64,000 nucleotides of DNA from Methanocaldococcus sp. 16A (GTDB taxonomy: Archaea; AGJL01; Methanococci; Methanococcales; Methanocaldococcaceae). The position numbers and the translations under genes are program-made. The stretch lies in NCBI GenBank assembly GCA_049860595.1, contig CP187551.1, one strand, 5' to 3'. Below the pieces are notes generated by a model, which did no database searches, had not been told where the DNA came from, and saw only the letters and a list, made by a program, of their open reading frames with translations. Below, piece by piece: positions 1 to 64,000 of this stretch; position 1 is the first letter of the stretch, and each line of letters opens with the position of its first letter.

Positions 1-76
1 TTTTTAGATAGGATGGTGTTAAATCAAACAATTCATCATCATAATCTTTTATTTCAGCTTTCATAGTTTCATTCAT
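1..76 (-). CDS. frhD: 5' end (partial) of F420-reducing hydrogenase maturation protease FrhD/FruD
   Basis: Minus-strand ATG at 74-76 reads [25 protein letters not shown] off the window edge. It lies directly downstream of fruA, the usual frhADGB order. Confidence 0.6.
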
Positions 77-121
77 TTTTATTTTTTTAAGATTTTAATT
101 TTAAACTCTTTAAGAGAAGAT

Positions 122-155
122 GCCTCTCGGGTCCCTTTCGGGTTCCCCTCGAGGC
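122..155 (-). promoter_or_regulatory. Archaeal SECIS element in the fruA 3' UTR
   Basis: Minus strand GCCTCGAGGGGAACCCGAAAGGGACCCGAGAGGC: GC-rich hairpin with the GAA/A internal motif and CCC-GAAA-GGG apical stem, immediately after the true fruA stop. Confidence 0.9.
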
Positions 156-1385
156 TTATAACTTTCTTACTTCAATGATATCTTTTGTCTCTTCATCTTT
201 AACTATTATATGGGTAGCACATGAAGCTCATATGTCATAAGCTCTCATTATAACTTCAGCATACTGCTGAGGATAGCCCTCAATTGCTTTCTCAACAATT
301 GGGAAGTTCCATGTTGATGCCGCTATAATTCTATAGCTCTTAATTCTTCCATCCTTTCCAACTTCAGCCATGTGTGTGTTTGTAGCTCTTGGAGCTTCAT
401 GAACTCCAATACCAAATCCATCCTTATATTCAACTTCAGCTCTTGTCTTTCCATTTATATCCAATTCATCTAAAATCTCTAAAGCTCTATAAACAGCTCC
501 AAGGTTTTCTTGAGCTCTTGCAATATTGATGTCTAAAGCACTACCTCCTGCTCTAAAGTTACCAAATTTAACCATTCTTGCTCTCGGTCCTCCTTCAGCA
601 GGAACTCCTGCATATAAAGGAATTTGAACTGTTGTTGTCTGTCTTGCCTCTTCATCCTCATAGTATCTTTGAGCAGGTATTTCAGTTACATCATCCCAGT
701 TTATAGCATATCTGTCTCCATAAGTGGTATGTGTAGCTATATATGGATATTCATGAGCCCCTAAGTCAGGTATTCCTACTTCCTCTAAGTATCTTTCAAT
801 TAATTCAGTGTATTTCTCATATAATTCATAAGCGTCTTTCTCATACTGCCTTAAAGCATAATATAGCTTTGATTTAGCTCTCTCTGTTATGTTTGTTCTC
901 ATTCCACCAATTACAATGTTTGGTGGGTGAATTCCCTCTCCTCCCACAATATCCACAACTAATTGTCCTACTTTTCTCATTCTCTGAATTAATTTTATTA
1001 ATTCAATCTTTTTCTCTGCTTCATCTGGCTTTAAGAAATCATCAATTGTTAATAAATGATGCAATGGGTGAGAGTGTAATCTATTTCCAATTCCTACCAA
1101 TTCCCTCAACAATAATCCATCATCTGGAATTTCACACTCAATTGCATTTTCTATAGCTTCACAAGAAGCAATTCCGTGGGTAGTTTGACAGATTCCACAG
1201 ATTCTCATGACAGCAATTGGAGCAAACTCTGCTGGCTTGCCCTTTAACATTGTTTCAAATCCTCTAACTGGGGTTGTGTTTAAGTAGTATGCTTTATTTA
1301 CAATCCCTTCTTCATCAACCTCTAAAATCAATTTAGCATGTCCCTCATGTCTTGTTGTAGGAGCAATTTCTATTCTATTAGTCAC
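156..1385 (-). CDS. fruA: Selenocysteine-containing F420-reducing [NiFeSe] hydrogenase alpha subunit
   Basis: N-terminal RHEGH and RICGICQTTH Ni motif. The in-frame TGA at 228-230 reads through as RAYDI-U-ASCATH (UxxC..H) to TAA at 156-158. GGAGGTGA RBS favours the GTG start at 1385 (ORF track starts at 1400). Confidence 0.93.
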
Positions 1386-1889
1386 AAAATTCACCTCCAA
1401 AGTAATAACGCATTAAAATGACTTATTTACTAAATCAACTATCATTAAGTTGTTTTATATAAGCCTATATAAGCTAATATCTCTTTAAAAATATCAATAT
1501 AGGTATTTAATTTTTTAAATATGTTAAGAATGAGTTTTTTTTATTATTATTAGAACAAAATATCTTGGTTAGGTATTAACATCTAAGATTGTTATGATGC
1601 GTATTTTCAAAGCTAATTTTTAACCACTATTTTCCACATACATTTTTCACCTTTAAATGTGTGATTATATCATTCACACTTTAATGTTGTTAAACTGATG
1701 ATATATTAAGCTTACTAATATGTGCATAAATTACGCACACTTTAGATTCTTCATAATTATTTTTCCAAATATATTTAAATAAGTACAATCATATATTTAT
1801 TAATTTTAATTTATTTTAAAAAACACTAATTATGCAGACAGCAAATAAAAAATAATATTTAAATAAATGTAATGTCAAAATATTTATTC

Positions 1890-1948
1890 GGCAGATGATG
1901 ACGTTTATCCCCGTCTGAGTTGTGATGAGTAGCAAGCCGGCTGATGCC
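1890..1948 (+). ncRNA. C/D box methylation guide sRNA
   Basis: Box C ATGATGA 1895-1901, D' CTGA 1915-1918, C' GTGATGA 1922-1928, D CTGA 1941-1944, 12-13 nt guides, terminal stem GGCA/TGCC. Confidence 0.9.
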
Positions 1949-3356
1949 ACTTAAAACTGTTTAATTATCTATAGATAAAGATAGACATTTATAGGCAAAC
2001 TTCAGAAAAAATTTTTAATATACGATGGGTAATATAGCAATCTAAAAACCGAATGAACGATTACCATGTCAAACGAAGCAAAATCAAAAAACAACCAAGA
2101 ATTGTCCTATCAAATTGTTCTATCTTACAAGATTAGTCATTACTATCCACTTAAAACTTTTTTAACCGAATGCAAAGACAAACTAAACGAATGCATAGAC
2201 ATAATTTGGAATAATATTGAATGGACTAAAAAAGAACGACCAAAACTACCAAAATCAAACGAATTTAAGAGGAATTTAAGAAACAAACTGTTAAAAAATT
2301 GGAATTATGCCTCTCATTATATCGATGGGATTATTAAAACCGCTTATTCTATCCTAAATAGTTGGGCTTCGAACTATAAAAAGGGTTATAGAACGAAATC
2401 AAAACCGATAGTTAAAAGACCATTCGTTAGAGTAAAAACAACACTAATAAAATACAATAAAGATAAAGGAGAAATAAGAATAACAATAAAACCAAGAAAA
2501 GAATATTTAATTTTAAACATTAAAGATGAATGGTTTTTCGATAAAGTTAAGGATTTACCCATAGGAGAAATTATTCTAAAAGAAAATGAGGCATTCTTAA
2601 CCTTCAAAGATGCTCTAAACTATTCAGACAAAGATATAATCGTTGGAGTGGATAGCAACTTAAAGTCGTTGGATTTATATCATCCAACAGAGGGCTGGAT
2701 TAGGATTGACATATCTGAATTGCATAGAATTAAAGAGGTTTATGATAGAAAAATCGATTTTCTTAAAAAGTTGATTAAAAAGTGTCCTTTGAGAGCCATG
2801 AGAAAGATAAAAAGATTATTCGAAAGAAGAAGAAATAGAGTTAATGACTTTTTACATAAACTAACTACTCAACTATCCCGATTATTCTCTAATGTAGTTT
2901 TTGTTTTTGAAGATTTGAATAAAAGAAAAATGTATAAGCATAAAACTTTCAATCGAAAGTTGGATAGGGCAAATTGGAGTGAAATAATACAAAAAATTGG
3001 CTATAAGGCGATAACTATTTTAGTTAATCCTGCCTATACCTCAACAACCTGTCCTATATGCGGGAGTAAAATGGAGTCCCAAGAAGGACAGGTTGTTTTT
3101 TGCTCTAATTGTAAGAACTCTTTTAATCGCCAATTAGTTGGTTGTTTTAATATCTTTAAAAGAGGTTTAGGTAAAGTTAAAGATATTATGGGTGGCTTTG
3201 GGGTTACCACGACAGGGGCAGAGGTTTCCATTTGGAAACTGATGACGCCCAATTCCAACGTGGCATATAAAGTTGATTATAATGGAAAATACCTAATTAA
3301 AATTTTCTGAATGTCTATAATTGCCTATAAATGACCACGTTGAGAGAACCCCACTT
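1947..3356 (+). mobile_element. Non-autonomous tnpB-only element (IS200/IS605- or IS607-derived)
   Basis: tnpB with no tnpA, flanked by CCACTT at 1947-1952 and 3351-3356. Inverted subterminal motifs ATAGACATT, CATTTATAGGCAA and TTCAGAAAA (1981-2009) recur reverse-complemented at 3303-3333. 14-bp palindrome at 1965-1978. Confidence 0.75.
2066..3310 (+). CDS. tnpB: TnpB family RNA-guided protein
   Basis: RuvC-I VGVDSN, RuvC-II VFEDL, NPAYTSTTCPICG..CSNC Zn finger. RuvC-III reads NRQLVGCFNI with no Asp. Confidence 0.9.
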   Translation: MSNEAKSKNNQELSYQIVLSYKISHYYPLKTFLTECKDKLNECIDIIWNNIEWTKKERPKLPKSNEFKRNLRNKLLKNWNYASHYIDGIIKTAYSILNSWASNYKKGYRTKSKPIVKRPFVRVKTTLIKYNKDKGEIRITIKPRKEYLILNIKDEWFFDKVKDLPIGEIILKENEAFLTFKDALNYSDKDIIVGVDSNLKSLDLYHPTEGWIRIDISELHRIKEVYDRKIDFLKKLIKKCPLRAMRKIKRLFERRRNRVNDFLHKLTTQLSRLFSNVVFVFEDLNKRKMYKHKTFNRKLDRANWSEIIQKIGYKAITILVNPAYTSTTCPICGSKMESQEGQVVFCSNCKNSFNRQLVGCFNIFKRGLGKVKDIMGGFGVTTTGAEVSIWKLMTPNSNVAYKVDYNGKYLIKIF

Positions 3357-3372
3357 TTCTTTTTTAGAGAGG
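3190..3372 (+). ncRNA. Putative omegaRNA/reRNA overlapping the tnpB 3' end
   Basis: GC-enriched tail with the GTTTCCA/TGGAAAC hairpin and long-range complementarity between TGGGGTT (~3199) and AACCCCA (3347-3353). Position is typical of TnpB guide RNAs. Boundaries approximate. Confidence 0.55.
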
Positions 3373-3379
3373 GATAATT

Positions 3380-4729
3380 ATGAAAAAGTTTTTTCTATTA
3401 TCAATTTTGATTCTAACAGTATTCTCTGGTTGTATAAACGACAATGAAAATGATTTATATAAAAATGATATATCATCAATAGTTTTGAACATAAATGAGA
3501 ATAAAGATAATTATATTTTAACGATTTATTTTGTTGGCGAAAATTCAAGTTTTATCAAAAAGAAAGGAATTTTAAAAGTTGGTATTTATGATGATAAAAA
3601 TAATCAATTATACTATAAAGAGATATTCATAGATTTGGATGAATTTAAAAATCTATCTTATGGTGATGGAATTTTACTAACAATAGTAAAAAATGAAATT
3701 AATAGAAGTTCATCGGTTATTGGAAGGATATCTATAGATTTCACCTATGATAATGGAAAAACTATATGGATTGATACACCTATATCTTTATCTCATCTAT
3801 CAAATGAAAAAGAAAATATAAATTCGCAAACTTCTACAGATGTTTGTTATATGACATACACATGGGAATATAAAGGAAAAATTCATTATTTAAATTTATA
3901 CATTCCAAAATACCTCTATGATTATTACAAATCCAAAAAAAGAGAGTATATTGAAGATTATTCATATTATATTTTAGACCCCTATGATGATTGGTATTTA
4001 AATAGAATTATCCAAAAAATAGACGAAATTTGCAAGGAAAATAATTACAATGAGAGAGATAGAATAAATTTAGTAATTTCCTTTGTTCAGCAACTACCTT
4101 ATACCTCTGATAAAATTTCAACTGGCTATGATGAGTATCCAAGATATCCAATAGAAACATTAGTGGATTATGGAGGAGATTGTGAAGATACATCAATATT
4201 AACAGCAGCTTTATTAAAACAAATGGGTTATGATGTAGCTTTAATTAGATTTCCAAGGCATATGGGTGTTGGTATATATTTAGATGATGGTTATGGATAT
4301 TATTTTGAATATAATGGGAAAAAATACTTTTATATAGAAACAACAAATACTGGATGGAAAATTGGAGAGCTTCCAGATGAATTAAAAAACGAAAAAGCTG
4401 AAATATATTTAATAACTGAAAAACCTATTTATTTATGGGATTGGAAAGGTTATTTATATAATGGCTATGCTGAGATAACAGTTAATATAAAAAATGCAGG
4501 TAATTTAGAGGGAAGAGTTAAAGTTTATTGTGCATTTGATGCGGGTAATGGATACGTATATAACCCAAAAGAATCTTCCATATTAACAATAAAACCAGGA
4601 GAAGAGAAAGTTGTAAAGTTAAAGCTTAATGTTCCCAATAATAAAAAAACAAGGTTAATAGTTGGGTTATTAGATGCAAACACAGATAAATTGATAGATG
4701 TTAAATACTCTGCTGAATTCAAAACTTAG
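3380..4729 (+). CDS. Transglutaminase-like domain lipoprotein
   Basis: Lipobox VFSGC; GGDCEDTSIL, H and ETT motifs of the transglutaminase-like Cys protease fold; C-terminal Ig-like beta domain. Confidence 0.75.
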   Translation: MKKFFLLSILILTVFSGCINDNENDLYKNDISSIVLNINENKDNYILTIYFVGENSSFIKKKGILKVGIYDDKNNQLYYKEIFIDLDEFKNLSYGDGILLTIVKNEINRSSSVIGRISIDFTYDNGKTIWIDTPISLSHLSNEKENINSQTSTDVCYMTYTWEYKGKIHYLNLYIPKYLYDYYKSKKREYIEDYSYYILDPYDDWYLNRIIQKIDEICKENNYNERDRINLVISFVQQLPYTSDKISTGYDEYPRYPIETLVDYGGDCEDTSILTAALLKQMGYDVALIRFPRHMGVGIYLDDGYGYYFEYNGKKYFYIETTNTGWKIGELPDELKNEKAEIYLITEKPIYLWDWKGYLYNGYAEITVNIKNAGNLEGRVKVYCAFDAGNGYVYNPKESSILTIKPGEEKVVKLKLNVPNNKKTRLIVGLLDANTDKLIDVKYSAEFKT

Positions 4730-5754
4730 TGTTTTTCAAAACATTTTAGAATGAATAAGGAAGTTTGAGAATCACTTATGCTCATAACATGCCTTCTTAA
4801 TTTTTGTTAATTTTGAAAAACACTAATAAAGAGGCTAAAAAATGGATGAAGTAAAAGTAATTGAAATAATCAAAAAAATTCTAAAATTTTCTAATGAATA
4901 TATAGTAAAAGGCATTGATGATGACTGTGCAGTTATAAAACTTAATGACAATTTTTATTTAGTTGCTACAACAGATATGATGGTTAAAAAAGCCCATATT
5001 CCTTCTATATTAACTCCTTACGAAATTGGAGGAAGAATTTTAACTGCAAATGTTTCAGATATTGCATCCATGGGAGCTAAGCCATTGGCATTTCTATTAT
5101 CTATATCTTTATCTAAGGAAGAAGCAAATGAGAAGTTTATTAAAGAGCTTTATTCTGGATTAGATGATTTTTCTAAGCTTTATGACTGTCCAGTAGTTGG
5201 TGGAGATACAAATAGAGGAGATGAATTAATATTATCAGGAACAGCCTTTGGAATAACTGACAATCCAATTTATAGGAAGGGAGAAGTTGGAGATGATATT
5301 TGTGTAACTAATGATTTAGGTAGGGTTTATTGTGCCTTAACTCTATATTATATGCTTAAAGATAACAAAATTAGCCATAATGAGTTTGAAAAACTTTGCC
5401 AAAAATATCCAAAGATTATTGAAAAATTAAGAAAACCTATTGCAAGGGTTAATGAAGGGTTATTAATAAATAAACTCATAAATGGTTGCTGCGACATATC
5501 TGACGGTTTAGGAAAAGAAATTACTTATTTCAAAAATTTTGAGATATACAGTGATAAAATTTTTAAGCTTATTCCAGAAGATGTCATTGAATTTTGTGAA
5601 GAATTCAACCTAAATCCAATAAAAGTTGCTCTAAATAGTGGAGAGGAATTTGAGCTTTTATTTACAACATCTAAATTTAATAAAGTGAAAAATTCACTAA
5701 AAGGCTATTCAAAGATTTATAAAATTGGTAAAATTATAGAAGAAGGGCAGTTTA

Positions 5755-7079
<1,325 letters not shown>

Positions 7080-7111
7080 AGAAAGTTGATGCAATGATAA
7101 TTAACTATATA

Positions 7112-7156
7112 TAACTTATATTTTAACTTATATTTATTATATTTTAACTTATATTT
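7112..7156. repeat. Short tandem repeat (TAACTTATATTT x3, interrupted)
   Basis: Units at 7112-7123, 7124-7135 and 7145-7156. Confidence 0.7.
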
Positions 7157-7175
7157 ATATATAATTAAATGCTCA

Positions 7176-7214
7176 TTAGTTTTTTGGGTTTTTTGGTTTT
7201 CTTGGAGCAACCAT
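7176..7214 (-). CDS. Putative 12-aa basic micro-ORF MVAPRKPKNPKN, or truncated gene remnant
   Basis: Strong GGGGGTGA RBS at 7219-7226 just upstream of the ATG; TAA stop at 7176-7178. Confidence 0.3.
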   Translation of the reverse strand: MVAPRKPKNPKN

Positions 7215-7430
7215 AATTTCACCCCCGTAGGTTCTAATATACAATGAATTCGTGGGGTATATAAAGAAATATTCAAAAAATTCAACGTCCCTTTTTGAAG
7301 TTTATTTTAAAAAGGAGTTTGCATATAAATAATATATAACAAAAGATAAGAACATATAAATAAAGTAATGTATGGAAATTTATAATACTATATTTATTCT
7401 CAATTTGCAGATAATCTCTTTAAAAAGAGT

Positions 7431-7847
7431 GTGAGTAGAATGCCAAAAAAAGTCCATGATAAATTAAAAATAATGGAAGATATCATAACTCTTGGTAAAA
7501 AAGGAGAAGAACTAACGATATATAACATCACAAAGAAACTCAATCAAAATATTAAAAATCTAAAATGGACTGATATGGAAAAGCATTATATCAAAGAACA
7601 AACTATAAGTGATGCAATAAACGAACTAAAAAAATTGAATTGTTTAGAGATTAAGTCCATTGAAAAAACAAAAACAGGGAAAGAAAAAAAGATTTATAAA
7701 CTAACAGAAAATTCTGAAAAGATTTTTGATATTTACAAAAGAAATTATTCAAAAATACATAAAATTTTAAAAATTATGAAGTCTGATAATATTTCTGATG
7801 AAGAATTAGACACTATTATTTTTATATTAAAAAGATTGTTAAGGTGA
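7431..7847 (+). CDS. Winged helix-turn-helix protein (putative regulator)
   Basis: [10 protein letters not shown]...[11 protein letters not shown] helix pair followed by the wing [11 protein letters not shown]. Confidence 0.65.
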
Positions 7848-7851
7848 TGTT

Positions 7852-8874
7852 TTGAGTAATGATGTAATTGTTATTGATGGAAGTTATTTAGAAGGAGGAG
7901 GGCAGATTATAAGAACCTCTATTGCATTGTCAGCTTTAACAAAAAAACCAGTAAAAATTATTAATATAAGGAAAAAAAGAAAAAATAAAGGTTTAGCTCC
8001 TCAACATGTTGCTGCAGTTAAGGCAGTTAAAAAACTTTGTAATGCTGAAGTTTATGGGCTAAATGTTGGTTCAGAAGAATTAACTTTTATACCTTCAAAA
8101 TTAGCTCCAAAAGATTTTACAATTGATATTGGAACCGCTGGAAGTATATCTTTAATTATTCAAACTCTTCTTCCTTTATCATTAGGAATTAACAAAAAAT
8201 TTACAGTTAAAATAAGAGGAGGGACTGACGTTAAGAGAGCACCTCCAATTGATTATATAAAAAATGTAACCTTAAAAATTCTTAGAGATTTTGGAGTATT
8301 GACAGAGTTAAAAGTTTTGAAGAGAGGATTTTATCCAGAAGGAGGGGGAGAGGTTATTTTTGAAGTTAAACCATCAAAAGTTAAAAAATTTGATTTAATA
8401 GAGCATTCTAAAAGTAATTTAGTTGAAGGACTTGCTTATGTGCAAAATTTAGATGAAAATATAGCAAGAAGAATGAGAAAAAAGGCTGTGGATTTGTTAA
8501 ACAAAGAAAAACTTCATCCCAATATAAAAATAGAATGTTCAAAAGGTTTTTCTACTGGAGCAGGGATAGTTTTATGGAACGATACTTTAGGAAGTAGTTG
8601 CTTAGGAGAGAAAGGTCTAAGAGCTGAGATTGTTGCTGAAAGAGCTGTTAATGAGTTATTAAAAGAGAGAGAATGTGGAATGGCTTTAGATAAATATATG
8701 GGAGACCAAATAATTCCATTCTTAGCTTTTGGTAAGGGAATAGTTGGAGTTTCTACCATAACAAATCACACAAAAACGAACATTTGGACTGTTAAACACT
8801 TTGTAGATGTAGATTTTGAGATTAAAGAGTATAAAGAAAATAACTGCAATGGCTTTGTTATAGAGGTGGTTTAA
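7852..8874 (+). CDS. rtcA: RNA 3'-terminal phosphate cyclase
   Basis: [43 protein letters not shown] motifs. Confidence 0.95.
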
Positions 8875-9291
8875 ATGTTTGATTATTTTGAAACTACTGC
8901 TGATTTGGGAGTTATTGCAAAAGGAAAGACCTTAAAAGAAGCTTTTAAAGAAGGAGCTAAAGGACTTTATAATATTATGGTAGATATTGATAAAGTTGAT
9001 AAAAAAGAAAAAATAGAGTTTGAAATAACTGGGGAAGACTTAGAAGAGCTGTTATATAATTTTCTAAATGAATTACTTTTTTATACTGATGTTGAAGGCT
9101 TAGTTTTTAATGACTTTGATATAAAAATTGAAAAAAATGATAAATATAGATTAAAATGCACTGCTTATGGAGAAAAGATAAATAAAGAAAAACACAATAT
9201 AAAAGAAGAAGTTAAAGCAGTAACCTACCACAAAATGGAAATTAAACAGGAAGATGATGGATGGAACATTAGATTTATAGTAGATTTATAA
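8875..9291 (+). CDS. Archease
   Basis: FETTADLG N-terminus, EVKAVTYH motif, FIVDL C-terminus. Confidence 0.93.
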
Positions 9292-9312
9292 ATTAAAATA
9301 AAAAAATATTAA

Positions 9313-10389
9313 CTATTTAAATTCTCCTAAGATATTTCCTTTCATATCTATAATTATACAACTAAATTTAATTCCTTCCCATCTTTCACTTAACCTTTCG
9401 ACAACTCTTTTAGCAATAGTATTAAAAACTTCTTTTAAAACATCTTTTTCATTTAAAATTTTAATAACTTCCTCTGTTGTATTTGCATATAAAATTTTTT
9501 TTATTGCCTCTTTGTCATCAATAAATAGGGATGAATAAGCAGCTAATATCTCATTTCTACAATCAGCTACCTTTGAATGAGTATTATATATCCCTCCAGC
9601 CAACTTAATTATTTTTCCAGCATGTCCAAAAATTAAAATCTCTTCAACTCCTTTCTCTTTAGCTTTATCAAGCATAAATCCCCAAAAGTTTGAAACTTCA
9701 ATAATCTCATCATCATTAGCATTTAAAAGTAGTTTGGCATATTTAGTTCCAATATTTCCAGGAACAAAAATTAACCTCTTATAACCATTAGCTAAAGCAA
9801 CATCTATTTGTGGTGCTAAAGAATTCATATATGCTTCATTTGACATTGGTCTAACAATTCCAGTTGTTCCCAATATGGATAAACCACCAACTATTCCTAG
9901 TTTTGGATTTAGTGTTTTTTTCGCCAACTCTTTACCTTTTGGTATTGAAATGGTAACTTCTACAACTTCATCATCACTTAACAATTTTAAAAGGTTGTTT
10001 CTAATCATCTCTCTTGGTTTTGGATTTATAGCAGGCTCTCCTTTTTTTATTTGCAAACCATCTTTTGTAACTATTCCAACGCCCTCTCCACCTTTGATAA
10101 TAACATCCTTTTTTCCTTTTTTTAACTCCACTTCAGTAATAATTTCAATTCCGTTTGTTATATCTATATCCTTTCCAGCATCTTTAATAACTACTGCCTT
10201 AGCTTTATTTTCACATTTTTCAATTTTTTCTATTGGAATAATTAATTTATCACCATTTAAATTCTCAATCTCAACATAACTAAGTTTTTTTCCAAATTTT
10301 AAATAGTATAATGCAGAATAGGCCCCAGCAGCAGCACAAGAGCCAGTAGTGTATCCAAATTTTGATTTTCTCCTAAAATCATAAATCAT
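9313..10389 (-). CDS. cbiD: Cobalt-precorrin-5B C1-methyltransferase
   Basis: GYTTGSCAAA, KDAGKDIDITNG, GGLSILGTTGIVRPMS, KLAGGIYNTHS. Confidence 0.95.
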   Translation of the reverse strand: MIYDFRRKSKFGYTTGSCAAAGAYSALYYLKFGKKLSYVEIENLNGDKLIIPIEKIEKCENKAKAVVIKDAGKDIDITNGIEIITEVELKKGKKDVIIKGGEGVGIVTKDGLQIKKGEPAINPKPREMIRNNLLKLLSDDEVVEVTISIPKGKELAKKTLNPKLGIVGGLSILGTTGIVRPMSNEAYMNSLAPQIDVALANGYKRLIFVPGNIGTKYAKLLLNANDDEIIEVSNFWGFMLDKAKEKGVEEILIFGHAGKIIKLAGGIYNTHSKVADCRNEILAAYSSLFIDDKEAIKKILYANTTEEVIKILNEKDVLKEVFNTIAKRVVERLSERWEGIKFSCIIIDMKGNILGEFK

Positions 10390-10419
10390 AATCTCCCATT
10401 ATCTTTTTTAGTTATTTAG

Positions 10420-10514
10420 AATAGGACTTTCGCAGGAATAAATTTTTATTGAATATGAACACCTTTAAGGTGTCTAAAGTCCAAATTAGTATATAAAACT
10501 GCGAAAGTCCTATT
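10420..10514. mobile_element. Palindromic MITE-like repeat (MJRE-type), copy 1
   Basis: Perfect 16-bp terminal inverted repeats AATAGGACTTTCGCAG/CTGCGAAAGTCCTATT with inner ACACCT-TTA-AGGTGT hairpin; related copies at 20447 and 54533. Confidence 0.85.
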
Positions 10515-10516
10515 AA

Positions 10517-11650
10517 CTATCTTTTTCTCCTTCTTCTAAACTTTAATTTTTTCGTTATTAATGGGATTCTCTCTACTTCTAAAGCATCAGCAGTTGGATA
10601 AACCTCTGAGATATAGGCTGAGAATGATATAGGAAATCTCTGCCTTTTCATCTCCTCAATAATATCTTCTAATATAAATGGATTTAAGTATATACTTTTA
10701 TCAATAATTTCAAACTCAATCTCATTCTCTTCCAAAATCTCAGCTATTTCTTTTAAATCATCCTCATTGTCAAAAATCATAATGCCTCTCAACAACAATC
10801 CATCTTCTGTTATAACCTCATAAGGTTTAGCAACATTTTTAGCTCTATTTATTAATCTATTTCTCATCTGTATAGCATCTTTTAAAACTGATGGGCAGTA
10901 GTTAATGAATAAACTCCCTTTAAATTCTTTTAAAACTTTTAAAGCAGTTTCTTCACTTCCAGCAATTGCATTGCTTACATCATCTTTCGGCATAAAGCCT
11001 CTTTTTTCCAATTCATAATAGTTCTCTTCAGAGAATTCAAGCTCATTGATATTCATAAATTTGGCTATTCCATCAATTGCTTCAGCCAATTTTAATATAT
11101 CATTTTCCATATTTGGGATTGCTGGAATTTCAACCCCAACATCTTCAATGTACTTATTGCATAAGCTCAATTTTTCACATAAAAGCTTTACATATTCTTC
11201 ATCATAACCTTCATTAAATATCTTTGTTGGATGCAACCTTATTTCATCCAAACCAGCTTCTTTTAAAAGTTTTAAGTTCTCATCATTTACAGTTTCTGGA
11301 GTTGTATATAGATGAGCATGGAATTCATCAAACTCTTTTTTTAATGCCTTTAAGAATTTTATAGTTCTATTTATTTTTAATAAAGGATTTCCTCCTGTTA
11401 TTCCAACACCTTTACTACTACATATCTTAGCTTCTTCTATAGCCTCTTCAACGGTAGTTATTAATCTTTCATTCGCATAAATTACATCTTTATTTTTTCT
11501 CTTTTCAGATAAAGGGCAATAATAGCAATTATTATTACAAATTCCTGTAATAAATAAAACTAATTTTTCCCCTTTAACACATTGCTGACATCCTTTAGGT
11601 AGTTTTTTATAAATTTTTTCCAAATATTTTTCAATATCATCCACATCCAT
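10517..11650 (-). CDS. Radical SAM protein (uncharacterised archaeal family)
   Basis: CNNNCYYC CxxxCxxC motif, ITGGNP. Confidence 0.88.
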   Translation of the reverse strand: MDVDDIEKYLEKIYKKLPKGCQQCVKGEKLVLFITGICNNNCYYCPLSEKRKNKDVIYANERLITTVEEAIEEAKICSSKGVGITGGNPLLKINRTIKFLKALKKEFDEFHAHLYTTPETVNDENLKLLKEAGLDEIRLHPTKIFNEGYDEEYVKLLCEKLSLCNKYIEDVGVEIPAIPNMENDILKLAEAIDGIAKFMNINELEFSEENYYELEKRGFMPKDDVSNAIAGSEETALKVLKEFKGSLFINYCPSVLKDAIQMRNRLINRAKNVAKPYEVITEDGLLLRGIMIFDNEDDLKEIAEILEENEIEFEIIDKSIYLNPFILEDIIEEMKRQRFPISFSAYISEVYPTADALEVERIPLITKKLKFRRRRKR

Positions 11651-11711
11651 GTTTTCACCAACATCCTTATTTAAGTAAAGTAATATATACCTAAAGAAAC
11701 TAATATACTTA

Positions 11712-11771
11712 TGGCGGATGATGAACGGAGTAGCTGCTGAGCTGTGATGAGTGATGGGCGAACTGACGCCA
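11712..11771 (+). ncRNA. C/D box methylation guide sRNA
   Basis: Box C ATGATGA 11718-11724, D' CTGA 11737-11740, C' GTGATGA 11744-11750, D CTGA 11763-11766, 12-nt guides, terminal stem TGGCG/CGCCA. Confidence 0.9.
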
Positions 11772-11902
11772 CTATTTACTATTTTATTTTAAACATGTTA
11801 ATCAATATATTTAAATTTATTTTAATTTTTATGATAAAGATTTTTATATTTTTTTTCTTATTTTAATTTCTATGAATCTTAAAAATTACTTAAGGTGGAA
11901 TA

Positions 11903-13156
11903 ATGGATATTGGGGATATTATAAAAGTAGAAACAGATAAAGGGATTTTTGAAGGTGTCTTACTGCCCTCAACAGATGAAAACATTATAACTATAAAGAT
12001 GAAAAACGGTTATAACGTTGGTATATTAAAAGAAAATGTAAAAAATATAGAGATTATTGCTAAAGGGGAAAAACCAAAGTATGAACTGCCTCCTCTAAAT
12101 ATTAAAAAGAATGAAAAATTAAAAACTATCTCTATTTTATCTACTGGAGGGACTGTCGCTTCAAAGGTTGATTATAAAACAGGGGCTGTTCATCCTTCTT
12201 TTACAGCAGATGATTTAATTAGGGCTGTGCCAGAGCTTTTAGATATTGCCAATATTAAAGGAAGAGCTGTAATGAACATATTAAGCGAAAATATGAAGCC
12301 AGAGTATTGGAAAAAGATGGCTGAAGAGATAAAAAAAGAGATAGAAGATGGGGCTGATGGGATTGTTATAGCTCATGGAACAGATACTATGAGTTATACT
12401 GCAGCAGCATTATCATTTATGGTTAAAGCAGATGTTCCAATAATTTTGGTTGGAGCTCAGAGGAGTAGTGATAGACCTTCATCAGATGCTGCTTTAAACT
12501 TAATAAGTGCTGTTTTAGCTGCAACAGAAAATATTAAAGGAGTTTATGTTGTTATGCATGGGGAGAGTGGAGATACATTCTGCTATTTACATAAAGGAGT
12601 TAAGGTTAGGAAATGCCATTCTTCAAGAAGAGATGCATTTAAATCTATAAATTCAATACCAGTAGCTAAGATAAATCCATTTACAAAAGAAGTTATTTAT
12701 TTGCAAGAAGTGGAAAAATCAGATAGTAGCAAAAAGATAGAGATAAACACCAACTTAGAAGAAAAAGTGGCTTTAATAAAAATCTATCCAGGCATGGATG
12801 GAGAGATTATTAGATTCTATGTTGATAAAGGTTATAAAGGAATTGTTTTAGAAGGGACTGGTTTAGGACATGCTCCAGAGTATATATTTGAAGATATAAA
12901 GTATGCGATAGATAGAGGAGTTGTTGTTATTATGACAACACAAACAATAAATGGAAGAGTAAATATGAACGTCTATTCAAATGGAAGAGAATTACAAAAA
13001 TTGGGAGTTATAGGTTGTGAAGATATGACTCCAGAAGTTGCTTTGGTTAAATTAATGTATCTCTTAGGAAATTATAAGCCAGAAGAAGTTAAAAGATTAA
13101 TTAATAAGAATTTAGTTGGAGAAATTGAATATAGAAGCAGGTTTGATGCATATTAA
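11903..13156 (+). CDS. gatD: Glu-tRNA(Gln) amidotransferase subunit D
   Basis: Asparaginase motifs [25 protein letters not shown]; adjacent to gatE. Confidence 0.96.
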
Positions 13157-13184
13157 TTATAAGTAAAACATATTTGGTGATAAA

Positions 13185-15080
13185 ATGGAGATTGATTATG
13201 AAAAAATTGGTTTAAAGGTTGGATTAGAGATTCATCAACAGTTAAATACAAAGAGAAAGTTATTCTGCCACTGTCCTACAATTTTGAGAGATGATGAACC
13301 AGATGGAGAGATTGTTAGAGTTTTAAGGCCTTCGTTAAGTGAGATGGGAGAAGTTGATAGAGCTGCTTTAATAGAAGCAAGGAAAGGGAAGAAATTCATT
13401 TATCAATATTACAATGACACAACTTGTTTAGTTGAGTTAGATGAAGAGCCCCCACATTTACCAAGTGAAGAGGCTTTAAAGATAGCGTTAGAAGTGGCTT
13501 TATTGATGAATATGAATATAGTTGATGTTGCATACACAATGAGAAAGATTGTTATTGATGGTTCTAACACATCTGGTTTCCAAAGGACTATATTCTTAGC
13601 AAGAGATGGATATATAGAAACATCTGAAGGAAAAGTAGGGATAACAAGTTTATGTTTAGAGGAAGATGCGGCAAGAAAGATAGAAGATAGGGGTGATGCA
13701 GTTGTCTATAACTTAGATAGGTTAGGAATTCCATTGGTAGAAATTTCAACAGCTCCTGATATAAAAAGCCCTAAAATGGCTAAAGAAGCGGCAAGAAGAA
13801 TTGGGGAGATATTGAGAGCTACTGGAAAGGTTAAGAGAGGTTTAGGAACTATAAGGCAAGATATCAATATATCAATTAAAGATGGAGCAAGAATAGAGGT
13901 TAAAGGGGTTCAAGACTTAGATTTAATTGAAAAGGTTGTAGAGAATGAAGTTATAAGACAACTAAACTTATTAAAGATTAGAGATGAATTAAGAGAAAGA
14001 AATGCAGAAGTTGTTGAGAAGATATTTGATGTTACAGAAATATTTAAAGATTGTAAATCAAAAATTATACAAAACGCTTTAAAGAAAAAGAATGGAAAGG
14101 TTAAGGCAATTTTATTAAAAGGATTTGCTGGTTTAGTTGGGAAAGAAATTCAACCAGGAAGAAGATTGGGTACTGAATTTTCAGACAGAGCTAAGGTCAT
14201 AGCTGGTGTTGGAGGGATATTCCATACTGATGAATTACCAAAATATGGCATTACTGAAGAAGACGTTAAAAAACTTAGAGAATTTTTAAATGCAAAGGAA
14301 GAAGATGCCATAGTTATAGTTGCAGATGAAGAAAGTAAAGTAGATAAAGCATTAGAGGCAGTAATAGAAAGGGCTAAAGAGGCATTAATTGGAGTTCCTG
14401 AAGAGACGAGAAGAGCTTTAGAGGATGGAAACACTGCATATTTAAGACCTCTACCTGGAGCTGCAAGGATGTATCCAGAAACAGATATACCACCAATAAC
14501 TATAAAGAAAGAGTTTATAGAAGAGATTAAAGCCAATCTACCTGAGCTTCCAGAAGAGAAGTTTGAGAGATTTAGGAGAGAATATAAATTAAATGATGAA
14601 TTAGCTAAAAAGATGGTTTTAAGCTATTATGTTGATTTATTTGAGGAGTTATGTAAGAAATTTAAAAATATTAAACCTTCATTAATTGCTACAACATTAG
14701 AAAATACATTAAAAGAGATTAAAAGAGAAGGATATAATATTGATAAATTAGAAGATAGACACTTTGAAGAAACATTTAAAGCTTTATCTGAAGGAAAAAT
14801 AGCTAAGGAAGGGATTATTGAAGTTTTAAAAGGATTTTGTGAATATCCAGATAAAAGTATAGATGAGATATTAGAGATTAAAGGATTGAAAGGATTATCA
14901 AAAGAAGAAGTAGAACAAATAATTGTAGAAATAATTAAAGAACACTTAGATGTGGTTAAAGAAAAAGGAGAAAAAGCTTATGGATTTTTAATGGGTAGAT
15001 GCATGGCTAAGTTGAGAGGAAAAGCTGATGGAAAGTTGGTTAATGATATATTGAGGAAAAAGTTAAAGGAATGTTTGTAA
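13185..15080 (+). CDS. gatE: Glu-tRNA(Gln) amidotransferase subunit E
   Basis: GLKVGLEIHQQL, DGSNTSGFQRT, RPLPGAARMYPETD. Confidence 0.97.
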   Translation: MEIDYEKIGLKVGLEIHQQLNTKRKLFCHCPTILRDDEPDGEIVRVLRPSLSEMGEVDRAALIEARKGKKFIYQYYNDTTCLVELDEEPPHLPSEEALKIALEVALLMNMNIVDVAYTMRKIVIDGSNTSGFQRTIFLARDGYIETSEGKVGITSLCLEEDAARKIEDRGDAVVYNLDRLGIPLVEISTAPDIKSPKMAKEAARRIGEILRATGKVKRGLGTIRQDINISIKDGARIEVKGVQDLDLIEKVVENEVIRQLNLLKIRDELRERNAEVVEKIFDVTEIFKDCKSKIIQNALKKKNGKVKAILLKGFAGLVGKEIQPGRRLGTEFSDRAKVIAGVGGIFHTDELPKYGITEEDVKKLREFLNAKEEDAIVIVADEESKVDKALEAVIERAKEALIGVPEETRRALEDGNTAYLRPLPGAARMYPETDIPPITIKKEFIEEIKANLPELPEEKFERFRREYKLNDELAKKMVLSYYVDLFEELCKKFKNIKPSLIATTLENTLKEIKREGYNIDKLEDRHFEETFKALSEGKIAKEGIIEVLKGFCEYPDKSIDEILEIKGLKGLSKEEVEQIIVEIIKEHLDVVKEKGEKAYGFLMGRCMAKLRGKADGKLVNDILRKKLKECL

Positions 15081-15101
15081 TTAATTTATATTTTTTATCT
15101 T

Positions 15102-15845
15102 TTAGTTAGTAGAAAGTAGTATGACTTCATTAGAACTTTGATTTATTGCAAGTATATACATAGCATTACCTCTTTCTACATATATTGTTACATTTGTTCC
15201 ATTAAATGATAAATAATATTGTCCCCTAGCTTGACTATATCCCTGACCACTTTCATGAGCATTATATATGGAATATTCAATTGGATAGCTTTTATCGTTT
15301 GCTATAACAGTTAACTTTTTAAAACCTTTATCTAAGGTATATTCCATATTGTTGATATATAATGTTATGTAAGGGCCTTTTTTCCATCTAAGGATAATTT
15401 TTGTGGCATATCCTGAAATACCTTCCCCAATATTGTTATCCCCCTGATTATTTATATAATATACAGTCCCATTAGTACTGTAAATTTCTAGTTTATTATT
15501 ATTGGATGAACTTGTTGGACAAATATTAATGTTTTCTGCTGATACAGAATAAGCAGTTATTATTGTTATATTTTCACTTTCATTTATATTTTCATTTATA
15601 TTATCTTCTTCTGTATTAGTATTTTCAGATTCATTAATTAAAATATTAGATTTAAATTGTGCCTCTTCAACAAATAATCCAAGTATCTCTTTTTTAATAT
15701 TTGAAGATTCATTTCCAAGAAATTTTGGGCTTTTTTCAGCCAATTGTAAAGTAACAAAAGTTCCTGCAATTAATACTCCTAAAATTAACAAAATAAACTC
15801 CAAAGATAGTTGTCCTCTTCTTTTAAAAATTGGCATATAAACCAC
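15102..15845 (-). CDS. Class III signal peptide (type IV pilin-like) protein
   Basis: KRRG/QLSLEF followed by a hydrophobic helix. Confidence 0.8.
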   Translation of the reverse strand: MVYMPIFKRRGQLSLEFILLILGVLIAGTFVTLQLAEKSPKFLGNESSNIKKEILGLFVEEAQFKSNILINESENTNTEEDNINENINESENITIITAYSVSAENINICPTSSSNNNKLEIYSTNGTVYYINNQGDNNIGEGISGYATKIILRWKKGPYITLYINNMEYTLDKGFKKLTVIANDKSYPIEYSIYNAHESGQGYSQARGQYYLSFNGTNVTIYVERGNAMYILAINQSSNEVILLSTN

Positions 15846-16191
15846 CTAAGATAAATTTCCATGATTTTTATTATTTTTTATATTTTTCCAAATTTATATA
15901 TTTTGTCGTTTGAAATTCGCATGATTAATGTTCTATCTTATTTCCAAAAGTTATCATCATATTTTCTATAAATTTGTATATTTTAGTATACCATTATATA
16001 TTACATTATATAGTGTTTGTACAAAAGGATTTATAATGAAAAAGCATTGATGAATGTCTTCTAAAATGAAGACATTTAATTTTTCTTATAAAGTTTATTT
16101 TTTTGCATAAAACCATAGTTACTTTAACGATATTCTTATATATTCGTTATACCAAAATTTGTATATAAATTAAGCTTTGTAGGGGATAAAT

Positions 16192-16632
16192 ATGATTAAA
16201 TTAAAAAAAAGAGGACAAATATCAATTGATTTTATACTTGCTATATTATTTTTAATGTTAATCTCACTATTTATATTTCATAATATATCTGCATTTAATG
16301 AAGGCTCTACAGAAGCATTAATAGCGGATAGAATGTATAGCATAGCAGATACATTTGAAAATTATGCAATTCTTTCTTATACAAAAAATGAAAGAATTAT
16401 TCTTTATTTAAAACCAATTGGTGTTAAAAGCTATACTATTTATTTTGGAAATAAAAAAATAGTTGTTAATACAACGAGGATTATTACTTTTATTCCTGAT
16501 AGAAATGGAGTAATAGTAAAAGGAGTAGAAGGAGATGTAGAGAATTCAGGATTAAACCTAACTAATGCCATAAAAGTAACTTATGATAATAATAAATACA
16601 TTCTTAAAAATATTTCAATGCAAATTCGGTGA
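16192..16632 (+). CDS. Class III signal peptide minor pilin-like protein
   Basis: KKRG/QISIDF followed by a hydrophobic helix. Confidence 0.78.
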   Translation: MIKLKKRGQISIDFILAILFLMLISLFIFHNISAFNEGSTEALIADRMYSIADTFENYAILSYTKNERIILYLKPIGVKSYTIYFGNKKIVVNTTRIITFIPDRNGVIVKGVEGDVENSGLNLTNAIKVTYDNNKYILKNISMQIR

Positions 16633-16709
16633 AATAAATAATGTATTATTTAAATTTAATAACATATTAATTTAATAATATTTTATTACAATAACTGAGG
16701 TGTGTTTAT

Positions 16710-19700
16710 ATGAACATAAAATTGATAATTCATATTATTTTTTTAATATTAATATTTAAATTTTTATTTACAGCATGTGGATATATAATAGAAATACATC
16801 CTGGAAGTATGAACATATCAAATAGTTCAGGATATATTAGTGTAAATGATACCCTAACTTTTGAAGCCTTAGCATCTAATATCAGTATAACTCAAGCTAT
16901 ATTAAATGATGGAGTCGTTAAGTGGGACTTTGGAGATTTAAGTGAAACAGATTATAGCTCTAATAAAATAGTTACTCATAAATATAGCTTTCCATTTCCA
17001 TATCCAGTAGCATGGTGCGGATATTTAAATAATACAGGATATTCGAAGGCACTTACATACAATTGGCTTATTGTAGGAAATATTTATAATACAATATATA
17101 TTTTTAATGGTAGTCCTTCACATTCAAACACTAATTGGAATGTTTATTATAACACAACTAATAATACTGTAATAATAAATTATTATTTCCTTACCAAAAT
17201 AAATAAAACATTTTATGGTTTAAGTGTAGATACTCAACAAGTTGATGTAAATGTTAGCAAAGATGATATTGTACCAGGAGATAGTATTGTATTCAATTTT
17301 TCAACAGATAAAAAAATAATATTTTGTGTATGGTGCTTTGGGGATGGTACATTCTCTTTTGAAAAATCTCCAACCCATATATATAATGAACCAGGATTTT
17401 ACTATCCAAGGGTATTAGTTGTTGATGAAGACGGTAAAGTTATGGTTGGTTACTTAGAAGAAGGTATTAAAGTAAATAAACCTATGGGAGGTTATTTTGA
17501 GCCTATAAGAGATATGAATTATGTTTATAACTCATCAGGAGCTAAAAATGTTGAAGATATTTATGCTATGGCTTATAAAGTAAATGACACAATATATTTT
17601 CAACCTAAGGATGATGTAGGTTATTATATAAAATATGATTACGGTGATGGAACCGAAACAGATTACCAATATTATTTAGGTGTAACATATTTTAAACATA
17701 TATATAAATATCCATTTATTTATCCTATTTGTTGGATGTCTGTTAATTACTGGGGATATTATAAAACAGCTTTTTCAGCAACATTAGATTATCTAGTGGT
17801 TGGAGATGTTGGAAATACTAAATATGAATTTATTCCTAAACTAACATCTTCTGATGGTACTCCAAAAGTAGAGTATGACGCTAAAAATCATATTGTAAAA
17901 TTCTATATATATTCAGACAATATTAACAAAACAGTCACTTTAAAATTAAAACAAAAAGTGCATTATGATGTGGTAGTAAAAGCTGAAGAAACAAATAATG
18001 GAATAAAATATAGTTTTGAATATCCTTATGGAAAGCCTGTATTTGTATTGTGGTGTTTTGGAGACAACACATATTCAATGAGTAATTCTCCAGTTCATAA
18101 ATATTTAAACAATGTTGATTACCAAGCTCATGTAATAATTGTTGATGAAAATGGTATAGTTTCTGTAGGTTTTGCACCAGTAGTGCGAAATAATAAAATA
18201 TATAAGACTATGTTATCAGTAAATCCAACTTTCATTAATGTTGGTAATATATCAAATGTCATATATCAAGACCCTAATTTAATATATGATTACTTAGATT
18301 TATATATTGAAAATTATAAATATGAAAAATTGATATATATAAACCTAGAATATGATTATGGAGATTCTACATGGTATTATTATATTTACAACTACAACAT
18401 TAATAATAATGGAGACGTAAAATATGTAGGGGGAATTTGGTATCCAAACATAGATGTGTTAACTTTACAATTTAAATTCAATAAAGAGGGATTATATTAT
18501 GTCGAGGGATATGACGGGTATTATACATCAACAAAGAAAGTTGTTATTAAAACTCATTTTCTCCCAAGATTAATAAAAGTTATTGAAAATAATAATCCAG
18601 TGGCAGTTTTGTATGTCTATCCAAATCCTGCCAGTTATAATACATCTGTAATATTCAACCCATTAAACAGCTATGACCCTGATACCTATAGAGAGCTTAG
18701 CGATGGTTCTGGATACATAATATCGCCAGACGAACCTTATGCAAGAATATATGGATTTAATTTAACTGTATATAACTCTTCAGGAGATGTTGTATGGAAT
18801 TATTCTTCAAATGAACTACAAATAGTATCTCACAAATTTGATGTGGGTAATTACACAGCGGTACTGGCAGTTTGGGATGGATTTGGCGCAAAAAATTCCA
18901 CTAAAGTTAAGTTTGAAGTAATAAATAGACCTCCTGTTGCAGATTTCTTATATCCTAAATATGCAAAAGTTAATGAAACTATAACATTCAATGCTTTGCC
19001 ATCATATGATGCTGATGGAAAAATTGTAAAATATGTCTGGAATTTTGGAGATGGCTATAAAATAGAAACTACATCTCCTATAGTATTCCATGTATATAAT
19101 AAGACTGGAATTTATACTGTGACATTAACTGTTTATGATAATTTGAACGCAGCAAGTACAATATCAAAAACAATAACTGTATACTATCTTAAAGCAGATT
19201 TTGAATGCTCTTATGTTGCAAAACCCAATACATCAATACAATTTATAGATAAATCAGTATCAAATCCAGGAAATATTGTAAAATGGTTCTGGGACTTTGG
19301 GGATGGAAGTACATCTACTGAAGAAAATCCTATTCACCAATATTCAAAAGAAGGAAGTTACATAGTTACACTAACTGTTTGGAATGATTTAGGAATAAGT
19401 GATAAAGTTTCAAAAGTAATAATTATAAGTTACTCAACATATCCACCAATTGCAAGATTCAATTTTACAATAAACGGATTAAATGTAACCTTTGACGCTT
19501 CAAACTCTTACGATATAGATGGAAAAATTGTAAAATACATCTGGGACTTTGGAGATGGAAATAGTATAATAACTACTAATTCAAGAATTTCACACAAATA
19601 TACCAGAAGTGGAATATACACAGTTAAATTGACAGTTGTAGATAATGATGGAAACAAAGGTTCAACGGTAAGATTAGTTTCTGTTAGTGCTACAGAAAAA

Positions 19701-19787
19701 AATGTTCCAATTCCTATATCAGTTGAAATCCTCACTTTGATTACAACATTATTGATAATAAACTACATGATGAGGAGATTCACATGA
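16710..19787 (+). CDS. PKD-repeat cell-surface protein with PIP-CTERM sorting signal
   Basis: Signal peptide, multiple WxFGDG PKD repeats, C-terminal VPIP + TM helix + RR. Confidence 0.88.
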   Translation: MNIKLIIHIIFLILIFKFLFTACGYIIEIHPGSMNISNSSGYISVNDTLTFEALASNISITQAILNDGVVKWDFGDLSETDYSSNKIVTHKYSFPFPYPVAWCGYLNNTGYSKALTYNWLIVGNIYNTIYIFNGSPSHSNTNWNVYYNTTNNTVIINYYFLTKINKTFYGLSVDTQQVDVNVSKDDIVPGDSIVFNFSTDKKIIFCVWCFGDGTFSFEKSPTHIYNEPGFYYPRVLVVDEDGKVMVGYLEEGIKVNKPMGGYFEPIRDMNYVYNSSGAKNVEDIYAMAYKVNDTIYFQPKDDVGYYIKYDYGDGTETDYQYYLGVTYFKHIYKYPFIYPICWMSVNYWGYYKTAFSATLDYLVVGDVGNTKYEFIPKLTSSDGTPKVEYDAKNHIVKFYIYSDNINKTVTLKLKQKVHYDVVVKAEETNNGIKYSFEYPYGKPVFVLWCFGDNTYSMSNSPVHKYLNNVDYQAHVIIVDENGIVSVGFAPVVRNNKIYKTMLSVNPTFINVGNISNVIYQDPNLIYDYLDLYIENYKYEKLIYINLEYDYGDSTWYYYIYNYNINNNGDVKYVGGIWYPNIDVLTLQFKFNKEGLYYVEGYDGYYTSTKKVVIKTHFLPRLIKVIENNNPVAVLYVYPNPASYNTSVIFNPLNSYDPDTYRELSDGSGYIISPDEPYARIYGFNLTVYNSSGDVVWNYSSNELQIVSHKFDVGNYTAVLAVWDGFGAKNSTKVKFEVINRPPVADFLYPKYAKVNETITFNALPSYDADGKIVKYVWNFGDGYKIETTSPIVFHVYNKTGIYTVTLTVYDNLNAASTISKTITVYYLKADFECSYVAKPNTSIQFIDKSVSNPGNIVKWFWDFGDGSTSTEENPIHQYSKEGSYIVTLTVWNDLGISDKVSKVIIISYSTYPPIARFNFTINGLNVTFDASNSYDIDGKIVKYIWDFGDGNSIITTNSRISHKYTRSGIYTVKLTVVDNDGNKGSTVRLVSVSATEKNVPIPISVEILTLITTLLIINYMMRRFT

Positions 19788-20005
19788 AAAAAATGCTCTC
19801 AAATAGGGGTCAAATAACTTTAGAATTTGCTTTATTGTTAGCTGGAATAGTCGCTACAGCCACAATTGTTGGATTTTATTATTTGAAAACTGTAAAGTCC
19901 ACCTCAACTACTGCTAAAAGTTCAAATATAGAAACTACCACAACTGTTGATAATAAAGTTCTTGAACAGGTAGATAAAGTAAAAGAGGTTACAGCAAATG
20001 GATAA
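19784..20005 (+). CDS. Small type IV pilin (class III signal peptide)
   Basis: SNRG/QITLEFALLL; 73 aa. Confidence 0.85.
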   Translation: MKKMLSNRGQITLEFALLLAGIVATATIVGFYYLKTVKSTSTTAKSSNIETTTTVDNKVLEQVDKVKEVTANG

Positions 20006-20468
20006 TAAAAGATACTTATTAAATTTCTTTATTTTATTAATTTTGATATATCTTTTTTTGAAAAATTTTGAAATAGAAATTGCTAAAATACTAACCATTA
20101 TTATTGGAAATTTACTAAAAATTCCTTATTTTGAAAATAAACTTATTTATAATGAAGAAATATTTTCAATAAATCCTGCATGTACATGTTCTTTTGAAAT
20201 TGCTCTATTTTTGGCTTATGTACTTGCTACACCAAAAGTCCCTCTTAAATATAAATTAACATATTCGATTATTGGTATATTAATTATAAACATTACAAAC
20301 ATATTGAGGATAATTTTTATTTTAAAAAACTCATACTTGACAAATTACATGCTTATTCACAATGTAATAAGCTTTATAATCTTTCCAGTAGCGTTAATTT
20401 TAAATCTCATATGGGTTAAGATATTATTAAAAATAGGCGTAATTAAAATAGGACTTTCGCAGGAATAA
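19998..20468 (+). CDS. artD: Archaeosortase D
   Basis: PACTC, NILRI, IHN triad context; two genes from the PIP-CTERM PKD protein. Confidence 0.8.
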   Translation: MDNKRYLLNFFILLILIYLFLKNFEIEIAKILTIIIGNLLKIPYFENKLIYNEEIFSINPACTCSFEIALFLAYVLATPKVPLKYKLTYSIIGILIINITNILRIIFILKNSYLTNYMLIHNVISFIIFPVALILNLIWVKILLKIGVIKIGLSQE

Positions 20469-20542
20469 ATATACTCATTGGACATAAACACTTAAAGGTG
20501 TCAAAGTTCCTTATTTAATATATAAACTGTAAAAGTCCTATT
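20447..20542. mobile_element. Palindromic MITE-like repeat, copy 2 (overlaps artD 3' end)
   Basis: AATAGGACTTTCGCAG...CTGTAAAAGTCCTATT termini, homologous to 10420-10514. Confidence 0.82.
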
Positions 20543-20563
20543 AAATGATAAGAAGGGGATTTT

Positions 20564-21418
20564 ATGATAAAAAAAATTAAATCAAATAAAGGTTATATAT
20601 TTACTTATGAGGCAATAATTGTTGCTTTTATTTTTGTAAGTATATTTTATGTTGTCTATTCAACATATAGCTATAACTTAGGGACTGCAATAGAAGAAAA
20701 AAGAGATACAGAACAATTTCACAAAGCTTTATTATTAAAAGATTTATTTCTAAAAAAATATGAGTTTCCTGGAAATTATAGTGAAGATTATATTCAAAAT
20801 TTTACCTCTGAATTAAACTTACAAGAAAAAACATTCGACCCAATTAATGATTTCAGTAATGATTCTGAAAAATTTTATTTTATAATTCATCCTAATGATT
20901 ACGATGATATGTTAGATAATGCAGACATTTCACTAAATAACATAACATTAACATTTAATAACGGAGAAACTTTTAAAATATATTCTAATGTTATTAATAA
21001 TTATGAACAACCTGATTTAAGTGGTAATACAATAATCACTTTTAAAGAAAATGTATATATTCCAAAAATTACTGGAATATCAAAAAATACAAATGAAATA
21101 GAACTATATGGATGTAATGGAGACCACATTTATTTTAAAGTGAATGAGAATATAACTCATATTTCAGCAAGATTAATTAATACTACAAATAATGAGAATG
21201 TAACAATCAGTATAAATGGTGTTATATATCAAGTTACATTAAGTAATTCAGAAAAATCAATAAATTGCACTCAAAATATTAAAATAAATGATATAAATAC
21301 TATAAGAATATTAAATAGCCCTTCACCAGTAGAATTCAACATATCTACTCAAAATGATGCTAACTTTTACTATCTAACTTTATCTCCAAGGAATGTTACT
21401 ATTATGGTGAAACCATGA
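20564..21418 (+). CDS. Pilin-like/pilus-associated protein
   Basis: SNKG/YIFTYEAII class III-like N-terminus, Asn-rich body. Confidence 0.65.
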   Translation: MIKKIKSNKGYIFTYEAIIVAFIFVSIFYVVYSTYSYNLGTAIEEKRDTEQFHKALLLKDLFLKKYEFPGNYSEDYIQNFTSELNLQEKTFDPINDFSNDSEKFYFIIHPNDYDDMLDNADISLNNITLTFNNGETFKIYSNVINNYEQPDLSGNTIITFKENVYIPKITGISKNTNEIELYGCNGDHIYFKVNENITHISARLINTTNNENVTISINGVIYQVTLSNSEKSINCTQNIKINDINTIRILNSPSPVEFNISTQNDANFYYLTLSPRNVTIMVKP

Positions 21419-21939
21419 TTAACACCTTAGATTTAGCTATAGGTACTACCATTCTACTTATTGGTATGGCTTATTGGACTACTTCAGTTATTGAACATAA
21501 TAACAATTATGTAGATGCTGTTAAATCAGAATATTTATTTGATAAGGGAATTAGTACTATGGAAAAATTATCACAAGATGGCACATTACAGGATGCTGTC
21601 CTATTGTATTATTTTAATAAATCCGATGAGGCTAAAAAGCTTTTAGAGGAAAATATACCATTAGATAACTATATGATTTATATTGATGATAATTTATTAA
21701 TTAATTATTCTAATTCTCCAACAAAAAATTATGTAGTTGTTATAGCAGTTTTAACATTAAATAGGAGTGAGGGATGGTATGTGATATATGGAAATAGCAG
21801 TGAAATCCATATATCTGATAGAAGATTTATGAATTATGAAGAAGCATATAATAATTTTAGTAGTTATGACATAGATATGCCAGTTTATTTATCAAAAAGT
21901 ATAACATCTTCAAAAGTTAAATTATATGTAATGGAATAA
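21415..21939 (+). CDS. Pilus-locus hypothetical membrane-anchored protein
   Basis: N-terminal TM helix; overlapping start/stop within the operon. Confidence 0.65.
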   Translation: MINTLDLAIGTTILLIGMAYWTTSVIEHNNNYVDAVKSEYLFDKGISTMEKLSQDGTLQDAVLLYYFNKSDEAKKLLEENIPLDNYMIYIDDNLLINYSNSPTKNYVVVIAVLTLNRSEGWYVIYGNSSEIHISDRRFMNYEEAYNNFSSYDIDMPVYLSKSITSSKVKLYVME

Positions 21940-21946
21940 TTTTAGT

Positions 21947-22540
21947 GTGATTTTTATGTATCTTTCACAAAATGCTATAATATTGGTTTTATTAATGTTT
22001 ATAACTTCGGCAATATATTATGCTACACTACAATCTGAAACCAAAGCAGTTGAAGATGAGATTAAAATAAAAAAATTAAGTTTATATGAGAAAAATTTGT
22101 TAAATACTTTAGAAAGAAATATTGATAAAATTGTTAATGATGCATTTATAAATGCAAGCTATAAAATAATGAGTGAAAAAAAGTTCTTTAATAACTCAGA
22201 AGAAGCAAAAAATTATATTAATTCCTATATAATAAATGAGACTAATAGGACATTGTTATGTGTAAATGACCTTTCTTTAAATATTACATATCAAATTAAA
22301 GATGTAACAATAACTAACACAACTAATCCTCTTATTATGCACATTGATATGAACATTGACTTAACATATAAAAAAACATTAAATAATGTGGTATTACAAG
22401 CTAATAAAACAATAACTATTAACAAAAATATTAAATTATCAAGAATTCCGGACCCTTATGTATACGTTAATTATGGAATATCTCAATACTACAATGGAAC
22501 ATATCCAATATTTAATTTATTTGCTAATGAAACTAATTAA
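21947..22540 (+). CDS. Pilus-locus hypothetical membrane-anchored protein
   Basis: N-terminal TM helix; IPDPY motif near the C-terminus. Confidence 0.62.
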   Translation: MIFMYLSQNAIILVLLMFITSAIYYATLQSETKAVEDEIKIKKLSLYEKNLLNTLERNIDKIVNDAFINASYKIMSEKKFFNNSEEAKNYINSYIINETNRTLLCVNDLSLNITYQIKDVTITNTTNPLIMHIDMNIDLTYKKTLNNVVLQANKTITINKNIKLSRIPDPYVYVNYGISQYYNGTYPIFNLFANETN

Positions 22541-22548
22541 TATAATAT

Positions 22549-23484
22549 TTATACAAAACTTTTTGCAGCAATAACCATATTTTTTAATTTATTAAAAGCA
22601 ACATCTATCGGCAATAACCTCATTCCACAATCAGGGTCTATTAAAATATTTTCAGATAAATTTTTATTTAATTTTTCATTATTTTTTAATATCTCTAATC
22701 CTTCCTCTATCAAGCTTTTTATCTCATCAACACTTTCAACCTTTTTAATTTTTGTATTTACACAACCAAAGCCTACTTTCTTTTCTATACTTTCTAAAAT
22801 ATCCAAATTTTTTTTATTTGAAGCGAATTCATGGTCTAAAATATCCACGTTAAATTTATTTAGTTCGTCAATAATATTATATACATCCCCACATACATGC
22901 ATGACAAACTTAATATCTAAACCATTAACTATAATATCTATAGCCTTTCTTGCTACATCAAAATCATATAAACCAGTTGATAGTATTGGTTCATCAATCT
23001 GTATTATTGGAACATGCTTTTTTAGTGCCTCAACCTCCTTCCTAAGAGCTTTAGCAATATCATAAATTAAATTTTCATCTTTGTTATCTGAGTAATAACT
23101 TTCAACCCTAACAGACGAAGCTATTGTACAAGGTCCTGTTATAATACCTTTAACTTCAACATTTGGGTTGAGTTTTTTAGCTATATTCTTAGCATATAAA
23201 ATATCTTTTAGTGTTATTGGTTTTATAAACTCTATTTTGCCAAGAACTCTCTTTCCATCAAAACCATACATATTGTTTGTAAAAATCTCAACCATGTCTC
23301 CCCTAACTTGCCCATCGCTTATAATTTCAATCCCTGCTTTAACTTGGTCTTCAACTGCTCTTTCAATAGCATATTTATATTCGTCATATAAACCAAGTGC
23401 TTTTTTTACCTTATCTAAAAATGTTTCTTCCTTTTTAACTACTGGATAACTACCAACAACTGTTGTTATCATCATTACCACCAT
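22549..23484 (-). CDS. metE: Methionine synthase, archaeal core MetE type
   Basis: TTVVGSYP, SDGQVR, IQIDEP, HVC and DPDCGM Zn ligands. Confidence 0.92.
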   Translation of the reverse strand: MVVMMITTVVGSYPVVKKEETFLDKVKKALGLYDEYKYAIERAVEDQVKAGIEIISDGQVRGDMVEIFTNNMYGFDGKRVLGKIEFIKPITLKDILYAKNIAKKLNPNVEVKGIITGPCTIASSVRVESYYSDNKDENLIYDIAKALRKEVEALKKHVPIIQIDEPILSTGLYDFDVARKAIDIIVNGLDIKFVMHVCGDVYNIIDELNKFNVDILDHEFASNKKNLDILESIEKKVGFGCVNTKIKKVESVDEIKSLIEEGLEILKNNEKLNKNLSENILIDPDCGMRLLPIDVAFNKLKNMVIAAKSFV

Positions 23485-23578
23485 ACAAAAAAAATCTTAA
23501 ACAACAACAATATAAATTATTATATTAGTATTTTGATATTATATTACTAATAAAAATTTCAGTTTTTGGTGAGATATT

Positions 23579-24364
23579 ATGGGAACATACAATCTTAGTC
23601 CAGATTTAGACCCAAGAAAAGACCATATACTTTATAAAGATAATGAACACATGGTAGTATATTTAGGAACATTTTCAGGAGGTAGCACTACTGGTAACCA
23701 TAGTGATGTTGATGTTAATAGCTACTTAATAATAAATAAGGGTAAAGGGTTCTTGTTAGACCCAGGAGGATATAGAATATTTCCAAAAGTTCTTTCAAAT
23801 ATTTCTAAATATATAAATCCAAAAAATGTTGAATATATTTATATGTGCCACCAAGACCCTGATGTGGCAGGAAGTATTCCTCTTTGGAGAACAATAACCA
23901 ATGCTAAACTTGTAATTAGTTGGCTTTGGGTTAGGTTTTTACCACACTTTGGATTTGAAGAGGTGGAGAGTGTAGCGTATCCTCTCCCTGATGAAGGAGA
24001 AACTCTAAAATTTGGTTCAACAACTTTAGAATTTATACCTGCACACTTCCTTCATAGTCCAGGGCATTTTACAATATATGATAGAAGGAGTAAATTCTTA
24101 TTTACTGGAGATATTGGAATAGCAATGTTAGACGAGCCTATATTAGTAGTTGAAAATATGGAAAAACATATTCAAGCTATGAAACCACTTCATGAAAGAT
24201 TAATGGCAAGCAATATAGCAATAAAAAATTGGCTTAAAAAAGTTCGTGGTTTAGATATTGAAGCTATTGTGCCCCAACATGGCGGTATTATTCCAAAAAA
24301 ACATGTTAATAGATTTTTTAACTTCTTAGATACTTTGAAATGTGGTGTTGATTTAATGAGGTGA
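23579..24364 (+). CDS. Metallo-beta-lactamase-fold di-iron protein (ODP-like)
   Basis: [33 protein letters not shown]; overlaps the MCP gene. Confidence 0.8.
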
Positions 24365-25122
24365 GTTTTATGAGTATGGATGATGTAATAAAAGCTTCTG
24401 AAGTTCTTTCAAATGCCGTAAGATTGGAGGCGGGCAATAAAGAAACCTCAAAAATAATAAATGAATTGGCTGAAGAAATTAGTGGAAAATTCTTAGAAAA
24501 TAACAATGCCATTATTGAAAACCTTAACAAACTCTCACATATTGTAAATGAACTTGAAAAATTTAGAAATGATTTTTTACCATTTTTTCAAAAGCTTGAA
24601 AATTTTGCAAATGAATTTAGCAAGCTCGTTAAAAATCTTGAATATATATCTGAAATAAGTAATTCAATAAGCAATGTAGCAAAACAAACTAATTTAGTAG
24701 CATTAAACGCATCAATTGAAGCTGAAAGGGCTAAAGAATACGGGAGAGGATTTGCAGTTGTTGCTGATGAAATAAGAAGAATGGCTACTCAAACGATGAA
24801 TCTCACAAAAGAAATTAAAAGATTTAATTCTGAAGTAATGAATGAATTAGAATCTTTAAAAGAGGTCTTGGATGTTATAGACAAAATAAAAGAAGGTACA
24901 GAAATTTTGGGTAAAGATATTAATGAAATTATTGAAATAAGTAAGACATTAGATAAAATTTCAAAAGAACAGGACATTGTAGTTCATGATATAAAAGGTC
25001 TAAGTGGGATATCAATAGCATTAGAAGCCTTCAGTGAACTACAAGAAAAATTTAATAAAGATTTAAGTGACCTTTTAATTCAACTATCTGCTAAAGTTTC
25101 TAAAGAAGAAGAAAAAAAATAA
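24361..25122 (+). CDS. Soluble methyl-accepting chemotaxis protein (signalling domain only)
   Basis: [25 protein letters not shown]; no TM segments. Confidence 0.88.
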
Positions 25123-25280
25123 ATTAATATTTATTAAAGTTTCTTAATTAATATATTCTTTATTGTAAATTGTTAATATCTTTTTATTTTTTTCAGATAT
25201 CACTTTAATATGTCTTTTTTAATACAATGTTTAATAAAGTCTCTAATAGAAAATTTCTATAAACTTACAATTATTCAATT

Positions 25281-25302
25281 ATAGGACTTTTGTAGTATAT
25301 AT
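25281..25302. repeat. Isolated arm of the MITE-like repeat
   Basis: ATAGGACTTTTGTAGTATAT resembles the terminal repeat of the other copies. Confidence 0.5.
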
Positions 25303-25358
25303 TATTAAATTTGAAAGTTTAACATATTTAATATTTAACTAATATAGGATGTGGGACT

Positions 25359-25856
25359 ATGAAGATTAAGGTGTTAGATGCTTCAGCTATTATTCATGGA
25401 TACAACCCAATTATAGAAGAGGGATTACACTATATAACCCCAGAAGTTTTGGAAGAGATAGAATCAAAAAAAATTATTGTTGAACAGGCACTAAATTTTG
25501 GAAAATTGAAAATTATGAGTCCTAATAAGGAATGTATAAAAAAGGTTGAAGAAGTTGTTAAAAAAACTGGAGATAATTTATCTCAGCAAGATATTGGCAT
25601 CTTAGCTTTAGCTTTAAATTTAAATGCTATTTTATACACTGATGACTACGGTATTCAAAATGTGGCTAAAAAATTAAATATTGAAGTTAAAGGAGTTTCT
25701 TTTGAACCAACAGATAAAGATTTTGTTTGGAGGAAGGTTTGTGAAGGTTGTAAAAAACTTTACCCAGTAGATTATAAAGAAGATGTCTGCGAGATTTGTG
25801 GAAGCCTATTAAAAAGGAAGATGGTTAAATCAAGATTAAGGAAAAAGAAGAAATAA
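25359..25856 (+). CDS. nob1: NOB1 family PIN endonuclease
   Basis: VLDASA, LSQQD, TDDYGIQNVA, C-terminal CEGC..CEICG Zn ribbon. Confidence 0.9.
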   Translation: MKIKVLDASAIIHGYNPIIEEGLHYITPEVLEEIESKKIIVEQALNFGKLKIMSPNKECIKKVEEVVKKTGDNLSQQDIGILALALNLNAILYTDDYGIQNVAKKLNIEVKGVSFEPTDKDFVWRKVCEGCKKLYPVDYKEDVCEICGSLLKRKMVKSRLRKKKK

Positions 25857-25878
25857 CAAAAATAAGCTTAGTGATTAT

Positions 25879-26256
25879 ATGAAAAAGTTAATAGCAAAAA
25901 CAAAGGATGAATTGATTGAAAAAATTAAAGAATGTGAAAATGAGGATGAGATTTATATAAACTTAGAGTTAGATAGAGATGTAGCCATTGCTTTATTGGA
26001 AAATTGTGAGCCAAAGAAGATATATTTGCCAAAATCAAAATATAAGAGGTCTTCAAAGAAAATTATAAAGGCTTTAGAAGGTGTAGATGTTGAAGTTATC
26101 CCTGTAGAAGCAAAAACAGGAAGACCTACAAACGTAGATAAGATTATTAAAAAATATCTCGACAAAAAACCTAAAGAAATTGCTGAAATTACTGGGATTA
26201 ATTTAAAAACTGTTGAATATCATTATTATAAATTAAAAAAGGAAAAGAAACAGTGA
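25879..26256 (+). CDS. Hypothetical protein with C-terminal HTH
   Basis: GRP...PKEIAEITGINLKTVEYH. Confidence 0.7.
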   Translation: MKKLIAKTKDELIEKIKECENEDEIYINLELDRDVAIALLENCEPKKIYLPKSKYKRSSKKIIKALEGVDVEVIPVEAKTGRPTNVDKIIKKYLDKKPKEIAEITGINLKTVEYHYYKLKKEKKQ

Positions 26257-26260
26257 TATT

Positions 26261-26944
26261 ATGATTTCTGTCATCTTAATTAATCCAAAATACAGTGGAA
26301 ATGTTGGTAGTATAGCAAGAGTTATGATGAATTTTGGATTTGATGAACTTAGAATAGTTGGAGATAAAAGCATAATAAATAATGAAGCCTATATGATGGC
26401 AGTCCATGCAAAGGAAATTTTAGATAATGCCAAATTTTACAAAACCTTTGATGAAGCAATAAAAGATTTAGATTTTGTTATAGCCACTTCAGGGGCAAGA
26501 GGAGGAGATAGAAATTTAAAGAGAGTTCCAATTACTCCAAAAGATTTGGCAAATAAAATCTTAGAGGTTAAAGGAAATATAGGAATTGTTTTTGGTAGGG
26601 AAGATGATGGATTGAGAAATGAAGAGATAGACAAATGTGATTTGTTAGTTTCTATACCAACATCTGAGAAATATCCAATTATGAACTTATCTCATGCTGT
26701 TGCAGTTATCTTATATGAAATTTATGTAAAAAAAGTTGAAAATAGATTTTTAGATATAAGGATGAGGGAAGCTTCAAAAGAAGACAAAGAGCTTTTAATT
26801 AAAAAGTTTAATGAATTTATAGATAAAAATGAAAAAATCCCTGAGCATAAAAAAGAACTCTGCAAAGTCATTTTTAAAAGATTGGTGAATAGAGCTTTTA
26901 TAAGTGGAAAAGAGGCATGGACATTAATGAGTGCATTTAAATAA
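26261..26944 (+). CDS. trmJ: SPOUT tRNA 2'-O-methyltransferase, TrmJ/LasT family
   Basis: PKYSGNVGSIARVM, VFGREDDGL, MNLSHAV. Confidence 0.85.
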   Translation: MISVILINPKYSGNVGSIARVMMNFGFDELRIVGDKSIINNEAYMMAVHAKEILDNAKFYKTFDEAIKDLDFVIATSGARGGDRNLKRVPITPKDLANKILEVKGNIGIVFGREDDGLRNEEIDKCDLLVSIPTSEKYPIMNLSHAVAVILYEIYVKKVENRFLDIRMREASKEDKELLIKKFNEFIDKNEKIPEHKKELCKVIFKRLVNRAFISGKEAWTLMSAFK

Positions 26945-27142
26945 TTATTTATTTTTTTACTTAATTTACTTTATTTTTTTAAATGAATTTAATAAATTAA
27001 AGTTAAGTTTATATATTTTTCGGTTTTTAATAAATAGTAAAAGATATATATATAAGATTATTTTTAGATTAATTAATAACAATATATCTATTTTAGAGAA
27101 TTATACTTTAAGATTGTAAAGTAAGTAAATGGTGATAAAATT

Positions 27143-30100
27143 ATGATGAAGGTAGGAAAATATATATTGTTTTTAATTTATTTAACTTTGCTATGTGCTG
27201 GAAGCGTATGGGGGGAGGATATATATAATTTATCATCAGAGACATTTAAATTCAAGTATGTTTTCCCGTTAGTGTATAATCCACCAATATGGGGTACGGA
27301 CTATTATGGTAGTGGGCTTAAAATTATCTCATTAGAACAAGATACTCAAATACTAATTGATGCTAATTTTAACGGTCCAGATAGCTCAGACCCTGTATAT
27401 AATATATCTCCAGGAGGTAGGCTCTATATTGGAGATTTTCCAGACATTTCTAATTATCAAAAAATTAAATGGGATAAAAATCCTATAATAATCTATTCAA
27501 ATAAACCTATTATAATTAGTTTCCAATATGATACTCAGGATTGGGGAGATTACGATGATGCTTACATAACTTATGCTGCTCCACAGCCAGGTACAAAATT
27601 AATAGGTGTTAATGTTAAATCTCTCTATATAACACCAACTGAGAAAGGAACAAACGTATATATTAATGGCAAAAACATGGGGTATATTGAATATGGTCAA
27701 GTTTTGAATGTTAACTTTTCAACACCTCAGACAGTTGTTTTAACTGCTGATTCTCCAATAGTGGCGGTTTCAGTAAATATAGACCCAAGTGTAAGGAGTA
27801 GAACCTATGCCTTTCCACTAATGCCCCCAATGAGTGGAAAGTTTTTGATTCCTAATTCTATTAAAAACTATGCGAAAGATATGAACGCTCTTAGTGTAGA
27901 TGAATACTATGTCGTTTTAGATTCTAATGGAAACATTGTAATGAACCAAACTCTTCCTTCTAATCCACAAGTAATAACTTTAAACAACTCGGAAGTCTTT
28001 GTTTTTAGAACATTTTACTATCAAGATCCATGGGGAGGTAATGCTCCAAGATATGCAATGTGTGCACAGGCAGTTAAACCTGCAGAATATTCTACATTAT
28101 ATGGTGAAATTAGTCCTGTTAATGAACATACCGTAGATACACAACTAAGATTCTATGCTGCTGGCAATGTAACTGTTTATAAAGACTATGGAGCGGATGG
28201 TAGTATAGATTCTGTTGAAACACTACCTGCTGGATCAATATACAAGTTCTCATGTCGAGAGGATCAACCAGATAAGAGAATTGCAATATATGTTTATGGA
28301 AACATTAGTGGATATTGTATATTTGGTATAGGCTGGAGCCATCAAATTGAAGGGGCTGTAGAGAGAGGAAGTTCTCCACAGTTGGTAGTCTCTCAAATCA
28401 CCAACACACCTAAAAAATCTGTAGCAATACTAACAATAGACAAAAACAATCTAAATGAGGATGAATTGAACCTAAAGCAAACTCTTGAAAAATACTATGA
28501 TGTAGATATTCTTGATCCATCAGACTATCAGAAATTTTCAGATTATAAAGTTCTGTACATGAGAGAAGGTTCTGAACCTATAGAATATAACAATGCTACA
28601 GTAATTCAGAGTTTAAAAGATGCTGTCAGGAGCGGTTCTACTTTAATTACTGAAGCTTATGGACATTATTTGATTCAGTATATGGGATTAGGTAGTGTAA
28701 TTATATCTACATACTGGCCTGTTGTACATGATGAATGGTACTATGTTATGCCATGTACTACACATCCTATATTCAATGGAATTCCAACATGGGACAATCC
28801 TGTGCCTCCAGATAAGGAGGAGCAACTTATATTCCGAATAAAACCTGGTACTATACCTATCGTACATGTAAAGATTGATGGAGCTCAGGAAATTAAAGCT
28901 TATATTTTATGGACTACGTATGGATGGCCATATCAAAGTCGAACAGGTCTTGTAAATAAAACACTCTGTGAGATGTTTCCTGGAGCTTGTAGTTCTGAGA
29001 GGTCTGTGATAATTAGAACTATTGCACTTGATAAAAACTACGATGATGGGAAAATATTTGCAGTTGTAGGTTTGGGTAGTAGATCAATAAAATACCTCGA
29101 TAAAATTGGTTATGTTGGAGAGCTTTTAAGGAAAAATGCAGTGATGTATGGTTTGGGTAATACCACTACAACAAATATAACTAATGAAAATGAAACAAGA
29201 AATAGTACAATATCTCAACAACTAATACAGATTCCAAAAAGTGCATATATAGAAGCGTTACATGAAGAAGTAGAAGACCATGTATCATTTGGATGGTTGA
29301 GAGTTGCTCTATTTAATAGTACAGAAATGGGTATAATACCAATTGGAAATACGAAATTAAACATATATTTTGTACTTAATACGCCTTATAAACAAGGAAC
29401 TGTGAAGGTTTATGGGTCCATTATAACCACAGATACTAAATACAACTTTACATATTCTGCAAATGTTTCATCAATATATGACGCTACGAGTGGTATGTAT
29501 GGAATAACAATTCATGGGCTTGATAATATTAAAATCCCTGAAAATCCAAATTTATATGGATTAGGCGTACTTAATTTATCGATTCCTGATCTTGGACTAA
29601 AAATAGTAGCGCCTGTTTATATTACTCCATTTGAATTAATTCCTATTGATAAGTACGGAATTTACGTGAATGAAACATGTAATTATATTAATAATACAGA
29701 GCCTTTATTTATCAGAATAAAATACATTGGTTCTAAGAAGGGATGGCCTGCTATAATATCTATGCCACTCTATGAGCAATATCTTGTTTATAGGTCTTAT
29801 AACAATAGTCCTATATTTGCTAAAGAATTAACATGGAGATTAGCTAAGCTGGAGTTATATGGATTAACTGAGCTTACTAAAAAATATCCTAATGCAAATG
29901 TAATAATAGTAGAAAATGATAATTGTTACAAAAGTACATATTCATACTTTATAAATAATTATATAGGCACTACCGGGTATTACAATTATTGGAAAGATGA
30001 AATATCTAATTTAGTTAATAATTTAATTAGGAGAAATGTAACAATAATAGTTGGTACTGTTCCTCATCCAACATGTTCTTATGAGAGTTATGTAACTACA

Positions 30101-33100
30101 CGTACATATCCAGTGGCCTATATGTCCTACTCAATGGCAGCAAATGGTTTAAGTATATATAATGGAAGTTGGAGGGCCATAACTATTTCACCAAGTGACA
30201 GCTATATAAATTCAAAACTCAAATTTTTAGAACGCAAATTGACATATATACATAGAGAAGAAGAAGAGATATCATATCCAAAGGATATCCATGCGCCATA
30301 TTTGGGGGCATATTGGGATGAGAATCAGAAGAAAGAGATAGTATCATTACTTACAGAAACTTCTGAAGATTTAGAAAACTATATCAATAGATACCGCATG
30401 ATAAACATATCAAAAAATATCATATATGACAATATATTCTCCGATAAATTCTATATATATCATATATATAATAAATACCCCTATTTGTCATCTGATAGCT
30501 TAGCAGACAATAACACTGACACTTTACAAATTAGGATATATAAACCAGGACAGCCAGTATTAAAAATATCTCCTACAGCATTTGAAATAAAGACTAATTT
30601 TAATGAAAATATACTTTCTCCAGTACTAAATGTTAATGAGAGTAAAAATCTTGTATTTAATAACTCAAATGCTATTTTCTACCTTACACCTATAGGTTCA
30701 AAAATGGTAGGAAAAACATTATTTGGTTTGATTTCACAAGATATTAAACAGTCACCAGGTGATGCAATAGTAATACTTAGTGAAGTTACAAAAAAAGTGA
30801 CAATATTAAATAACCCTGTAGATGTTATATATTATGAGAAAATGTATACTCCTACTTTGTATGATGACATGATATGTATAGGTACACCTGTATATAACTT
30901 TGTAGCCCCAATAGTTAAAGAGGCTATGATAGGTAAGGCAATTGTAGAAGCTCCTATGTCACATGGAATAACCTTAGTTACAATTCCTGCAATTGTGTTA
31001 AGTATGCCTGATGAAATTGATTTTGAACAGGAAATGTACTATACATCATGCTGGGTTAGCGATATAAACGATCTCATGATTATAAGTGACTTACAGGAGC
31101 TAAACTACCCTTACTACTATAAAACAATAATGAATAGGAAAGAGAAAAATATTCTAAATGTTGTACGAGAAGTTCTAGAATTTACAGAACCTTATGTAGA
31201 TATAGTAGAATCTAGTACTGATTATATCATATCCTATGATATGAGGCGTAAGCCATTTTGGTATATTACACACAAAACTCCAATAAAGGCTAAACACATA
31301 AGAGGTGTTTTAACACCTATTAATGTGGGTGCAAAAATAATATTAGCAATATCTGATATTCTACACTCATATCACAATACAATAGAACTTGGAGATTTTA
31401 ACAGGGCTCAATTAACCTACTTTGGATATCCAGATTCAAATTACGATGATCCAGTTAATATAACGCCTATAAATGTTACACCATTACCAAAACAAGTGAA
31501 TATTTCAATATCCCTTGAGCCAAATGTAACAAAAATAGACAATTACACAATAATAATCGCAAAAGATCTAAAAATAAATGTTACTCCAAATATTTCCTAT
31601 GAAAATGCATCCTACATAGATGTCTATTCATCACCTTATGCATTGCCACAGATATACTTTAAGATATATGCTCTAGTGAATCAATCTTTGACATATCTCA
31701 CTATAAACATCTCAAACAATGAAACAATAAAAAATGTAACATTACCTATCGTTGGAGGATATACTGTCCTTAAATCTGATCTATATCCAGTAACTCCTAT
31801 ATATGTAAGGCAATTCATGACACAAGAAAACTACAGTATAATTGAAATTTATGTATCGCCAGCAATATACAACACCAGTTCAAAAGATGTAATATTCCTT
31901 AAGAATATTAAATTATCATTAAAAACAGGAAGTTACAAGCCTCATAAACTTCATGTTATCTCATATCCTAACTTCATTGGACTAAGTAACTATCCAGCAA
32001 ACATAACATTAAAATTCTTCAACGATGTCAGATTTACACCTGGTAATATAACAAATATAACAGTATCTATACATCCTGGTGAAGCTATTATTTGCAATAT
32101 CCACAACATTAGCATCAATAAACTTGGAGAAGAATATCCAAATAATACATATTATACTACTTTAACTATTTCACCGAAAAATTCAGTATCAGAAGAGAAA
32201 CTAACATATATCAACCTTAGCATCAAATATAATGTCCAAAATGATAAGAAAACAATGAATTACTCCATTCCTGTAAAACTTATACCTTCAAATATCATTG
32301 ATCTATCTATTGAAAGTATAAATATTTCAAATAAGATGGTTGTCGGTGAAACATATCTAATTTCAGCAAAAATCAAGAATAACGGTAAATATGATATGAT
32401 AAATATCCCTATAAGATTATTCTTTGACCTACAAAAAGTTGATGAAGTTGTAATAGATAGGCTTAATGCTGATGAAGAAAAAACTATCTATTTACTATTA
32501 ACGCCTAATCATGCAAGCGAACATAACATTACTGTAGCAGTCCAAGCATTCTCTGAAGAGGTAAATAGATCCAACAACTTCATTACAACTAGTGTAAAAG
32601 TATTTGCAAAACCAGTTGCGTTATTTAACTACACACCAGTTAATCCAACAACTTCAGATACAATTAATTTTACAGATGAATCCTATGACTTAGATGGAAA
32701 TATTACCTCATGGCATTGGGACTTTGGAGATGGAACTACTTCCAATGTCCAAAATCCAACCCACAAATATACAAGACCAGGAAGATATGTTGTTACATTA
32801 ACAGTTACTGACAACGATGGATACAACTCTTCAATATCAAAAACTATTGTCGTAAGAGCTCCATCAAGCCATGCACATGGTTCATACTACTACGGTGGTG
32901 GAGGAGGCGGAGGAATATCAAGAGTAGGTGAAAAGTATCCAGAAGTAGCACATGACATTAAATCAGAGAAAATAAAAGAAATCGTCCATAAGGCAAAATT
33001 AATCTTAGGTTCAGAGATAGATAAAGATTTATCAGCAAAAGAGCTTAAAACTGAAGTAGAATTAACAAAACAACCAATAGATATAACAGAGGACTGCATA

Positions 33101-33367
33101 TTAATAGGAGGACCTGTAGCTAACCCAGTAACTAAGAAATACATGTGGGCATTCCCAGTGAAAGTAACTAATGACTACCCAGGAAAGCATAAGGGAGTAA
33201 TCGAAAAGCAGATTATAAATGGACATTTAGTAATATTATTAGCAGGTTCAGATAGATGGGGAACAAAAGCGGCAATAGAATACTTCAAAATATTAGATGA
33301 AATTCCAGATGAACCTATATTTGTAGAGTGGAAAGATGGAAAAGCGATAAAGATTGAGAAACCTTAA
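27143..33367 (+). CDS. Giant secreted/S-layer-anchored protein (2074 aa) with CARDB, PKD and possible C25-like peptidase region
   Basis: Signal peptide; CARDB-like DLSIESI..IKNNG..EVNRSNN; PKD WDFGDG; Gly-rich linker; C-terminal ILIGGPVANP..LAGSDRWGT S-layer-type domain. Confidence 0.8.
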   Translation: MMKVGKYILFLIYLTLLCAGSVWGEDIYNLSSETFKFKYVFPLVYNPPIWGTDYYGSGLKIISLEQDTQILIDANFNGPDSSDPVYNISPGGRLYIGDFPDISNYQKIKWDKNPIIIYSNKPIIISFQYDTQDWGDYDDAYITYAAPQPGTKLIGVNVKSLYITPTEKGTNVYINGKNMGYIEYGQVLNVNFSTPQTVVLTADSPIVAVSVNIDPSVRSRTYAFPLMPPMSGKFLIPNSIKNYAKDMNALSVDEYYVVLDSNGNIVMNQTLPSNPQVITLNNSEVFVFRTFYYQDPWGGNAPRYAMCAQAVKPAEYSTLYGEISPVNEHTVDTQLRFYAAGNVTVYKDYGADGSIDSVETLPAGSIYKFSCREDQPDKRIAIYVYGNISGYCIFGIGWSHQIEGAVERGSSPQLVVSQITNTPKKSVAILTIDKNNLNEDELNLKQTLEKYYDVDILDPSDYQKFSDYKVLYMREGSEPIEYNNATVIQSLKDAVRSGSTLITEAYGHYLIQYMGLGSVIISTYWPVVHDEWYYVMPCTTHPIFNGIPTWDNPVPPDKEEQLIFRIKPGTIPIVHVKIDGAQEIKAYILWTTYGWPYQSRTGLVNKTLCEMFPGACSSERSVIIRTIALDKNYDDGKIFAVVGLGSRSIKYLDKIGYVGELLRKNAVMYGLGNTTTTNITNENETRNSTISQQLIQIPKSAYIEALHEEVEDHVSFGWLRVALFNSTEMGIIPIGNTKLNIYFVLNTPYKQGTVKVYGSIITTDTKYNFTYSANVSSIYDATSGMYGITIHGLDNIKIPENPNLYGLGVLNLSIPDLGLKIVAPVYITPFELIPIDKYGIYVNETCNYINNTEPLFIRIKYIGSKKGWPAIISMPLYEQYLVYRSYNNSPIFAKELTWRLAKLELYGLTELTKKYPNANVIIVENDNCYKSTYSYFINNYIGTTGYYNYWKDEISNLVNNLIRRNVTIIVGTVPHPTCSYESYVTTRTYPVAYMSYSMAANGLSIYNGSWRAITISPSDSYINSKLKFLERKLTYIHREEEEISYPKDIHAPYLGAYWDENQKKEIVSLLTETSEDLENYINRYRMINISKNIIYDNIFSDKFYIYHIYNKYPYLSSDSLADNNTDTLQIRIYKPGQPVLKISPTAFEIKTNFNENILSPVLNVNESKNLVFNNSNAIFYLTPIGSKMVGKTLFGLISQDIKQSPGDAIVILSEVTKKVTILNNPVDVIYYEKMYTPTLYDDMICIGTPVYNFVAPIVKEAMIGKAIVEAPMSHGITLVTIPAIVLSMPDEIDFEQEMYYTSCWVSDINDLMIISDLQELNYPYYYKTIMNRKEKNILNVVREVLEFTEPYVDIVESSTDYIISYDMRRKPFWYITHKTPIKAKHIRGVLTPINVGAKIILAISDILHSYHNTIELGDFNRAQLTYFGYPDSNYDDPVNITPINVTPLPKQVNISISLEPNVTKIDNYTIIIAKDLKINVTPNISYENASYIDVYSSPYALPQIYFKIYALVNQSLTYLTINISNNETIKNVTLPIVGGYTVLKSDLYPVTPIYVRQFMTQENYSIIEIYVSPAIYNTSSKDVIFLKNIKLSLKTGSYKPHKLHVISYPNFIGLSNYPANITLKFFNDVRFTPGNITNITVSIHPGEAIICNIHNISINKLGEEYPNNTYYTTLTISPKNSVSEEKLTYINLSIKYNVQNDKKTMNYSIPVKLIPSNIIDLSIESINISNKMVVGETYLISAKIKNNGKYDMINIPIRLFFDLQKVDEVVIDRLNADEEKTIYLLLTPNHASEHNITVAVQAFSEEVNRSNNFITTSVKVFAKPVALFNYTPVNPTTSDTINFTDESYDLDGNITSWHWDFGDGTTSNVQNPTHKYTRPGRYVVTLTVTDNDGYNSSISKTIVVRAPSSHAHGSYYYGGGGGGGISRVGEKYPEVAHDIKSEKIKEIVHKAKLILGSEIDKDLSAKELKTEVELTKQPIDITEDCILIGGPVANPVTKKYMWAFPVKVTNDYPGKHKGVIEKQIINGHLVILLAGSDRWGTKAAIEYFKILDEIPDEPIFVEWKDGKAIKIEKP

Positions 33368-33454
33368 CCATTCTTATTTTTAATTAATTTTATTATTATT
33401 GAAACTTTATTATAAAATAAAAAATAGAAAACTATGAAAATTGAAAAATTTTAA

Positions 33455-34342
<888 letters not shown>

Positions 34343-34610
34343 TTATTTTCACCTTTAAGAATTTATACGGTTGTATTTAATATTTCCTTTATTTCTGATA
34401 CTGTTTTCATAATTTTACCAAAATTTTAAACTCTTTGGAAAATCATTTTTTCATTACTATTTTATATTTGTCTTTATTCCATTTTAAATAGTTAGTATTT
34501 TTATAAAAAATGGAACTCTATTTTAAGAGTAAAGTTTATATATTACTAAAATAATGGTAAATTACACTTGAAATTTTACAAAAAATAGAGTTCTATTTTG
34601 AGATGAAAAC

Positions 34611-35909
34611 ATGAGGAATCCAATAATAGATGTTGGAGCTAAGGAATTGAGTTATGAAATTAGAGAGATTGTAGATGTAGCTAAAAAAATAGAGGATTTT
34701 GGGATAAACATAACCTGGGAAAACATTGGAGACCCCGTGGCTAAAGGAGAAAAAATCCCAGATTGGATTAAAGATATTATAGCAGATATTGTTAAAAACG
34801 ATTTATCCTATGCATACTGCCCTACCAAAGGTTTATTAGAAACACGAGAATTTTTAGCTGAGCAAACAAATAAAAAAGGAAAAGTACAAATTACTGCTGA
34901 AGATATTATATTTTTTAATGGATTAGGAGATGCCATAGCAAAGATTTATGGTTTATTAAAAAGGCAAGTTAGAGTTATAAATCCTTCTCCTTCTTATTCA
35001 ACCCATTCTTCTGCAGAGGCTTCTCATGCAGGCTCTCCTCCAATAACTTACTTCTTAGACCCTTACAACTATTGGTATCCAGATATTGATGATTTGGAAA
35101 AGAGAATTAAATACAACCCAGCAGTTAGTGGAATTTTAGTTATAAATCCTGATAACCCAACAGGAGCTGTTTATCCAAAAAAAATATTAGATGAAATTGT
35201 TGATTTAGCTAATGAGTATGATTTATTTATAATATGTGATGAAATATACTGCAATTTAGTTTATAATGGCAAGAAACAGCACTTATTGTGTGAAGTTATA
35301 GATGATGTTTGCGGTTTATCATTAAAAGGTATATCTAAGGAAATTCCATGGCCTGGAGCAAGATGTGGATGGATTGAAATTTACAACGCTGATAAAGATG
35401 AAGAATTTAAAAAATATGTTGATAGTATCTATAGAGCTAAATTAATAGAAGTTTGTTCTACAACATTACCACAAATGGCTATTCCAAGAATAATGGGGCA
35501 TAGAAATTACAAAAAATATTTAGAGGAGAGAAATAAGTTTTTTGAAAAGAGATCTAACACTGCCTATAAAAAATTGAAGGATTTAGAAGGAGTTATAGCA
35601 AATAGAGCTAATGGAGCATTTTATATGTCTGTTGTGTTTGAAGATTCATATTTGAATGGAAATAATTCAATAAAAATAGAAAATGAGGAATTGAAAGAGT
35701 TTATAGAAAATCAAATAAAAAACGCAAACATTGATAAGAAGTTTGTTTATTACTTATTGGCTTCAACTGGAATTTGTGTAGTTCCTCTAACATCTTTCTG
35801 CTCTCAACTTAATGGGTTTAGAGTTACATTATTGGAAAGGGATGATGATAAATTTAATTGGATATTTGATACATTAGCTGAAAAAATAGAAGAATTTTTA
35901 AAGACCTAA
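34611..35909 (+). CDS. Class I/II PLP-dependent aminotransferase
   Basis: NIGDP, INPDNPTG, DEIY, GISKEIPWPGARCGW. Confidence 0.9.
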   Translation: MRNPIIDVGAKELSYEIREIVDVAKKIEDFGINITWENIGDPVAKGEKIPDWIKDIIADIVKNDLSYAYCPTKGLLETREFLAEQTNKKGKVQITAEDIIFFNGLGDAIAKIYGLLKRQVRVINPSPSYSTHSSAEASHAGSPPITYFLDPYNYWYPDIDDLEKRIKYNPAVSGILVINPDNPTGAVYPKKILDEIVDLANEYDLFIICDEIYCNLVYNGKKQHLLCEVIDDVCGLSLKGISKEIPWPGARCGWIEIYNADKDEEFKKYVDSIYRAKLIEVCSTTLPQMAIPRIMGHRNYKKYLEERNKFFEKRSNTAYKKLKDLEGVIANRANGAFYMSVVFEDSYLNGNNSIKIENEELKEFIENQIKNANIDKKFVYYLLASTGICVVPLTSFCSQLNGFRVTLLERDDDKFNWIFDTLAEKIEEFLKT

Positions 35910-36220
35910 TCTCTCAAATGTCTATAAAACCATGGCTCTTCATAATTCTTTAAATTTTTTACATAAGGGCAATCTTTTGGAAAAACTCCAGCTAAAATTC
36001 CCTCCATAACTGTTAAACATCCATGTTTAAATCTATCTTTATAAACTTTACACAACTTTGTTTCTGGGTCTAAATGCTCACAATATATTGTTTTAATTCC
36101 TTCTTCAGTTTTGTAAGCATGTAGTATACAACATCTTCCACATCTTTCGCATATTTCATCTGGAAACAACTCTTCACTTATTTTTATTGCTTTATCTTTT
36201 TTAAATCTCAATGTATGCAA
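35906..36220 (-). CDS. YkgJ family cysteine-cluster protein
   Basis: CERCGRCC...CEHL..CKVY pattern. Confidence 0.8.
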   Translation of the reverse strand: MHTLRFKKDKAIKISEELFPDEICERCGRCCILHAYKTEEGIKTIYCEHLDPETKLCKVYKDRFKHGCLTVMEGILAGVFPKDCPYVKNLKNYEEPWFYRHLRD

Positions 36221-36364
36221 ATTATCCCTCTTTAAATTATTGATAAAAATGTTTAAGATAGACTGTTAGAATGGGTATATAAATGTTTTGATAACAATTA
36301 TTAAATACTTCCTTTGTCTTAATTAGTTTTTAAATTTAAATAGAAGTTTTATTGAGGGATTTTT

Positions 36365-37648
36365 ATGTTCATGAGAGAAATTGAATTGAGAGGACATATT
36401 ATAGATAGCTTAATCTTACCAAAAGTTTTTGATAAAATATTAGATATGGGTGGAGATTATAAGGTTTTAGAGTTTGAAATCGGTAAAAGAAAAACAGACC
36501 CTAGTTATGCGAAGATATTGGTTATTGGAAAAGATGAGAGGCATGTGGATGAAATATTAAGTGAATTAAAGGATTTAGGTGCTGAAATTCCAGAGATTGA
36601 AGAAGTGGAATTACAACCAGCTGAGAAAGATATGGTTTTACCAGAGGGCTTTTATTCAACAACTAATCATAAGACATTCATTAGATTTAAAGGACAGTGG
36701 ATAGAGGTAGAGAATCAAAAAATGGATGGAGCTATTGTAGTCTATCCTGAAGAAATGAGGGCTGAAGTAAAAACAATTAGAAATATTAAAAAAGGAGATT
36801 TAGTTGTTGTTGGACATAAGGGTGTTAGAGTTATTCCACCAGAAAAACCAAGGGAAGCTGGGGGATTATTTGAATTTATGAAATCAGATGCGTCATCAGA
36901 AAAGCCAAAAGAAACAATTATTAGAAAGATAGCCAAAGAGATGTATGAAATTAGAGAAAAATATAGAAAGACGGGAAAAGGGGGAATAGTTGTTGTTGCA
37001 GGGCCTGCTATAATCCACACCGGGGCTGGATGGGCTTTAGCTAAGCTTATTAAAATGGGTTATGTTCAAGCACTATTTGCTGGAAATGCATTAGCTACTC
37101 ATGATATAGAAAGCGTTTTATATGGAACATCCTTAGGAGTAGATTTAAAGACAGGTAGGAGTGTTCCAGGAGGGCATAGCCATCATTTAAGAGCGATAAA
37201 TACAATAATGAGGGCTGGAAGTATAAGAGATGCTGTAGAGCAGGGAATTTTAAATAAAGGAGTTATGTACGAATGTATAAAAAATAATGTCCCTTATGTC
37301 TTAGCTGGAAGTATTAGGGATGATGGTCCATTACCAGATGTTATTACAGATGTCGTTAAAGCTCAAGAAAAAATGAGAGAACTTTTAAAAGGAAAGGATA
37401 TGGTCTTAATGCTTTCTACTATGCTACATTCAATAGCTACTGGAAATCTCCTCCCTTCATGGGTTAAAACTATCTGTGTTGATATAAATCCAGCAGTTGT
37501 AACAAAGTTGATGGATAGGGGAACATCCCAAGCCTTAGGGATAGTTACTGATGTTGGTGTCTTTTTACCAATGCTAATTGAAGAATTAGAAAAATTAGAG
37601 AAAGAAAATAAGAAAGAAAAAGAGAGAGGAGGAGATAATGAGAGTTGA
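36365..37648 (+). CDS. TIGR00300 family protein (LOR/SDH conserved region, ornithine cyclodeaminase-like)
   Basis: [44 protein letters not shown]. Confidence 0.82.
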
Positions 37649-38279
37649 ATATTCAAAAGATTTGATTAGGACAGGAATTTCTACAATATCTCAGCTAAAA
37701 AAAGCTAAAATTAAAGTAGAAAAAGTTGATAAAAAAATATCTTACAAAGATGCAAAGCCAGGAAAGATAGATGTTGAGGAATTTAAAAAGGCAGTTTATT
37801 TGTTGATTGAAGCTGATGATTTTCTATATAAAAAAGCTCCAAAACATGAATTGAATGAAGAAGAGGCAAAAGAATTCTGTAAATTAATTATAAAATGTCA
37901 AGAACATTTAAATAAGGTTCTATCTAACTTTGGGTTTGAGTTAGAGGAGAAAGAGATTAATGAAGAAGCATTATACATTGTCTCAAATAAAAAGTTATTT
38001 AAAAAGCTTAAAAATAAAAATCCTAATTTAAAGGTTGTATGTACTGAAGGGATGTTAGATATTGAAGATATGAGAGCTATAGGCATTCCAGAAAAGGCCT
38101 TAGAGGGATTAAAGAAAAAGGTTGAAATAGCAAGGAAGAATGTTGAAAGATTTATAGAAAAGTATAAACCAGAAAAAATTTTTGTTGTTGTTGAGGATGA
38201 TAAAGATGAGCTTTTATATTTAAGAGCTAAAAAATTATATAACGCTGAAAAGTTGAATGCTGATGAAATTTTAGATTAA
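37638..38279 (+). CDS. SepCysE transsulfursome scaffold (DUF2100)
   Basis: Sequence recognised from recall as the Methanocaldococcus SepCysE ([15 protein letters not shown]); partner pscS is also in the window. Confidence 0.72.
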
Positions 38280-38288
38280 TTTGGTGGA

Positions 38289-39224
38289 ATGATGAATTTG
38301 CAGAATGATATTATCGTGAGGGGAAAATCTTATGAGATGCCATTCTCAAAGGGTATTTTAGCGAGGTCACTAACTGCTGCTGGATTAAAACCAAGTATTG
38401 CCTATAGAATAGCTTGGGACATATATGAGATGCTAAAAAAGGAAAATATTAGAGTTATTGATAAAGCTGATTTGAGAAGGAGAGTTTATTACTATTTAAT
38501 TTCAAAAAATTATGATGAAGTTGCTAAGAAATATCTATTATGGAGAATGGTCTTAGGAAGAAGACCGATAGTTATTTTAATTGGTGGGGCAAGTGGAGTT
38601 GGAACTTCAACAATTGCATTTGAAATAGCTTCAAGATTAGGAATTCCAAGTGTTATTGGAACTGATTCTATAAGGGAAGTTATGAGAAAAGTTATATCAA
38701 GGGAATTAATTCCAACTCTTTATGAATCAAGTTATACAGCTTGGAAAGTATTGAGAGATGATGATGAAGAAAACAAATACATTAAAGGGTTTGAGAGACA
38801 TTCTGAAGCTGTATTGACTGGAGTAGAGGGGGTTATAGACAGATGTTTAGTTGAAGGGCAGAGTGTAATTATAGAGGGAACTCATCTAATACCAACACTT
38901 TTAAAGGATAAATATTTAGAGAACTCTCATGTTGTCTTTATTATGCTAACAATCTACAATGAAAAGTTACACAAAATGAGATTTTATGCAAGGGGTAGGG
39001 TTTCAAGCAGACCTACTGAGAGGTATTTAAAACACTTTAAAATCATTAGGATGATAAACGATTATATGGTTGAAACAGCAAAAAAGAAAGGAATACCTGT
39101 TGTAGAAAATATAAAGATTAGTGAAACAGTTGATATATGTTTAAATATAATCACTGAAAGATTGAAAACAATGATTGAATTGGAGGGTTTGAGTGAAGAA
39201 GATATGTTAGATGAAGATATCTAA
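38289..39224 (+). CDS. pgk2: 2-phosphoglycerate kinase
   Basis: ATP-cone PFSKGILARSL, GGASGVGTS P-loop, GTDSIREVMR, IEGTH. Confidence 0.9.
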   Translation: MMNLQNDIIVRGKSYEMPFSKGILARSLTAAGLKPSIAYRIAWDIYEMLKKENIRVIDKADLRRRVYYYLISKNYDEVAKKYLLWRMVLGRRPIVILIGGASGVGTSTIAFEIASRLGIPSVIGTDSIREVMRKVISRELIPTLYESSYTAWKVLRDDDEENKYIKGFERHSEAVLTGVEGVIDRCLVEGQSVIIEGTHLIPTLLKDKYLENSHVVFIMLTIYNEKLHKMRFYARGRVSSRPTERYLKHFKIIRMINDYMVETAKKKGIPVVENIKISETVDICLNIITERLKTMIELEGLSEEDMLDEDI

Positions 39225-39252
39225 TGAATAAATTTTTATTTTAATATTAAAG

Positions 39253-40686
39253 GTGGAAATGTTGGATGTTGTTAAGAAAAAAGATGTTGAAGGAATTTTT
39301 CATATTTTGGGGGGGATTATAAGTATTATTGGGTTTTTCACATTAGTTCCTTGTATTGTTGCTATATACTATAATGAAAATACTATTTTTGATTTTCTAA
39401 TACCTGGAATATTTTTTACTATTTTTGGATTTATATTAAAAAAGGTTACTACACCAAGAAATTTGAAATTACATCATACAATGATAGCTTCAGCATTATC
39501 TTGGTTAATTGCTTCACTTATAGGGGCTATTCCTCTTTATTTATCGATACCATATTTTTCTTATGTTGATGCCGTATATGAAAGCATGTCTGCTTGGACT
39601 ACAACTGGAATGACATTAATCCCTAATGTTGAGGTTTTGCCAAAATCAATTTTATTTTGGAGGAGTTTTCAGCAGTGGATTGGAGGAGTAGGGATATTGG
39701 TTTTATCAGCCCTTGTTTTAGCAAGGTCTGGAACTGTTGCTTATCTTTTATATACATCTGAAGCACGACAGGAAAGAATAATGCCAAGTGCCATAGGAAC
39801 AATAAAGACAATTGTATGGATTTATGTTTTATATACTATTTTAGGGGTTCTTTTGTTGTATTTAGCTGGTTTAAATTTTTGGGAAGCTTTAAATTTAACT
39901 ATGACTGGAATATGCACTGGAGGAATGAGTATAAGCAACTATAGCTTTCCATATAACGATTTTGCTAAGATTATTATGATTGGTATAATGATGATAGGTG
40001 GAGTTATATCTTTTTCTATCCACCACAAAATATTGACTGGGAAGTGCTTTAATGATATTCAAACAGTATATGCATTAATTGTGATAACAATAACCTCAAT
40101 TATTGTTTCAATAAAAGATAACGTTCCAATAATTGATTCTATCTTTACAGTAGTTTCAGCAATGACATCAACAGGATTTACAACTATAAACATTAGCAAT
40201 CTTTCAAATCTCTCTTTATTTTTAATCATCTTTTTAATGCTGGTTGGAGGAGGGGCTGGAACTACAACTGGAGGGGTTAAAATAATTAGATTTCTGGTTA
40301 TATTAAAGGCTCTTTGGTATGAAATAAAAGAAATTATCTATCCAAAATCTGCAGTAATTCATGAGCATCTTGATAATATTGATTTAAATTATAGCATAAT
40401 TAGAGAAGCATTTGTTGTATTCTTTTTATACAGTTTTTCTTCATTCTTAATGGCTTTAACATTTATATATTTAGGTTACAGCCCTTATGAAGCTATATTT
40501 GACGCTGTTTCTTTTACTTCAAATATAGGTATGTCTTTGGGGGTAGTTACTTTAAACACTCCAATAATTGGAAAAATAGCTGGAATTATAGCTATGTGGA
40601 TTGGTAGATTAGAGATTATCCCAGTGCTCGTTATGTTTGCCACTTTGTATTTAAAAGTTAGGAAAATTATTAAAAATAGAAATTAA
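39253..40686 (+). CDS. trkH: TrkH family potassium uptake protein
   Basis: SAWTTTG, QWIGGVG, TSTGF, GGVKIIR, GRLEI. Confidence 0.92.
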   Translation: MEMLDVVKKKDVEGIFHILGGIISIIGFFTLVPCIVAIYYNENTIFDFLIPGIFFTIFGFILKKVTTPRNLKLHHTMIASALSWLIASLIGAIPLYLSIPYFSYVDAVYESMSAWTTTGMTLIPNVEVLPKSILFWRSFQQWIGGVGILVLSALVLARSGTVAYLLYTSEARQERIMPSAIGTIKTIVWIYVLYTILGVLLLYLAGLNFWEALNLTMTGICTGGMSISNYSFPYNDFAKIIMIGIMMIGGVISFSIHHKILTGKCFNDIQTVYALIVITITSIIVSIKDNVPIIDSIFTVVSAMTSTGFTTINISNLSNLSLFLIIFLMLVGGGAGTTTGGVKIIRFLVILKALWYEIKEIIYPKSAVIHEHLDNIDLNYSIIREAFVVFFLYSFSSFLMALTFIYLGYSPYEAIFDAVSFTSNIGMSLGVVTLNTPIIGKIAGIIAMWIGRLEIIPVLVMFATLYLKVRKIIKNRN

Positions 40687-40758
40687 TGCTATTTTACTGC
40701 TATTTTTATAATATCTCTATATACTAACTGATTTTAACTATATATTTTATCTATCCTC

Positions 40759-42167
40759 GTTTTAATACCGAAACGGTCTGATTTTAATAAAAACTCGAGT
40801 ATGTAAAGTTTGGAGAGGATATAAAAAATGGTTTCCATACCGTATCGGTCTGATTTTAATCAAAAAAAGTTTTAAGATTTTTAAGAAACTCCCAAAGTTT
40901 CCATACCGTATCGGTCTGATTTTAATTGTTCCCATATCGTCATAAATTTTTATTTGTGTTGTGTTTCCATACCGTATCGGTCTGATTTTAATTTTAATCT
41001 ACGATATACAGTGGTTGGTAGGAATTACGTTTCCATACCGTATCGGTCTGATTTTAATTTACTACATTATTTCCAATTTTCCAAGATGGCTGTGTTTCCA
41101 TACCGTATCGGTCTGATTTTAATTATACCGTCCTCTGTTAAGAAAATTAACAATCCATCGTTTCCATACCGTATCGGTCTGATTTTAATATCACTTGTGC
41201 ATCATAATATTTTACTGAGGATGTGTTTCCATACCGTATCGGTCTGATTTTAATCTGAAACATATTCAAAGAAATCAGGAGTTTGTATAGATTGTTTCCA
41301 TACCGTATCGGTCTGATTTTAATTTGTTCAAACATCGACTAATAAGCATGTCCCAATTTGTTTCCATACCGTATCGGTCTGATTTTAATATGCAGAAAAG
41401 GCAGCGGAATATTATCAAAAAGCTATGTTTCCATACCGTATCGGTCTGATTTTAATCAGATGCCTCACTTTTTGATAATTGGGAAGATAAATGTTTCCAT
41501 ACCGTATCGGTCTGATTTTAATATATGATGACTTCTATATTATAGAACGAGGACAAAAAATGGTTTCCATACCGTATCGGTCTGATTTTAATCATCCTAA
41601 TCTCCTCAAAATCTCGTCAGCTATTTTTTCTTGTTTCCATACCGTATCGGTCTGATTTTAATCAGGTTTCATCTCTCCTGGAGCTGCTGGACAGGCTGTG
41701 TTTCCATACCGTATCGGTCTGATTTTAATTAATGATGCTTAAAGACTTACCACTTTCGAAATTTACAGGTTTCCATACCGTATCGGTCTGATTTTAATTG
41801 ACGATGAACTGTGTCATAATACTTTCTTTGATGATTTAGTTTCCATACCGTATCGGTCTGATTTTAATCATTTGATTTATATGATGTAACTTATGATGAA
41901 CAAGTTTCCATACCGTATCGGTCTGATTTTAATCACCCTTACTAACCCCTACTTCCTCCATCCAATCCTTGTTTCCATACCGTATCGGTCTGATTTTAAT
42001 TTATTTTATTTGTATTTTTAAATTTGCAACGATTTGCAAGTTTCCATACCGTATCGGTCTGATTTTAATTAATCGATGATATTACTAGTTTCCATACCGT
42101 ATCGGTCTGATTTTAATTATCAATCTAGCTATATTATGTTTCCATACCGTATCGGTCTGATTTTAAT
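40759..42167 (-). CRISPR. CRISPR array 1: 22 repeats ATTAAAATCAGACCGATACGGTATGGAAAC, 21 spacers
   Basis: 30-bp repeats counted by hand; degenerate distal repeat at 40759-40788; spacers 35-42 nt except 18 and 20 nt next to the leader. Confidence 0.97.
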
Positions 42168-42530
42168 AGGTAGCATTTTTTGAATTAAATGAAATTAAGC
42201 ATTATATAATCTTTATTTTATAGGGGGTATACTACAACCCCACAATTACTTGATTTTTTTATATACCTACGACTAATATAAATACTTCGTGGTATGTAAT
42301 AATTAGCATAATAAAAAGTTTTTAACTAAAAAATCAGATTATTTGTTGGAGAAATTTCAATTTAAAATTAATTATCTAAAATCACATAAAAATCTCACTA
42401 ATTTAATACATCCAAATAAATAAAATATTCAAAATATGCAATTATCTAAAATTAGCTAAAAACTCTTAAATCTAAAAAATAATCTATAAAAATCCTTTAA
42501 ATTAAAAATAAAAAACTTTTAGCGTGATAA
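42168..42530 (-). promoter_or_regulatory. CRISPR leader of array 1
   Basis: AT-rich, ~360 bp; reverse complement is homologous to 60531-60893. Confidence 0.88.
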
Positions 42531-42537
42531 CAAAAAT

Positions 42538-43095
42538 TTATTTTACACAGTTCTCAACAAAATACTTATAAACTCTATATCCATCTTCTGAAAGCTCTGG
42601 ATGGAAAGATAATGCCATATATTTCCCCTGCTTAACTCCTACTATTTTATCTCCATCCTTTGCTATAACTTCTACATCATCACTCAAAATCTTATCAACT
42701 ACTGGAGCTCTTATAAATACACCATAAACCTTTCCTAAATCTTTAAATTCAATCTCTTTTTCAAAGCTATCTACTTGCCTTCCATAAGCGTTTCTTTTAA
42801 CAGTGATATCCATCAATTCTAATAAAATTTGATTAAGCCCTGTTCCTTTTGATAATAAGACCATTCCAGCACATGTCCCTAATATTGGTAAATTAGAGTT
42901 TTTTATTTTTTCTAATAATCCATACTTTTTCATTAATTTACCTATAGTTGTGCTTTCTCCTCCTGGAATTATTAAAGCATCTATTCCTTTTAAATCTTCA
43001 GCTCTTTTAACTTTCTTTGCCTCATAACCAGCTTTTTTAACAGCCTCTTCATGCTCTTCAACATCTCCCTGAATTGCTAAAACTCCTATAATCAT
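42538..43095 (-). CDS. pdxT: PLP synthase glutaminase subunit
   Basis: GVLAIQG, PGGESTT, GTCAG, RNAYGRQ, FIRAP, FHPEL. Confidence 0.95.
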
Positions 43096-43278
43096 ATTTA
43101 TCCTCTCATTTTTTAGTTGATATATAGGTAGTGTTATTAAAATCTATAATATACTATATTGCTTTTATTTTTAATGTGTAAAACGGAAAAATATATTTTT
43201 GAATTTAAATATTTATATAATCTTTATATATTCAATTTTTAAAAACTTATTTTTCAATTTAGAAAATTTTTTATCAAA

Positions 43279-44964
43279 TTAACCTTTGCATTCTAATTCT
43301 TCCCTCATAAATCTTGCGTTACTTCTCTTTATAAATTCTTCACAAACTTCTTCTGGATTACCTTCCATAATTAATCTGTTCTCATCTAATAATATAGCTC
43401 TATCACTGATCTCCTTAATAAACTCTACACAGTGTGAAACTAAAACTATTGTAGTTCCAAATCTCTCATTGATTATTTTTAAATAGTTAGCAACATCTCT
43501 CAAAGTTATTGGGTCTAAGTCACCAAAAGGTTCATCTAAAAACAATATTTTTGGCTTTGTTATTAATTGTAAAGCCATAGCTACTCTAACCTTTTGTCCT
43601 CCACTTAACTCAATAACTCTCTTCTTTAAAATGTCTTTTCCTAAATCTAAAGCCTCTAAAATTTCTTCTGGCTCAAAGCTCTCAACTATTGGTGGGAATA
43701 GCTTATAGATAATATCTTCTGTCAATCCCATCTTTTGCAGTTTTGAAATTCTCTCTGACTCTGGCACATCTATTAATTGGTAGATAGCATCAACAATCTT
43801 TGGAGATAAACCAAGTTCTTCAGCCTTTGCCTTTGCATGAGCAATAGCTTTCTCTCCTTTAAGTCCCAACCTATATTTTAATAGATTTTCAACTGTTTGA
43901 TAGTATGGGAGAGAAAATTCTTGATGCATAATTCCAATTCTCTTTCTAAGCTCTACTCTCTCCCATCCATAGTTGGTTATATCAATTCCATCAACAATTA
44001 TTTTTCCTTCATTTGGCAACTCTAAACCAGCCATTAATCTCATAATTACTGTTTTACCAACTCCACTCGGTCCAATAATTGATAAAATCTCTCCCTCTTT
44101 AACATCAAATGAGACCTTTTTTAAATTTAATGTTTCTCCTCCATGAACAACATAATATCTCTTAGCAACATTTCTAACCTTTATTATTGCGTTATCTTTT
44201 ATTTTTGGTGTTCTTTTATAAGGAGGTTTCATCTCTTTTAAGAATTCATTTAAGACAGTTTCAACATCTCCATCCATCTTTACTTTACCATTTTCTAATA
44301 AAATCAATCTATCACAAAGATATCTATGTATTTCTGGTAGATGAGATGTTATTATTACAGTTATGCCTAATTTATCCCTAATGTTTTTAATCACATCTAA
44401 AAGCTTTTGTTTTGAAGCTGGACAAGCCATTGTTGCTGGCTCATCTAATAATAAAACTCCCTCTCCTTTTTCATAAATTTTAGCTATCTGCCTTCCTAGA
44501 ATTAATCTCTGTTTTTCCCCACCACTCAATATATTTGCAAATGCATCTTTTTTATGCTCCAAACCAACTAATTTTAATATCTCTAATGCATCTTTCTCAT
44601 AGTCTTCCCACTCTTCTTCCATTGGTAATAACTCATCAGATTTGTTTCTTATTGCATAGAGTTTTCTAATTATGTTGTTTATCACTGGCTCTGCCCATAG
44701 TGCAAAGTTTCTCTGTAAATGTATTGCAGTAATCTCTTTAAAATTATCTTTTCTACCTAAAATCTCAACTTCTCCTTCATCGTAATCTAAGCTACCTCTC
44801 AAAATTCTTATAAGTGTTGATTTTCCAGCTCCACTCTTTCCAACAATTCCTAAAATCTCTCCTTTCTTAGCTTCAAATGAAACATTATCCAATGCTTTAA
44901 AATCACCATATTTTTTTGTTAGATTTTTTACTTTAACTGTAATCATACTCTCACCAGTAGTCAA
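43279..44964 (-). CDS. Dual-cassette ABC ATPase, methyl-CoM reductase component A2 (AtwA)-like
   Basis: Two Walker A (GKSGAGKS, GPSGVGKT), two LSGG signatures, no TM domain. Confidence 0.8.
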   Translation of the reverse strand: MTTGESMITVKVKNLTKKYGDFKALDNVSFEAKKGEILGIVGKSGAGKSTLIRILRGSLDYDEGEVEILGRKDNFKEITAIHLQRNFALWAEPVINNIIRKLYAIRNKSDELLPMEEEWEDYEKDALEILKLVGLEHKKDAFANILSGGEKQRLILGRQIAKIYEKGEGVLLLDEPATMACPASKQKLLDVIKNIRDKLGITVIITSHLPEIHRYLCDRLILLENGKVKMDGDVETVLNEFLKEMKPPYKRTPKIKDNAIIKVRNVAKRYYVVHGGETLNLKKVSFDVKEGEILSIIGPSGVGKTVIMRLMAGLELPNEGKIIVDGIDITNYGWERVELRKRIGIMHQEFSLPYYQTVENLLKYRLGLKGEKAIAHAKAKAEELGLSPKIVDAIYQLIDVPESERISKLQKMGLTEDIIYKLFPPIVESFEPEEILEALDLGKDILKKRVIELSGGQKVRVAMALQLITKPKILFLDEPFGDLDPITLRDVANYLKIINERFGTTIVLVSHCVEFIKEISDRAILLDENRLIMEGNPEEVCEEFIKRSNARFMREELECKG

Positions 44965-45027
44965 ATAGGTGGTTAAATTATAAATATCCTAATAGCTTAT
45001 AAACTTAGCAAAAGTTTTAGGTTTTAG

Positions 45028-45642
45028 GTGGTAATTATCATTGGTGGCATAATTTTATCTGGTGGTAAAGGGAAAAGAATTGGAGGTAAAAAGCCATTTA
45101 AAGTTTTTAATGGAAAATATCTTATAAATTATCCATCAGATATTTTAAAGACTCTAAATATTCCTTTTGTTACTGTTTTTGCAAAAAATTCTATTGATTT
45201 ATATATGGAGAGGGAATATTTAATTAAATACAAATGCTTAATATCATTTGACTTGATTGAAAATAAAGGGCCATTAATGGGCATTTTGTGTGGGATGAGG
45301 GCTTTAAATGCTAAGTGGTTTATTGTTTTGCCGTGTGATTGCCCTTATGTAACAAAAGAAGCTTTAGAAAAGTTAATGTCTTATATTGAAATAGCTGAAA
45401 GAAACAACAATCTCTGTATAATTCCAAAACATGAAAATGGATATATAGAGCCATTATTTGCCTTGTATAAGAGAGATTCCCTACATATTTTAAATAAAAT
45501 TATTATGGAAGATAAAAACTTATCGATTAGATATTTTATATCCCACCTAAACCCCTTATATATAAAAGCTGAAGAGTTAGATAAAACTAAAAAAATCTTT
45601 AAAAACATAAATACAATAGAAGAGTTGATGAACAATGAATAA
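45028..45642 (+). CDS. mobA: Molybdenum cofactor guanylyltransferase
   Basis: LSGGKGKRIGGKK, GPLMGI, PCDCP, EPLFALY, NINT. Confidence 0.9.
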   Translation: MVIIIGGIILSGGKGKRIGGKKPFKVFNGKYLINYPSDILKTLNIPFVTVFAKNSIDLYMEREYLIKYKCLISFDLIENKGPLMGILCGMRALNAKWFIVLPCDCPYVTKEALEKLMSYIEIAERNNNLCIIPKHENGYIEPLFALYKRDSLHILNKIIMEDKNLSIRYFISHLNPLYIKAEELDKTKKIFKNINTIEELMNNE

Positions 45643-46330
45643 ATTAAGATTAAAGAATGAAAAGGAGGTTAAAATAAACTTTGGAAAATACTGCCTTGTA
45701 GGATTTTCTTGTGATAATAAGAACAGCATTAACAATTTATTTAACTTAGCATTATCAAAAATCAGATATAGAAAGGCTATTTTAGAATACAACTTCAACT
45801 TATCAGAAGTTAGAGATAATGGTAAATACAAGAAGATTTCTAAGAAAATAAAAGAAAACGATATCTATTTTTTAGAACTCATAGATAAAATAAAGAAAGA
45901 TTTTAAAGATTTCTGCTCTTTAGATGCTGGAACCTTATTTGAGCTGTTTGTGTATTATATGCTTATGGAGTTTTTTGATGAAAATGGCATAGATGCAAGG
46001 GTTGTTAGAAATCTAAACGTTAGCTACAAAGGAGAGGCTTTTACAGAAATAGATTTATTTGTTGATGTTTTTAATAAAAAATTTATCTTTGAATGCAAAA
46101 ACAGATATATAAGCTCAAATGCTATTCTAAAACTCTATGGGATTATGAAAATGTTAGATATAAACTTTGGTATCTTAGCATCTACAAAAGAGTTTTATGG
46201 AAATATAAAGAAAGAGGACATCTTTGAGGAATACAACATTTATATCATTGACAATCTTTTAATAAAAGAGAAAAATAAGATTTTTAAAGAGTTAAAAGAG
46301 ATTTTTGAAATAAATCAATTTCAAAAATAA
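45635..46330 (+). CDS. PD-(D/E)XK restriction-endonuclease-like protein
   Basis: GTLFE...EIDL...FECK motif order. Confidence 0.7.
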   Translation: MNKLRLKNEKEVKINFGKYCLVGFSCDNKNSINNLFNLALSKIRYRKAILEYNFNLSEVRDNGKYKKISKKIKENDIYFLELIDKIKKDFKDFCSLDAGTLFELFVYYMLMEFFDENGIDARVVRNLNVSYKGEAFTEIDLFVDVFNKKFIFECKNRYISSNAILKLYGIMKMLDINFGILASTKEFYGNIKKEDIFEEYNIYIIDNLLIKEKNKIFKELKEIFEINQFQK

Positions 46331-46356
46331 ATTTCTAATTAAATTTACTAAGTATT

Positions 46357-47745
46357 TTAGTTAGTTAGTGCCTGCAATGGTGCTGGAATTCTCCCACCTC
46401 TCTTAATAAACTTCTCAGATGAATATTTATTAACTTTCATGATTGATGCTTTTCCTAACAAACCTCCATAATCTACCTCTTCTCCCTCTTTTTTACCTGG
46501 AACTGGAATGATTCTTACAGCAGTAGTTTTATTGTTTATAACACCAATAGCCATTTCATCTGCTATTATTGCAGAAATTGTTGATGCAGGAGTATCTCCT
46601 GGAATAGCAACCATATCTATCCCTACTGAGCAAACGCAAGTCATTGCCTCTAATTTTTCTAAACTTAGAGCTCCTGCTTTTACAGCCTCAACCATTCCAC
46701 TATCTTCACTTACTGGGATGAACGCTCCACTCAATCCTCCAACATAAGATGTAGCCATTGCCCCTCCTTTTTTAACAGCATCATTTAATAAAGCCAATGC
46801 AGCTGTTGAACCATGTGTTCCACACTTCTCTAAGCCCATTGCTTCTAAGATGTTGGCTATACTATCCCCTCTTGCAGGAGTTGGAGCTAATGATAAATCT
46901 ACAACCCCAAACTTAACTCCTAACTCCTTAGAAACTTCTCTACCAATCAATTCTCCAACTCTGGTTATTTTAAATGCCACTTTTTTAATTTCATTTGCTA
47001 AAGTTCCAAAATCTGCATCTGGTAGTTTTTCAACAACCGCCCTAACAACGCCAGGACCTGAAACTCCAACATTTATAACCTTATCACCTTCACCAACTCC
47101 ATGGAATGCCCCAGCCATGAATGGGTTGTCTTCAGGAGCGTTGGCAAAAACTACAAGCTTAGCACAGCCTATTGCGTTTTCTGTTCTAAATGCAGTCTCT
47201 TTAATAATCTCTCCCATTCTTTTAACTGCATCCATATTAATTCCAGTTTTTGTTGATGCAACATTTACGGAGGAGCAAACTCTCTCTGTCTTCTCCATCA
47301 TAAATGGGATAGAGTCAATTAAAGCTATATCCTCTTTTGTTGCATCCTTATGGACTAAAGCTGAATATCCTCCTAAAAAATCCACTTTAACTTTCTTAGC
47401 AGCTTTATCTAAAATCTCTCCAACCTCAACACAAGCTTTTATCTTTTCTTCTTTATCTAAATCTCTTATAGCCCCTCCAATAACTAATGATATTGGAGTT
47501 ACAGCAATTCTTTTATTTACTATTGGGATTCCATATTTTTCTGAAATTTTATTGGCAGTTTCTACCAAATTTTCAGCTGAAGATGTTATTTTGTTGTATA
47601 TGTTTTCTTTCAACTCATCTAAATCTTTTGAAACACAATCCCTTAAACTAATTCCCATTGTTACAGTCCTTAAATCTAAGTTTTCCATCTTAATCATTTT
47701 AATTGTTTCTATGATTTCTTCTGGTCTAAACATGTTTATCCCCAT
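46357..47745 (-). CDS. UPF0210/DUF711 (PFL-like) family protein
   Basis: [45 protein letters not shown]. Confidence 0.9.
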
Positions 47746-47801
47746 AAAATTTTTAGTATTTGTTATTATAGTTAGTGAAAAGGTGAAATATAATATTTTA
47801 A

Positions 47802-50774
47802 TTATGAATATATATCAATTTTTTTAAATATATTTTCAATTCCGTCAAACCAATATTTTTTATAACCTTTAGAGAGTTTATTTATATCATCAGTATATAA
47901 ATAGAGGAGGACCTTAATTTTGAAATCATTAAATTTAAATTCCTTTGGAGAATCTATAGATCCAAAAAATTTTTCAAACCAATCTACTCTATGTTCAAAT
48001 TCTGTATGTTTTATACCTTTTGGATCTACGAAAACAATGAAGTAATCTTTTCCTTTGTTAATCCAAAATATGAAATCTGGTTTGAATTTTCTCATTTTGT
48101 TTTTATCTGAATCATAGTAAGGAATATAAATTTCATCCAAATGTTCATCTATCTTGCTGAACATCCACCAATTAATATTTATCCTATTTTTATTTTTCTC
48201 AAGGAATGCTTCTAAATCCTTTATGAATTTTACCTCACTTTGTGTTTTTATTATATGTTTAATATAATCTACCTTTTCTTTTTCTGAAAGTATAAGTGGG
48301 ATGTAATAATGATTTACTATGTTTTTTATTTTTAAATCTTTGAAAGTTTCTTCTTTCGGTTGTTTTGCTAACTTTTCTATCTCTGATGTGTATTCATCTA
48401 TAGATATTTTTCCACTTTCAAGCATTGATTTTAATTCTTTTTTCCTAGCCTCAAGATCCTTAAACTTAGAAACTTTATTTATTTTTTCTTTCAGTTCATT
48501 AATCTCTTCTTCAGATTTTAACATTACTTTAATCTTTTTAAAGTGTATTATTTCATCTTCTAATGGTTTGAATTTATCCAATTCTTCAATATTAAGATTG
48601 AAGTGAGCAATCAATTTTTGCACAGCAATGTTTAATGGAATGACTTTATCTTCATTAACTATCTTATAATACTTTTCTTTATCTTTAAAACTTTTTCTTA
48701 TTTGATTAAGAAGCTCAGGAGACACGTTATTTTGCATTATAAGAATTCTATCATCAATAGAGGTAAAATACTCCTTGAGGATATTAAAGAGTGAATCTGA
48801 AATTAGGAATTTTTGTGGCTCTCTTTCTTGATATATTTTATTTTCTGATGGTTTAAAGGTAGGAATTAATAGAGTATATTTATTTGCTTTTTCATTTTTT
48901 GTTAATTCAATTGTTTCTTCAATTCCTTTTTCTATTTTTAATGTTTCCATAACGTCATTTAGTGCTTTTCTATTTGTTCCAAAAATATAAAGTGTTTCTA
49001 TTGGAAATACCTTATCTTCTCCTCCAATTTTTTCAAATAATCCATTATCTTCTCCTTTATTGTATAAAATTTTTAATCTTCTTCTTTTACCTTTAATTGG
49101 CTCTATTCTCACACCTCTACCAACAGATTGTATAACAAATTTTCTTGCATCTTTTCCAACACCTATGTTTATGAAAAGAATAATATTTGGTCTGTTAGAA
49201 TCCCATCCTTCATAGAAAGCTCTTGAACCCATTAAAATACTTATATCTTCTCTCTCATCAAGATTTTCAAAAATACTACTATTATTTTCATAACTTTCTA
49301 CAATTTCATAACCTTTAAGATTATCTTTTATCCATTTTATTGCATCTCCAATTTTAATTAAAGCAAAGGGTTTATCGCTTGTTTTTAATTTGAATATAAC
49401 CTCTTGTCTCTTCCCAGGAATAAGTATTGCTTCTACACTTCCATGAGTTTCAGCATTGTAAATATATTTTAAAATATCCATAATCTTTATATTTTTGATT
49501 AAATTTACATCTACTTTAATAGAGATTTTTTCATATATTAGTTCAAGATTTTCTGAAAATTCTTTAAGTAATTCCTCTTTAGCCTTTTCAAAAATCTCCT
49601 CTTTTATATCTCCTTTTCCAATTCTTTCTATTTCTTCAAAGAATAATGTTAAATCAGGTTTATCTTTTTTAACGTCTGTTAAATTTACAGAATTAACTAA
49701 AGTTAGCAATAGAGGTTCATGATAAACATTTCCAGCAATTTCTTTTATATTTTCTCTAATTTTTTTGAGATACGTTAATAAAATTAATGCTTTTAAAACG
49801 ATTTTTTGTTTTTCTTCTCTATTGTAATCTTCTTTTTCTTTAAAAGCTCTCATTTCTTGCCTAAGCAAATAAATGTGTTTTCCATAACCTTCTGAAATAA
49901 ACCTTTCTAAGTTAAAGTTATAGGCAGTAGTTATAATATCTCTTGGATCAGTAAAGGTTGCTGAAAAGTTGAATAAAAATCCATTCCTTGACATAATAGA
50001 ATAATACCACTGTCTTTTTGATTCCTCTTTATCTCCTTTATGTGCTTCGTCAAGAATTATATACCAATTACCATTGTTTTCATAGTTTTTGAAATCAATT
50101 AATTTCTCTTTTTGCTCATCACTTATTAAGTCAGATCTATAGTAAAAAACTGTTATTCCATCGGAATATGACGTTAAACTCTCTCTTTTTATTCTATCAT
50201 ATTCGGTTAATTCAAAAAGGTTTATTTTAAAGCCTCTTTCTGTTACTAATTCATTAAATTCATCAACATGTTTTTTTAGTTGCTTTATTAAATCATCCCT
50301 ATGTGTAAGTATTAATATATCCTTCTTTGGAATTTCTCCAAGTTCCATTAATTTTTTCAAAACTTCAACAAGTTTTACAATTAATAATGTTTTACCACTC
50401 CCCGTAGCCATCCAAAAAGCAGACCTGTTTATCATATTGTAGAATTTTATTCTATCTTCTTCAATTGGATAGTATTGAGTAATAGTGTTTTGAATATCTT
50501 TTTTTATTTTTGAAAGTTTTATATCCAATTCTTTTTCTAAATCTTTATCTAAACCATTAAATTGGTATCTTTTATAGAATTCTCTTTTATCTGCTTTATT
50601 TTCTTTGAAGTAAAGATATAAAACCTTAATAGCATTTTTTAAAGCTTCTTGTTGGAAGTCCCATAATTTTTTAGTTTTTGAAAATCTTACAGTATCTAAC
50701 ATATTCCAAGTGCTTGGCAAGTCATCAAAATTAATATCTTCAACCATTGATTGGAGTATTGGATAAATTTTCAC
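47802..50774 (-). CDS. res: Type III restriction enzyme Res subunit
   Basis: [28 protein letters not shown] helicase motifs; C-terminal PDF..DPKG nuclease. Confidence 0.9.
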
Positions 50775-50777
50775 TAT

Positions 50778-51713
50778 TTACCACCATTTACATCTATAGT
50801 TTATCCCTATTGTTTTTGCATTTATGCTATTTAAATTTAAAAATTCTTTTAATTTATCTTTACTTATAGGTTTATGATTCAAATAAATGTTATTAGAGCT
50901 TTCAGGACCCTCTCCATCAAATTCTAATAAAAAGTATCCTAAATATTCATAAGGAACTTCACTTTTTGGATTTTTAACTTTTTTATCATCAGGTAATGAT
51001 TGATTTATATTATTTGCAGTGTAAAAAATATCATTAATTTTATCTATTAATTTAGATTCTGCAGGATTTGGCTTATAATCTCCATTACTCTCACATCTTT
51101 CCTCTATTAATATAAAATAACCCGTGCAATAATTAATAAAAATCCAGTTAATATTTTTCATTCTATTATGATTACATAAATTTAGTATTTTAGAACCTCT
51201 CCACTGTGACCTCTCTTCATGGGTTCCAGATTTTCGAGAACTCTTACAATCGTATAATCCCTCAATATGATTACTAATTATGAAAGAAAACCAATCTTTT
51301 TTATGTATTTTGCATAATCCTGTAAAATTACTACAAATTAGATTTATTAGTGCATTTTTATCAATCTGCAGATTATTTCCATCTAAATCTAAAGTATAAC
51401 TCCATTTTCTTTCTTTCTGTTTTAATTTTGGATTTATGTATATTTCATTATCACTTAGGTAATATATTAGATAACTACCACAATACTTGCATTTATTTTG
51501 CAAATTTAAAAATTCATCTAACATTTTAAAACAAATCGCCTGTGCAACTCTAACAGTAGCTTTTGAGCTGTTTTTTTCTTCTATCAATATAAACGAACTT
51601 AAAGAATCATCAAATATAACTACATCAATGTCTTGAGTAATTAATCCCTTCCATGATGCTAATAAATTATTTCTCATCCACTTAGAAAATTCACTTGGTG
51701 CTGACTTACCCAC
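50778..51713 (-). CDS. Hypothetical protein with two tandem PD-(D/E)XK-like domains, inside the R-M operon
   Basis: QDIDVVIF..FILIEEK and KNINWIFI..FILIEER halves; genes closely coupled on both sides. Confidence 0.65.
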   Translation of the reverse strand: MGKSAPSEFSKWMRNNLLASWKGLITQDIDVVIFDDSLSSFILIEEKNSSKATVRVAQAICFKMLDEFLNLQNKCKYCGSYLIYYLSDNEIYINPKLKQKERKWSYTLDLDGNNLQIDKNALINLICSNFTGLCKIHKKDWFSFIISNHIEGLYDCKSSRKSGTHEERSQWRGSKILNLCNHNRMKNINWIFINYCTGYFILIEERCESNGDYKPNPAESKLIDKINDIFYTANNINQSLPDDKKVKNPKSEVPYEYLGYFLLEFDGEGPESSNNIYLNHKPISKDKLKEFLNLNSINAKTIGINYRCKWW

Positions 51714-51714
51714 A

Positions 51715-54429
51715 TTACCACCACACTAAAGGTTTAATTATTTTATAATCCAAATCTTTAATATTTATTTTTTCTCCATCTTCAAACTCCAAATATTCTT
51801 CTGTAATTTTCTTTATTTTCTTTCCAAGTAAATTTGAAAGAGTTTCAGCAATATCTATATTTTTATAGAGTTTTTCTAAATTAACCTTAACCTTATTGTT
51901 TTCATAATCAACTTCTAAAGCTTCTAATAATTTTAAATCCTTCATAAAGATGTATTGGTTGTAAGGATCTTGTGTTGAATCAAAGAATGGTTCTAAATCT
52001 GCATATTTTACTCTTCTTAAAGTATCTTCATATTGCTCTAATTCGTAGTATTTGAAAAAGCCCCCAGCTTTATTCTTGTTATAGTTTTCTTTAACATCCT
52101 CATCCTTTGAAATTCCAGATTTATCATAAGCCAATACTTTTTTCATTCTTGGTAAAATTACTGTATAGAAATGTTCTCCCATCTCTACTCCAACCCATTT
52201 TCTTCCAAGTTTATGAGCTACTGCGGTTGTTGTACTACTACCTAAAAAGAAATCTAAAACTAAATCTCCTTCATTGGAAGTTGATAAAATTACTCTTTTT
52301 AATAATTGTTCAGAATTTTCTGTTGGAAATTTGAAGTTATCAGAGTATGAAGGAATGTCCTTCCAGTTATCAGTTATTTTAACCTTATCAGATGTTAAAT
52401 ATTCAACTTTCCAGTCATCTCCACCACAATTTAAACACTTATCTAATTTTTTAACCCCATAAACAATACTATCTGGTTTTATATCAAGATATTTAAACAT
52501 CTCTTTCTTATTTTTTAGAATTTTATTTATGAACTTTTCTTTTGATTCTTCATCATCCCAATAGTAAATTGCCCCACATTTTTTGCATTTCAATCTTAAA
52601 AAATGCTCTCTCAGGAGTTTATCAACTTTCTCTTGCACTAATGAGAAATGCTGTCCTTTTGGAGGATACAAAACTTTCCCAAAGAATATTCTTTCTGGTG
52701 GATTTCTTTCCCCCTGTTTTAAAAAGCCTGTCCATTTAAAATCTACCAAACTTCTGTCTCTATACAAATCTTTTCTTAAGCAATCTTCTGATTTAGAATA
52801 AAAGAATAAATATTCACTTTCTACTTCAAATTTATTAGGAGTTCCAATACTCTGTCTTTTTCTATTTACAACAATCTCATTTCTAAAATTCTCTTTTCCA
52901 AAAATATCATCCATCAAAAACCTAACATAATGATTTCCGTGATAATCAATTCTTACAAAAATACTTCCAGTATCTTTTAAAAATTCCTTAGCCAATCTTA
53001 ACCTATTCTCCATCATTGTAATCCATGCAGAATCTAAGAATCTATTAATATACATTGTAAATTCATTACTTCCAGTATTGAATGGAGGGTCGATATAGAT
53101 AGTCTGTATTTCTTCCTTAAACTTTGGTAATATGGTATTTAACGCTTGCCAATTCTCACTTTTAATTAGCCAACCATCTAACTCTTCATCCAAATTCTCA
53201 AACAATCCTAAAATCTCAAGTTCTAAATCTTTAAAATATTTTGTATCAATTGGTAAAAATTGATATTTTTGATTTAATTCAATGCCTTTAAGTGTATTAA
53301 TCAAAATCTCTTTAGGATTAAAATCTTCATCAATTAAATCTAACAAATACCATTCTATTATTTGATTTATTTTTTCAGATTTTTCAAACCTTTCTCTATA
53401 TGATTTATTGTTGGATTTAATTTCTTTCCATTCATTTAAATTCTCTTCAAATTCTCTCTTTTGCTCAACTAATTTATCTACTATTTTTTTAATAACTTTT
53501 ATACCACCTTCTTTTTTAGCGATTCTATCTAATGTAACAACATAATTGCTGTTCAAAACAAACTTTGGTTTTTGCCATATTTTAACCAATTCATCTTCAA
53601 ACTGTGCAATGAAATCAATAATTTTATATGCAATATCTTTCAAAACCTTCAACTGCTTAATCCTCTTTTCTGTAAATTGTGTTTCATCAGAGTAAATATA
53701 TTGGTAAAGCCAGAGATCAAACTGTTCTTTCAAAAACTGTTTAGCATTTTTATTTATAAAGTAGTCTACTTCATTTTGCCTTTCAAAAACTCTGAAAGCC
53801 TTTTCTAAAACCTCCATATCTAAATTCATATTTTTCTTTTTTAACTCTTTTAATATTTCATTAACTTTTGTTTTTCTTCCTCTTTCAGAATATAAAACAT
53901 TAAAAACTATAGTTCCATCCCCTTTAATTTCTTTTAGCTCATAAATTAATTCTCTCTTCTCATTTGCTTTTTTATGCTGTAATTTGGAAACATCAAAGAA
54001 AAACTTTACACCATCAATTTCTACTTCCATACTTTTTGGTAGAATATCTGTTTTTACATAATAAAGCATGTGTGTTTTCCAGAACATTACAACATCTTTG
54101 TTGTCCGTATAAACTCTCTCATATATTCTCTCATTAAAAGGCGTGTATCTAAAATATATTGAACCACTCTCACTGAAATATCTCTTAAAGAAACTATAAA
54201 GTTTATTAAATAACTCTTCTCTAAATTCTGGAAATTCAGCAGTTTTTTCATTTATTTCATTTTTTAATTGTTTAAAAATCTTATCAAAATATTTTGATTT
54301 TATTCTCATCAAATTGATATATCCTGATTCTCCTTCAACTTTTGCTCCTATGAAAATATCTTTCAATGCCTCAAAAAATCTGGTTTCTGAATCTAATGTT
54401 ACTTTTTTGATTTTCATTTTCTCCACCAA
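51715..54429 (-). CDS. mod: Type III R-M DNA adenine methyltransferase Mod subunit
   Basis: IYIDPPFNTG motif IV before DFFLGSSTT motif I (beta-class order); central variable region with CKKC/CLNC. Confidence 0.9.
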   Translation of the reverse strand: MVEKMKIKKVTLDSETRFFEALKDIFIGAKVEGESGYINLMRIKSKYFDKIFKQLKNEINEKTAEFPEFREELFNKLYSFFKRYFSESGSIYFRYTPFNERIYERVYTDNKDVVMFWKTHMLYYVKTDILPKSMEVEIDGVKFFFDVSKLQHKKANEKRELIYELKEIKGDGTIVFNVLYSERGRKTKVNEILKELKKKNMNLDMEVLEKAFRVFERQNEVDYFINKNAKQFLKEQFDLWLYQYIYSDETQFTEKRIKQLKVLKDIAYKIIDFIAQFEDELVKIWQKPKFVLNSNYVVTLDRIAKKEGGIKVIKKIVDKLVEQKREFEENLNEWKEIKSNNKSYRERFEKSEKINQIIEWYLLDLIDEDFNPKEILINTLKGIELNQKYQFLPIDTKYFKDLELEILGLFENLDEELDGWLIKSENWQALNTILPKFKEEIQTIYIDPPFNTGSNEFTMYINRFLDSAWITMMENRLRLAKEFLKDTGSIFVRIDYHGNHYVRFLMDDIFGKENFRNEIVVNRKRQSIGTPNKFEVESEYLFFYSKSEDCLRKDLYRDRSLVDFKWTGFLKQGERNPPERIFFGKVLYPPKGQHFSLVQEKVDKLLREHFLRLKCKKCGAIYYWDDEESKEKFINKILKNKKEMFKYLDIKPDSIVYGVKKLDKCLNCGGDDWKVEYLTSDKVKITDNWKDIPSYSDNFKFPTENSEQLLKRVILSTSNEGDLVLDFFLGSSTTTAVAHKLGRKWVGVEMGEHFYTVILPRMKKVLAYDKSGISKDEDVKENYNKNKAGGFFKYYELEQYEDTLRRVKYADLEPFFDSTQDPYNQYIFMKDLKLLEALEVDYENNKVKVNLEKLYKNIDIAETLSNLLGKKIKKITEEYLEFEDGEKINIKDLDYKIIKPLVWW

Positions 54430-54445
54430 ATAATTTAAATTTTAT

Positions 54446-54860
54446 TTAAAATATCAATAATTTCATTATAATATCTATATTTAAACCTCCTTCAATATCT
54501 TCTTTTGAAACTCCTCTAAATCCATGAGCAACTATCGGACTTTCGCAGTATATCTATTTAAAGCTAAGAAATTTTGACTCCTTTAGGTGTATATTTTCAA
54601 TAAAAAACTCATTCCTACGGAAGTCCTATACTATTGTTGTGTGTCTTAAATTTTTCCTATTACATTTTTTATAAATTTAAAGCATAAGCATGGACTTAAT
54701 ATTCTATTTAAATATTCTATTAAATTAAAAAAGCAATAATATTTTATTTATACCAACATTTTTTTCAATATCTATCTCGTCAGGATTTCTTCTAAAAATT
54801 TTACCATTATTATCTTTATATTCTATTGAATAACAATATAAAATGGGCTCTATTATAAAT
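54446..54860 (-). pseudogene. Remnant of a HEPN-domain (CRISPR-associated CARF-HEPN-like) gene
   Basis: Removing 54536-54634 restores NLRHTTIVAHGFRGVSKEDIE (R-X6-H); other coding-like fragments lie upstream with stops and frameshifts. Confidence 0.6.
54533..54630. mobile_element. Palindromic MITE-like repeat, copy 3 (opposite orientation)
   Basis: GGACTTTCGCAG...CTACGGAAGTCC termini; ACTAT repeated at 54531-54535 and 54630-54634. Confidence 0.8.
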
Positions 54861-54911
54861 ATTTCTAAATAATTTTACTTTACAATATTAAACTACATTG
54901 GTGATAAAACC

Positions 54912-55703
54912 ATGTATATTCTAAAAATCGCCTATGATGGACGATACAGCTTCCAACAACAACCCCATAAAGAGACAGTATGTGATATACTGTTAGATAC
55001 TTTAGAAGATATTGGAATATTATCTAAGAAAAAAATTATTTACAGTGGTGGAAGAACTGATAAAGGAGTCTCTGCCTTAGGAAACTTTGTTGTTGTAGAG
55101 TTAAAAAAAGAGCCTATTCTTTCATATATAAACGCAAAGTTGAAAAATAAAGGCATATGGGTTTTGGGATATAGGGAAATTGATGAAATTCCAAAAGTGA
55201 AGTATAGACATTACCGCTATATTCTGCCTAATATTGACTACAATATAGAGGCTATTAAAGAGGGAGCAAAAAAGCTTATAGGAACCCATAGCTTTCACAA
55301 TTTATCAAAAAGTGATAGATCTAAAGAAAAAAGTCCTATAAGGACTATCTATGATATAAAAATCTCTGAGAATGATTTTTATTTAACAATAGATATTATT
55401 GGTGAGAGTTTTTTATGGAATATGGTTAGAAAGATAGTTGGAGCTTTAGATTTAATAGGAAGAGGAAAAAAACCTGTAGAATGGATTGATAAATTGTTAG
55501 ATGAAAATCATAGAGAAGGTGTCCCTACATTTTCACCGGATGGATTGATATTGGTTGAGGCAAAGGTTGATATTGATTATATATACGATAGCTATTCAAT
55601 AAAAAAATTTAAGGAATATTGGGTAGAATTCTTTAAATTGTATGTTATGAAAGTAGGTATTGCTAAAACAATTTTAGATTATACAAAAATAGATAAAATT
55701 TAA
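54912..55703 (+). CDS. truA: tRNA pseudouridine(38-40) synthase
   Basis: KIAYDG, GRTDKGVSA, GTHSFHN, FLWNMVRKIV. Confidence 0.95.
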   Translation: MYILKIAYDGRYSFQQQPHKETVCDILLDTLEDIGILSKKKIIYSGGRTDKGVSALGNFVVVELKKEPILSYINAKLKNKGIWVLGYREIDEIPKVKYRHYRYILPNIDYNIEAIKEGAKKLIGTHSFHNLSKSDRSKEKSPIRTIYDIKISENDFYLTIDIIGESFLWNMVRKIVGALDLIGRGKKPVEWIDKLLDENHREGVPTFSPDGLILVEAKVDIDYIYDSYSIKKFKEYWVEFFKLYVMKVGIAKTILDYTKIDKI

Positions 55704-55707
55704 CTTT

Positions 55708-55783
55708 AAGTGTGCCCCGGGGGAGCAAAGGAGAATCATCGCTTGCCGGGCAGTTGCTCATCCCCCGCGGTTTCCCGGGGCAT
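55708..55783 (-). ncRNA. H/ACA box pseudouridylation guide sRNA
   Basis: Minus-strand hairpin GCCCCGGG/CCCGGGGC, pocket AAACCGC / TTTGCTC, ATGA..GATGA K-turn-like motif, ACA plus 3 nt at the 3' end. Confidence 0.85.
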
Positions 55784-55875
55784 ATTTTTATATTTTATAA
55801 AGCTTAATAATTTTATATTCATCAACTCAAATTTAAATTTTTTGCTGTTTTGCAAAAAACTAATAGGATGAGAGA

Positions 55876-56592
55876 ATGAAAAAATATATTGTGAGTATTG
55901 GAGTGGATATATCAGACAATGATGTAAAAACCAATCCTAAAGTTAATGAATTGGTTAATAAAGAGGTTAAAGAAAGATTATCCAAGTTAGGGATAAAAGC
56001 ATGTGTCTCAAATATAACTGGTGATGATATAGTTATAACATCATTTGTCCCAAAAGATTTGATTGAGGAAAACAATAAAATAATTTTTGAAATTTTAAAT
56101 AAATATGCTGAGGGCTTTGATGACTTAAATGGAATTTCTAAAGAAAAAGATAAAGCTGGAGAAGGTTTATCTTATGCTATCGCTGAAGCTAAATCAGAAT
56201 ATGGAGACGCTATAATAGTAGCTTTTGATACATATGGAGGAGAGAGTTTTGTAGATGAAATGGCTTTATTTGTAAAAGAGATTGGAGAAAAGTTTGGATA
56301 TAATGTTGGATGTTCAGTTTCTAATGAAGCAGTAAAAATTCCTGGAGTAGGATATACAGGGGCTGAGAGTGATGACCCTGTTGTAGTTATAACAGTTGAA
56401 GAGCTTGATGATATTAAAAAATTAGCTGGGCTTATTTATGGTGGTTTGTTGAGCTTTAATGATTTATATTTTGTTAAAAATGGTGAAGGAGCAGATATAA
56501 TCCCACCTGGAGTGATATATACAATGTCGGCATTTTTAAATGGAAATGTGATTGATTTATATGAGGGGATTAGAAGAAGGATAAAATTTTAA
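55876..56592 (+). CDS. Conserved methanogen hypothetical protein
   Basis: 238-aa ORF with host-like codon usage; AGEGLSYA and FDTYGGE segments. Confidence 0.75.
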   Translation: MKKYIVSIGVDISDNDVKTNPKVNELVNKEVKERLSKLGIKACVSNITGDDIVITSFVPKDLIEENNKIIFEILNKYAEGFDDLNGISKEKDKAGEGLSYAIAEAKSEYGDAIIVAFDTYGGESFVDEMALFVKEIGEKFGYNVGCSVSNEAVKIPGVGYTGAESDDPVVVITVEELDDIKKLAGLIYGGLLSFNDLYFVKNGEGADIIPPGVIYTMSAFLNGNVIDLYEGIRRRIKF

Positions 56593-56601
56593 CGTGAGAT
56601 T

Positions 56602-57219
56602 ATGGACTTACAATATTTTATATTAGCATTTACATCAATATTCTCAATTTTAAACCCATTTGGTGCCGTTCCTGTATTTATAACGCTAACTGAATCGTAT
56701 CCAAAAAAAGAGAGAGACTTAGTAGCAAGGAAAACAGTTATTTATACATTGGCTATACTATTAGTTTTTACACTTTTTGGAGAGTGGATATTAAAATTTT
56801 TTGGCATATCATTAGATGCCTTTAAGATTGCTGGAGGTATTTTACTATTATTAATTTCTTTAGACATGGTTAGGGGTAAGCAAGAATCTAAAATTCAAAG
56901 GAAAGATATTGAAGCTGCTTATGAAATAGATGAAATTGCATTGATGCCTTTAGCAACACCTCTATTAGCAGGCCCTGGTTCAATAACTGCCTGTATGGTT
57001 GCAATGGCTGAAGCTCCAACTTTTGGTGATAAATTTTTGGTAATATTGGCAATATTGTTATCTCTTGCAATAACTTATTTAACACTGCTTTCAGCTGAGA
57101 GCGTTTTAGATAAAATTGGAAAATTGGGAATTAGAATATTAACAAGAATGATGGGTCTTATACTTACAGCCATTGCTGTTCAGATGGTAGTTAATGGAAT
57201 TAAAGGGGCTTTATTATAA
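56602..57219 (+). CDS. MarC/NAAT family membrane protein
   Basis: LNPFGAVP, FKIAGG, PLATPLLAGPGSI, TRMMGLIL. Confidence 0.92.
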   Translation: MDLQYFILAFTSIFSILNPFGAVPVFITLTESYPKKERDLVARKTVIYTLAILLVFTLFGEWILKFFGISLDAFKIAGGILLLLISLDMVRGKQESKIQRKDIEAAYEIDEIALMPLATPLLAGPGSITACMVAMAEAPTFGDKFLVILAILLSLAITYLTLLSAESVLDKIGKLGIRILTRMMGLILTAIAVQMVVNGIKGALL

Positions 57220-57228
57220 AATTTTGAG

Positions 57229-58389
57229 GTGATTGGTTTGGACATAAATTTAGACAAATATAAAAATTTAAGGAGAAACTTAGAAAGAGAGTTAATTAAC
57301 TTAAATCCTATACAGAGAGGAGGAATATTACCAAAAGAAGCTAAAAAGGCTGTTTATGAATATTGGGATGGATATAGTGTTTGTGATTACTGCCATGGTA
57401 GGTTGGATGAGATAACTTGCCCACCAATAAAGGAGTTTTTAAATGATGTAGCCAAATTTTTAAATATGGATTATGCAAGACCTACTCATGGAGCAAGGGA
57501 AGGAAAATTTATAGTTATGCATTCAATATGTAATGAAGGAGATTATGTAGTTTTAGATAAAAATGCACACTATACAAGTTATGTTTCTGCTGAAAGAGCT
57601 AAGTTAAATGTTGCTGAAGTTGGTTATGAAGAAGAGTATCCTACATATAAAATAAACTTGGAGGGTTATAGAGAAGTTATAGACAATTTAGAAGATAAGG
57701 GAAAAAATGTTGGTTTAATATTATTAACTCACGTTGATGGAGAATATGGAAACTTAAATGATGCCAAAAAGGTTGGAAAAATAGCTAAAGAAAAAGGTAT
57801 CCCTTTCTTGCTAAATTGTGCATATACAGTTGGAAGAATGCCAGTTGATGGAAAAGAAGTTAAAGCTGATTTTATTGTAGCTTCAGGGCATAAAAGTATG
57901 GCGGCATCAGCTCCATGTGGTATTTTGGCATTTAGTGAAGAGTTTGCTGATAAGATAACAAGAACATCTGAAAAATTCCCAGTTAAAGAAATTGAGATGC
58001 TTGGATGCACAAGTAGAGGTCTCCCAATAGTAACTCTAATGGCGAGCTTTCCTCATGTTGTTGAGAGAGTTAAAAAATGGGATGATGAGCTTAAAAAAAC
58101 AAGATATGTAGTTGATGAACTTGAAAAAATTGGCTTTAAACAGTTAGGAATTAAACCAAAAGAACATGATTTAACTAAATTTGAAACTCCTATATTGGAT
58201 GAGATAGCTAAGAAGGATAAGAGAAGAGGATTTTTCTTCTATGATGAATTGAAGAAGAGAGGTATTGGAGGGATAAGGGCTGGGGTTACTAAAGAGATAA
58301 AGATGAGTGTTTATGGCTTAGAATGGGAGCAAGTTGAGTATGTTGTTAATGCAATAAAAGAGATTGTTGAGAAATATGGAGAACAATAA
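57229..58389 (+). CDS. pscS: O-phospho-L-seryl-tRNA:Cys-tRNA synthase (SepCysS)
   Basis: NPIQRGG, GYSVCDYC, GAREGK, SGHKS, LGCTSRG. Confidence 0.95.
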   Translation: MIGLDINLDKYKNLRRNLERELINLNPIQRGGILPKEAKKAVYEYWDGYSVCDYCHGRLDEITCPPIKEFLNDVAKFLNMDYARPTHGAREGKFIVMHSICNEGDYVVLDKNAHYTSYVSAERAKLNVAEVGYEEEYPTYKINLEGYREVIDNLEDKGKNVGLILLTHVDGEYGNLNDAKKVGKIAKEKGIPFLLNCAYTVGRMPVDGKEVKADFIVASGHKSMAASAPCGILAFSEEFADKITRTSEKFPVKEIEMLGCTSRGLPIVTLMASFPHVVERVKKWDDELKKTRYVVDELEKIGFKQLGIKPKEHDLTKFETPILDEIAKKDKRRGFFFYDELKKRGIGGIRAGVTKEIKMSVYGLEWEQVEYVVNAIKEIVEKYGEQ

Positions 58390-58396
58390 AAATTTT

Positions 58397-59539
58397 TTAT
58401 ATAATAAACTCTCCACTTTCTATTTTCTTTTTTAGTTCTTTAGCTAATTTTAAAGCTCTCTTTCTATCTGACTGCCTACATGTTATAGGGATTCCACATA
58501 TAGAGCCAAGTTTTGTTTTAAATACTCCATAAGGACAGATATTACAAATTCCACAACCAAAACAATCTTCAGTTATTTTTATTTTTCCATTCTCTTTTTT
58601 TATTGCAAAAGTTGGACAATATTCTTCAGCTAAGCATCTATCACAGCTCTTACACCTATCTAAATAAATTTTTGGTCTCAAATCCACATCTTCCCAAACT
58701 TCCGCATAATTTCCAACATCTATAATTTCTCTACCAAATATATTAGCTAATGGCAATGCAATGTCTTTATCAAGCTTTTTTAATGCCTCTTTATGCTCAT
58801 CAACTTTAATTGGGATGGCTATTGTATTGTATATCTCTAATCCATGCGATGTTACAAATCCTCCTAAATAATAAGCATCCATGTCTTTCATATCTGCAGA
58901 CATCATTAAATTTGGCTTTTTTATTGATGACCTTGTTCCAAATCCTAATATTATTGCTTCAGCTCCATTTAATAGAGCTTTTTTTCCAACAACGTCTTTT
59001 TCGTCTCTAATAACCATATTTTCTAATGGATTATACATCCCACAACCAGAGAAAGAAGCTTCACCTTTTTTTAATGGTAATCTATGGAATATAGTATTAA
59101 CTTCTTTATCAGACAAATTTGTTATTGCAGAATAATTTTTGAAAGCCACTCTTGTCCCAATCATCTTAGCTGTTGGTAAATCTTCTATAGTAATCTCATT
59201 TTTGTATATTTTTCCTTCACTTACAGCTTTTGCCTCAACAGTTTTACCTTTAACTAAATCTTTAAACAAAAACCCAACTTCTCCATAAAATATTGCATCA
59301 ACTTTTCCCAAATATTCGTTAGGACAAACGCCCACAACTCCTCTGATGTTATCTAAATATATCTCCTCTGCTTTTTTAAAAATCTCGTTGAATGGAATAT
59401 GGAAAATTCCTGCAGTTCCAGACATTATTCCGCAAGTTGCAGAGGTTACAATATCAACCTCATCTATTTTGTCCTCTTCATTATTCCTGATGTATTTTTT
59501 TAGTTCATCTATTGTTATTACCTTTAAATCTTTTTCCAC
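58397..59539 (-). CDS. Methanogenesis marker 16 metalloprotein (DUF39 + ferredoxin)
   Basis: VDIVTSATCGIMSGT, SFSGCG, C-terminal 4Fe-4S Cys clusters, CRQSD. Confidence 0.82.
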   Translation of the reverse strand: MEKDLKVITIDELKKYIRNNEEDKIDEVDIVTSATCGIMSGTAGIFHIPFNEIFKKAEEIYLDNIRGVVGVCPNEYLGKVDAIFYGEVGFLFKDLVKGKTVEAKAVSEGKIYKNEITIEDLPTAKMIGTRVAFKNYSAITNLSDKEVNTIFHRLPLKKGEASFSGCGMYNPLENMVIRDEKDVVGKKALLNGAEAIILGFGTRSSIKKPNLMMSADMKDMDAYYLGGFVTSHGLEIYNTIAIPIKVDEHKEALKKLDKDIALPLANIFGREIIDVGNYAEVWEDVDLRPKIYLDRCKSCDRCLAEEYCPTFAIKKENGKIKITEDCFGCGICNICPYGVFKTKLGSICGIPITCRQSDRKRALKLAKELKKKIESGEFII

Positions 59540-59551
59540 AATGCCACCGTT

Positions 59552-60400
59552 TTATCTTTTTATGTCTTTGCAGAGCTCTAACAATCTTTCTATTCTTTCT
59601 TCAGTTGGAGGGTGGGTAGAGAAAAGTTTCATAATGAAATCTCCTTTAAATGGATTTACTATAAATAGATGTGCTGTTGCTGGATTACCTCTCTCTAATG
59701 GATAAATACTAACTCCTTTTTCTAACTTAGCTAATGCATTAGCCAACCATAATGGATGTGTGAGCTTAGCTCCCTCCTCATCTGCATAAAACTCTCTCTG
59801 CCTTGAAATTGCAAATTGGATTAATGTAGCTGCAATTGGAGCCAATACTAACAACAAAATTGTTCCAATTAATTCTAATGGGTTATCTTCTTCATTTCCA
59901 TATCCAAAAAACAAGCCCCATTTCATCCATTCAGCAATATATATTACAGCTCCAGCTAAGGTAGCTACTATGGTGCTTATTAAAATATCATTATGCTTTA
60001 TATGTGATATTTCGTGCCCTATAACTCCTTCCAACTCTTCTGGTGATAATAATTGCAGTATTCCTTCAGTAACTGCCACAACAGCATTTTCAGGGTTTCT
60101 TCCTGTAGCAAATGCATTTGGAGTCATTGTAGGGACTATAGCTACTTTTGGTTTTGGTAAGCCTGCTTTTCTTGCAACTCTCTCAACCATTTGATGTAAC
60201 CAAGGCATTTCATGCTCATCCAAAATTCTTGCGTTATAGCTCATTAATACAAATTTATCGCTGTAATAGTATGCTATAATATTTGGAATTAAAGCAAGGA
60301 GTATAGCAATTAGTGGATGAATATGTAGTATTATACAAAATGTATAAATCAATCCTACAAGAAAAGCCATTAACAAATAAGTTTTTATTTGGTTCATCAT
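59552..60400 (-). CDS. htpX: Zinc metalloprotease HtpX
   Basis: PNAFATGR, HEISH, SRQREFYAD, FSTHPPTEERI. Confidence 0.95.
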   Translation of the reverse strand: MMNQIKTYLLMAFLVGLIYTFCIILHIHPLIAILLALIPNIIAYYYSDKFVLMSYNARILDEHEMPWLHQMVERVARKAGLPKPKVAIVPTMTPNAFATGRNPENAVVAVTEGILQLLSPEELEGVIGHEISHIKHNDILISTIVATLAGAVIYIAEWMKWGLFFGYGNEEDNPLELIGTILLLVLAPIAATLIQFAISRQREFYADEEGAKLTHPLWLANALAKLEKGVSIYPLERGNPATAHLFIVNPFKGDFIMKLFSTHPPTEERIERLLELCKDIKR

Positions 60401-60530
60401 AGTTCCTCACGCTCATTAATTCATAATTAAAATTTTTTTGCTAAGACTATTGTAAATTATAATAAAGCTTAAATAATTTACGTTGCTGATTTTGTATTTG
60501 TTTATATTTTAGGGTGTATTTAAATAACAT

Positions 60531-60893
60531 TTATCACGCTAAAAGTTTTTTATTTTTAATTTATAGGTTTTTAAAGAGTTATTTTTTGATTTTAAAGATT
60601 TTTAGTTAATTTTTAGGGGTTGCTTATTTTTAATATTTTATTTATTTGGATGTATTAAATTAATAAGATTTTTATGTGATTTTAGATAATTACTTTTAAA
60701 TTAAAATTTCTCCAATAAATAATTTGATTTTTTAGTTAAAAAGTTTTTATTATTTCAAATTATTACATACCGTAAGGTATTTATATAAGTAAAGATTTAT
60801 AAATAAAGTGAGTAATTAGGGGGTTGTAGTATACATCTTATAAAATATGGGCTTAAAAAAGACTAATTTCATTTAATCTAAAAAATACTACCT
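60531..60893 (+). promoter_or_regulatory. CRISPR leader of array 2
   Basis: Homologous (inverted) to 42168-42530; ends TACCT at the first repeat. Confidence 0.88.
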
Positions 60894-63426
60894 ATTAAAA
60901 TCAGACCGATTCGGTATGGAAACACTTATCAGATCATCTGAATAGTCATTAAATCTATTAAAATCAGACCGATTCGGTATGGAAACTAATTCTAGTAGAT
61001 CTTCAATAGAAATATAATTAAAATCAGACCGATTCGGTATGGAAACAACTTATAAATGTACATTCTGAATTGAGAATACAATTAAAATCAGACCGATTCG
61101 GTATGGAAACTGGATTAATTTCGATAGCTTAATTGCTCATTTGAAGATTAAAATCAGACCGATTCGGTATGGAAACCTCAGGAGCTGGCATACCTCTCGC
61201 TGGAGGTAGTGAATTAAAATCAGACCGATTCGGTATGGAAACTTTGTTGACCAGCTGTAAACGCCGTCTCAACCGCAAGTAAAATTAAAATCAGACCGAT
61301 TCGGTATGGAAACACACACGGAGATAAGAAAGGGACTTGTGTAGTATGTATTAAAATCAGACCGATTCGGTATGGAAACTTGAAATTATTAGAGATTTAT
61401 TAGATATTGAGTTTGATTAAAATCAGACCGATTCGGTATGGAAACAACTATACATCTGACTGGGATAGTATATATAAATTACTCACTAATTAAAATCAGA
61501 CCGATTCGGTATGGAAACGTAATCATATAATCTTTTTTAACAGGATTTGGATTTCCTTCATTAAAATCAGACCGATTCGGTATGGAAACTTAAAACTTTT
61601 GAGGTGGGAATATGGCAGAAAATAAGATTAAAATCAGACCGATTCGGTATGGAAACTCAACTATTTTCAGAACAACTTTATCTGAGAAGATATTAAAATC
61701 AGACCGATTCGGTATGGAAACATTGAAAACATAATAGCGTATGATGGTGATAAGGCAATTAAAATCAGACCGATTCGGTATGGAAACACTCACACAGAAA
61801 AACATGTGGAATTATGAGTGTAGATATATTAAAATCAGACCGATTCGGTATGGAAACTTTATAGAGGTATTGGGCAAGCAATAGACCCAATAAATTAAAA
61901 TCAGACCGATTCGGTATGGAAACATTAGAAGAATTGGAGAAGAATTGGGATTGGCTAAAATTAAAATCAGACCGATTCGGTATGGAAACGGATTCTCTGC
62001 AGTTAATGAATGGGGACAGAAAAATTTAGTATTAAAATCAGACCGATTCGGTATGGAAACTATAATTTATTTCTGAATTTAATAACTATTGGAATACCTT
62101 CAATTAAAATCAGACCGATTCGGTATGGAAACATTGCTAATAATGCAATGTAAATATATGCATCCATATTACATTAAAATCAGACCGATTCGGTATGGAA
62201 ACAATTGTGGTTATATTTGGAATAATCATGTTTGCATACATATAATTAAAATCAGACCGATTCGGTATGGAAACTTTGGCTAAATCAGGATATTCTTTTG
62301 GGAATTCTCCTAAAATTAAAATCAGACCGATTCGGTATGGAAACATTGAACTATTAAAAAAAGATGCAGAATTCGAAGGTTTTGAATTAAAATCAGACCG
62401 ATTCGGTATGGAAACTTTTAACTCTTCAACCTTCTTCATGAATGTTTTTTTCTTATCATCATTAAAATCAGACCGATTCGGTATGGAAACCATGGTTGCT
62501 GGCTCGGTTGCTGGGGTAAGGATACAATTTATTAAAATCAGACCGATTCGGTATGGAAACAAATTAGTGGGGTCTTCCCATCCAAGGAGTGCTCCATATT
62601 AAAATCAGACCGATTCGGTATGGAAACTTTTCAGAGTCTTCATCAATGTTTGTTATCAAATTTATTAAAATCAGACCGATTCGGTATGGAAACGTTAAAA
62701 AAGATTATATGATTACAGGGAATGGAGATATTAAAATCAGACCGATTCGGTATGGAAACAAATGTGTGTAGTGAGGAGTTAAGCTTTGTTTTTAAATAAT
62801 TGCAATTAAAATCAGACCGATTCGGTATGGAAACAATATCACTCCTGATTTTAATTCAGACATAAAATACATTAAAATCAGACCGATTCGGTATGGAAAC
62901 ATAATGAAAATAAGAGAAGAAAAGAAAAGAGTTGCATATTAAAATCAGACCGATTCGGTATGGAAACTGAGCTTGGAGTTTTAAACTGTATTTCAACATC
63001 TACATTAAAATCAGACCGATTCGGTATGGAAACACATATAGATGGGCAGAAGGACATTTTTATAAAATATTAAAATCAGACCGATTCGGTATGGAAACGC
63101 TGATATAAACTACTTGTCCGCTTGCTGGTGCTGTATTAAAATCAGACCGATTCGGTATGGAAACCATTGAAATTATTAACACACAAAAGGGGATTCATGA
63201 ATTAAAATCAGACCGATTCGGTATGGAAACAGCACTGCTATGTGTTCAACATTAACCATGTTATCATTAAAATCAGACCGATTCGGTATGGAAACTTCAC
63301 GACTACTGAGAAAGCAAGAAAATTCTACGACATTAAAATCAGACCGATTCGGTATGGAAACGAAAGCTTTTGAAATGATAGCTAAAGCTTTAGAGGATTA
63401 AAATCAGACCGATGCGGTATAGAAAT
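60894..63426 (+). CRISPR. CRISPR array 2: 38 repeats ATTAAAATCAGACCGATTCGGTATGGAAAC, 37 spacers
   Basis: 30-bp repeats counted by hand; spacers 30-45 nt; degenerate terminal repeat at 63397-63426. Confidence 0.97.
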
Positions 63427-63571
63427 CAAATTATACAAATATCCCATAAACAATGATTATTTTTTTATTCAATATTACATTTAATAATTTCTATATATAA
63501 CTCTATAATTAAATAATTTTTTAAATTAAAATTGCATATAAATTAAGGACTAAAATGATATCTGTGAAATT

Positions 63572-64000
63572 ATGGGTACACTAATAATATGTGAAAAGCC
63601 GAGTGTTGCTAAAAAGATAGCAAACGCTTTAGGCAAAGCTAAGAAAAAAAGTATTGATGGAGTTCCATATTATGAATTGGAAAGAGATGGGAAAAAAATT
63701 ATTGTTGCAAGTGCTGTAGGACATCTTTTCACTTTAGTTGAAAAAGAAAATAAAGAATTTGGCACATATCCAGTTTTTGATGTAAAGTGGGCTCCAGCAA
63801 GTGTAGAAAAAGGAAAAGAATATGTAAATAAATACATAAAAGTATTAAAAAAATTATCAAAAGAGGTGGATGAGTTTTATATAGCAACAGATTGGGATAT
63901 TGAAGGAGAGTTAATTGGTTACCATGCTTTAAAATACTGTTGTGGAAGAGAAAAAGCTAAGAGAATGAGGTTCTCATCATTAACAAAAAAAGAGATTATA
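63572..64000 (+). CDS. topA: DNA topoisomerase I, type IA (5' part, runs off window)
   Basis: MGTLIICEKPSVAKKIA, AVGHL, ATDWDIEGELIG Toprim motifs. Confidence 0.93.
   Translation, partial: MGTLIICEKPSVAKKIANALGKAKKKSIDGVPYYELERDGKKIIVASAVGHLFTLVEKENKEFGTYPVFDVKWAPASVEKGKEYVNKYIKVLKKLSKEVDEFYIATDWDIEGELIGYHALKYCCGREKAKRMRFSSLTKKEII

Follow-up and report, generated by a model that had tools for sequence, protein, structure and literature searches.

Within the window, the whole stretch of 64,000 nucleotides that was analysed, a restriction-modification (R-M) operon of type III on the minus strand contains a gene between mod and res, so far unnamed, that encodes a doubled nuclease-like protein (denoted X). 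The features of the locus are as follows.

51715..54429, minus strand: mod, type III DNA methyltransferase of 904 aa ending in ..PLVWW (PF01555, E 8.1e-40; PADLOC MTase_III PDLC03638, E 1e-299, full length)
51715..51723, minus strand: TGGTGGTAA at the end of mod (WW-stop), its GGTG 5 nt upstream of the X start
50778..51713, minus strand: X, tandem nuclease-like protein of 311 aa (ORF with GTG start, stop included)
51264..51713, minus strand: X domain 1 (~residues 1-150), catalytic-type motif intact (single-domain profile, E 1.2e-22)
51573..51632, minus strand: putative active site, codons D28, D30 ... E45, E46, K47 (invariant in 47/47 tandem relatives)
50781..51257, minus strand: X domain 2 (~residues 153-311), degenerate copy (single-domain profile, E 3.0e-21; half-versus-half profile comparison)
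51096..51155, minus strand: decayed counterpart of the motif, codons N187, N189 ... E204, E205, R206 (47-relative comparison)
50778..50786, minus strand: TGGTGGTAA at the end of X (WW-stop), its GGTG 7 nt upstream of the res start
47802..50774, minus strand: res, SF2 helicase-nuclease subunit of 990 aa (Pfam ResIII, E 4.8e-15)
48018..48080, minus strand: Res nuclease motif, C-terminal P899-D900 ... D917-P918-K919 (invariant in 10/10 aligned Res)

The genes are closely spaced: X starts with a GTG codon after a gap of 1 nt to the preceding mod stop, and 3 nt separate its stop from the res start. A first-pass annotation had placed the gene at 50778..51723. The ORF is real, and all ten peptides quoted from it were found in the X translation, but its coordinates are 50778..51713; the extra 9 nt are the last nine of mod. 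By definition and in annotation, type III systems consist of two genes. Mod is of the corresponding N6/N4 methylase type (PF01555 and PADLOC MTase_III), and the SF2 helicase motor of Res is accompanied by a PD..(D/E)xK motif at the C-terminus; the operon departs from the definition by a third conserved gene between the two. The Res nuclease motif was retained in all 15 Res C-termini compared, which led us to reject X as a substitute for a missing Res nuclease: because every Res beside X keeps its own motif, no missing activity calls for X. The Res of the window matched neither the PADLOC REase_III profiles nor PF19778, and since the PADLOC profiles miss it, the operon would go uncalled by that tool.

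The nonamer TGGTGGTAA closes both mod (read as ..VWW-stop) and X (..KWW-stop), and was previously interpreted as a direct repeat left by capture of a cassette into the operon. The repeat itself exists, exact at both coordinates, and its count in the window, 4 compared with 0.44 expected, was reached in 0/100 shuffles; the remaining two copies are located at 23475 and 45060. Its interpretation as a capture scar found no support. Of the 27 Mod C-termini that could be seen in the loci, 18 end in WW, as does Mod of G031 and G001, two relatives that lack X; the terminal WW is a family-wide feature of Mod, while profile-profile comparison aligned the terminal WW of X with W141-F142 of its own first half. 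TGG is the sole Trp codon; two WW-stop ends therefore produce this 9-mer automatically. Two independently conserved Trp-Trp-stop ends explain the repeat.

Next we compared the two halves of X. Smith-Waterman alignment of half 1 with half 2 yielded a score of 61 (shuffles, 33.1 ± 5.8; at least 61 in 0/2000 shuffles), and the two halves of the family alignment, compared profile to profile, gave Prob 97.3 and E 2.7e-11 over 114 columns. A profile derived from single-domain relatives alone matched the two halves separately, with E values of 1.2e-22 and 3.0e-21. These data demonstrate that X consists of two fused copies of one small (~120-170 aa) domain, predicted to be restriction-endonuclease-like, which is also found as a single-domain gene in operons of the type III kind. 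Both the internal duplication and the motifs of the first-pass annotation are thereby borne out: D..ExK in half 1 (D28/D30, E45-E46-K47) and N..ExR in half 2 (N189, E204-E205-R206). Residues D28, D30, E45, E46 and K47 were invariant in 47/47 non-redundant tandem relatives, and R14, D30, E45 and K47 in 44/44 domain-level sequences, 27 single-domain proteins included. In half 2, the full D..ExK was kept in only 4/47 tandem relatives, and the position equivalent to the lysine was occupied by K in 9/47 and by R in 3/47; N194, Y195, N248 and Y255 are invariant positions of this domain. At the sequence level, the D..ExK set is thus retained by the first copy of X only. In a structural model with pLDDT 89, D30 directly precedes strand 31-34 and E45/K47 lie within strand 40-47, consistent with the PD-(D/E)xK arrangement of an acidic residue and a (D/E)-x-K on neighbouring β strands. 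The series from single-domain to tandem forms with one decayed site would be a clear natural example of how a homodimer turns into an asymmetric pseudo-dimer.

X had no match in Pfam (0 families at E ≤ 1), NCBIfam, PADLOC, PHROGs (no family at E below 0.0097) or PDB sequences. The NCBIfam and PADLOC searches returned chance-level rows only, as did the profile search of PDB sequences with the X family, which gave nothing relevant; no curated sequence family of the PD-(D/E)xK clan was matched in Pfam, NCBIfam, PADLOC or that profile search. Likewise, literature searches for type III R-M combined with an accessory or third gene, or with VRR-NUC, returned nothing on the X family. The AF2 model of X had pLDDT 90.0 and pTM 0.89. 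In structural comparisons of the kind proposed in the first-pass annotation, Foldseek against the PDB gave Hje (1ob8, E 0.032, prob 0.80), the BFVD search returned a 121-aa viral protein (E 9.4e-5) and, after it, rows labelled PD-(D/E)XK, and the ESM Atlas neighbours include a VRR-NUC cluster (score 0.92). Junction resolvases and Vsr were the nearest structural rows; RNA endonucleases occurred among the rows at similar Z. No DNA-recognition or modification-reading domain was found in X by Pfam, the AF2 model or the single-domain profile; the two copies make up the entire protein. When X was modelled together with residues 600-990 of Res, the predicted complex scored 0.00, a value that counts neither way.

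Comparison by hhalign of A4, A2 and both halves with 30 Hjc (PF01870) of related genomes was non-significant (Prob 0.2-1.0%, E 0.056-0.35). A canonical Hjc is encoded elsewhere in the same genome, and X is therefore not the housekeeping resolvase. VRR-NUC (PF08774) was not matched by X, and 2/30 single-domain relatives gave sub-threshold scores of 17.1 and 14.6 bits (cut-off 23.8). The combination of a C5-cytosine methylase partner and a sequence family match that marks Vsr was not found for X.

The X family is rare, with 56 representatives among 1.84 billion proteins. In the loci listed, which leave out the distant single-domain representatives P0043-P0069, type III mod and/or res adjoin X in 32/36 cases; X thus sits almost only in type III operons, in agreement with the tie to defence loci claimed earlier. 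The gene order around X took four forms, every one of them found in a single, well-supported part of the X tree; with respect to mod and res, X was seen in three different places. X identity declines together with Mod identity, and the partner Res fall to several PADLOC profiles (PDLC03647, 03651, 03654) or to none. A survey of 401 genomes yielded eight matches. Two of these were spurious (RIO kinases) and one, an ambiguous match, adjoins a DnaG-like primase (E 9.3e-4); of the four best new matches (G212, G090, G250 and G194), three are located in type III operons and one between another methylase and a helicase-nuclease. Decay of X is clear in just two loci, broken in L031 and frameshifted in G212. 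In L034 the X ORF measures 97 aa, and in L012 a relic of a second Mod C-terminus directly follows X. Among longer proteins, none joined X to Mod or Res, which is weak evidence. A phage or plasmid origin of X is unsupported: in addition to the PHROGs result, tblastn with a single-domain relative as the one query gave no match in 50,697 phage records or 72,556 plasmids, and a search with A1 revealed no relatives in viral contigs.

The closest Mod/Res relatives (70-73% identical) lack X, and their mod-res junction is empty or filled with other cargo. No X remnants were detected in the X-less junctions of G031 (empty), G001 and G033, and the 219-aa ORF in the G033 gap is unrelated to the X family. 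Elsewhere the slot carries toxin-like cargo, namely RhuM/Fic and ImmA-DUF4411. The survey of the mod-res gap envisaged by the first-pass annotation accordingly revealed a variable slot that holds X, nothing or other cargo. The Mod/Res pair as such can do without X, and because such close pairs lack it, an integral subunit is unlikely. The near-exclusive occurrence of X in type III operons therefore implies that "two-gene" defences can include a third part that is both optional and dedicated to them. The junction resembles the cargo slot known in type I loci, and defence-finding tools should search inside it.

We tentatively favour, at somewhat less than an even chance, the explanation that X serves type III R-M operons as a dedicated accessory endonuclease with a single active site; sequence, predicted structure and gene context all contribute to it. 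The single-domain forms would act as homodimers, and the tandem form as a pseudo-dimer whose only active site is metal-dependent. Because X has no DNA-recognition domain of its own, its targeting would rely on Mod2Res bound to DNA. There it may add a second strand cut, a nick, to the cut made by Res, which would strengthen or broaden cleavage of unmethylated invading DNA, a role that could be likened to that of the small subunit of heterodimeric restriction enzymes. Several observations weigh against an accessory endonuclease: no curated family or solved structure is matched by sequence, the profile comparison with Hjc stays at Prob ≤ 1%, the Res beside X keep their own nuclease motif, no X-Mod or X-Res fusion is seen (weak evidence), and the toxin-like cargo in the same slot is equally compatible with X as a guard or a passenger.

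That type III enzymes need two nuclease domains and two sites in inverse orientation is a peculiarity with a long history of study. A bolder version of the accessory-endonuclease reading, which we consider decidedly doubtful, holds that type III R-M has a widespread three-component form, in which Mod2Res is joined by a dedicated pseudo-dimeric nickase with one active site, or by the homodimeric single-domain ancestor of that nickase; this docking would change the cleavage rule, for example to a double-strand break made by one enzyme complex. If true, the classical need for two head-to-head sites, a weak point exploited by phages, would go.

Of the alternatives, a guard like PrrC survives best, and we regard it as rather unlikely. 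X would be a latent nuclease, acting on DNA or RNA, that the type III enzyme holds inactive until a phage anti-restriction factor disables the enzyme; its release would abort the infection. X lies within an R-M operon, much as prrC lies within a type Ic locus (PMC3710099); the same paper reads modules such as RhuM/Fic and ImmA plus DUF4411 as extra defence layers. The optional presence of X, the RhuM/Fic and ImmA plus DUF4411 modules in the same slot and the RNA endonucleases among the structural rows are also consistent with a guard. On the other hand, X lacks any sensor or NTPase domain of the sort found in PrrC, and no antitoxin-like partner is conserved beside it in the loci. Furthermore, the type III link is old and family-wide, which suggests a role of X in the normal reaction.

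Two further explanations appear improbable. X could be a selfish, free-standing homing endonuclease: it would cleave mod-res junctions that lack X and spread through recombination, with the conserved mod and res ends serving as homology arms. Such a life style would account for the sporadic distribution (2/40 and at most 6/401 genomes), for junctions that are empty or differently filled in close Mod/Res relatives, and for the relic of a second Mod C-terminus in L012. However, each gene order stays within a single part of the X tree, and X and Mod identity fall in parallel, which indicates long co-descent, not frequent invasion. The three positions of X, its catalytic set invariant in 47/47 relatives with clear decay restricted to L031 and G212, and the empty G031 junction free of any X remnant likewise argue against homing. 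Equally improbable is a host-protective repair enzyme, a structure- or lesion-specific nuclease (Hjc/RecU/Vsr-like) that mends R-M damage on the host chromosome. The nearest structural rows point in this direction, and in known systems vsr genes are linked to the methylase gene. Against repair, the host already has its own Hjc, and since Mod is an N6/N4 methylase, the m5C deamination problem dealt with by Vsr does not arise. Moreover, a junction resolvase needs paired cuts, and loss of one of two active sites would be odd for such an enzyme.

A non-catalytic regulator or assembly factor, whose nuclease-like fold only binds DNA or Mod/Res, seems very improbable: domain 2 does persist without the catalytic Lys while its four other positions stay invariant, but the complete conservation of the domain 1 motif, with D30, E45 and K47 kept in 44/44 distant sequences, contradicts it. 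Just as remote is a type IV (modification-dependent) restriction enzyme that works independently and has only its operon in common with Mod and Res, given that X has no modification-reading or other DNA-recognition domain and that a near-exclusive type III link is unexpected for a stand-alone enzyme.

As a conserved third nuclease-like gene absent from Pfam, NCBIfam, PADLOC and PHROGs, X would provide a new handle on cleavage completion or on R-M backup. The operon shares with the two-gene type III R-M of the EcoP15I type (Mod2Res) a PF01555/type III Mod, an SF2 Res with PD..DxK and close gene spacing; it differs by the third conserved nuclease-like gene inside and by a Res without a PADLOC REase_III match. 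Hjc/Hje and RecU are minimal PD-(D/E)xK nucleases active as homodimers. X has no significant sequence or profile relation to them and is a fused, presumably pseudo-dimeric protein with one site decayed; it sits in R-M operons, whereas the true Hjc of this genome is located elsewhere. The small subunit of R.BspD6I (PDB 2p14) shows no sequence relation to X, and unlike in such heterodimeric restriction enzymes, the putative partner of X would be the Mod2Res motor complex. PrrC and RloC combine an ABC-type NTPase with a HEPN anticodon nuclease; X has neither of these Pfam domains, its fold is unrelated and its host system is of type III. What X has in common with PrrC/RloC and other genes embedded in type I loci (for these, PMC3710099) is its place inside an R-M operon, its optional presence and the RhuM/Fic-type cargo nearby.

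The operon occupies the minus strand of the window, where three ORFs follow one another at close spacing in the order mod, X (the tandem gene under study), res:

51715-54429, minus strand: mod, 904 aa; PF01555 at E 8.1e-40 and a full-length match to the type III methylase profile at E 1e-299
50778-51713, minus strand: X, 311 aa, GTG start
47802-50774, minus strand: res, 990 aa; ResIII helicase domain at E 4.8e-15

Only 1 nt separates the mod stop from the X start, and 3 nt separate the X stop from the res start. The operon has a G+C content of 25-29%, compared with 30-33% in the adjoining DNA, and is flanked by housekeeping genes (DUF711, pseudouridine synthase). X gave no Pfam match at E <= 1 and only chance-level rows against NCBIfam and PADLOC, a library of defence profiles. 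The window's Res matched neither any PADLOC REase_III profile nor Pfam RE_endonuc, and profile-based defence finders would therefore miss this type III system; its PD..DxK motif is invariant among its relatives. A stand-alone PD-DExK protein of 231 aa (45635-46330, plus strand; PADLOC profile 'same family as the one fused to CARF', E 1.7e-96) is encoded 1.5 kb from res, with a single housekeeping gene (DUF711) between them, and may be another nuclease of defence type in the vicinity. The variable middle region of the window's Mod (residues about 620-680; 52400-52600, minus strand) contains a CxxC...CxxC stretch (KCKKCG ... CLNCGG) that is missing in the 70%-identical Mods of genomes G031 and G001; it may be a zinc ribbon belonging to the target-recognition portion of the protein.

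The first-pass annotation had described X as two homologous halves, of which the first keeps a D..ExK pattern; all peptides it quoted are found in X, and the duplication was borne out by three independent tests. Smith-Waterman alignment of the halves scored 61, compared with 33.1 +/- 5.8 for shuffled sequences (0 of 2000 shuffles reached 61). Profile-profile comparison of the halves of a 15-member family alignment yielded Prob 97.3 and E 2.7e-11 over 114 columns. A profile built exclusively from 27 single-domain relatives matched the two halves separately, each near full length (E 1.2e-22 and 3.0e-21). The AlphaFold model of X (pLDDT 90.0, pTM 0.89) comprises two alpha/beta domains that resemble each other, with a linker of low confidence between them at about residues 161-164.

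Residue conservation was counted in an alignment of 47 non-redundant tandem proteins (53 collected, 6 near-identical removed). In half 1, Asp28, Asp30, Glu45, Glu46 and Lys47 are each present in 47/47, and Arg14, Asp30, Glu45 and Lys47 are invariant across 44 domain-level sequences, 27 of them single-domain proteins. Half 2 is degenerate, as originally proposed: its Asp30 equivalent is Asp in 30, His in 9 and Asn in 6 tandem proteins (Asn189 in the window), its Lys47 equivalent is Lys in 9/47 and Arg in 3/47 (Arg206 in the window), and the complete D..ExK is left in just 4/47. Half 2 has an invariant set of its own, consisting of Trp190, Asn194, Tyr195, Asn248 and Tyr255. The single-domain protein P0031 (173 aa) combines both sets (QDID, NYC, E-x-K, NP..Y.YLG). 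Judged from these sequences, ancestral features seem to have been split between the halves after duplication, with catalysis retained by half 1 and the other surface by half 2.

The whole X model and a model of domain 1 alone (pLDDT 89.3) were used for structure searches. The whole model retrieved D212, Bax1, Vsr and N.BspD6I, and both models retrieved VRR-NUC and tRNA-splicing endonucleases; non-nucleases appeared at similar Z (Rep15, 4.2; a family II pyrophosphatase domain, 4.0). Foldseek against the PDB returned nothing at E <= 0.001, the top row being Hje (1ob8; E 0.032, prob 0.80). A single viral model passed, that of an unnamed 121-aa protein (E 9.4e-5, TM 0.59 by target); below it came many rows named PD-(D/E)XK at weak E. 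In the ESM Atlas the neighbours, each scoring 0.92, were a VRR-NUC cluster and small hypothetical proteins of viruses. Profile comparison with 30 Hjc sequences from related genomes was not significant (Prob <= 1%); its path places Asp30 and Glu45-x-Lys47 of X onto the Asp and E-x-K of Hjc. The restriction-endonuclease fold requires an acidic residue before one strand and an E/K pair in the next. Because Asp30 precedes one strand and Glu45/Lys47 lie in the next in the models, we file X as a putative nuclease-fold protein on the strength of motif and topology and assign it to neither Hjc nor VRR-NUC; the fold evidence overall is consistent but weak.

The family is rare: 15 proteins including X were found among 5.8 billion clusters, and 56 representatives at E <= 0.001 among 1.84 billion, 26 of them at E <= 1e-10. 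Many weaker representatives are 110-170 aa long, their N-terminal part matching half 1 and their C-terminal part half 2. None of 30 single-domain relatives reached the Pfam cut-off (2 gave sub-threshold VRR-NUC rows), and a PHROG search with 20 of them yielded nothing at E below 0.0097. In the window's phylum X occurs in 2/40 genomes, as mod-X-res in both. In the phylum to which the Archaeoglobus MAG belongs, 8/401 genomes gave matches at E <= 0.001, of which four lie in type III operons (G040, G212, G090, G194) and one adjoins a primase gene; two are RIO kinases and hence spurious. These unbiased surveys agree with the locus counts described below. The 252-aa protein between mod and res of G194 (locus L070, 7695-8453) joins an unrelated N-terminal 120 aa to a single X-like domain that has D.D..EEK (hhalign E 3.4e-4; genome search E 3.4e-5) and gives the family a third architecture. 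The last of the eight matches, a distant single-domain relative in G250 (L069, 7672-8112, minus strand; E 3.1e-5), has an Eco57I/MmeI-type methylase (1342 aa) on one side and a PLD-SNF2 helicase-nuclease (1120 aa) on the other, with a DUF365 gene adjoining; the family may also serve other methylase and helicase-nuclease systems. In G212 (L067, 7754-8631, minus strand) X is read in two frames (144 aa and 154 aa) owing to a frameshift within an A-run of the inter-domain linker; possible explanations are a sequencing error, decay and a slippery site.

Gene neighbourhoods were analysed by tblastn, Pfam and PADLOC in 36 loci (the window, one genome locus and 34 metagenome loci). Type III genes adjoin X in 32/36, in agreement with the proposed association with defence loci.

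Gene orders around X in the 36 loci.
mod-X-res: 11 loci; extra genes between X and res in 2
mod-X, contig end next: 6 loci
mod-res-X: 7 loci; mod off the contig in 2
X-mod-res or X-mod: 3 loci; Res with PF19778
mod, single-domain X, res: 5 loci; 1 cut before res
no identifiable neighbour: 4 loci (L004, L011, L028, L035); flanks < 530 nt, HTH gene upstream in L028

The partner Res proteins are diverse, matching PADLOC REase_III 03647, 03651, 03654, weakly 03648, or none (window). In a tree of 23 tandem X proteins each gene order keeps to one part: all 14 mod-X rows fall into one clade (support 100/100; L004 and L011 counted in, their neighbours not being visible), all 6 mod-res-X rows into another (100/99), and the 3 X-mod rows group together (83/81). 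Some operons are decaying: X is broken and Res truncated at 692 aa in L031 (7989-8826), and Res is split into two ORFs in L014 (3130-6149) and L008 (4113-7087).

Within these operons X is optional, and the mod-res junction serves as a slot. Homologs of Res at E <= 1e-20 were present in 6/40 genomes of the window's phylum; the two closest relatives, G031 and G001 (Res 73% and 71%, Mod 71% and 70% identity to the window proteins), lack X. The junction of G031 spans about 260 bp with no ORF, and that of G001 (L045, 4647-5879) encodes a 410-aa transglutaminase-like membrane protein (DUF553, E 4.7e-23). Elsewhere, X is followed by a RhuM/Fic fusion gene (L008, 3190-4116), and in G090 (L068, 4066-5723) an ImmA/IrrE-HTH gene and then a DUF4411 gene lie between single-domain X and res. 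The slot of G034 holds a GGACT-like gene and a 147-aa ORF weakly similar to the X family (hhalign E 7.9e-5, Prob 61; genome search E 0.009). In L012 (1234-1943), X is followed by a 69-aa ORF left over from the C-terminus of a second Mod: its end (..KPLIWWE) is 61% identical over 31 aa to that of the window's Mod. A RhuM-family gene and res come next, and the arrangement resembles a footprint of recombination between two distinct type III operons.

A 9-bp repeat at the ends of mod and X had been taken as a trace of cassette capture. The repeat is exact at both ends (4 copies in the window, 0.44 expected), but it follows from two protein ends and is therefore not a recombination scar. Mod ends in ..(P)LIWW in 18 of the 27 C-termini visible in the loci and also in X-less relatives; in several loci the X start overlaps this end, ..IWWE* reading MVGI.. 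one base on. The WW end of X is confined to its nearest relatives (Trp at position 310 in 14/47 and at 311 in 11/47) and aligns with Trp141-Phe142 of half 1. The repeat may nonetheless provide the downstream gene with a ribosome-binding site. What does resemble a scar is the doubled Mod end in L012.

X contains no domain besides its two copies, has no partner gene of its own and adjoins Mod/Res of several subfamilies. It is not a substitute for a lost Res nuclease, since all 15 Res compared beside X keep their own PD..(D/E)xK (invariant in 10/10 aligned). The reading we tentatively favour, at somewhat less than even odds, is that X is an add-on endonuclease: the Mod2Res complex on DNA would bring it to the target, where its single active site would add an extra strand cut. 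That X is a PrrC-like guard, a latent backup nuclease, appears unlikely, at about half the weight of the add-on endonuclease. A selfish homing nuclease and a repair enzyme are both improbable, and a non-catalytic factor or a stand-alone type IV enzyme can hardly be expected.

The fold class and the type III host system were already known; the X family itself and its near-exclusive yet optional residence in type III operons, as seen in the loci analysed here, are new. No curated library holds the family, and our search of the literature on type III R-M accessory genes found no paper on it. As an add-on endonuclease, X would by analogy play the part that small subunits have in heterodimeric restriction enzymes. 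Embedded cargo of such kind is known from type I loci, which hold for example PrrC, RhuM and DOC (PMC3710099); here, the slot belongs to a type III operon.
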